Assembly: GCF_036507355.1 (NCBI RefSeq)
Contig: NZ_AP027877.1
Length of the DNA: 64,000 bases
DNA from: Escherichia coli
GTDB lineage: Bacteria; Pseudomonadota; Gammaproteobacteria; Enterobacterales; Enterobacteriaceae
Reading direction: 5' to 3' (one strand)
Shown: piece by piece, positions 1 through 64,000 of the stretch
How the letters are laid out: each line of letters begins with the position of its first letter
Numbering within the stretch: position 1 is the stretch's first letter
Translations under genes and position numbers: made by a program
Notes under the pieces: model-generated
Seen by the model: the letters and a program-made list of their open reading frames with translations, nothing else
Told to the model about the DNA's origin: nothing
Database searches by the model: none

Positions 1-524
1 TTTAACGTTTTGAAACGATTATTTGTTTGGTTTTTTGAATTTGGTAAAAACAAACGGTTATAATTTTCAGGGAGTGCCAAATAGCTGAACTCGGTATTTG
101 CGATAAGATGTTGACAGAGGATAAATTCATAACTAACAGTTATTGTTTCTGTATCCAGTTGATTTTCAATGATCTGATGATGAATAGCCGATAAAAAAGC
201 GCCTCTTAGTTGTATATAATAATACTTTTCCCATCTGCCAAATCTATTGATTCTATAAAAGTCAAATCCCATAAATAATTGCTCATTATTGTTAATGGAA
301 TTAATAAGTAATGGAGTGCTTTTATCAATTAATTTACAAAATGTTATACCCTGTAACTGTGAACCAAGCCCCGTATTAGTAATGCTATTTGCGAGTGAGA
401 ATGTAAATATTTCATTCTCATGCCCGCTCTGCCAGCGATTACCTATAGATTCAGTAGTCCCACAACCTGCGGAGATGCTTCCTTGTTGTTCTCCCGTTAC
501 TGTCAGGTAAACAATATTACTCAT
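1..524 (-). CDS. yhhZ: Hcp-family (T6SS Hcp1-like) protein, N-terminal part only; start codon at 522-524, no stop before the window edge
   Basis: Manual minus-strand translation from ATG at 524 gives MSNIVYLTVTGEQQGSISAGCGTTESIGNRWQSGHENEIFTFSL...FYRINRFGRWEKYYYIQLRGAF..., open to position 1. Hcp-like motifs; K-12 synteny next to yhhY; strongly AT-rich. Absent from the ORF track because it has no in-window stop. Confidence 0.6.
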   Translation of the reverse strand, partial: MSNIVYLTVTGEQQGSISAGCGTTESIGNRWQSGHENEIFTFSLANSITNTGLGSQLQGITFCKLIDKSTPLLINSINNNEQLFMGFDFYRINRFGRWEKYYYIQLRGAFLSAIHHQIIENQLDTETITVSYEFILCQHLIANTEFSYLALPENYNRLFLPNSKNQTNNRFKTL

Positions 525-760
525 CCCTGAAAAGTCCTTTTATGGCATGCTATTTTATCAATGGCACTATTATGCTTGTTAATTGTTATTTATTTACTCC
601 AGGAAATTGTAGGCGTATATATTAAAAAATAAAATATTACACTTTAGGAAGTAATTATGAGGTAAATCTCAATATATTTATTGGGAAAATAAATATATTA
701 AAGGAAGGTATGCCGATTTTGAATGACACCCTTTTTCCATCTCAGAAAAAGGGCACTATC

Positions 761-1249
761 TTACTTCACCCGCGCCATATAATACGCATCGACATATTCA
801 CCATTACGCAATGCGTACTTCTTACCAGTCCCTTCAATTTCAAAGCCGTATTTTTTATAGACCTTAATTGCCGGGGCGTTATCGACAAACACGGTTAGTT
901 CAATGCGATCTACCCGCAACCAGTTGTCGCACATTTCAATCATCTCTCGCATAAGGGCGCTGGCGACGCCGCGATTCTTCCAACGGGAGTCGACACAGAT
1001 ACCAAAATCGGCAACATGACTGCGGCGTGGGCGCTGTTGCACGTCAATGGTGAGATGACCCACGACGTCTCCATCAATACAGGCGACGAGTTGCTTGATG
1101 CCGGGACGATCGGCGAGTCGCTCCTGCCACATATGATCGGAAGGATGAGGCACCTGTAGTGTGTTGTAATACACCTCCGGCTGGGCGTGAATCTGCCTGA
1201 TGGCCTCGTAATCGCGCGTTTCAGCATGGCGTATCACTATCTCACTCAT
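761..1249 (-). CDS. yhhY: GNAT-family N-acetyltransferase (162 aa)
   Basis: ORF 761..1327; internal Met (MSEIVIRHAETRDYEAIRQIH...) at 1249 matches the remembered YhhY N-terminus; synteny. Confidence 0.85.
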   Translation of the reverse strand: MSEIVIRHAETRDYEAIRQIHAQPEVYYNTLQVPHPSDHMWQERLADRPGIKQLVACIDGDVVGHLTIDVQQRPRRSHVADFGICVDSRWKNRGVASALMREMIEMCDNWLRVDRIELTVFVDNAPAIKVYKKYGFEIEGTGKKYALRNGEYVDAYYMARVK

Positions 1250-1333
1250 TCCTTTGTCCTCTTTGGGGGAAATGTCCCTTTCAACATCATTGACTTTCGA
1301 ATGCGAGTCAAATGCATTTTTTTGCAAAAAGTG

Positions 1334-1370
1334 TTGGACAAGTGCGAATGAGAATGATTATTATTGTCTC
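1334..1370 (+). promoter_or_regulatory. ryhB promoter with overlapping Fur box (gaatgagaatgattattattgtc)
   Basis: Fur-box-like AT-rich 19-mer immediately upstream of the RyhB 5' end; -10-like tattat at 1359-1364. Confidence 0.65.
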
Positions 1371-1460
1371 GCGATCAGGAAGACCCTCGCGGAGAACCTG
1401 AAAGCACGACATTGCTCACATTGCTTCCAGTATTACTTAGCCAGCCGGGTGCTGGCTTTT
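1371..1460 (+). ncRNA. ryhB: RyhB small RNA (Fur-repressed iron-sparing sRNA) with intrinsic terminator at its 3' end
   Basis: Sequence gcgatcaggaagaccctcgcggagaacctgaaagcacgacattgctcacattgcttccagtattacttagccagccgggtgctggcttttttttt matches the remembered RyhB sequence; lies between yhhY and yhhX as in K-12. Confidence 0.9.
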
Positions 1461-1582
1461 TTTTTTGATCTTTCGTTCTCAATTTATCCACGGGAGTGCT
1501 TGTGTTCGTTATGCGCACTCCAGTAGGAACCACGCCCGCTTTGCGCTAAGGTGTAAATAACCACCTTAAAAAGGACGAAATT

Positions 1583-2620
1583 ATGGTCATCAACTGCGCC
1601 TTTATTGGCTTCGGCAAAAGCACCACCCGTTACCATCTGCCGTATGTACTTAACCGCAAGGATAGCTGGCATGTCGCGCATATTTTTCGTCGCCATGCGA
1701 AGCCGGAAGAACAGGCTCCCATTTATTCCCATATCCATTTCACCAGCGATCTCGACGAAGTGCTAAACGATCCCGATGTTAAGCTGGTTGTTGTCTGCAC
1801 CCATGCGGATAGCCACTTCGAGTACGCGAAGCGCGCGCTGGAAGCCGGGAAAAATGTGCTGGTCGAAAAACCGTTCACTCCGACGCTTGCGCAGGCGAAA
1901 GAGCTGTTTGCTCTGGCGAAAAGTAAAGGGCTGACCGTCACGCCATATCAGAATCGTCGCTTTGATTCCTGCTTCCTGACGGCGAAAAAAGCGATTGAAA
2001 GCGGCAAGCTGGGAGAGATTGTCGAAGTGGAAAGCCATTTTGACTATTACCGCCCGGTGGCAGAAACCAAACCTGGGCTGCCGCAGGATGGCGCGTTCTA
2101 TGGCCTTGGTGTGCATACGATGGACCAGATTATTTCTCTATTCGGTCGCCCGGATCACGTCGCTTATGACATCCGCAGCCTGCGCAATAAAGCCAATCCT
2201 GACGATACTTTCGAAGCGCAACTGTTTTATGGCGATCTAAAAGCCATCGTCAAAACCAGCCATCTGGTGAAAATCGATTATCCGAAATTTATCGTTCACG
2301 GTAAGAAAGGTTCGTTTATTAAATACGGTATCGACCAGCAGGAAACCAGCCTGAAGGCTAATATTATGCCGGGCGAACCGGGATTCGCAGCGGATGATTC
2401 GGTCGGTGTGCTGGAGTATGTCAATGACGAGGGCGTGACGGTCAGAGAAGAGATGAAGCCGGAGATGGGCGATTACGGGCGCGTTTATGATGCGTTGTAT
2501 CAAACCATCACCCACGGTGCGCCAAATTACGTCAAGGAATCTGAAGTTCTTACGAATCTGGAAATCCTTGAACGCGGATTCGAGCAAGCCTCTCCCTCCA
2601 CAGTGATTCTCGCGAAGTAA
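1583..2620 (+). CDS. yhhX: Gfo/Idh/MocA-family NAD(P)-dependent oxidoreductase
   Basis: 345-aa ORF with an N-terminal Rossmann region; synteny. Confidence 0.85.
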   Translation: MVINCAFIGFGKSTTRYHLPYVLNRKDSWHVAHIFRRHAKPEEQAPIYSHIHFTSDLDEVLNDPDVKLVVVCTHADSHFEYAKRALEAGKNVLVEKPFTPTLAQAKELFALAKSKGLTVTPYQNRRFDSCFLTAKKAIESGKLGEIVEVESHFDYYRPVAETKPGLPQDGAFYGLGVHTMDQIISLFGRPDHVAYDIRSLRNKANPDDTFEAQLFYGDLKAIVKTSHLVKIDYPKFIVHGKKGSFIKYGIDQQETSLKANIMPGEPGFAADDSVGVLEYVNDEGVTVREEMKPEMGDYGRVYDALYQTITHGAPNYVKESEVLTNLEILERGFEQASPSTVILAK

Positions 2621-2742
2621 GTTTGATGGCCCCTCGAATAGTTCAATTTTTTTGAACAGAGGGGTCAATTTTCACCCTCTATCATCCCAGGCAGATCGGG
2701 TCCACACTAAGCCCATCGAAATCATTCAGGGGGCGAATACAA

Positions 2743-3438
2743 ATGATCTACTTACGCAAAGCAAATGAACGTGGTCATGCAAATCATGGCTGGCTGGACT
2801 CCTGGCATACTTTCTCTTTTGCCAACTATTACGATCCGAACTTTATGGGCTTCTCCGCGCTGCGCGTGATTAACGACGACGTGATTGAAGCAGGGCAGGG
2901 CTTCGGCACTCACCCGCATAAAGATATGGAAATTTTGACCTACGTGCTGGAAGGTACTGTTGAGCACCAGGACAGCATGGGCAATAAAGAGCAGGTTCCG
3001 GCGGGTGAGTTCCAGATTATGAGTGCTGGTACGGGTATTCGTCACTCAGAGTACAACCCAAGCAGCACCGAGCGTCTGCATCTGTATCAGATCTGGATCA
3101 TGCCTGAAGAAAACGGTATTACGCCGCGTTATGAACAGCGTCGCTTCGATGCCGTACAGGGCAAACAGCTGGTGCTCTCGCCGGATGCGCGAGATGGTTC
3201 ATTGAAAGTGCACCAGGATATGGAACTGTACCGCTGGGCGTTGCTGAAAGATGAGCAGTCGGTGCATCAGATTGCCGCTGAACGCCGCGTCTGGATCCAG
3301 GTGGTGAAAGGCAATGTCACCATTAACGGCGTGAAAGCCTCGACCAGCGATGGTCTGGCAATCTGGGATGAGCAGGCAATCTCCATCCATGCGGATAGCG
3401 ACAGCGAAGTGTTACTGTTCGATCTGCCGCCGGTTTAA
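2743..3438 (+). CDS. yhhW: Pirin-like cupin (quercetin 2,3-dioxygenase)
   Basis: 231-aa ORF; cupin His motifs (HPHKDMEILTYVLEG); synteny. Confidence 0.85.
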   Translation: MIYLRKANERGHANHGWLDSWHTFSFANYYDPNFMGFSALRVINDDVIEAGQGFGTHPHKDMEILTYVLEGTVEHQDSMGNKEQVPAGEFQIMSAGTGIRHSEYNPSSTERLHLYQIWIMPEENGITPRYEQRRFDAVQGKQLVLSPDARDGSLKVHQDMELYRWALLKDEQSVHQIAAERRVWIQVVKGNVTINGVKASTSDGLAIWDEQAISIHADSDSEVLLFDLPPV

Positions 3439-3661
3439 AGCTCAACGGCATCTTTGAAGCCTGCCTTTTTGCAGGCTTCCTCGCTCGCTCCGGTCGCGTG
3501 CTGATGTACGCTTCCGGGGGGTTGCCGCGTCGTTAGCACAATGCGATACAATTGATTTAGTGTATATCTAATAATTGTAAACAAGCACTGTTTTCCCCGG
3601 GAAGGTTCTGATGCGTCCGTGTTAAACTAAGAGAATCTATCTCTTTTGTACCTTCAGGACG

Positions 3662-4657
3662 ATGAAAAAGAAAAGACCCGTACTTCAGGATGTGGCTGAC
3701 CGTGTAGGCGTGACCAAAATGACGGTCAGCCGTTTTTTACGCAACCCGGAGCAGGTTTCCGTCGCTCTACGCGGCAAGATTGCCGCGGCTCTTGATGAAC
3801 TGGGCTATATTCCCAATCGTGCGCCCGATATCCTCTCTAACGCCACCAGCCGGGCGATTGGCGTCCTGTTACCTTCTCTCACCAACCAGGTTTTCGCGGA
3901 AGTATTACGCGGAATCGAAAGCGTCACCGACGCGCACGGTTATCAGACCATGCTGGCGCACTACGGTTATAAACCGGAAATGGAGCAAGAACGCCTCGAA
4001 TCCATGCTCTCCTGGAATATCGACGGACTTATCCTCACCGAACGTACGCACACGCCGCGCACCTTAAAGATGATTGAAGTGGCGGGGATCCCGGTGGTGG
4101 AGTTGATGGACAGCCAGTCGCCGTGTCTCGATATCGCCGTCGGTTTTGATAACTTTGAAGCGGCACGCCAGATGACCACAGCCATTATTGCTCGCGGGCA
4201 TCGCCACATTGCCTATCTCGGCGCACGTCTCGACGAACGTACTATCATCAAACAGAAGGGATACGAACAGGCGATGCTGGATGCAGGCCTGGTGCCATAT
4301 AGCGTGATGGTTGAGCAATCTTCTTCTTACTCTTCCGGTATTGAACTGATTCGCCAGGCACGGCGGGAATATCCGCAGCTGGATGGCGTGTTCTGTACTA
4401 ATGATGATCTGGCGGTCGGCGCGGCGTTTGAATGTCAGCGTCTGGGGTTGAAAGTTCCTGACGATATGGCGATTGCCGGTTTCCACGGTCATGACATTGG
4501 CCAGGTGATGGAGCCACGGTTGGCGAGCGTGCTGACGCCGCGTGAGCGGATGGGCAGTATTGGCGCTGAACGCCTGCTGGCGCGTATTCGTGGCGAATCT
4601 GTGACACCGAAAATGTTAGATTTAGGTTTCACCTTGTCACCGGGCGGATCTATTTAA
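3662..4657 (+). CDS. gntR: LacI-family gluconate repressor
   Basis: 331-aa ORF; N-terminal HTH (VTKMTVSRFLRNP); synteny with gntKU. Confidence 0.9.
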   Translation: MKKKRPVLQDVADRVGVTKMTVSRFLRNPEQVSVALRGKIAAALDELGYIPNRAPDILSNATSRAIGVLLPSLTNQVFAEVLRGIESVTDAHGYQTMLAHYGYKPEMEQERLESMLSWNIDGLILTERTHTPRTLKMIEVAGIPVVELMDSQSPCLDIAVGFDNFEAARQMTTAIIARGHRHIAYLGARLDERTIIKQKGYEQAMLDAGLVPYSVMVEQSSSYSSGIELIRQARREYPQLDGVFCTNDDLAVGAAFECQRLGLKVPDDMAIAGFHGHDIGQVMEPRLASVLTPRERMGSIGAERLLARIRGESVTPKMLDLGFTLSPGGSI

Positions 4658-4736
4658 GCCCACAAATTTGAAGTAGCTCACACTTATACACTTAAGGCAC
4701 GGATGGATATTGCTTCTGATATTGTCCGGTCGGACA

Positions 4737-4765
4737 ATGTTACCGATAACAGTTACCCGTAACAT
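4737..4765 (+). promoter_or_regulatory. GntR operator pair in the gntKU promoter (atgttaccgataacagttacccgtaacat)
   Basis: Overlapping ATGTTAC...GTAACAT palindromes just upstream of gntK. Confidence 0.7.
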
Positions 4766-4795
4766 TTTTAATTCTTGTATTGTGGGGGCACCACT

Positions 4796-5323
4796 TTGAG
4801 CACGACTAACCATGATCACCACATTTACGTCTTGATGGGCGTATCGGGCAGCGGCAAATCTGCGGTCGCCAGTGAAGTGGCGCATCAACTTCATGCCGCG
4901 TTTCTTGATGGCGATTTCCTCCATCCACGGCGCAATATCGAAAAAATGGCGTCTGGCGAACCACTGAATGACGACGATCGCAAACCGTGGTTGCAGGCGC
5001 TGAACGACGCCGCGTTTGCTATGCAGCGCACTAATAAAGTGTCGCTGATCGTCTGTTCTGCATTGAAAAAACACTATCGCGACTTGCTGCGTGAAGGTAA
5101 TCCGAATCTCTCTTTCATCTACCTGAAAGGCGATTTTGATGTGATTGAAAGCCGCCTGAAAGCGCGCAAAGGCCATTTCTTTAAAACCCAAATGTTGGTA
5201 ACGCAGTTTGAAACGCTGCAGGAGCCGGGTGCGGACGAAACCGATGTACTGGTGGTAGATATCGATCAACCGCTGGAAGGTGTTGTGGCAAGCACCATTG
5301 AGGTTATTAAAAAAGGCAAATAA
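4796..5323 (+). CDS. gntK: Gluconokinase (thermoresistant); TTG start
   Basis: Matches the remembered GntK MSTTNHDHHIYVLMGVSGSGKS...; P-loop; TTG at 4796. Confidence 0.85.
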   Translation: MSTTNHDHHIYVLMGVSGSGKSAVASEVAHQLHAAFLDGDFLHPRRNIEKMASGEPLNDDDRKPWLQALNDAAFAMQRTNKVSLIVCSALKKHYRDLLREGNPNLSFIYLKGDFDVIESRLKARKGHFFKTQMLVTQFETLQEPGADETDVLVVDIDQPLEGVVASTIEVIKKGK

Positions 5324-5326
5324 GTA

Positions 5327-6667
5327 GTGACTACATTAACGCTTGTTTTAACAGCAGTAGGGTCTGTTTTACTGCTGCTGTTTTTAGTCATGAAGGCGCG
5401 TATGCACGCTTTCCTGGCTTTGATGGTGGTGTCCATGGGGGCTGGCCTTTTTTCTGGTATGCCGCTCGATAAAATCGCAGCGACGATGGAAAAAGGGATG
5501 GGAGGCACCCTCGGCTTCCTGGCGGTGGTTGTCGCCCTGGGAGCCATGTTTGGCAAGATCTTACATGAAACCGGCGCAGTCGATCAGATTGCCGTCAAAA
5601 TGCTCAAATCCTTCGGTCACAGCCGCGCGCATTATGCCATCGGCCTTGCGGGGCTGGTCTGTGCGCTACCGCTGTTCTTTGAAGTGGCGATTGTTCTGCT
5701 GATTAGCGTTGCTTTCTCAATGGCGCGCCACACCGGTACGAACCTGGTGAAGCTGGTAATCCCATTATTCGCAGGCGTGGCGGCAGCGGCGGCGTTCCTG
5801 GTGCCAGGGCCAGCGCCAATGCTGCTGGCATCGCAGATGAACGCCGATTTTGGCTGGATGATCCTGATTGGCCTGTGTGCGGCAATTCCGGGAATGATTA
5901 TTGCCGGGCCGCTGTGGGGTAACTTCATCAGCCGTTACGTTGAGCTGCATATTCCTGACGACATCAGCGAGCCGCATCTCGGCGAAGGCAAAATGCCGTC
6001 CTTCGGATTCAGCCTGTCGCTGATCCTGCTGCCGCTGGTGCTGGTGGGGCTGAAAACCATTGCCGCGCGTTTTGTGCCGGAAGGCTCTACCGCTTACGAA
6101 TGGTTCGAGTTTATTGGTCATCCGTTTACCGCGATTCTGGTTGCTTGTCTGGTAGCGATTTATGGCCTGGCAATGCGTCAGGGCATGCCAAAAGACAAAG
6201 TGATGGAGATTTGCGGTCACGCGCTGCAACCGGCGGGGATCATTCTGCTGGTGATTGGTGCGGGCGGCGTGTTCAAACAGGTGCTGGTTGACTCTGGCGT
6301 AGGTCCGGCACTGGGCGAAGCGTTAACCGGCATGGGCCTGCCGATTGCTATCACCTGCTTCGTGCTGGCCGCTGCAGTGCGCATCATTCAGGGGTCTGCC
6401 ACCGTTGCCTGTTTAACGGCGGTGGGGCTGGTGATGCCGGTCATTGAACAACTGAACTATTCCGGTGCGCAAATGGCGGCGCTGTCGATTTGTATCGCCG
6501 GTGGTTCAATTGTTGTCAGCCACGTTAACGATGCCGGTTTCTGGTTGTTCGGTAAATTTACCGGCGCGACCGAAGCCGAAACGCTGAAAACCTGGACCAT
6601 GATGGAAACCATCCTCGGCACTGTCGGTGCCATCGTTGGGATGATTGCGTTCCAGCTGTTGAGTTAA
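5327..6667 (+). CDS. gntU: Low-affinity gluconate:H+ symporter (GntP family)
   Basis: 446-aa polytopic ORF immediately after gntK. Confidence 0.9.
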   Translation: MTTLTLVLTAVGSVLLLLFLVMKARMHAFLALMVVSMGAGLFSGMPLDKIAATMEKGMGGTLGFLAVVVALGAMFGKILHETGAVDQIAVKMLKSFGHSRAHYAIGLAGLVCALPLFFEVAIVLLISVAFSMARHTGTNLVKLVIPLFAGVAAAAAFLVPGPAPMLLASQMNADFGWMILIGLCAAIPGMIIAGPLWGNFISRYVELHIPDDISEPHLGEGKMPSFGFSLSLILLPLVLVGLKTIAARFVPEGSTAYEWFEFIGHPFTAILVACLVAIYGLAMRQGMPKDKVMEICGHALQPAGIILLVIGAGGVFKQVLVDSGVGPALGEALTGMGLPIAITCFVLAAAVRIIQGSATVACLTAVGLVMPVIEQLNYSGAQMAALSICIAGGSIVVSHVNDAGFWLFGKFTGATEAETLKTWTMMETILGTVGAIVGMIAFQLLS

Positions 6668-6676
6668 GTTTGTTCG

Positions 6677-6707
6677 CCCGGTAGTTGTGACGCTACCGGG
6701 CTCTTTT
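6677..6707. terminator. Stem-loop (cccggtag / ctaccggg) plus T-tract between convergent gntU and yhgN
   Basis: Inverted repeat followed by ctcttttcg. Confidence 0.55.
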
Positions 6708-6723
6708 CGAAAAACTCTCCTCG

Positions 6724-7317
6724 TTACCCCTTCATCCACATTCGAATGCCGTCGAGGAACATCTGGGTTGCCATCATCACCAGAATCAATCCCATCAGGC
6801 GTTCAAGTGCGTTCACCCCTTTCTCGCCCAGCAGACGTAAAAATAGCGAAGACTGTAGCAGGATGACAAAGGTGCCGCCCCAGGCCAGCAGCAGAGCAAT
6901 CACCAGATGTCCCATCTGATTCGGGTACTGATGAGACAACAACATCAGCGTGGCGAGAATAGTTGGCCCGGCGACCAGCGGAATTGCCAGCGGCACGATA
7001 AATGGCTCTTCACCTGCCGGAAGCCCGCTGCTATTTCCTGAAGCGCTGGGGAAAATCATCTTAATGGCAATTAGAAACAGAATGATGCCGCCAGAAATGG
7101 AGACGGTTTCTGCTCGTAGGCTGAGAAATGCCAGAATTTTCTCACCCGCAAACAGGAACACCAGCATCACCAGGAGAGCAATAAGCAACTCTCGCACCAT
7201 GATTGCCCGCCGTCTTTTCGGTTCAGTATGTTTCAGTACGGACATGAAAATAGGTAGGTTTCCGAGCGGATCCATAATCAGGATCAATAAAACTGCTGCA
7301 GAAATGATTTCATTCAT
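6724..7317 (-). CDS. yhgN: MarC-family (UPF0056) inner membrane protein
   Basis: 197-aa hydrophobic ORF; synteny. Confidence 0.85.
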   Translation of the reverse strand: MNEIISAAVLLILIMDPLGNLPIFMSVLKHTEPKRRRAIMVRELLIALLVMLVFLFAGEKILAFLSLRAETVSISGGIILFLIAIKMIFPSASGNSSGLPAGEEPFIVPLAIPLVAGPTILATLMLLSHQYPNQMGHLVIALLLAWGGTFVILLQSSLFLRLLGEKGVNALERLMGLILVMMATQMFLDGIRMWMKG

Positions 7318-7508
7318 AACTCAAATTCCCTGATAATTGCCGCGGACTTTCTGCGTGCTAACAAAGCAGGATAAGTCGCATTACTGATGGCTTCGCTATC
7401 ATTGATTAATTTCACTTGCGACTTTGGCTGCTTTTTGTATGGTGAAAGATGTGCCAAGAGGAGACCGGCACATTTATACAGCACACATCTTTGCAGGAAA
7501 AAACGCTT

Positions 7509-8612
7509 ATGAAAAATGTTGGTTTTATCGGCTGGCGCGGTATGGTCGGCTCCGTTCTCATGCAACGCATGGTTGAAGAGCGCGACTTCGACGCCATTCG
7601 CCCTGTCTTCTTTTCTACTTCTCAGCTTGGTCAGGCTGCGCCGTCTTTTGGCGGAACCACTGGCACACTTCAGGATGCCTTTGATCTGGAGGCGCTAAAG
7701 GCCCTCGATATCATTGTGACCTGTCAGGGCGGCGATTATACCAACGAAATCTATTCAAAGCTTCGTGAAAGCGGATGGCAGGGTTACTGGATTGACGCAG
7801 CATCGTCTCTGCGCATGAAAGATGACGCCATCATCATTCTTGACCCCGTCAATCAGGACGTCATTACCGACGGATTAAATAATGGCATCAGGACTTTTGT
7901 TGGCGGTAACTGTACCGTAAGCCTGATGTTGATGTCGTTGGGTGGTTTATTCGCCAATGATCTTGTTGATTGGGTGTCCGTTGCAACCTACCAGGCCGCT
8001 TCCGGCGGTGGTGCGCGACATATGCGTGAGTTATTAACCCAGATGGGCCATCTGTATGGCCATGTAGCAGATGAACTCGCGACCCCGTCCTCTGCTATTC
8101 TCGATATCGAACGCAAAGTCACAACCTTAACCCGTAGCGGTGAGCTGCCGGTGGATAACTTTGGCGTGCCGCTGGCAGGTAGCCTGATTCCGTGGATCGA
8201 CAAACAGCTCGATAACGGTCAGAGCCGCGAAGAGTGGAAAGGGCAGGCGGAAACCAACAAGATCCTCAACACATCTTCCGTAATTCCGGTAGATGGTTTA
8301 TGTGTGCGTGTCGGGGCATTGCGCTGCCACAGCCAGGCATTCACTATTAAATTGAAAAAAGATGTGTCTATTCCGACCGTGGAAGAACTGCTGGCTGCGC
8401 ACAATCCGTGGGCGAAAGTCGTTCCGAACGATCGGGAAATCACTATGCGTGAGCTAACCCCAGCTGCCGTTACCGGCACGCTGACCACGCCGGTAGGCCG
8501 CCTGCGTAAGCTGAATATGGGACCAGAGTTCCTGTCAGCCTTTACCGTGGGCGACCAGCTGCTGTGGGGGGCCGCGGAGCCGCTGCGTCGGATGCTTCGT
8601 CAACTGGCGTAA
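7509..8612 (+). CDS. asd: Aspartate-semialdehyde dehydrogenase
   Basis: Matches remembered Asd [21 protein letters not shown]...; the ORF-track start at 7449 is an upstream in-frame extension. Confidence 0.9.
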
Positions 8613-8884
8613 TCTTTATTCATTAAATCTGGGGCGCGATGCCGCCCCTGTTAGTGCGTAATACAGGAGTAAGCGCAGATGTTTCATGATTTACCGGGAG
8701 TTAAATAGAGCATTGGCTATTCTTTAAGGGTGGCTGAATACATGAGTATTCACAGCCTTACCTGAAGTGAGGACGACGCAGAGAGGATGCACAGAGTGCT
8801 GCGCCGTTCAGGTCAAAAAAATGTCACAACCAGAAGTCAAAAATCCAATTGGATGGGGTGACACAATAAAACAGGAAGACAAGC

Positions 8885-22599: not shown

Positions 22600-22825
22600 A
22601 AAAAGAACAAATGGTAGTGTCCGCTATTGCCAGTACACCTCACAGCTTGGTTTTGCGTTGGGATATTATTGCCAGTGGCGCAGCAAAAATAGATGCCAGA
22701 TACGGAAGTGGAGTGAGTGGGGAACGTGCTTAAGTTTTGTTACGTTGGGTATGATGGCGTGGGCTTTGCGGTAATTCCCTGAATCAAAAAGTAGGTCAGA
22801 TTGTTGACAACGTGGCACTTTGTTC

Positions 22826-22862
22826 ATGCCTGATGCGGCGTGAATGCCTTCTCAGGCCTACA
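22826..22862. repeat. REP element (gcctgatgcggcgtgaatgccttctcaggcctac)
   Basis: Matches the REP consensus pattern GCCTGATGCGRCG...GGCCTAC; downstream of glpD. Confidence 0.7.
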
Positions 22863-22895
22863 AAATCATGCAAATTCAATATATTGCATAAACCA

Positions 22896-22928
22896 CGTAG
22901 GCCTGATAAGCGTAGCGCATCAGGCAAT
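22896..22928. repeat. REP element, inverted relative to the preceding copy (BIME-like pair)
   Basis: gtaggcctgataagcgtagcgcatcaggc. Confidence 0.7.
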
Positions 22929-22988
22929 TTTGTGTTTGTCATCAGTCTCAGGCCAGATTGAAATCTGACCTGATCACCTTACGTTAAT

Positions 22989-24494
22989 TTACGACGCCAG
23001 CGACAACTTCTGCTGCGTATACTCCACCAGCCACTGACTCACACGAGATTGTTGATCCGCATTCAGCCACATGCCTTGTTTTGTGCGACGCCACAGGGCA
23101 TCGTCGGCGCGGCGGACCCATTCGTGATCCACCAGGTATTTCAGCTCCGCTTCGTAGAACTCATGACCGAAATCTTCCCCGAGATCGCTTACCGTCCCCG
23201 CATTGCCGAGCAGCAACTCGCTGTTGCTGCCGTAAGTGCGCGCGTAGTGACGTGCCAGCGATTCGGTCAGGAACGGGTAGCGGCGGCGCAGGCGGGCGGC
23301 ATAATCGTCGCGGTCGCCTTCAATGGCACCACCCGGCAGCACGCTCTCTTTCGTCCATGCCGGGCCAATGCCCTGATAATACGGCGTTAGTTTTTCCAGC
23401 GCGTGCTCCGCCAGTTTGCGGTAGGTGGTCAGCTTACCGCCGAATACCGACAGCAGCGGTGCTTTGCCGTTTTCATCATGGATATCAAGGGTGTAATCAC
23501 GGGTAATGGCCTGCGGCGAGTCGGACTCATCATCACACAGCGGACGCACACCGGAGTAAGTCCAGACGATATCGTCACGGCTTAACTGCTTTTTAAAGTG
23601 CGCGTTATACACTTTCAGCAGGTAATTGATTTCACTCTCTTCAATCTTCACCGCTTTCGGATCGCCTTTGTATTCCACATCGGTGGTGCCGATGATGGAA
23701 AACTCATCCATCCACGGGATCACGAACACAATGCGTTTATCTTCGTTTTGCAGAATGTAGGCTTGCTTCTGGGTATGCACACGCGGCACCACAATATGGC
23801 TGCCTTTGATCAGGCGAATGCCATAAGGCGAAGGCAGATGCATGCCGTCGTCGAAGAACTGTTTCACCCACGGGCCGGTAGCATTCACCAGGCCGCGCGC
23901 CTGCCAGCGGTATTTTTTGCCGGTGTCGATATCTTCCGCTTCCACAATCCACAAGCCGTTTTCGCGGCGAGCAGAGGTGGCGCGAGTGCGGGTAAGCACT
24001 TCGCCGCCTTTACGCACCACCATCTGAGCGTTGGCGAGTACCAGACGGGCGTCGTCTACCCAACAGTCGGAATATTCGAATCCGCGCTTGATTTCCGGTT
24101 TTAACACTGAGTTTGCGCCAAAACGCAAGCCGGTTGATCCCGGCAGGCTGGTGCGTTTACCCAGATGATCGTACATAAACAGACCAATCCGAATCATCCA
24201 CGCCGGGCGCAGATGCGGACGATGTGGCAGGCGAAAACGCATCGGGAAGGCGATATGCGGGGCCATTTTCAGCAGCACTTCACGTTCAGCCAGCGCCTCG
24301 CTGACCAGGCGGAATTCATAGTGCTCAAGGTAGCGCAGGCCACCGTGAATGAGTTTTGAACTAGCGGAAGAGGTCGCGCAAGCGAGATCCTGCGCCTCCA
24401 GCATCAGCACGGATAAACCGCGTCCAGCGGCGTCTGCCGCGATACCAGCACCATTGATGCCGCCCCCTATCACAATCAGATCTTTGGTTTCCAT
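22989..24494 (-). CDS. glpD: Aerobic glycerol-3-phosphate dehydrogenase
   Basis: Matches GlpD METKDLIVIGGGINGAG...; FAD-binding motif; 501 aa from the internal Met. Confidence 0.95.
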   Translation of the reverse strand: METKDLIVIGGGINGAGIAADAAGRGLSVLMLEAQDLACATSSASSKLIHGGLRYLEHYEFRLVSEALAEREVLLKMAPHIAFPMRFRLPHRPHLRPAWMIRIGLFMYDHLGKRTSLPGSTGLRFGANSVLKPEIKRGFEYSDCWVDDARLVLANAQMVVRKGGEVLTRTRATSARRENGLWIVEAEDIDTGKKYRWQARGLVNATGPWVKQFFDDGMHLPSPYGIRLIKGSHIVVPRVHTQKQAYILQNEDKRIVFVIPWMDEFSIIGTTDVEYKGDPKAVKIEESEINYLLKVYNAHFKKQLSRDDIVWTYSGVRPLCDDESDSPQAITRDYTLDIHDENGKAPLLSVFGGKLTTYRKLAEHALEKLTPYYQGIGPAWTKESVLPGGAIEGDRDDYAARLRRRYPFLTESLARHYARTYGSNSELLLGNAGTVSDLGEDFGHEFYEAELKYLVDHEWVRRADDALWRRTKQGMWLNADQQSRVSQWLVEYTQQKLSLAS

Positions 24495-24527
24495 GCTGCC
24501 CTCATTCACTTTCGTTAAAGCTCATAA

Positions 24528-24545
24528 ATGTTCGTTATCGAACAT
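24528..24545. promoter_or_regulatory. GlpR operator (perfect palindrome atgttcgttatcgaacat) in the divergent glpD / glpEGR control region
   Basis: 18-bp perfect palindrome 34 bp upstream of the glpD start codon. Confidence 0.65.
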
Positions 24546-24605
24546 ATTAGCAAAGAATTGCGCTTTAGGTAACATTGAAAAAACATTTTAGAGTGATATG
24601 TATAA

Positions 24606-25010
<405 letters not shown>

Positions 25011-25042
25011 CGCTTTATACTGTCCCCTTTTGTGTGGAATAA

Positions 25043-25885
<843 letters not shown>

Positions 25886-25901
25886 TTCCAGGGATTTAGA
25901 A

Positions 25902-26660
25902 ATGAAACAAACACAACGTCACAACGGTATTATCGAACTGGTTAAACAGCAGGGTTATGTCAGTACCGAAGAGCTGGTAGAGCATTTCTCCGTCAGCCCG
26001 CAGACTATTCGCCGCGACCTCAATGAGCTGGCGGAGCAAAACCTGATCCTGCGCCATCACGGCGGTGCGGCGCTGCCTTCCAGTTCGGTTAACACGCCGT
26101 GGCACGATCGCAAGGCCACCCAGACCGAAGAAAAAGAGCGCATCGCCCGTAAAGTGGCGGAGCAAATCCCCAACGGCTCGACGCTGTTTATCGATATTGG
26201 CACCACGCCGGAAGCGGTGGCGCACGCGCTGCTTAATCACAGCAATTTGCGTATTGTCACCAACAATCTCAATGTTGCTAACACGTTGATGGTAAAAGAA
26301 GATTTCCGCATTATTCTCGCCGGTGGCGAATTACGCAGCCGCGATGGCGGGATCATTGGCGAAGCGACGCTCGATTTTATCTCCCAGTTCCGCCTTGATT
26401 TCGGCATTCTGGGGATAAGCGGCATCGATAGCGACGGCTCGCTGCTGGAGTTCGATTACCACGAAGTTCGCACCAAACGCGCCATTATTGAGAACTCGCG
26501 CCACGTTATGCTGGTGGTCGATCACTCGAAATTTGGCCGTAACGCGATGGTCAATATGGGCAGCATCAGCATGGTAGATGCCGTCTACACCGACGCCCCG
26601 CCGCCAGTAAGCGTGATGCAGGTGCTGACGGACCACCATATTCAACTGGAGCTGTGCTGA
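25902..26660 (+). CDS. glpR: DeoR-family glycerol-3-phosphate regulon repressor
   Basis: 252 aa from MKQTQRHNGIIELVKQQGYVSTEEL... Confidence 0.9.
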   Translation: MKQTQRHNGIIELVKQQGYVSTEELVEHFSVSPQTIRRDLNELAEQNLILRHHGGAALPSSSVNTPWHDRKATQTEEKERIARKVAEQIPNGSTLFIDIGTTPEAVAHALLNHSNLRIVTNNLNVANTLMVKEDFRIILAGGELRSRDGGIIGEATLDFISQFRLDFGILGISGIDSDGSLLEFDYHEVRTKRAIIENSRHVMLVVDHSKFGRNAMVNMGSISMVDAVYTDAPPPVSVMQVLTDHHIQLELC

Positions 26661-28240
26661 TCCTGCACGGCTTCCCACGTCAGACCAAAACGCGCCAGGT
26701 ATTTGCGTAGCCGATCCGCGTCATTGACGCTGGCTTTGCCCTGGCGCGAAACGTCAAAAAGCTGGCGTCCGGCTGCGGAAAGCGACTTTGCCTGGCGGCA
26801 GATTGCGATAACGTGTTCCAGTTGCATACGGTCGAAGAGATCGATGTTTTCTGCCTCTGCGCCCAGCAACGCCGTAAGCGCGGAGGGGCGGCTCTCCTGC
26901 CAGTTATAGCGCAGACGGTTTATCTCATCTTCAACCACGTCCAGAGTAATGCGTCCGCTAGAGGCAAAGGTTGCCATTCGCGTGACGCTGGCAGAAAGCT
27001 CGCGAAAGTTACCGCGCCATGTTGCCTGGGGAGATGTCGCAAAGGCCAGCCAGGCGCGCCGCGCTTCGGTGTTAAAACGCACGCTGTCGCCGGTGAGTGA
27101 AGCGTGGCGCTCCACTTCATAATCCAGGTTAGGTTCAATATCTTCCTGACGCTGGCGTAGCCCCGGCAGGGTGAAGGTCCAGAGATTGATCCGCGCGTAT
27201 AGATCTTCGCGGAATTTGCCATCGGCAACCAACTGGCGTAAATCGCGCACCGTTCCGGCGATGAGCTGAAAATCACTGCTCACCTGGCGATCGCTGCCAA
27301 ACGGGTAAAAGTTTTTCTCTTCAATGGCTTTCAGCAGCATTGCCTGTTCGTCTGCGCCCAGTTCGCCAATCTCATCAAGAAACAACATCCCACCGTTGGC
27401 GCTACGTAATAATCCTTCACGGGATTCCCGCGCCCCGGTAAACGCGCCTTTTACATGACCAAACAGCGTCGACATGGCGGTATCGCCACGCAAGGTAGCG
27501 CAGTTCACTTCCACAAACGCGCCGCTAAACTGATGCCGCGCCTGTTTTAATTCGAAAATGCGTCGTGCCAGAAACGACTTACCCGCACCGGTCGGGCCGT
27601 TAAGCAGGATCGGTGCGCGGGATTTAATCGCCACTTTTTCAATCTGCTCAATCATGCGGTTGAAGTGGGGGTTACGCGTGGCAATGCCGGACTTAAGAAA
27701 ATCAAGCGTTTGCTGGCGTTCCTCGGCAAAGCGGCTGGCGATGGCGTTATAACGGCTTAGATCGAGATCGATAATCGTCACTTCACCTGAGCCGCGCGGT
27801 TGTTCTTTTTTGCGCGGAGGTGAAGATTGTATCAACCGGGCGGGTAGATAACGCGCTTCCGCCAGCAGAAACCAGCAAATCTGCGCGACGTGGGTGCCGG
27901 TGGTGATGTGAATTAAATAGTCTTCTTTTTCTGGCTGAAACTCGTAACCACGGGCGAAATCATGCAGGCAGGCGTAAACCTCTTCGAAATCCCACGGGTT
28001 ATGCAGTTCAATCTCAACGCTCACCACTTCTGTTTCTGGCGAAACGCTGGCGATATCGCGTTTAAGCGTTTCAAATAGCGAGCGCGAGCGGGCGTCATGC
28101 AATAATTCCAGTCGATCGATGACCAACGATTCTTGCTGGCATAAACAAAGCGTCGGACGCCATTTCGACCAGCGCTGACTGCCGCGCCCGGCATAATCCA
28201 GCACCGTTCCGACAAAGCCAAAAGCCACTGTTTTACGCAT
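26642..28240 (-). CDS. rtcR: Sigma-54-dependent transcriptional activator of rtcBA
   Basis: 532 aa from [18 protein letters not shown]...; AAA+ sigma-54 interaction domain (GAFTGA-like), C-terminal HTH. 3' end overlaps the glpR 3' end by 19 nt. Confidence 0.9.
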
Positions 28241-28372
28241 CTTAGATATCCTTATAAAAGACGATATTTCATTATCGGTAAATCGGCTTTGCGGGAAATC
28301 TCCGGTTACGGACGTAAAGATATAATCTTTTTTAAAACAATGAGTTAAAAAATTAATCTGCTTATTTAATTT

Positions 28373-28391
28373 TCTGGCACGACGGTTGCAA
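28373..28391 (+). promoter_or_regulatory. Sigma-54 promoter (-24 TGGCAC / -12 TTGCA) for rtcBA
   Basis: ctggcacgacggttgcaat with canonical GG-N10-GC spacing, 36 nt upstream of the rtcB ATG. Confidence 0.85.
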
Positions 28392-28426
28392 TTATCAGGA
28401 CATACCAACGAAAAGAGAAAAACAAA

Positions 28427-29653
28427 ATGAATTACGAATTACTGACCACTGAAAATGCCCCGGTAAAAATGTGGACCAAAGGCGTGCCGGTAGAAGCCGA
28501 TGCGCGTCAGCAACTTATTAATACGGCGAAGATGCCGTTTATTTTCAAACATATTGCGGTAATGCCTGATGTACACCTGGGTAAAGGTTCCACCATTGGT
28601 AGCGTGATCCCGACCAAAGGGGCGATTATTCCGGCGGCGGTGGGCGTGGATATCGGTTGTGGAATGAACGCACTACGTACCGCTTTAACGGCGGCAGATC
28701 TGCCTGAAAACCTGGCGGAGCTGCGTCAGGCGATTGAAACGGCCGTGCCGCACGGGCGTACTACCGGACGTTGTAAACGTGATAAAGGCGCATGGGAAAA
28801 CCCGCCTGTTAACGTCGATGCGAAATGGGCTGAGCTGGAGGCCGGTTATCAGTGGTTAACGCAAAAATATCCGCGTTTCCTTAACACTAACAACTATAAA
28901 CACCTGGGAACGCTGGGAACGGGTAACCACTTTATTGAAATCTGCCTTGATGGGTCGGACCAGGTGTGGATTATGCTGCACTCCGGTTCACGCGGAATTG
29001 GTAACGCTATCGGGACTTACTTTATCGATCTGGCGCAAAAAGAGATGCAGGACCAACTTGAGACGTTGCCGTCGCGTGATCTGGCGTACTTTATGGAAGG
29101 TACGGAATACTTTGATGATTACCTAAGAGCCGTGGCCTGGGCGCAGCTTTTCGCCAGCCTTAACCGCGATGCGATGATGGAAAACGTGGTAACGGCGTTG
29201 CAGAGCATTACGCAGAAAACGGTCAGACAGCCACAAACGCTGGCGATGGAAGAGATCAACTGTCACCACAACTATGTGCAAAAAGAACAGCACTTTGGTG
29301 AAGAGATCTATGTGACGCGTAAAGGCGCGGTGTCTGCGCGTGCTGGTCAATATGGAATTATTCCAGGGTCGATGGGAGCGAAAAGCTTTATCGTCCGTGG
29401 GCTGGGAAATGAAGAGTCGTTCTGTTCGTGCAGCCACGGTGCCGGGCGGGTTATGAGCCGTACTAAAGCGAAAAAAATGTTCAGCGTGGAAGATCAAATT
29501 CGTGCCACCGCGCATGTGGAATGCCGTAAAGATGCCGAAGTGATCGACGAAATCCCGATGGCGTATAAAGATATTGATGCGGTGATGGCGGCACAAAGCG
29601 ATCTGGTGGAAGTTATCTATACCCTGCGTCAGGTGGTGTGCGTAAAAGGATAA
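28427..29653 (+). CDS. rtcB: RNA-splicing ligase RtcB
   Basis: 408-aa ORF; conserved His and Cys metal-ligand motifs. Confidence 0.95.
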   Translation: MNYELLTTENAPVKMWTKGVPVEADARQQLINTAKMPFIFKHIAVMPDVHLGKGSTIGSVIPTKGAIIPAAVGVDIGCGMNALRTALTAADLPENLAELRQAIETAVPHGRTTGRCKRDKGAWENPPVNVDAKWAELEAGYQWLTQKYPRFLNTNNYKHLGTLGTGNHFIEICLDGSDQVWIMLHSGSRGIGNAIGTYFIDLAQKEMQDQLETLPSRDLAYFMEGTEYFDDYLRAVAWAQLFASLNRDAMMENVVTALQSITQKTVRQPQTLAMEEINCHHNYVQKEQHFGEEIYVTRKGAVSARAGQYGIIPGSMGAKSFIVRGLGNEESFCSCSHGAGRVMSRTKAKKMFSVEDQIRATAHVECRKDAEVIDEIPMAYKDIDAVMAAQSDLVEVIYTLRQVVCVKG

Positions 29654-30673
<1,020 letters not shown>

Positions 30674-30686
30674 TATAAAGATGTAA

Positions 30687-30710
30687 GCCGGATCCAATGC
30701 ATTATCCGGC
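30687..30710. terminator. Palindromic REP-like hairpin (gccggat...atccggc) between convergent rtcA and malT
   Basis: Inverted repeat seen in sequence. Confidence 0.5.
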
Positions 30711-30715
30711 TAAAC

Positions 30716-33427
<2,712 letters not shown>

Positions 33428-33540
33428 TCACTTCACTGTGGAAAATGAGGAAATATTATTTTTTTTGCGCTTCGTAATTAATGGTTATAAGGTCGGCCAG
33501 AAACCTTTCTAATGCAAGCGATGACGTTTTTTTATGTGTC

Positions 33541-33562
33541 TGAATTTGCACTGTGTCACAAT
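33541..33562. promoter_or_regulatory. Putative CRP site in the malT promoter (aattgtgacacagtgcaaattc on the malT strand)
   Basis: TGTGA half-site plus a degenerate second half, about 120 bp upstream of malT. Confidence 0.4.
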
Positions 33563-33919
33563 TCCAAATCTTTATTAACAACTCACCTAAAACGACGCTG
33601 ATCCAGCGTGAATACTGGTTTCCCTTATGTTCATCAGATTCATTTAAGCAAGGGTTTCTTCTTCATTCCTGATGAAAGTGCTATCTAAAAAGATGATCTT
33701 AATAAATCTATTAAGAATGAGATGGAGCACACTGGATATTTTACTTGTGAAACTGTTTCACTCCTTTACTTAATTTATAGAGTTACCTTCCGCTTTTTGA
33801 AAATACGCAACGGCCATTTTTTGCACTTAGATACAGATTTTCTGCGCTGTATGGCATTGATTTGCTGCTAATCCTGTGGTTTGCACTAGCTTTAAGTGGT
33901 CGAGATCACATTTCCTTGC

Positions 33920-33962
33920 TCATCCCCGCAACTCCTCCCTGCCTAATCCCCCGCAGGATGAG
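33920..33962. promoter_or_regulatory. MalT boxes (GGATGA / GGAGGA hexamers in both orientations) in the malPQ promoter
   Basis: tcatcc (33920-25), tcctcc (33933-38) and ggatga (33956-61), about 70-110 bp upstream of malP. Confidence 0.5.
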
Positions 33963-34008
33963 GAAGGTCAACATCGAGCCTGGCAAACTAGCGATAACGT
34001 TGTGTTGA

Positions 34009-36426
<2,418 letters not shown>

Positions 36427-36435
36427 GGAAGCTCG

Positions 36436-38520
36436 ATGGAAAGCAAACGTCTGGATAATGCCGCGCTGGCGGCGGGGATTAGCCCCAATTACATCAATGC
36501 CCACGGTAAACCGCAGTCGATTAGCGCCGAAACCAAACGGCGTTTGCTTGACGCGATGCATCAACGTACCGCCACGAAAGTGGCGGTAACGCCAGTCCCG
36601 AATGTCATGGTTTATACCAGCGGCAAAAAAATGCCGATGGTGGTGGAGGGCAGCGGCGAATATAGCTGGCTGCTGACCACCGAAGAAGGAACGCAGTACA
36701 AAGGCCATATAACGGGGGGCAAAGCGTTCAATCTACCGACGAAGCTGCCGGAAGGTTATCACACGCTGACGCTTACCCAGGAAGACCAGCGCGCGCATTG
36801 CAGGGTGATTGTCGCCCCGAAACGCTGTTACGAACCGCAGGCGTTGCTGAATAAACAAAAGCTGTGGGGTGCCTGCGTCCAGCTTTATACGCTGCGATCG
36901 GAAAAAAACTGGGGTATTGGGGATTTTGGCGATCTCAAAGCGATGCTGGTGGATGTGGCAAAACGTGGCGGGTCGTTCATCGGCCTGAACCCGATTCATG
37001 CGCTCTATCCGGCAAATCCGGAGAGCGCCAGCCCATACAGCCCGTCTTCTCGCCGCTGGCTGAATGTGATTTATATCGACGTTAACGCCGTCGAAGATTT
37101 CCATCTTAGCGAAGAGGCTCAGGCCTGGTGGCAGTTGCCGACCACGCAACAGACGCTGCAACAGGCGCGGGATGCCGACTGGGTCGATTACTCCACGGTT
37201 ACCGCCCTAAAAATGACAGCATTACGAATGGCGTGGAAAGGTTTCGCGCAACGTGATGATGAGCAGATGGCCGCGTTTCGCCAGTTTGTTGCAGATCAAG
37301 GCGACAGCCTGTTCTGGCAGGCAGCCTTTGATGCGCTACATGCCCAGCAAGTGAAAGAGGACGAAATGCGCTGGGGCTGGCCTGCATGGCCAGAGATGTA
37401 TCAGAACGTGGATTCACCAGAAGTGCGTCAGTTCTGCGAAGAACATCGCGATGACGTTGATTTTTATCTCTGGCTGCAGTGGCTGGCTTACAGCCAGTTT
37501 GCCGCCTGCTGGGAGATAAGCCAGGGCTATGAAATGCCGATTGGCTTGTATCGTGATCTGGCGGTTGGCGTAGCGGAAGGTGGGGCGGAAACCTGGTGCG
37601 ACCGTGAACTGTATTGCCTGAAAGCGTCGGTTGGCGCGCCGCCGGATATCCTCGGCCCGTTGGGGCAGAACTGGGGATTGCCGCCAATGGACCCGCATAT
37701 CATCACCGCGCGTGCTTATGAACCGTTTATCGAGCTGTTGCGTGCCAATATGCAAAACTGCGGCGCATTACGAATTGACCATGTGATGTCGATGCTGCGT
37801 TTGTGGTGGATACCTTATGGCGAGACGGCGGATCAGGGGGCATACGTACACTATCCGGTGGATGATCTGCTCTCAATTCTGGCACTCGAAAGTAAGCGTC
37901 ATCGCTGCATGGTGATTGGTGAAGATCTCGGTACCGTACCGGTAGAGATTGTCGGCAAGCTGCGCAGCAGCGGTGTTTACTCCTACAAAGTGCTCTATTT
38001 CGAAAACGACCACGAGAAGACGTTCCGTTCACCGAAAGCGTACCCGGAGCAGTCGATGGCGGTTGCGGCGACACACGACCTGCCAACGCTGCGTGGTTAC
38101 TGGGAGAGCGGGGATCTAACTCTGGGCAAAACCCTGGGGCTGTATCCGGATGAAGTGGTACTGCGCGGTCTGTATCAGGATCGCGAACTGGCGAAGCAAG
38201 GGCTGCTGGATGCACTGCATAAATATGGTTGTCTGCCAAAACGTGCCGGGCATAAGGCATCGTTGATGTCGATGACGCCGACGCTGAACCGTGGTTTGCA
38301 GCGCTACATTGCCGACAGTAACAGTGCTCTGTTAGGACTACAGCCGGAAGACTGGCTGGATATGGCCGAACCGGTGAATATTCCTGGCACCAGTTACCAG
38401 TATAAAAACTGGCGACGCAAGCTTTCCGCAACGCTTGAGACGATGTTTGCCGATGATGGCGTGAACAAGTTGCTGAAGGATTTGGACAGACGGCGCAGAG
38501 CTGCAGCGAAGAAGAAGTAG
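36436..38520 (+). CDS. malQ: 4-alpha-glucanotransferase (amylomaltase)
   Basis: 694-aa ORF. Confidence 0.95.
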   Translation: MESKRLDNAALAAGISPNYINAHGKPQSISAETKRRLLDAMHQRTATKVAVTPVPNVMVYTSGKKMPMVVEGSGEYSWLLTTEEGTQYKGHITGGKAFNLPTKLPEGYHTLTLTQEDQRAHCRVIVAPKRCYEPQALLNKQKLWGACVQLYTLRSEKNWGIGDFGDLKAMLVDVAKRGGSFIGLNPIHALYPANPESASPYSPSSRRWLNVIYIDVNAVEDFHLSEEAQAWWQLPTTQQTLQQARDADWVDYSTVTALKMTALRMAWKGFAQRDDEQMAAFRQFVADQGDSLFWQAAFDALHAQQVKEDEMRWGWPAWPEMYQNVDSPEVRQFCEEHRDDVDFYLWLQWLAYSQFAACWEISQGYEMPIGLYRDLAVGVAEGGAETWCDRELYCLKASVGAPPDILGPLGQNWGLPPMDPHIITARAYEPFIELLRANMQNCGALRIDHVMSMLRLWWIPYGETADQGAYVHYPVDDLLSILALESKRHRCMVIGEDLGTVPVEIVGKLRSSGVYSYKVLYFENDHEKTFRSPKAYPEQSMAVAATHDLPTLRGYWESGDLTLGKTLGLYPDEVVLRGLYQDRELAKQGLLDALHKYGCLPKRAGHKASLMSMTPTLNRGLQRYIADSNSALLGLQPEDWLDMAEPVNIPGTSYQYKNWRRKLSATLETMFADDGVNKLLKDLDRRRRAAAKKK

Positions 38521-38531
38521 AGTGCGGTTGA

Positions 38532-38554
38532 TGCCGGATGCGATGCATCCGGCA
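38532..38554. terminator. Perfect 23-bp palindrome (tgccggatgcgatgcatccggca) between convergent malQ and gntT
   Basis: Seen in sequence; REP-like bidirectional terminator hairpin. Confidence 0.55.
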
Positions 38555-38564
38555 GTCAGTGTTA

Positions 38565-64000: not shown

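Follow-up and report, generated by a model that had tools for sequence, protein, structure and literature searches.

The left end of the window, i.e., of the whole stretch of 64,000 nucleotides of Escherichia coli DNA analysed here, most probably holds, at positions 1–760, that end of the yhhZ-yrhA toxin/immunity islet which lies nearest to the promoter. yhhZ is proposed to encode an evolved Hcp with an HNH DNase, which would be delivered by a type VI secretion system (T6SS) and neutralised by YrhA, from a locus that would be bound by H-NS; we assign a probability of roughly 0.85 to this reading. The evidence presented concerns the Hcp identity of the open reading frame in the window, the architecture, catalytic residues and DNase fold of its full-length homologue, the orthology and synteny with the effector Hcp-ET1, and the variability and AT-richness of the islet.

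Neither the gene nor its function is new, as both have been described in the literature. Two bodies of literature have stayed unjoined, and recent K-12 papers still list yhhZ and yrhA as being “of unknown function”. The RefSeq label (“tssD”, tube protein) hides the toxin of yhhZ. The locus is a compact case of cassette exchange at a fixed slot in Escherichia, Citrobacter and Salmonella, including immunity-gene relics, and it could serve as a marker for strain typing or for a competition phenotype. The cross-genus slot together with these relics may be a modest, possibly new, addition to what has been published.

Genomic Context of the Window

Positions 1–1300 of the window match 5423 of the 5426 complete E. 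coli genomes, with strain PapM-32-1 as the best match at 99.5% identity. Two small differences excepted, all 64 kb are collinear with the PapM-32-1 chromosome, and the sole extra DNA in the window relative to that strain is an IS3-family element at positions 21379–22640. The gene order is yhhZ, yhhY, RyhB, yhhX, yhhW, gntRKU, yhgN, asd, glgBXCAP, glpD and glpEGR, followed by rtcRBA, malT, malPQ, gntT ... feoABC, ompR-envZ, pckA ... mrcA/hofM. By annotation transfer, yhhY (761–1249, minus strand), which flanks the islet, is a core gene for a GNAT N-acetyltransferase, and yhhX occupies 1583–2620 on the plus strand; both names were transferred from E. coli genomes with identities of up to 99.5%.

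Among the annotated genes of PapM-32-1 that are collinear with the 64-kb window, there are no further T6SS genes, and yhhZ is not adjacent to any T6SS structural gene, neither in the window nor in its collinear counterpart. The initial annotation, which regarded the left-edge gene as an orphan and saw no other T6SS genes, is thus upheld as far as the window extends.

Hcp Identity of the Gene at the Left Edge

The gene at the left edge is the 5′ part of yhhZ (hcp-ET1; “tssD” in RefSeq), located at 1–524 on the minus strand and comprising codons 1–174 of about 392. From an ATG start at 524–522, as given by the translation, the frame stays free of stop codons for 174 codons down to position 3, and its product opens MSNIVYLTVTGEQQG. 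Each of the other five frames of 1–524 contains 9 to 23 stops; a run of 174 codons without a stop would arise with a probability of about 1e-6 in DNA of this base composition.

The 174 amino acids encoded in the window reach 124.4 bits with the NCBIfam model TIGR03344 (Hcp1/TssD; curated cut-off, 58.9) and an E value of 1.7e-12 with Pfam T6SS_HCP (PF05638). A full-length yhhZ homologue matches the solved Hcp structures 3he1, 6a2v and 5mxn in a sequence search with E values of 6e-12 to 1e-10 (3he1 at 5.6e-12, 6a2v at 2.8e-11). The best Foldseek matches of the full-length AlphaFold2 (AF2) model are likewise Hcp structures (E about 7e-5), obtained with a model whose Hcp part is poor; residues 1–176, built on a 14-sequence alignment, have a pLDDT below 50. 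Because of this low confidence, Hcp membership rests on the sequence models, according to which the open reading frame is assigned to the Hcp family. The earlier claim of a yhhZ-like Hcp gene on the minus strand, starting at 524 and open to the window edge, is in agreement with these results.

Only residues 1–174 of what is a 392-aa protein in the homologue are encoded inside the window, as had been anticipated for a gene running off the edge. They take in the whole Hcp domain (up to about aa 150) and the first part of a conserved linker. To the left of the window lies the HNH toxin domain (about aa 245–383).

The base composition of the region is conspicuous. The GC content is 0.338 in 1–524 and 0.292 in 525–760, the corresponding values of yhhY, yhhX and the entire window being 0.515, 0.511 and 0.521, and the first 760 bp (32% GC) have the lowest value among 1265 sliding windows. 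The AT-richness relative to the two neighbouring genes, which had been noticed at the outset, is therefore real and is the extreme of the entire stretch.

The Full-Length Homologue and Its Nuclease Domain

In PapM-32-1, the yhhZ protein is 392 aa long and has a single mismatch (residue 86) to the 174 residues from the window. Downstream of yhhZ follow yrhA (164 aa; 4-base overlap with the stop codon of yhhZ), yrhD (51 aa), yrhB (94 aa) and the convergent ggt. The 392-aa homologue is composed of the Hcp domain (aa 1 to about 150), the conserved linker (about 175–230) and the HNH DNase domain (about 245–383). From this 99.5% identical genome, we infer that the strain of the window probably possesses the full-length gene, including the toxin domain, and yrhA. 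A toxin domain beyond the edge and an immunity gene downstream had both been predicted for this locus, and in the closest genome they are found as the HNH DNase and the overlapping yrhA.

By motif and fold, the C-terminal domain belongs to the HNH (His-Me finger) nucleases of the colicin/pyocin DNase type. An alignment of the PapM-32-1 protein with 13 orthologues (51–95% identity) contains the invariant motif V-H324-H325-K-L-x-L-D-D-x-G-x-N335...N339-L...H349, in line with the HNH signature VHHKLxLDDxGTNxxxNLxLIxxxxYH of the 392-aa homologue. H324, H325, N339 and H349 are invariant in these 14 sequences, and their equivalents are invariant in an alignment of 22 distant toxin domains. With the single sequence, the Pfam HNH match is weak (E 0.015); of the 22 distant members, 12 reach E≤0.001 with this model, and none has an E value above 0.1. 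The profile of the latter alignment finds Cas8f-HNH (7.6e-5), the pyocin AP41 DNase (0.005) and pyocin S2 (0.065). In the AF2 model built on the 14 sequences, residues 270–380 are confident (pLDDT 81–96), and Foldseek superimposes this part on the pyocin S2 DNase (4qko_B) at 2.5 Å over 77 columns with a probability of 1.0; matches to pyocin AP41 (4uhp) and to ColE7 (2jaz, 1znv) were obtained as well.

When residues 175–392 were searched against 1.8 billion representative proteins, 642 clusters containing the region of about 245–383 were retrieved. The HNH domain recurs at the C-terminus, with 40–50% identity, of proteins of 170 to 1542 aa. According to a Pfam scan of the members, these carriers include LXG, PT-TG, PAAR-like, MuF-C and WXG100 proteins; NCBIfam was uninformative on the N-terminal parts of the distant carriers. 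Given this C-terminal position on so different carriers, the domain is best understood as a mobile toxin module of type VI and type VII secretion substrates. In the literature, YhhZ was named an “evolved Hcp” with a degenerate HNH domain as early as 2009 (PMC2907695), and it is the type member of group 32 of the His-Me finger endonucleases (PMC5714182, 2017).

YrhA and the Adjoining Putative Immunity Genes

The position of yrhA suggests that it is the cognate immunity gene of yhhZ; this role is predicted here from location and has been reported for ETI1 in reviews. A yrhA homologue (63–68% identity) also directly follows the HNH-type Hcp-toxin genes of Citrobacter koseri and C. freundii. YrhA itself has no match in Pfam, in a PDB sequence search or in PADLOC, and no meaningful match in a PDB profile search; at the sequence level, neither Im7/Im9 nor any solved structure is detectably similar to it. 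Its AF2 model is too poor for a structure search (mean pLDDT 54). NCBIfam places the protein only in a “YrhA family”, and two members of its UniRef cluster are named “SMI1/KNR4 family” (SUKH), a designation which comes with no Pfam hit.

The genes to the left of yrhA likewise lie outside the window. yrhB encodes a Pfam Imm35 immunity protein (E 4.6e-23), and its homologue in C. portucalensis (72% identity) directly follows an Hcp-toxin gene with a Gln_amidase toxin; as yrhB follows a different toxin in E. coli, it looks like an orphan immunity gene. yrhD together with the 90 bases upstream of it matches an 84-aa gene located after a Salmonella Hcp-toxin gene (42% over 59 aa, E 9e-12 in a small search), and the spacer between yrhD and yrhB matches an 85–101-aa gene found after the genes for the 417- and 402-aa Hcp-toxin proteins of C. 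freundii and C. rodentium (38–40% over 53 aa). By these similarities, the yrhD region and the yrhD-yrhB spacer look like decayed immunity-gene relics.

Upstream Region and H-NS Binding

The upstream region of yhhZ (525–760, minus strand, 29% GC) forms the right-hand end of the 2.7-kb islet and is presumed to contain the promoter. A promoter scan found no good σ70 consensus match on the minus strand in 525–760, and no RNA family was found in 1–760 with Rfam. Just inside the islet, a few bases past the end of yhhY, an inverted repeat, CCCTTTTT-N12-AAAAAGGG, can be read from the sequence at 728–755. It may be a candidate transcript end for yhhY; a terminator scan made no call there, due to the presence of only 3 G-C pairs and the lack of a T run.

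Matches to the H-NS motif are enriched five-fold in 1–760, an enrichment which mostly reflects the AT content. Published data also bear on the H-NS silencing that had been considered for the gene: in ChIP-chip compilations, promoter islands within the K-12 yhhZ and yrhA genes are among those that are bound by H-NS and predicted to be foreign DNA (PMC3661553, Table 1), so that H-NS binding is on record for the K-12 locus.

Presence, Boundaries and Age of the Islet

Taken as the DNA between the stop codons of ggt and yhhY, the islet spans 2677 bp and has a GC content of 0.339. The yhhZ C-terminus and yrhA are present in 3808 of the 5426 complete E. coli genomes (70%), and all E. coli genome entries listed have yhhZ annotated as a CDS that is intact. 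Another 343 genomes, representing the O157:H7 lineage, contain a DUF4225 gene in place of the islet. This gene is unrelated to the islet, and also to the 294-aa gene that precedes the Citrobacter Hcp-toxin gene, with which it gave no BLASTP match. In other E. coli genomes, the site is empty and ggt and yhhY are 60 bp apart. In all genomes without the islet, similarity to the window ends at 759–763, where the stop codon of yhhY is located.

Outside E. coli, this slot is taken by an Hcp-toxin gene in five species, namely C. koseri, C. freundii, C. portucalensis, C. rodentium and Salmonella enterica. The proteins encoded there have the Hcp-plus-linker part (aa 1 to about 229) in common and then diverge completely into different toxins. 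In the four non-E. coli islets that were measured, the GC content is 38–43%, compared with 50–55% for the flanking yhhX. When E. coli proteins are compared to their Citrobacter counterparts, identity amounts to 85–98% for the flanking proteins, 76–79% for the Hcp domain, 63–65% for YrhA and 58–60% for the toxin domain.

The occurrence of Hcp-toxin genes at the same AT-rich slot in Citrobacter and Salmonella implies that AT-richness marks a long-lived, fast-evolving toxin/immunity locus. AT-richness as proof of recent acquisition was considered and rejected, since the slot is occupied and AT-rich in these genera, too. The islet is, hence, an old, fast-evolving locus of cassette exchange, and its AT-richness is a standing property and not a sign of recent arrival. 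The horizontal acquisition put forward in the initial annotation is thus to be qualified: the islet is variably present in E. coli and ends sharply where yhhY stops, yet the filled slot in Citrobacter and Salmonella speaks against a recent arrival.

A more far-reaching proposal, to which we would give about even odds, is that the ggt-yhhY slot is ancient and shared across genera, combining a constant Hcp-plus-linker part with exchanged toxin/immunity cassettes, that yrhD, yrhB and the spacer between them are leftover immunity against Salmonella and Citrobacter toxins, and that immunity is the reason why K-12 and other strains devoid of a T6SS have retained the islet.

Proposed Mode of Action and Alternative Explanations

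According to the proposed mechanism, the Hcp domain would allow YhhZ to enter the inner tube of the T6SS. Upon firing of a compatible T6SS (T6SS2 in the published STEC work), the fusion would be expelled with the tube into a neighbouring bacterium, where the HNH nuclease would degrade DNA. YrhA (ETI1), the product of the overlapping downstream gene, would protect the producing cell as well as its kin. Until induced, the AT-rich islet would be bound by H-NS and probably silenced. Of these steps, the DNase activity, the dependence on T6SS2, the immunity conferred by ETI1 and the binding of H-NS are taken from the literature. How a 24-kDa extension could be accommodated in the tube is a matter of suggestion in the literature and not of results; mixed hexamers with canonical Hcp are one proposal. 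For the strain of the window, the mechanism presumes the full-length yhhZ as well as a T6SS able to fire YhhZ. K-12, which retains yhhZ in spite of having no T6SS, illustrates that a role as a T6SS weapon is impossible in some strains.

The main rival explanation is that the islet is a silent relic, either for lack of a compatible T6SS or due to silencing by H-NS, which is kept for its immunity genes (yrhA, yrhB) or has merely not been deleted. K-12 fits such a scenario: it has no T6SS, its yhhZ is intact with yrhA split by IS1, the locus is bound by H-NS (PMC3661553), and a deletion of yhhZ-yrhA has been published to arise spontaneously in laboratory K-12 without reported harm. In addition, about 30% of the E. 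coli genomes have lost the islet or never had it, and decayed immunity-gene relics adjoin yrhA. However, conservation of the Hcp domain, the linker and the catalytic residues across genera is not what would be expected of a relic; the open reading frame in the window is intact, as is the CDS in all E. coli entries listed, and the STEC orthologues have been reported in reviews to be active. We therefore regard a silent relic as possible, yet doubtful, in comparison to a functional T6SS-delivered toxin.

Clearly less probable is an evolved Hcp that acts independently of the T6SS, be it as a bacteriocin set free when the cell lyses, a mode of action once put forward for Usp, or in an intracellular role, with Hcp serving as a scaffold only. 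Blondel et al. [quoted passage not shown] Later work, as covered in reviews, contradicts it by showing that killing by Hcp-ET1 depends on T6SS2, and neither a lysis nor a receptor-binding module is detectable in the 392-aa protein with NCBIfam and Pfam. Such a T6SS-independent role is, hence, improbable.

Finally, an ordinary structural tube protein, i.e., a spare Hcp devoid of any toxin role, as implied by the RefSeq product name “type VI secretion system tube protein TssD” found in many records and by the match to the TssD model above its curated cut-off, is scarcely credible and was rejected, since it is contradicted by the domain architecture of the homologue, which at 392 aa far exceeds the 163 to 195 aa of the matched solved Hcp chains, uses its extra 218 residues for a conserved HNH DNase domain, has its stop codon overlapped by an immunity-type gene and has no neighbouring T6SS structural gene.

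Relation to Hcp-ET1 and Other Known Systems

Hcp-ET1 is described in reviews as an effector that reaches the target cell via T6SS2 and degrades its DNA, with ETI1 as the neutralising protein (original work: Ma et al. 2017, Virulence 8:1189; strain STEC004). The link to yhhZ was made via locus tags and the genomes of strains 55989 and C227-11. One review gives the locus tag of Hcp-ET1 as AAF13_24945. In C227-11 (O104:H4), AAF13_RS24945 is yrhA and AAF13_RS24950 is tssD, both located between ggt and yhhY; the published tag therefore leads to yrhA in RefSeq numbering and not to tssD (RS24950), a one-gene offset which is attributed to re-annotation. Strains 55989 and C227-11 encode an identical 392-aa protein (WP_000065896.1) at the same ggt-yhhY locus, with 95% identity to the PapM-32-1 protein. 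Furthermore, a 2024 preprint describes in STEC O22:H8 an orphan Hcp-HNH gene and a downstream gene that are 99% identical to Hcp-ET1/ETI1 of these strains. We accordingly identify yhhZ as hcp-ET1 and yrhA as eti1.

The Hcp-ET1/ETI1 system of STEC and EAEC thus shares with the window-type locus the order ggt-yrhB-yrhD-yrhA-hcpET-yhhY and the 392-aa architecture of Hcp, linker and HNH domain. Compared to Hcp-ET1, the allele of the window, which is shared with PapM-32-1 and GF3-3, is rarer, with only 10 of the 5423 matching genomes being at least 99% identical over positions 1–1300, and substitutions are clustered in its Hcp domain at residues 24–60. These substitutions do not imply a functional difference.

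The K-12 protein YhhZ (b3442) is an orthologue, with about 97% DNA identity over window positions 1–1298 in the K-12-derived entries. Unlike the window-type locus, that of K-12 has yrhA interrupted by IS1E, and K-12 is devoid of a T6SS according to a review.

Hcp-ET2 to Hcp-ET5 and the related proteins of Citrobacter and Salmonella have the Hcp-plus-linker part in common with YhhZ at 65–76% identity, and their genes occupy the same yhhY-ggt slot (yhhX-ggt in Salmonella). In contrast, their C-terminal toxins differ (Gln_amidase, PF15644; Colicin_D, PF11429; PF21814; and several unassigned ones), as do their immunity genes. According to reviews, this Hcp-toxin arrangement is confined to Enterobacteriaceae.

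The DNases of colicins E7 and E9 and of pyocins S2 and AP41 have the same ββα-metal fold and His/Asn/His motif as the yhhZ toxin domain, and their dedicated immunity proteins are likewise encoded immediately downstream. Sequence likeness is weak, with E values of 0.3–1.7 for Pfam Col-Pyo_DNase, and the mode of delivery is different: colicins and pyocins depend on receptor-binding and translocation domains, whereas YhhZ would travel with the Hcp tube of the T6SS.

In a wider context, evolved VgrG, PAAR-Rhs and LXG toxins follow the same logic, in which a structural or adaptor domain for secretion is combined with an exchangeable C-terminal toxin and followed by an immunity gene. The same HNH domain is found, at 40–50% identity, on LXG, PT-TG and PAAR-like proteins; what distinguishes yhhZ is the carrier, which is the tube subunit Hcp.

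The yhhZ allele and the ggt-yhhY slot

The hcp-ET1 gene yhhZ, which lies with its 5' part at the left edge of the window, differs from the common E. coli allele chiefly in the stretch encoding Hcp residues 24-60 (window 350-450), where most of the amino-acid differences are clustered. Identity over window 1-1300 reaches 99% or more in only 10 of the 5423 matching genomes, suggesting that the window carries a minor allele of yhhZ or a patch of local recombination.

Between ggt and yhhY, 343 genomes of the O157:H7 lineage have an unrelated gene in place of the yhhZ islet. This gene (4879-5790 of locus L005, from E. coli O157:H7) encodes a 303-aa DUF4225 protein, and all of its copies in these genomes are at least 99% identical.

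The database proteins P0001, P0004 and P0005, with lengths of 552 to 556 aa, correspond in size to YhhZ plus the downstream immunity protein YrhA (392 + 164). They probably originate from read-through or frameshift fusion across the ATGA overlap of the two genes in single assemblies, and are likely to be sequencing or gene-calling artefacts.

Small RNAs and variable intervals of the window

Between yhhY and yhhX, the window contains the gene for the small RNA RyhB (1400-1464, plus strand; Rfam RF00057, 83 bits vs a gathering score of 55), which is preceded by an AT-rich, Fur-box-like stretch and comprises in its region a terminator hairpin at 1439-1457.

Two PstS-family phosphate-binding protein genes and one hypothetical gene are located between glgP and glpD (window about 18400-21400), and are likewise present in E. 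coli PapM-32-1, the closest genome, and in strain 55989. The window also has an IS3-family insertion sequence of 1.26 kb (21379-22640; NF033516, 335 bits) with orfA at 21443-21745 and orfB at 21781-22599, an element that is missing from the otherwise collinear PapM-32-1. Shortly after it, ahead of glpD, the small RNA ES036 (CssrF) is matched on the plus strand (22862-22904; Rfam, 43.6 bits vs a gathering score of 37.6). The two genomes differ also in the rtcA-malT interval, where PapM-32-1 has a GNAT-toxin/DUF1778-antitoxin pair (20951-21705 of its locus L007), while the window has only 49 bp (30663-30711).

Immunity-like genes to the left of the window

In PapM-32-1, both yrhD with the 90 bases upstream of it and the yrhD-yrhB spacer (6444-6847 of locus L001) show 38-42% identity, over 53-59 aa, to immunity-position genes of Salmonella and Citrobacter, which sit after Hcp-toxins of different kinds; judged by this similarity, the two segments look like decayed immunity genes. 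The product of the neighbouring yrhB (6121-6405 of L001) belongs to the immunity protein family Imm35 of Pfam (E 4.6e-23). Since the Citrobacter homologue of YrhB is encoded directly 3' of a Gln_amidase-type Hcp toxin, yrhB is apparently an orphan immunity gene in E. coli.

Follow-up and report, generated by a model that had tools for sequence, protein, structure and literature searches.

The ryhB locus

The window, which is the whole 64-kb stretch of E. coli DNA that was analysed, contains an intergenic interval at 1250-1582, between the genes yhhY and yhhX. The upstream neighbor is yhhY (761-1249, − strand), which is oriented divergently and encodes a GNAT N-acetyltransferase (Pfam Acetyltransf_1, E 1.4e-18) identical to K-12 YhhY at 162/162 residues. 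The downstream neighbor is yhhX (1583-2620, + strand), which is co-oriented with ryhB and encodes a Gfo/Idh/MocA oxidoreductase with a Pfam match, identical to K-12 YhhX at 345/345 residues. A sequence-only reading of this DNA had placed a complete RyhB sRNA gene with a Fur box between these two genes, and both neighbors are confirmed, with proteins 100% identical to those of K-12.

The window was scanned against Rfam 15 at gathering thresholds, which gave two matches. RyhB (RF00057) gave the stronger one, at 1400-1464 (+ strand), with 83.1 bits against a gathering score of 55 and an E value of 3.6e-14 in the 64-kb scan (3.1e-16 when only 551 nt were scanned). The match spans positions 1-67 of the 67-position model, so it is not truncated, and it is the only RyhB match in the window. 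A permissive scan of 1150-1700 yielded, beyond RyhB, sub-threshold noise (PrrF, 21.2 bits vs gathering 90; Esr41, 19 bits vs 102).

The whole yhhY-yhhX intergenic region was then aligned with that of K-12 MG1655 over 332 columns. The RefSeq record of MG1655 annotates ryhB (b4451) at 3580922-3581016 (− strand), between yhhX and yhhY. Its 5' end at 3581016 aligns to G1371 of the window and its annotated 3' end to T1466. From the -35 hexamer through the terminator stem all bases are the same as in K-12. The sole difference within ryhB, from G1371 onward, is in the terminator T-run, which has 10 T (1457-1466) vs 9 T in K-12. Three single-base changes lie in the intergenic flanks, and a fourth affects the base immediately preceding the yhhX start codon. 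The transcribed region is accordingly placed at 1371-1466 (+ strand), the equivalent of the 95-nt RefSeq K-12 feature with the full T-run included. The classical 90-nt RyhB RNA corresponds to 1371-1460 (+ strand), with nucleotide 90 at 1460, and the length of E. coli ryhB has been given as "90 bp" (PMC3423075). The first 29 nt of the RNA lie outside the Rfam model, and the whole of their support is the identity to K-12. The range 1334-1460 first proposed for the locus runs from one base before the -35 hexamer to RNA nucleotide 90. Both the Rfam scan and the K-12 alignment decisively uphold the proposal of a complete gene, which matches K-12 ryhB apart from one T.

The minimum free energy fold of the 90-nt RNA is not more stable than that of shuffled sequence (z -0.67). 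This value is uninformative and is no argument against function, as it is common for short sRNAs with a single-stranded, accessible seed.

Promoter, Fur operator, core and terminator

A sigma-70-type promoter is located at 1335-1364 (+ strand), with a -35 hexamer TGGACA (1335-1340), an 18-nt spacer and a -10 hexamer TATTAT (1359-1364). It agrees with the consensus at 10/12 positions and is the only promoter-like site in 1200-1650 by consensus scan, a simple method that may miss weak or non-sigma-70 promoters. Transcription probably starts at G1371, a position placed by homology to the K-12 annotation, and the promoter spacing fits a start at this base.

The putative Fur operator (1344-1368, no strand assigned) overlaps the -10 hexamer and consists of a main box at 1350-1368 and a weaker site at 1344-1362. 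The main box (GAGAATGATTATTATTGTC) matches the 19-bp consensus GATAATGATAATCATTATC at 16/19 positions. It has 3 mismatches; no other site in the 64 kb matches as well, and 100 shuffles produced none, so the Fur box of the earlier reading is indeed present. The second site has 5 mismatches and lies 6 bp upstream, overlapping the main box. In K-12 the ryhB Fur site is bound by Fur in gel-shift assays, and it has been described as a 25.2-bit site with two weaker overlapping sites (PMC2189734). The two-site layout in the window fits this published description as well as the overlapping hexamer arrays typical of Fur operators. Fur is expected to bind 1344-1368, given the identity to the characterised K-12 sequence. 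Because the operator covers the -10 hexamer, repression would occur by promoter occlusion.

Within the RNA, the conserved core GAAAGCACGACAUUGCUCACAUUGCUUCCAG (1400-1430, + strand) is the same as the Rfam consensus and, according to the literature on RyhB, would be the target-pairing segment. The single-stranded part of the core, GCACGACAUUGCUCACAUUGCUUCCAG at 1404-1430, likewise equals the Rfam consensus. The core is followed by a Rho-independent terminator (1439-1466, + strand) with a 7-bp G+C-rich stem (AGCCAGC/GCUGGCU), a 5-nt loop and 10 T. A terminator hairpin with poly-U has been described as the Hfq-binding module of RyhB and SgrS (PMC4509938). The terminator and the AU-rich segment at 1431-1438 probably form the same module here.

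Two short palindromes were spotted by eye between yhhY and the ryhB -35 hexamer, TTGACT...AGTCAA at 1291-1312 and TTTTTGCAAAAA at 1318-1329. They might be an UP element or part of the yhhY promoter.

Conservation within and beyond E. coli

The 96-nt ryhB sequence is present in 5424/5426 complete E. coli genomes, always on the chromosome. The median copy number is one, and identity reaches at least 99% in 5358 of the 5424 genomes with a match. A search with the 332-nt intergenic region also gave matches in 5424 complete E. coli genomes. Among the matches listed, RefSeq has no feature under the ryhB match in any of 31 E. coli genomes. Standard RefSeq annotation thus leaves ryhB unlabelled in the listed genomes other than K-12, whose curated record has the gene, and it is fair to call the locus invisible to ORF-based annotation, as the sequence-only reading did. 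One genome, 23AR0151, stands apart in that a 95-nt ryhB query spans 104 nt at 91.3% identity, implying inserted bases within the match.

Species-representative genomes were scanned for exact occurrences of the 23-nt core GACATTGCTCACATTGCTTCCAG. At least 120 loci were found, in Enterobacterales, Vibrionales and Aeromonadales, often two per genome. Those with enough flanking sequence amounted to 114. Among the matches listed, 107/114 loci from other species have a Fur-consensus site with at most 5 mismatches between -130 and -20 of the core, while a Fur-like site occurs in 0/110 control stretches of equal length. The Fur site lies at a median offset of -67 from the core in these listed loci from other species and at -58 in the window. 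At least 6 consecutive T follow the core in 93/114 of the listed loci, with a median position of +50, compared with +49 in the window. The Fur box-core-terminator architecture is therefore conserved in sequence far beyond E. coli, and this is independent comparative support for the functional reading.

Among the matches listed, yhhY lies upstream of the core, in divergent orientation, in 25 loci from other species, including Yersinia, Serratia and Pantoea; yhhX lies downstream in 15, and both neighbors are found in 13. Many non-Escherichia species among these matches, such as Yersinia, Photorhabdus, Pantoea, Enterobacter and Serratia, have two separate exact-core loci, and typically one locus only adjoins yhhY.

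Alternative readings of the locus

Could the region encode a protein instead? The six-frame listing does contain a 90-aa ORF at 1254-1526 (+ strand), together with smaller overlapping ORFs. The 90-aa ORF begins with TTG inside the yhhY upstream region and then crosses the entire sRNA gene, from the Fur box and promoter to the terminator. No Pfam family matches it. Its reading frame is not kept in close relatives, as there is a stop at codon 6 both in K-12 and in the closest genome, SCU-316, and the T-run length difference from K-12 shifts the frame of the C-terminal third. Because the ORF has no Pfam match, a codon-6 stop in these relatives and a frame shift at the T-run, it is spurious, as the sequence-only reading had called it, and it should be discarded from the six-frame list. 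A coding function for the region is extremely improbable. We give as little credence to the idea that the locus is a decayed or paralogous copy, comparable to Salmonella RyhB-2/IsrE, and not the functional orthologue. Two RyhB-core loci do occur in many of the scanned species among the matches listed. In the window, however, a single Rfam RyhB match was found, the median is one copy per E. coli genome, and the locus occupies the orthologous yhhY-yhhX position with the same sequence as K-12 ryhB.

We therefore identify 1334-1466 as the E. coli ryhB locus, comprising a Fur-repressed promoter and a 90-95-nt Hfq-dependent sRNA, with a probability of roughly 98%. Judged by its sequence, the gene is an ordinary copy of one already known and matches the reference K-12 gene. 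It places the window on the E. coli chromosome, in synteny with K-12 at ~3.52-3.58 Mb.

Proposed mechanism and targets

Since 2001-2002 RyhB has served as a paradigm for regulation by bacterial sRNAs. The window itself provides the sequence, the family membership and the promoter, operator and terminator motifs, and the genome comparison provides the conservation across species; these are direct observations. From identity to the characterised K-12 gene, Fur is expected to bind the operator, and the RNA to depend on Hfq, pair with its targets and recruit RNase E. When iron is sufficient, Fe2+-Fur would bind the operator at 1344-1368 and block transcription. When iron is low, Fur would leave, and RNA polymerase would start at G1371 and terminate at the hairpin and U-run at 1439-1466. 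Hfq would then bind the terminator/poly-U module. The core (~1400-1430) would pair close to the ribosome-binding site in the messages of iron proteins that are not essential, namely sodB, sdhCDAB, acnA/B, bfr, erpA, iscSUA and others. Such pairing would block translation and recruit RNase E, and iron would be spared. In agreement with this scheme, RyhB is reported to be Fur-repressed and to lower Bfr, SodB, AcnA and SdhCDAB (PMC7315122), and to pair with erpA and recruit RNase E (PMC5040110).

A crude, restricted duplex scan was carried out with the core (nt 31-62) against the -35 to +20 region around each of 76 ORF starts from the window. Of the known targets, K-12 erpA came out at rank 0, ahead of all 76, and sodB at rank 11 of 76, which we regard as weak evidence. 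In the same scan of 76 ORF starts no signal was obtained for feoA, nfuA or yhhX. A scan with full-length RyhB against -80 to +40 around starts was discarded for lack of discrimination, as the known target sodB ranked 55 of 61.

Relation to feoABC and nfuA

The sequence-only reading also saw an iron-regulation link between ryhB and the feoABC and nfuA genes. Both are in the window, feoABC at 46276-43475 (− strand) and nfuA at 40817-40242 (− strand), and feo is also under Fur. To this extent the claim stands. As a link to ryhB it was overstated, since these genes lie 39-45 kb away and nfuA is not a RyhB target. Fur-Fe2+ lowers the expression of feo, whereas Fnr and OmpR activate it (PMC7315122). 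Upstream of feoA, at 46384-46414, there is a weak array of overlapping Fur-like sites, but with 6 mismatches per site a similar array occurs in ~10% of random stretches of 456 nt. Holo-IscR represses nfuA, which one paper explicitly describes as not RyhB-regulated (PMC10117729; PMC5040110). The region upstream of nfuA contains no Fur-like site, the best match having 9 mismatches. The starts of feoA and nfuA show no above-average pairing with the RyhB core, at ranks 55 and 74 of 76. The link is thus one of theme only, through shared Fur control for feo and an indirect Isc/IscR route for nfuA, and the presence of these genes in the same 64 kb has no regulatory significance.

The second-best Fur-consensus match in the window (GACAATGATAATCACTTTA, 44467-44485, 4 mismatches) is inside the feoB coding sequence and not in the feoA promoter.

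The ryhB-yhhX spacer

Because yhhX is co-oriented with ryhB and begins 116 nt downstream, ryhB may be the first part of a Fur-controlled ryhB-yhhX unit, with some polymerases reading through the terminator. This possibility would add to the identification of the locus as ryhB. The consensus scan of 1200-1650 found no sigma-70-like promoter match in the spacer, though such a simple scan can miss weak or non-sigma-70 promoters. On plasmids the ryhB terminator is often read through, and ryhB "seems to be co-transcribed" with yhhX, which the authors themselves call unproven (PMC4509938). By RNA-seq, iron depletion raises yhhX mRNA in the wild type, and no such rise is seen in a ryhB deletion from which the promoter is missing as well (PMC8896160). 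The 15 loci from other species with yhhX after the core, among the matches listed, point the same way. Against this, ryhB termination is enhanced under iron depletion, just when the promoter is active (PMC4509938). In addition, the spacer varies from ~39 nt to >1400 nt across species and has acquired REP-like inserts in E. albertii and in some Citrobacter and Pseudescherichia. Because of this variable length and these inserts, tight coupling of ryhB and yhhX is not conserved. We rate a shared transcription unit at slightly less than an even chance.

The spacer RNA (1467-1582, 116 nt) is strongly structured. Its predicted fold has -38.6 kcal/mol (z -2.99), and 0/200 shuffles were as stable. Two inner hairpins, at 1487-1528 (GGAGUGC/GCACUCC) and 1547-1568 (UAAGGUG/CACCUUA), lie just upstream of the yhhX Shine-Dalgarno sequence. 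In a fold of 1467-1600, UUUCGUUCU (1471-1479) pairs with AGGACGAAA (1572-1580, the yhhX Shine-Dalgarno) in a 9-bp outer helix with one G.U pair. This anti-Shine-Dalgarno helix was rejected as a candidate element. A helix of at least 9 pairs forms in 14% of shuffles, and the duplex energy of -11.0 kcal/mol is close to that of shuffles (-10.4 +/- 2.0, P 0.35). Furthermore, E. albertii and Citrobacter have a different sequence just after the terminator, although their Shine-Dalgarno region is the same or similar.

We tentatively propose, with rather less conviction than for a shared unit, that the ryhB promoter is also the main promoter of yhhX through read-through, making yhhX an iron-starvation oxidoreductase whose expression is perhaps modulated by the structured spacer. 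The co-transcription half of this proposal has already been suggested in the literature. The spacer-structure half is our own idea; the structure might have such a role, although the anti-Shine-Dalgarno form of the idea is the one rejected above. If the proposal is true, the uncharacterised Gfo/Idh/MocA oxidoreductase yhhX is an iron-starvation gene that belongs to the Fur regulon through ryhB read-through.

Other features of the window

At the start of the window, 1-524 (− strand) encodes the N-terminal part of a YhhZ-like protein with a T6SS Hcp domain (Pfam T6SS_HCP, E 1.3e-12), which runs off the start of the stretch. It occupies the same position as K-12 yhhZ and has several substitutions in the first 60 residues. 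The interval between this gene and yhhY (530-760) is very AT-rich. Further downstream, between glgP and glpD, ~4.1 kb (18600-22715) are absent from K-12. In K-12 the junction is inside yzgL, which therefore resembles a scar left by a deletion. Two PBP_like_2 (phosphate-binding-protein-like) proteins, 505 and 351 aa long, are encoded in the segment, along with a 158-aa hydrophobic protein with no Pfam match, and the segment carries an IS3-family element with HTH_Tnp_1 and rve ORFs at 21443-22599. The second Rfam match at gathering threshold, the ES036 (CssrF) sRNA (RF02751; 43.6 bits vs 37.6), lies at 22862-22904 (+ strand), adjoining the insertion boundary. It is just downstream of the glpD stop and on the opposite strand (glpD 22989-24509, − strand).

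Comparison with known systems

The closest known system is K-12 ryhB itself (b4451; RF00057; also called SraI), with which the window shares the promoter, the Fur box, the 90 RNA nucleotides, the terminator stem and the yhhY/yhhX flanks. It differs from the K-12 gene by the one extra T in the terminator run. Other E. coli share the 10-T form, among them O157:H7 PV15-279, identical at 96/96 bases, and the length of the T-run at 1457-1466 is thus polymorphic in the species.

In the RyhB homologues of Vibrio, Aeromonas and other Enterobacterales, second copies like Salmonella RyhB-2/IsrE among them, the common core GACAUUGCUCACAUUGCUUCCAG is likewise preceded by a Fur box and followed by a U-run. 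These homologues differ from the window in the 5' stem-loop, the promoter and the genomic neighbors. Many other species have two RyhB copies, whereas the window has one, and Klebsiella ryhB does not have yhhX downstream (PMC3423075). Pseudomonas PrrF1 and PrrF2 (RF00444) resemble RyhB in being Fur-repressed, Hfq-dependent, iron-sparing sRNAs. They are functional analogues and not homologues, as reflected in the PrrF score of the window, which is far below gathering. A possible analogy to ryhB-yhhX is offered by sgrS-setA, in which an sRNA terminator leaks into a co-oriented downstream gene. Co-transcription has been demonstrated for sgrS-setA, whereas for ryhB-yhhX it has been suggested.

Follow-up and report, generated by a model that had tools for sequence, protein, structure and literature searches.

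The closest described system is the GntI regulatory system of Escherichia coli K-12. Its operators at the gntKU promoter were reportedly described by Izu et al. in 1997 and by Tsunedomi et al. in 2003, and those at the gntT promoter are said to have been described by Porco et al. in 1997 and by Peekhaus and Conway in 1998. The operators of the LacI/GalR family, among them LacI O1, O2 and O3, PurR operators and GalR OE and OI, are likewise even palindromes of 16 bp that are read by a dimer with an N-terminal HTH, and the repressors of these systems are likewise released by an inducer, which is here a sugar acid. The E. coli GntR protein has been treated as belonging to the LacI/GalR subfamily (PMC3877293) and its inducers are gluconate and 6-phosphogluconate (PMC2230225, PMC3877293).

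Several of the sequences considered below have already been used in experimental work. The sequence ATGTTACCGATAACAG and the consensus ATGTTACCCGTAACAT served as GntR sites with a response to gluconate; ATGTTACCGATAACAG, given there as a GntR site of the gluconate operon promoter, was bound by GntR fusions in a gluconate-dependent manner. Expression of the reporter followed gluconate, and it was lost when the site was deleted or when 2 bp were inserted in the middle of it (PMC10450161). The sequence ATGTTACCCGTATCAT was used as 'a 16bp E. coli GntR operator' in a cell-free gluconate sensor, its TATCAT forming the -10 hexamer, and in a purified system GntR repressed through this sequence and gluconate relieved the repression (bioRxiv 10.1101/2023.01.10.523462). 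The gntT promoter was described as having two GntR sites and a CRP site (PMC11661191). Upstream of gntKU, overlapping sites approximately 13 bp apart are functional for GntR according to a passage of PMC4052901 that cites Tsunedomi 2003. That paper also states that the overlapping arrangement is kept in more than half of the GntR-regulated operons of gamma-proteobacteria, and that two dimers at a 13-bp offset are hard to reconcile with the known structures of LacI-family proteins on DNA.

The stretch of DNA analysed here (64,000 nucleotides, referred to as the window) is ordinary E. coli chromosome, with yhhW, the gntR-gntK-gntU genes and, approximately 35 kb further, gntT. The gluconate genes of the window are the following.

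3662-4657, plus strand: gntR, LacI/GalR-family gluconate repressor of 331 aa (NCBIfam equivalog NF011563, 776.7 bits against a cut-off of 433)
4796-5323, plus strand: gntK, gluconokinase, with a TTG start (equivalog NF008583, 373.6 bits; annotated coordinates in E. coli C)
5327-6667, plus strand: gntU, low-affinity gluconate transporter (equivalog NF007781, 915.8 bits; annotation)
38565-39881, minus strand: gntT, high-affinity gluconate transporter, an open reading frame of 438 aa flanked by malQ and nfuA

The reading of the open reading frame at 3662-4657 as GntR, given in the initial annotation, agrees with its 776.7-bit match to NF011563, and the gene is annotated as gntR in E. coli C and K-12. 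The upstream region and the first codons of gntT are those of K-12 gntT, its position agrees with the K-12 annotation, and its homologues carry the names GntT or gluconate transporter. The mechanically called gntK open reading frame begins at a TTG at 4775, and the annotated start, the TTG at 4796, agrees with K-12. Of 5,426 complete E. coli genomes, 5,413 gave an end-to-end alignment of the segment 3600-6700 with gntR-gntK-gntU. The window is 98.3-98.7% identical to K-12 and strain C and 92-95% identical to other Escherichia species. At the level of at least 99% identity, the gntRKU segment matched only 2 of the 5,426 complete genomes (the best, an environmental isolate, at 99.2%), and a segment of glpD/glpE (24300-24900) matched 1,401; the gntRKU allele of this strain is therefore rare, while its operators are unchanged. 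All four operators reported below, the promoter hexamers and the CRP-like sites are identical to those of K-12 MG1655, with the few intergenic differences lying outside them. The GntI operators of K-12 thus have the same sequences, the same gene order and the same regulator as those of the window, with no difference in any of the elements, and since the promoter regions are those of MG1655 the published K-12 results apply to them directly. The binding of GntR to the operators of the window and its release by gluconate are reported, in the passages concerned, by papers that quote or cite the same sequences.

Judged by its family and structure matches, the repressor encoded at 3662-4657 belongs to the LacI/GalR family and not to the 'GntR family' of the Bacillus subtilis type. 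The protein gave full-length matches to many LacI-family NCBIfam models and to PDB chains of LacI, PurR and CcpA, and its best PDB match was 3h5o, 'Transcriptional regulator GntR' (E = 1.4e-62). It has a LacI-type N-terminal HTH and a periplasmic-binding-protein-like effector domain. A winged helix-turn-helix domain of the GntR type (the Haydon & Guest family) was not found among these matches, all of which were of the LacI type. Only the name and the gluconate theme are held in common with the GntR family of the B. subtilis GntR/FadR/HutC type, the members of which have a winged-helix domain and different motifs, whereas the protein of the window is of the LacI family. Because of this, 'GntR motif' libraries of the winged-helix family are unsuitable for scanning the sites considered here.

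We scanned the window with the literature consensus ATGTTANNNNTAACAT, allowing up to two mismatches, and obtained five matches against 1.84 expected, four of the five lying in the two gluconate promoter regions. A second scan employed a palindromic position weight matrix (PWM) for which only the sites of the K-12 edd and idnD/idnK promoters were used, those of the window being excluded. The edd promoter region and the idnD/idnK promoter region each have a single site at the scan threshold (ATTTTACCGGTAACAT and ATGTTACGCATAACGT, respectively), that is, the GntR site of edd and the IdnR (GntH) site of idnD/idnK show the same ATGTTA-N4-TAACAT motif with one mismatch each. Both lie outside the window, idn belonging to the GntII branch and edd to the Entner-Doudoroff branch. 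In the PWM scan the four operators took ranks 1-4 of 63,985 positions, with 15.7-18.5 bits against 12.8 bits at rank 5, a result not fully independent of prior knowledge of the motif because the edd and idn sites had themselves been found through the literature consensus. For each of these four scores, chance alone would give 0.003-0.06 occurrences in a window of 64 kb, and the mean maximum PWM score in 100 Markov-1 random windows was 13.1 bits. Upstream of gntR, as in the rest of the window, the PWM scan gave no other GntR-like site above background. The initial annotation had named such a scan as the check on its two gluconate promoter elements; they scored far above background and not below it. 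We assign a probability of about 0.96 to the reading that the window carries four classical operators of E. coli GntR, the product of the gene at 3662-4657, and no finding of the analysis spoke against it. The operators (with their mismatches to ATGTTA-N4-TAACAT) and the promoter elements next to them are given below.

4667-4682, plus strand: CRP-like site TTTGAAGTAGCTCACA at gntK, differing from the TGTGA-N6-TCACA core at one position and lying in a block that is conserved among 78 species
4710-4738, plus strand: putative sigma-70 promoter of gntK, TTGCTT (4710-4715), a 17-nt spacer and GACAAT (4733-4738)
4737-4752, plus strand: gntK operator 1, ATGTTACCGATAACAG, one mismatch, PWM rank 2, 17.4 bits
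4750-4765, plus strand: gntK operator 2, CAGTTACCCGTAACAT, two mismatches, PWM rank 4, 15.7 bits, overlapping operator 1 by 3 bp
39901-39916, minus strand: gntT operator 2, ACGTTACCCATAACAA (gene strand), two mismatches, PWM rank 3, 16.1 bits
40042-40057, minus strand: gntT operator 1, ATGTTACCCGTATCAT (gene strand), one mismatch, PWM rank 1, 18.5 bits
40066-40071, minus strand: gntT -35 hexamer TTCTCA, from the promoter scan, conserved
40099-40114, minus strand: CRP-like site at gntT, two mismatches to the CRP core, with ATGAC and TC.CA conserved in 5 genera

The gene for the cognate repressor of these operators, gntR, lies in the same window, and all four operators are found in the promoter or leader of gluconate genes, overlapping the core promoter or just downstream of it. 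At the centre of the palindrome, three of the four sites have CC/GG, in contrast to the CG typical of the LacI/GalR family.

The gntK element had been described as atgttaccgataacagttacccgtaacat, and it is present as quoted at 4737-4765 on the plus strand. Its 29 nt are indeed GntR-type sequence, yet they do not form one element: they are two overlapping 16-bp operators. The triplet CAG is common to the two, which sets their offset at 13 bp. Together the operators make up a near-palindrome of 31 nt, with 15-nt arms (4736-4750 and 4752-4766) that are 87% complementary, and 31-59 nt separate them from the gntK start codon downstream. The putative promoter in front of them was missed by the sigma-70 consensus scan (score 8 of 12, threshold 9); it was assigned by eye, with the backing of conservation, both hexamers being nearly invariant in 78 distinct Enterobacteriaceae sequences. 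From the position of this promoter, we infer that transcription of gntK would start at approximately 4745-4746. Operator 1 runs from the last bases of the -10 hexamer across this predicted start, operator 2 would span approximately +5 to +20, and the CRP-like site would be centred at about -70.5 to -71.5.

At gntT the element had been given as the 22 nt of 40036-40057, the reverse complement of which does read ATGTTACCCGTATCATTCACAT. The 16 nt of operator 1 are contained in it; the TCACAT tail does not belong to the operator, and none of the other genera compared has kept it. Operator 1 closes with TATCAT, the -10 hexamer of a promoter-like match on the minus strand (40071-40042: TTCTCA, an 18-nt spacer and TATCAT), and the position of this hexamer places the predicted start of transcription at approximately 40035. 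The CRP-like site would then be centred at about -71.5. A picture of two elements, one at each promoter, was incomplete, since gntT has a second operator, at 39901-39916, which the initial annotation did not contain. The centre of operator 2 falls within the 5' leader, 27.5 nt ahead of the ATG, and operator 1 lies 141 bp further upstream; counted back from the ATG, operator 1 occupies nt 161-176 and operator 2 nt 20-35. Relative to the predicted start, operator 2 lies at about +127; an abstract by Peekhaus and Conway from 1998 reportedly has it 'centred at +120'. A main operator on the core promoter with an auxiliary operator downstream is likewise found in lac O1/O2. The short hairpin that could form at the gntT operator is unremarkable (z = -0.76). 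Further upstream, in the long nfuA-gntT intergenic region (40157-40235), we noted a terminator-like hairpin 3' of nfuA (40175-40157, minus strand), adjoined by a REP-like palindrome, GCCCGATGCGACGC...GCGTCATTTCGGGC, on the minus strand. The gntK and gntT promoters are built on the same plan, each having a CRP-like site near -71 and an operator that lies across its -10 hexamer or its predicted transcription start.

The initial annotation had also proposed that the two elements share a ATGTTACCCGTA core. In the literal sense this does not hold: the 12-mer occurs only at gntT (40046-40057, minus strand), and the gntK element does not contain it, not even with one mismatch. The longest exact word common to the gntT and gntK elements is GTTACCCGTA (10 nt), which is shared with the second gntK site, and the gntT word that matches the first gntK site is ATGTTACC (8 nt).

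A candidate site between glpD and glpE (24593-24608) was rejected as a GntR site: it took rank 12 in the PWM scan with 10.75 bits, and approximately 4 such matches are expected per window. The sequence AGTGATATGTATAACAT, at 24592-24608 in the divergent glpD-glpE region, is a weak match to the GntR consensus and also matches the CRP core with two mismatches. Because of its background-level GntR score and its CRP-core match, it is probably a CRP-type site of the glp promoters and not a GntR site. Across the whole window the CRP core pattern gave 20 matches against 24.9 expected, which is no enrichment, and for this reason it is conservation and the literature, not the match as such, on which the CRP assignments are based.

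Conservation of the gntK operators was followed in a scan for the GntR protein with one genome per species. It yielded 80 loci from approximately 25 genera of Enterobacteriaceae, with GntR proteins 93-99% identical, and 78 of the 80 had enough downstream sequence to be scanned. Both gntK operators were found at an offset of exactly 13 bp in all 78 species, with gntR directly upstream in each. The mean column identity within 4737-4765 was 0.976, with 22 of the 29 columns invariant; it was 0.61 over the leader that follows (4766-4795) and 0.83 around the promoter spacer. The least conserved intergenic part before gntK is the one between the operators and 4795. The triplet common to the two operators reads CAG in E. 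coli, Citrobacter, Klebsiella and Raoultella, and CTG in Enterobacter, Kluyvera, Lelliottia and others. Through this A/T exchange a mismatch passes from one operator to its partner, a pattern in keeping with simultaneous selection on the two sites.

For gntT we compared eight orthologous loci. Operator 1 was invariant at 16 of 16 positions in 5 genera and operator 2 at 15 of 16, the loci used for the footprint being those of Salmonella, a Kosakonia-like and a Shimwellia-like genome and one further enterobacterial locus. The leader between the two operators is poorly conserved and varies in length, so that they are spaced by 141, 144 or 146 bp. The gntK pair and both gntT sites therefore stand out as phylogenetic footprints. 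A different arrangement was found outside the Enterobacteriaceae, in Pantoea, Erwinia, Yersinia and Brenneria, where gntT has two high-scoring sites at a 14-bp offset (upstream region, ~985-1090 of the loci) instead of a site at the -10 hexamer and another approximately 141-146 bp downstream. The Yersinia-like and Brenneria loci have a gntK-like kinase gene oriented divergently to gntT, and the intergenic region is common to both genes. The motif scan, these footprints and the papers quoting the same sequences all support the earlier proposal that gntKU and gntT are co-regulated by the GntR of 3662-4657.

The similarity of the two promoter regions could in principle be fortuitous, AT-rich palindromes having come to look alike with no common regulator behind them. 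In favour of such a coincidence one may point to the literal 12-mer ATGTTACCCGTA, which the two elements do not share, and to the fifth match to the consensus with two mismatches, at 24593, which is at background level. It would have to account, however, for four sites that fill ranks 1-4 of 63,985, are expected 0.003-0.06 times each, all precede gluconate genes and are conserved across genera within variable DNA; we consider a chance origin to be practically negligible. A role of the gntK sequence in RNA, as a hairpin or as a terminator for read-through from gntR, deserves slightly more weight and is still very improbable. The 31-nt near-palindrome (4736-4766) does suggest it, with its 15-nt arms of 87% complementarity followed by the T run TTTTTAATTCTT and its location 80 nt after the gntR stop codon. 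Its predicted RNA fold, however, has only -5.4 kcal/mol (z = +0.73), and 152 of 200 shuffled sequences folded at least as well; the terminator scan detected nothing at this place. The conserved letters moreover follow the GTTAC/GTAAC half-sites, as they do at edd, idn and gntT, where the hairpin is absent, and a gntK mRNA that began near 4745, as predicted, would include no more than half of the palindrome.

Another reading, which we regard as just as improbable as the RNA one, is that the sites are mainly targets not of GntR but of its paralogue IdnR (GntH), which has a near-identical motif. The consensus of the operators of the window also describes the idnD/idnK site ATGTTACGCATAACGT, and the IdnR model also scores strongly on the GntR of the window (402.8 bits). 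Against this, idnR is absent from the window, each of the 78 species has gntR immediately before the operators, and in both the cited and the synthetic-biology work it is GntR itself that acts on these sequences. Cross-regulation by IdnR (GntH) is plausible as an addition to control by GntR and not as its replacement.

With GntR as the regulator, the sites suggest the following mode of action. A GntR dimer would occupy each 16-bp palindrome of the consensus ATGTTA-N4-TAACAT when gluconate is lacking. At gntK the pair would extend from the end of the -10 hexamer across the transcription start to approximately nt 20 of the transcript. Since the operators cover the -10 hexamer and the start, bound GntR would block the initiation of gntKU transcription by RNA polymerase. 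At gntT, operator 1 contains the -10 hexamer and its occupation would exclude the polymerase, while operator 2 may add to repression either by looping to operator 1 or by blocking elongation. The varying spacing of the two gntT operators (141, 144 and 146 bp) gives no support to a strict helical phase in such looping. Gluconate, and at higher concentration 6-phosphogluconate, would free GntR from the DNA. The predicted CRP-type site approximately 71 bp upstream of each promoter start would bring both promoters under catabolite control, with cAMP-CRP acting as an activator.

Two dimers at the 13-bp offset of the gntK pair are difficult to accommodate in the known LacI-family structures (PMC4052901). 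It is possible, although we think it rather doubtful, that this double operator is read in a way unlike the solved LacI-family complexes. Two dimers might sit on different faces of the helix with local distortion of the DNA, or occupation of the two operators might be mutually exclusive. The puzzle of overlapping GntR sites was already raised by Ravcheev et al. 2014, so that a non-canonical reading of the gntK pair, if true, would resolve a known question and would not be a new discovery. Mutually exclusive occupancy, if true, would widen the range of the response.

The four operators are the described GntI regulatory system of E. coli and as such are already known. They are among the best-characterised sugar-acid operators of E. 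coli and have already become parts in gluconate biosensors, and their value as a discovery is accordingly small. The value of the analysis lies in a correct annotation of the locus: four operators, each with an extent of 16 bp, a repressor of the LacI family and a parallel layout of the two promoters.

Follow-up and report, generated by a model that had tools for sequence, protein, structure and literature searches.

Comparative support for the annotated TTG start of gntK and GTG start of mrcA in an Escherichia coli chromosome segment

Gene content of the segment and its two start regions

The stretch of DNA analysed here (64 kb, hereafter the window) is a segment of the E. coli chromosome that leads from yhhZ/yhhY through gntRKU, asd, the glg, glp, rtc, mal and feo genes, ompR-envZ and pck to mrcA/hofM, and it is oriented as the reverse complement of K-12 MG1655, where the corresponding interval lies at approximately 3.518-3.583 Mb. 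The K-12 RefSeq coding sequences of this interval (n = 54) were placed on the window by BLAST and 48 of them were located, plus glpR, which is intact in the window (25902-26660, plus strand, 252 aa) and annotated as a pseudogene in K-12 MG1655. The gntK region was matched in 5424 of 5426 complete E. coli genomes, with a best identity of 99.6%, and the mrcA region in 5425 complete genomes, in many of them at 100%. The features of the two start regions are listed in Table 1.

Table 1. Start codons, SD sites and flanking features of gntK, gntU and mrcA in the window
Feature	Position	Strand	Basis or remark
In-frame TAA upstream of gntK	4769..4771	+	Read from the sequence; 9 codons 5' of the start
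Upstream in-frame TTG, first start-type codon of the gntK ORF; judged not to be the start	4775..4777	+	No SD; comparative data
gntK SD site, GGGGG	4784..4788	+	Spacer of 7 nt to TTG 4796
gntK initiation codon, TTG	4796..4798	+	K-12 RefSeq and PGAP annotation; conservation in 80 species
gntK CDS, thermoresistant gluconokinase, 175 aa plus stop	4796..5323	+	Match to PDB 1KNQ chain A; GNTK_ECOLI
Internal ATG, gntK codon 14, often mis-called as start of a 162-aa form	4835..4837	+	SD duplex +1.2 kcal/mol
gntU initiation codon, GTG	5327..5329	+	Annotated start; 3 nt after the gntK stop (5321-5323)
mrcA CDS, 850 aa plus stop	61015..63567	-	ORF end; length match to K-12; PBPA_ECOLI
mrcA (PBP1A) initiation codon, GTG	63565..63567	-	K-12 RefSeq and PGAP annotation; conservation in Enterobacterales
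Weak SD-like GGG(A) of mrcA	63577..63579	-	Spacer of 9 nt to GTG; -4.2 kcal/mol
Upstream in-frame ATG, start of the 858-aa mrcA ORF; judged not to be the start	63589..63591	-	No SD; codon not kept
In-frame TAA upstream of mrcA	63601..63603	-	Read from the sequence; 12 codons 5' of the start

On the plus strand, the 5' region of gntK reads ttg(4775) tat tgt ggg ggc acc act TTG(4796) agc acg act aac, and on the minus strand that of mrcA reads ATG(63591) aaa cta aat ggg aaa ttt cca GTG(63567) aag ttc gta aag. Taken mechanically from its first start-type codon, the gntK ORF spans 4775..5323 (182 aa, TTG) and extends seven codons beyond the annotated start, and the mrcA ORF spans 61015..63591 (858 aa, ATG) and extends eight codons beyond it. 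A preliminary description of the window had placed the starts at TTG 4796 and GTG 63565-63567 and had stated that the six-frame ORFs over-extend both genes, and annotation, SD strength and cross-species comparison all agree with this placement. The K-12 RefSeq genes gntK (b3437, NP_417894.2, 528 nt, TTG start) and mrcA (b3396, NP_417855.4, 2553 nt, GTG start) map exactly to positions 4796 and 63567, respectively, and the first 150 nt of each gene are identical between the window and K-12. The window comes from another E. coli strain and its gntK does not differ in substance from the K-12 gene (GNTK_ECOLI; same TTG, 175 aa), just as K-12 mrcA/ponA (PBPA_ECOLI) has the same GTG, the same length of 850 aa and an identical start region; MrcA of the window shows a few internal residue differences from K-12 that have no bearing on the start. 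PGAP called the TTG of gntK and the GTG of mrcA alike in GDSC2227PM, 2017C-4109, ECN24 and YP3, and the UniProt reference names GNTK_ECOLI and PBPA_ECOLI stand on the 175-aa and 850-aa forms.

Several observations concern other parts of the window. Between 18370 and 22700 it carries two genes for PstS-family phosphate-binding proteins (18382-19887 and 19850-20905), an ORF of 158 aa and an IS3-family transposase (21781-22599); the K-12 counterpart of this region holds only yzgL, a 93-aa remnant, and no complete E. coli genome covered positions 18250-23000 at 80% or more. In E. coli GDSC2227PM, genes for a RecQ-family helicase and a DprA-like protein are inserted between gntU and yhgN (L001, 7208-10506); the window lacks an insertion of this type, with gntU ending at 6667 and yhgN at 6724-7317. 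Rfam searches at the gathering threshold matched the sRNAs RyhB (1400-1464, 83 bits) and ES036/CssrF (22862-22904, 43.6 bits) in the window and no RNA element at the start of gntK or mrcA.

Conservation and SD sites at the gntK and mrcA starts

For gntK, we compared loci from 80 species-representative Enterobacteriaceae genomes, a set that takes in Escherichia, Salmonella, Citrobacter, Klebsiella, Raoultella, Enterobacter, Kosakonia, Leclercia, Kluyvera and Buttiauxella. The codon at residue 1 was TTG in 77 of the 80 species (96%) and ATG in three (Yokenella, Trabulsiella and Buttiauxella), and a CTN codon or TTA was found in none. Synonymous sites in the alignment were well mixed, and at every one of the 18 internal leucines of gntK, two to nine different codons, mainly CTG, occurred across the same species. 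Since the codon at residue 1 is never exchanged for another leucine codon while the internal leucine codons mix, this position is constrained as an initiator and not as a leucine. When the alignment was anchored at the start, column entropy upstream of the TTG averaged 1.3-1.6 bits without any three-base periodicity, the exceptions being the SD core with an invariant G at -10 and an invariant C at -2, and from codon 2 onwards it was 0.15, 0.08 and 0.60 bits at codon positions 1, 2 and 3, respectively. Coding-type conservation thus sets in exactly at codon 2 of the 175-aa form, as an abrupt switch from non-coding to coding sequence.

The SD data point to the same codon. The preliminary description had named SD analysis as a check on both starts, and it favours the annotated codon in each case: the duplex with the 3' end of 16S rRNA reaches -8.4 kcal/mol at TTG 4796 against +0.6 kcal/mol, that is, no SD, at TTG 4775, and -4.2 kcal/mol at the GTG of mrcA against +1.2 or +1.5 kcal/mol at ATG 63591, the value varying with the length of upstream sequence that was scored. 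An SD was found upstream of gntK in 80/80 species, with energies of -6 to -12 kcal/mol. Within E. coli, the 50 nt over the SD, the TTG and the following 12 codons were identical in 5388 of 5424 records, and the one variant that we inspected carried a change in the spacer with the TTG intact. The 175-aa protein aligned with chain A of PDB entry 1KNQ (gluconate kinase) over residues 1-175 of 175 with zero differences (E = 1e-115). Taken together, gntK would be translated from UUG 4796, with the GGGGG SD and its 7-nt spacer in front of it.

Upstream of the gntK SD, we noted a candidate CRP-like site, TTTGAagtagcTCACA (4667-4682, plus strand), and two overlapping palindromes, ATGTTACCGATAACAG and CAGTTACCCGTAACAT (4737-4765, plus strand), which are putative GntR operators by their resemblance to the consensus; the GTTACCCGTAACA core of these palindromes was retained in most of the 80 species. 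We also considered a hairpin in the gntK leader that would sequester the SD and act as a translational brake (GUGG/CCAC in E. coli, AGGG/CCCU in Enterobacter). This candidate was dropped because the leader folds no better than its shuffled versions (median z of +0.2 for 42 distinct leaders) and the register of pairing differs between genera. The promoter scan of the gntK region returned one minus-strand match within the end of gntR, unrelated to gntK, and that of the mrcA region one weak minus-strand match over the start of hofM, at chance level; the scans of both regions placed no transcription start that would exclude the upstream start codons. The supplements of the TRAINSPOTTER, tetracycline-profiling and ribosome-signature papers contain no entry for gntK, mrcA or gntU.

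For mrcA, eight further loci were taken from Salmonella, Raoultella, Serratia, an Edwardsiella MAG, a Mixta-like sequencing-run assembly and three metagenome contigs, and together with the window the start codon was GTG in 9/9 Enterobacterales loci. In addition, metagenome contigs were scanned with a degenerate pattern for MrcA residues 2-14 that left the start codon and the leader free, which yielded 120 contigs with 61 distinct start regions, all 61 of them with GTG. Across these roughly 70 distinct Enterobacterales sequences the start is GTG without exception (70/70), and the adjoining nucleotides are nearly invariant too. A ATGGGAAA-like motif in front of the GTG was retained in most Enterobacterales sequences, and in E. 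coli 56 nt including the ATG, the SD and the GTG were identical in 5425 of 5426 records. Since the whole neighbourhood is near-invariant, including the synonymous sites of codons 2-5 and approximately 36 nt of leader, the invariance of the GTG by itself weighs less than that of the TTG in gntK. As far as sequence comparison can tell, the argument for this start rests on the decay of the upstream reading frame, set out below, and on the N-termini of homologues. Homologues of MrcA residues 1-189 from Vibrio, Shewanella, Haemophilus, Pseudoalteromonas and others have their first residue where the GTG lies in E. coli; their N-terminus reads M-K-[FWIL]-[VIL]-K, a membrane anchor comes next, and behind this anchor they carry the PF00912 transglycosylase domain (GT51). 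Translation of mrcA, which encodes the cell-wall synthase PBP1A (penicillin-binding protein 1A, class A), would accordingly begin at GUG 63567 on the minus strand, preceded by the weak SD-like GGGA.

Three further observations were made around this start. The 36 nt upstream of the leader ATG, tttatactaccgcgcgtttgtttataaactgcccaa (63592-63627, minus strand), were near-invariant in the 61 distinct Enterobacterales sequences and the nine loci, a degree of conservation far above that of typical intergenic DNA; this stretch gave no Rfam match and no convincing sigma-70 consensus, and probably serves as a promoter or leader element. In E. coli YP3 (L214), an in-frame 3-nt deletion at the equivalent of window positions 63556-63558 removes mrcA codon 4 (Val), a change found in 1 of 5426 records, with the PGAP start unchanged at the GTG. 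Just after the start, mrcA codons 6-8 contain a T6 run (63547-63552), and several public MrcA-like calls (P0009, P0010, P0033-P0035 and P0049) enter the gene from another frame upstream (MISLSPVTL... or MRLACLYTT...EVRKVFLILAV). Such calls are expected if the T6 run is one base shorter, and they may reflect homopolymer assembly errors or real frameshift variants.

Overall, we consider it very probable that TTG 4796 of gntK and GTG 63567 of mrcA are the genuine, already annotated translation starts of two housekeeping genes and that the upstream TTG 4775 and ATG 63591 are chance codons.

Upstream and internal start-type codons

We weighed three other assignments of these N-termini. The first concerns mrcA only and keeps the GTG as the main start in E. 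coli and Salmonella, with ATG 63591 giving rise to a minor 858-aa isoform. This ATG is in frame, occurs unchanged in 5425 of 5426 E. coli records and is common to Salmonella and some relatives, and as a start codon ATG is inherently stronger than GTG. However, it has no SD and is lost in most other genera: in other Enterobacterales loci ATA, ACG or CTG stands in its place, or the ATG is out of frame. The SD and leader sequence that overlap the stretch can account for its conservation, and no pattern is conserved among the eight extra residues apart from the N-G-K that the SD encodes. Dual initiation of mrcA is therefore, in our judgement, quite unlikely, and initiation at the GTG remains the preferred reading.

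The second assignment takes the longest ORFs as the real genes, with GntK starting at TTG 4775 (182 aa) and PBP1A at ATG 63591 (858 aa). Both codons are in frame with no stop between them and the annotated starts, the mrcA codon is fixed within E. coli and also present in Salmonella, and public records of both long proteins exist (182-aa GntK on 25 contigs, 858-aa MrcA on 232). Against this, neither codon has an SD, and both curated and PGAP annotation use the shorter forms. For gntK, no in-frame start codon occurs upstream of the conserved TTG before a stop is reached in 36 of the 80 species, so that a longer GntK cannot exist in those species; moreover, the spacing between the last GTAACA operator half-site and the gntK start is spread over all three frames (40, 23 and 17 species), and the upstream sequence lacks the coding periodicity described above. 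For mrcA, codon -8 in the 61 distinct sequences was a start-type codon in 28 (ATG in 11, GTG in 10 and TTG in seven) and in the remaining 33 either a stop or a codon of non-start type, and in-frame stops interrupt the leader at -1, -6 or -8 in several lineages; the Mixta-like and Serratia loci also carry in-frame stops. Judged by these comparisons, the long forms of both proteins are contradicted, and we give them hardly any credence compared with the annotated starts.

The third assignment, a GntK of 162 aa that starts at the first ATG (4835, codon 14) and leaves the TTG as an ordinary leucine codon or as non-coding sequence, is a very frequent public gene call that includes the original MG1655 'ORF_f162', and it would employ the generally preferred start codon, but it is barely tenable given that codons 2-13 (STTNHDHHI/V YVL) keep their protein sequence across the 80 species while third positions change synonymously, that ATG 4835 has no SD, that the solved structure (PDB 1KNQ) uses residues 1-175, and that, going by the P-loop kinase fold, a start at M14 would probably remove the strand that leads into the Walker A loop GVSGSGKS.

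The remaining genes of the window place the upstream codons in a wider context. An upstream extension of the ORF was present in 20 of the 49 window genes; about 50% would be expected because there are three start-type and three stop codons, so the count of extended ORFs is at chance level. In 20/20 window genes with alternative upstream starts, the strongest SD among the candidates belonged to the annotated start. The preliminary description had listed asd, glpD, glpR, rtcR, gntX/yhgH, feoB, greB, ompR, pck, hslO and yrfG as extended genes, and each of these 11 does have at least one in-frame ATG, GTG or TTG between its annotated ATG and the nearest stop upstream; the list missed seven more, namely yhhY, glgC, the yzgL-like gene, glpE, rtcA, feoC and hofM. 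TTG 4775 and ATG 63591 would accordingly be chance start-type codons in untranslated leaders, and codons of this kind lead the longest-ORF rule to over-extend about half of all genes.

Start-codon use in public records and in the gluconate operon

Both start codons are already known, as the K-12 reference annotation records them and current NCBI pipelines reproduce them. To see how they fare in public records, we looked up the protein forms by exact sequence among approximately 15 billion public proteins. Among the matches listed, the correct 175-aa GntK was found on at least 1000 contigs, the 162-aa form on 998, the extended 182-aa form on 25 and a 163-aa form on one; the correct 850-aa MrcA was found on at least 1000 contigs and the extended 858-aa form on 232, and the latter was also frequent among Salmonella records. 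The main public error in gntK is therefore truncation to the internal ATG, not extension, and presumably stems from gene callers that penalise TTG. The expectation in the preliminary description that automatic annotation would mis-call both N-termini is thus borne out for MrcA by the 858-aa records and does not extend to PGAP, which had both starts right in every genome inspected; for gntK, the extension that it foresaw occurs on the few contigs given above, and the frequent error is the opposite one.

The relevance of these observations goes little beyond annotation hygiene, and they illustrate how start-site errors linger in public protein collections: the truncated 162-aa GntK is approximately as common as the correct form among the matches listed, and the 858-aa PBP1A sits on hundreds of contigs. 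A cross-species test settles such starts without experiments: it asks whether species keep the start codon and never replace it by a synonymous one, and whether coding periodicity sets in from codon 2.

Initiator fMet-tRNA reads near-cognate codons through a first-position mismatch, so that the protein still begins with formyl-methionine, and at UUG and GUG starts the SD positions the 30S subunit. Compared with AUG, such codons initiate less efficiently and are more liable to proofreading by IF3. The starts of gntK and mrcA would be cases of this ordinary non-AUG initiation: like bacterial GUG and UUG starts in general they have a near-cognate codon behind an SD, and we found no special feature in either of them. 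In reporter assays, GUG and UUG initiate at roughly 10-100% of the efficiency of AUG, and 83% of E. coli genes start with AUG, 14% with GUG and 3% with UUG (bioRxiv 10.1101/063800). Measured against this average of 17% non-ATG starts, approximately eight would be expected among the 49 window genes and three were observed (gntK, mrcA and gntU), and an enrichment of non-ATG starts in the window was thus rejected. The conservation of the gntK and mrcA start codons themselves lies far above the chance level. The preliminary description had named the first two of these three and had overlooked the GTG of gntU.

The start of gntU also avoids ATG across the family, with GTG in 61, TTG in 19 and ATG in none of the 80 Enterobacteriaceae species. 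In most of them it overlaps the gntK stop (TAGTG or GTGA) or lies within a few bases of it, and this arrangement suggests that translation of gntU, from a conserved weak start, is coupled to that of gntK. Within gntU codons ~9-20, we observed a terminator-like hairpin of 11 pairs, CAGCAGTAGGG/TTTTACTGCTG, followed by a T-run (5352-5387, plus strand); in this region a T5 run was kept in 76 of the 80 species and the median folding energy was -16.4 kcal/mol. We assume that this hairpin may be the one described as a partial terminator between gntK and gntU.

A well-known case of a conserved sub-optimal start is infC, whose AUU start is read by IF3 and whose autoregulation through this weak codon has been demonstrated experimentally. 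The likeness to gntK lies in the conservation of such a codon (TTG in 77/80 species), which suggests selection on codon identity; the difference is that the UUG and GUG of gntK, gntU and mrcA are canonical alternatives, which AUU is not, and that, of these four genes, infC is the one for which a regulator is known to act through the start codon. The small new point of our comparison is that gntK and gntU alike avoid ATG starts throughout the family, which hints at selection for weak initiation, and the weak codons would then presumably serve to hold expression low. As a tentative proposal, which we think possible but do not favour, selection and not inertia may preserve the weak starts of the gluconate operon, and these starts, together with the gntU hairpin, may form a layered device that caps the output of the kinase and the low-affinity transporter, perhaps making their translation respond to IF3 or growth state. 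Should the weak starts of gntK and gntU indeed be under selection, this would be a small addition to what is understood of expression tuning in the gluconate system.

Follow-up and report, generated by a model that had tools for sequence, protein, structure and literature searches.

The RNA-repair control region of Escherichia coli beside glpR: the sigma-54 promoter of rtcBA and a probably neutral overlap of rtcR with glpR

Knowledge of the sigma-54 promoter of rtcBA and of its activator, RtcR, dates back to 1998 (Genschik, Drabikowski & Filipowicz 1998, as cited by later papers). The dependence of rtcBA transcription on rpoN and RtcR is experimentally established in E. coli and Salmonella. 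The closest described systems are rtcR/PrtcBA of E. coli K-12 (Engl 2016, PMC5175333; Kotta-Loizou 2022, PMC9650030) and rsr-yrlBA-rtcBA of Salmonella Typhimurium, which is under RtcR (Samuels 2013, PMC3844500; Hughes 2020, PMC7790460; PMC9879122). A divergent rtcR is common to both.

The DNA analyzed here is a 64-kb stretch of Escherichia coli (GCF_036507355.1, contig NZ_AP027877.1), below called the window. It contains the RNA-repair control region, that is, rtcR and the sigma-54 promoter for rtcBA, beside glpR. The genes, their order, the promoter hexamers and the 19-nt overlap of rtcR with glpR are identical to those of K-12. Protein identity to K-12 is 99% for RtcR and 98.5% for RtcB. The DNA of rtcR diverges by about 4%, and there are a few intergenic substitutions. 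glpR is intact in this strain, whereas it is annotated as a frameshifted pseudogene in K-12 MG1655. The Salmonella-type loci share the distance between the promoter and rtcR, the IHF-type site and the convergence of glpR with rtcR. They differ in that rsr (Ro60) and Y RNAs separate the promoter from rtcB, and in the RtcR tail and the overlap, which is 4 nt (TTAA) or 38 nt.

glpR occupies positions 25,902–26,660 on the plus strand and ends with TGA at 26,658–26,660. According to its translation and the RefSeq annotation, it encodes the DeoR-family repressor of the glycerol-3-phosphate regulon (252 aa), with the Pfam domains HTH_DeoR and DeoRC, and the protein is 100% identical to GlpR of strain 100416. 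rtcR lies on the minus strand at 28,240–26,642, with its TGA at 26,644–26,642, and encodes a sigma-54 enhancer-binding protein of 532 aa (translation, RefSeq annotation). Its true start is the ATG at 28,240, versus the TTG at 28,408 of the longest open reading frame. RtcR contains both the N-terminal RtcR/CARF domain (PF06956, residues 2–185, E = 7.6e-86) and an AAA+ sigma-54 interaction domain (Sigma54_activat, PF00158, residues 187–354, E = 8.6e-51) with the GAFTGA loop motif, and AAA_lid_14 is also matched. Its C-terminus gives no Pfam HTH match at E <= 0.001. The last ~50 residues are conserved among homologues, and an HTH in the C-terminus is stated in the literature (PMC7790460). The RNA ligase gene rtcB (28,427–29,653, plus strand, 408 aa, PF01139) is followed by the RNA 3'-phosphate cyclase gene rtcA (29,654–30,673, plus strand, PF01137 and PF05189). 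The rtcA coordinates refer to the open reading frame from the first ATG; the start in the K-12 annotation is one codon later. No Rfam family was found within 25.8–30.8 kb of the window.

The sigma-54 promoter of rtcBA, TGGCAC-N5-TTGCA, is located at 28,375–28,390 on the plus strand (sequence TGGCACGACGGTTGCA), 37 nt before the rtcB ATG at 28,427. Direct reading gives T28375 GGCAC28380, gacgg and T28386 TGCA28390, which places GG at -25/-24 and GC at -13/-12, the two doublets being 10 bp apart. The 64-kb window contains a single exact match to the pattern versus 0.06 expected from shuffles, at least one match being seen in 6 of 100 shuffles. In all nine enterobacterial loci aligned, the promoter is invariant as CTGGCACG-N3-GTTGCAA, and the element is found in Iodobacter too. 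ChIP-chip shows sigma-54 binding at the orthologous promoter of Salmonella, TGGCACGCTGGTTGCAAT. The initial annotation had proposed a canonical sigma-54 promoter at this position upstream of rtcB, and its sequence, uniqueness and conservation confirm it.

The transcription start of rtcBA is predicted at C28401 on the plus strand, 12 nt past the C of the -12 GC. A28400-C28401 matches the ApC primer (-1/+1) used for the native rtcBA promoter (PMC9650030). The predicted leader is 26 nt long and unstructured (0 kcal/mol by folding), and contains the conserved block CAACGAAAAGAGAA. For rtcR itself, the scan returned no sigma-70 promoter above its threshold; rtcRp is of the sigma-70 type according to the literature.

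Two upstream elements are seen in addition. One is the palindrome CGATA-tttcat-TATCG at 28,262–28,277, centered at -131.5 from the predicted start. It lies 22–37 nt upstream of the rtcR ATG, i.e., in the leader of rtcR itself. The palindrome is unchanged and at the same position in nine enterobacterial loci. A related CGATA-N6-TATC is present in a Pseudomonas locus (L010), and GATA/TATC repeats are present in other taxa. The other is an IHF-like site, AAACAATGAGTTA, at 28,335–28,347 on the plus strand, centered at -60 and matching WATCAANNNNTTR at 12 of 13 positions. Perfect-consensus IHF sites are found at -50 to -62 in Salmonella-type, Superficieibacter, Iodobacter, Accumulibacter and Pseudomonas loci. 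An IHF site in the rtcBA promoter is stated in PMC9650030, and the existence of an upstream activating sequence (UAS) is stated in the literature including the same paper; the accessible text of the papers stating a UAS does not give its sequence.

The gene of the enhancer-binding protein adjoins the promoter, and both upstream elements are conserved in position. As far as the aligned sequences tell, the promoter architecture (-24/-12 element, IHF-like site at -60, palindrome at -131) is conserved across Enterobacteriaceae. This conservation suggests that CGATA-N6-TATCG is the likely RtcR enhancer, and the invariant palindrome singled out by cross-genus footprinting is one useful point of the present analysis. 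Activated RtcR would most likely bind the palindrome ~131 bp upstream of the rtcBA start. The DNA would be bent by IHF at about -60, consistent with the site and with the literature, and RtcR, using ATP, would open the sigma-54 holoenzyme at TGGCAC-N5-TTGCA, with transcription of rtcBA starting at C28401.

At the other end of rtcR, the gene overlaps glpR tail-to-tail by 19 nt (26,642–26,660, sequence TCAACTGGAGCTGTGCTGA). The rtcR stop had been noted to fall inside the last codons of glpR, and direct reading and translation bear this out. Both coding sequences translate full-length and each is supported by homologues; glpR and rtcR are a convergent overlapping pair of two intact genes. Within the overlap, the two frames share their third codon positions. 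The RefSeq annotation of K-12 MG1655 has the identical 19-nt overlap (rtcR 3558268–3559866, glpR 3559848–3560605), and it is also annotated in strain 100416 (RefSeq). The overlap is real and already annotated. That it is an annotation artefact, with one of the proteins truly ending earlier, is hardly credible. The last six RtcR residues do fall outside the part conserved in distant homologues, but the sequence itself dictates the stop codons, no earlier in-frame stop is present in either gene, the C-terminus of GlpR is conserved through its last residue, and even the shortest variants of the locus retain an overlap of 4 nt.

Comparison among genera might shed light on the origin of the overlap. 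All enterobacterial loci examined have glpR and rtcR next to each other, tail-to-tail, and the arrangement with zero spacer is kept in Escherichia, Klebsiella, Intestinirhabdus, Superficieibacter and Salmonella-type loci. The identical 19-nt overlap is seen in four other Escherichia species and K. oxytoca, and the substitutions among the loci with this overlap are synonymous in both frames. Between genera, the overlap length is 4, 19, 35 or 38 nt. The GlpR end QLELC* is invariant across the enterobacterial loci. The RtcR tails are DQHSSS, ISTAPAEYGDR, ISTIPAVYGGRR, KEMAN and LQN, and correspond to overlaps of 19, 35, 38, 4 and 4 nt, respectively. For non-enteric RtcR proteins, whose genes have no glpR neighbor, the alignment breaks off at about residue 526. 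The conserved part of RtcR stops ~3 nt from the glpR stop.

The last six codons of rtcR (DQHSSS) are most likely an unconserved extension that reads on into the antisense of the glpR end, up to the first in-frame stop. Because the tail appears to be such an unconserved read-on, the 19-nt overlap is best read as a neutral outcome of the stop-codon position, probably held by selection on GlpR. The variation in length (4, 19, 35 and 38 nt) would arise because the unconserved tail meets a stop at differing places. This resembles the model of Kingsford, Delcher & Salzberg (2007, cited in PMC3887535), in which convergent overlaps arise by random 3' extension. In the model as cited there, the overlap likewise reaches to whichever in-frame stop comes next in the neighbor's antisense, and the length shifts between lineages via frameshift or stop mutation; no difference from the present locus was noted. 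Selection conserving the length of 19 nt itself was rejected, owing to the overlaps of 4, 35 and 38 nt in other genera. As a counterpoint to neutrality, the zero spacing conserved across five genera also fits selection for the arrangement.

The initial annotation further stated that no terminator can separate glpR and rtcR. This is trivially true of an overlapping pair, and the junction shows neither a terminator signal above chance nor an unusually stable structure. No G+C-rich hairpin with U (and A) tracts was found there. A cryptic intrinsic terminator, possibly bidirectional, could lie within the coding sequences near the junction and end both transcripts. A hairpin of 9–10 bp spans the glpR stop (GAGCUGUGC...GCACGGCUUC), and weak terminator-like matches are seen at 26,829–26,843 (plus strand) and 26,148–26,136 (minus strand). 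However, the hairpin has no U tract behind it and is absent as a conserved feature in K. oxytoca. The consensus scan found 4 terminator-like matches near the junction versus 4.3 expected, and the folding energies on both strands are the same as those of shuffles (z = -0.36 and +0.23). Given the chance-level scan and the z-scores near 0, intrinsic terminators near the junction were rejected. Moreover, the termination measured on the glpR strand is Rho-dependent, and the lists of Adams 2021 (eLife, PMC7815308) include no curated Term-seq 3' end for glpR or rtcR. Such a terminator is very improbable.

As the two genes leave no space for a terminator between them, transcripts of glpEGR would run into the antisense of rtcR. 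The 3'-end mapping called for by the initial annotation is, for the glpR strand, already covered by the public data of Adams 2021, which is another useful point, and these data place a Rho termination region inside the rtcR antisense. Supplementary file 2 of that study lists the region at K-12 3559514 on the minus strand, 334 nt past the glpR stop (score 8.9, p = 2.7e-27), with 29 downstream reads without BCM versus 256 with BCM (about nine-fold). By gapless alignment (490 of 501 nucleotides identical), this position corresponds to 26,994 on the plus strand of the window; the termination is measured in K-12 and is thereby predicted for the analyzed strain. In K-12, glpEGR transcripts do enter the rtcR antisense and are ended by Rho a few hundred nucleotides downstream, a situation shared with many other E. 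coli genes. The transcripts of rtcR presumably end likewise within the glpR antisense; for the rtcR strand inside glpR, the lists of Adams 2021 contain no 3' end or Rho region. The C:G ratios downstream of both stops are 0.8–1.3, modestly C-rich, and C:G skew as an indicator of rut sites past each stop was uninformative.

It can be speculated that the convergence without spacer is a selected device, in which Rho-tuned read-through from glpEGR lowers rtcR via polymerase collision or cleavage of the duplex by RNase III. If so, the glycerol regulon or Rho activity would be coupled to the RNA-repair response. The transcription on the glpR strand reaching the rtcR antisense, the roughly nine-fold rise downstream under Rho inhibition and the zero-spacer adjacency conserved in five enterobacterial groups are consistent with it. 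There is also a precedent in E. coli, the convergent pair mscL-arfA with RNase III-dependent crosstalk (PMC10070815). The transcripts of mscL and arfA overlap at their 3' ends and a regulatory effect is demonstrated there, whereas in glpR-rtcR the coding regions themselves overlap, with glpR-strand RNA over the rtcR 3' end in K-12.

Several facts argue against such a device, which is unlikely. Neither the length of the overlap nor the tail of RtcR is conserved, rtcR has no glpR neighbor outside Enterobacteriaceae, and most of the gene has been lost in about 11% of complete E. coli genomes. Over-expression of the Rho inhibitor Rof raises PrtcBA activity (PMC9650030), opposite to the prediction of simple interference. 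Among the Rho termination regions of E. coli, the antisense class is the largest (51.5%; Adams 2021), so the region antisense to rtcR is not special. Rho-terminated read-through antisense to a convergent neighbor is itself described (Adams 2021; Peters 2012, as cited there); the region downstream of glpR is published, and nothing distinctive was seen in it relative to the cited accounts. Papers mentioning both rtcR and glpR merely list them, with no expression link, and the literature search found no paper functionally linking the two genes and none on an rtcR antisense RNA. It is quite doubtful that Rho-gated read-through (~330 nt into rtcR) from constitutive glpEGR acts as a cis-antisense brake keeping RtcR scarce, with the missing spacer being selected. 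The RNA-repair response would then receive input from Rho activity or from transcription of the glycerol regulon. The earlier suggestion of transcriptional interference or antisense pairing stands insofar as glpR-strand RNA enters the rtcR antisense (K-12, Adams 2021), but a special significance is unsupported.

Taken as a whole, the locus is very probably explained by the rtc control region, a neutral overlap and read-through ended by Rho. The finding is ordinary: the promoter, activator and operon are textbook knowledge, and all E. coli annotations include the overlap. Beyond correct annotation its importance is slight, the overlap following the expectation of neutral theory.

One point against this reading concerns the strain in which termination was mapped. 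The frameshift of glpR in MG1655 could change ribosome coverage and Rho loading relative to an intact glpR.

The locus is matched by 5425 of 5426 complete E. coli genomes, with a top identity of 99.0%. In the RefSeq annotation of the best match and K-12 MG1655, the gene order is glpD / glpE-glpG-glpR > < rtcR / rtcB-rtcA > < malT. GlpR contains the Pfam domains HTH_DeoR and DeoRC. RtcR contains the RtcR/CARF domain (PF06956), the sigma-54 interaction domain (PF00158) and the AAA lid, and its translation shows the GAFTGA loop. RtcB and RtcA belong to the expected Pfam families; the 408-codon ORF of rtcB begins at ATG 28427. The upstream TTG of the longest rtcR ORF was rejected as the start, and the true start is ATG 28240 according to the RefSeq annotation, giving 532 aa. 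The rtcR DNA (26760–28240) is 95.9% identical to that of K-12 and 93.8–96% to those of many E. coli, while the protein is 99% identical.

The stop codons of glpR (TGA, 26658–26660, plus strand) and rtcR (TGA, 26644–26642, minus strand) lie such that the two ORFs have 19 nt in common (26642–26660). This tail-to-tail overlap was described with exact coordinates in the initial annotation, and it is already annotated in the best match and K-12 MG1655. rtcR loci were collected from species-representative genomes plus two protein look-ups, and all enterobacterial loci among them have glpR and rtcR side by side, convergent and without a spacer. The overlap is 19 nt, with the RtcR tail DQHSSS*, in four other Escherichia species and Klebsiella oxytoca. 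It is 35 nt in Intestinirhabdus (ISTAPAEYGDR*), 38 nt in a Salmonella enterica variant (ISTIPAVYGGRR*), and 4 nt in both Superficieibacter (RtcR ending in KEMAN*) and the rsr-containing Salmonella-type locus L025 (TTAA; RtcR ending in LQN*). These size differences are explained by three observations. GlpR ends with QLELC* in all compared loci. Non-enteric RtcR proteins, which have no glpR neighbor, are alignable only to around residue 526 (…TWEAVQ), followed by unrelated short tails. The codon of residue 526 is 3 nt from the glpR stop in the window, and therefore the RtcR body abuts glpR. The last six RtcR codons simply continue across the antisense strand of the constrained 3′ end of glpR as far as the first stop. 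In the overlap, the two reading frames share their third codon positions, and the few substitutions among the loci with 19-nt overlaps are synonymous in both genes. As judged from sequence comparison, the pattern fits in all points observed the prediction of the random 3′-extension model of convergent overlaps, as this model is cited in PMC3887535 (Kingsford 2007).

A one-base insertion in the overlap (26642–26660) reproduces the tail of the public 636-aa RtcR variants P0001 and P0008; the same insertion would extend GlpR to 269 aa. One cluster of 636-aa variants comprises 14 NCBI members. Antisense to glpR, the alternative frame is open for 104 codons.

The initial annotation also held that no terminator can separate glpR and rtcR. 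There is indeed no intergenic room, and terminator scanning and folding reveal none hidden nearby. Terminator-like matches at 25.8–28.7 kb are no more frequent than chance (4 found vs. 4.3 expected), and folding across the junction is not better than shuffles on either strand (z = −0.36 and +0.23). A hairpin over the glpR stop was rejected as a terminator: it is without a U tract and is not kept in K. oxytoca. Of the 3′-end mapping proposed for both genes, published data supply the glpR (plus) strand. In the list of Adams et al. 2021 (eLife), the minus (glpR) strand of K-12 has a Rho termination region at 3559514 that is categorized as rtcR antisense, with a Rho score of 8.9 (p = 2.7e-27) and downstream read coverage of 29 without and 256 with bicyclomycin. 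By gapless mapping it corresponds to 26994, 334 nt beyond the glpR stop. Thus, as measured in K-12, transcription of the glpR strand continues antisense through at least the final ~330 nt of rtcR before Rho ends it. Antisense regions are the largest class of Rho termination regions in that study (51.5%). MG1655 glpR (6849–7606 of locus L002) is annotated as a frameshifted pseudogene, whereas glpR here (25902–26660) is intact with 252 aa, which matters for transferring K-12 transcript maps. For the rtcR (minus) strand, the lists of Adams et al. 2021 contain no Rho or 3′-end entry inside glpR; we infer that rtcR-strand transcripts terminate inside glpR in antisense.

Unlike the spacer-less glpR/rtcR junction, the convergent pair rtcA/malT has a 42-nt spacer (30674–30715) with an 8-bp hairpin, AGCCGGAT-N10-ATCCGGCT (30683–30708), possibly a terminator for one or both genes. 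The closest strain, 100416, carries a TacA antitoxin and a GNAT toxin pseudogene between rtcA and malT (L001 7936–8690), an insertion absent from the window and K-12.

The initial interpretation of the region is supported as far as it goes. It is quite improbable that the glpR-strand antisense serves as a cis-antisense brake on rtcR. The mscL-arfA pair offers a precedent and the spacer-less adjacency is kept in five genera, but neither the overlap length nor the RtcR tail is conserved, no paper tying glpR and rtcR functionally was found, and over-expression of the Rho inhibitor Rof raised, not lowered, PrtcBA activity (PMC9650030). Moreover, of 5425 complete E. coli genomes, roughly 590 (about 11%) have lost most of rtcR and have only a 3′ fragment. 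At least three different deletions are seen (L021 2560–3200, L022 2377–3163 and L023 2383–2700, corresponding to 26642 to about 27040). One removes the entire rtcR-rtcBA, with a REP-like element after malT; another extends from rtcR to rtcA (UPEC U12A); the third is internal to rtcR and retains rtcBA. In all three types, glpR is intact and the overlapping 3′ end of rtcR is still present.

The sigma-54 promoter of rtcBA consists of TGGCAC (28375–28380), five bases and TTGCA (28386–28390), 37 nt upstream of ATG 28427, exactly as initially annotated. The window contains a single copy of this 16-nt pattern; dinucleotide-preserving shuffles give an expectation of 0.06. This promoter is already known, established since 1998: rtcBA expression needs it and RtcR (PMC9650030, PMC5175333, citing Genschik et al. 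1998), and these papers place an RtcR UAS and an IHF site in the control region. Despite its canonical sequence the E. coli promoter is reported to be very weak in vitro (PMC9650030). In Salmonella, the orthologous promoter, TGGCACGCTGGTTGCAAT, precedes rsr; ChIP-chip shows sigma-54 bound to it, and it is sigma-54 dependent (PMC3844500). The same sequence is present in L025. ApC (−1/+1) served as a primer on the native promoter (PMC9650030), and A28400-C28401 falls exactly 12 nt past the C in the GC at −12, which makes C28401 the predicted start. The predicted leader is 26 nt and unstructured by folding. A conserved block, CAACGRAA…GRGA (28405–28418), lies just 5′ of the start codon in every enterobacterial locus, regardless of the downstream gene, and probably includes the ribosome-binding site.

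Three conserved blocks are recognized across nine aligned enterobacterial intergenic regions. The promoter block, CTGGCACG-N3-GTTGCAA, is unchanged in all nine. The A+T-rich middle part contains an IHF-like site, AAACAATGAGTTA (28335–28347; center −60), that differs from WATCAANNNNTTR at one position. The consensus is matched perfectly at −50 to −62 in Salmonella-type, Superficieibacter, Iodobacter, Accumulibacter and Pseudomonas loci. The invariant block adjoining rtcR contains the palindrome CGATA-N6-TATCG (28262–28277; center −131.5), whose exact sequence occurs only once in the window. One Pseudomonas locus has a near-identical CGATA-N6-TATC, and other taxa have related GATA/TATC repeats. 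On these sequence grounds, we infer the palindrome to be the RtcR enhancer. Since it sits 22–37 nt 5′ of the rtcR ATG, RtcR bound to this candidate could also act on rtcR's own sigma-70 promoter, mentioned in PMC9879122, or on its leader.

Intestinirhabdus (L007 933–1174) has two and Superficieibacter (L018 843–1216) three tandem YrlA Y-RNA-like genes in the interval from rsr to rtcB, a placement like that in the Salmonella rsr-yrlBA-rtcBA operon; none is found in the window. Escherichia is without an rsr remnant. In K. oxytoca, a 27-codon ORF starting with MANLLQFRS (L006 2729–2812) lies between the sigma-54 promoter and rtcB. It resembles the rsr start (MANPLLFRS/P) of L025 and Intestinirhabdus, and looks like an rsr remnant after the loss of rsr and Y RNAs. 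Elsewhere in the window, the sRNAs RyhB (1400–1464; 83 bits) and ES036/CssrF (22862–22904; 43.6 bits) match Rfam above the gathering score.
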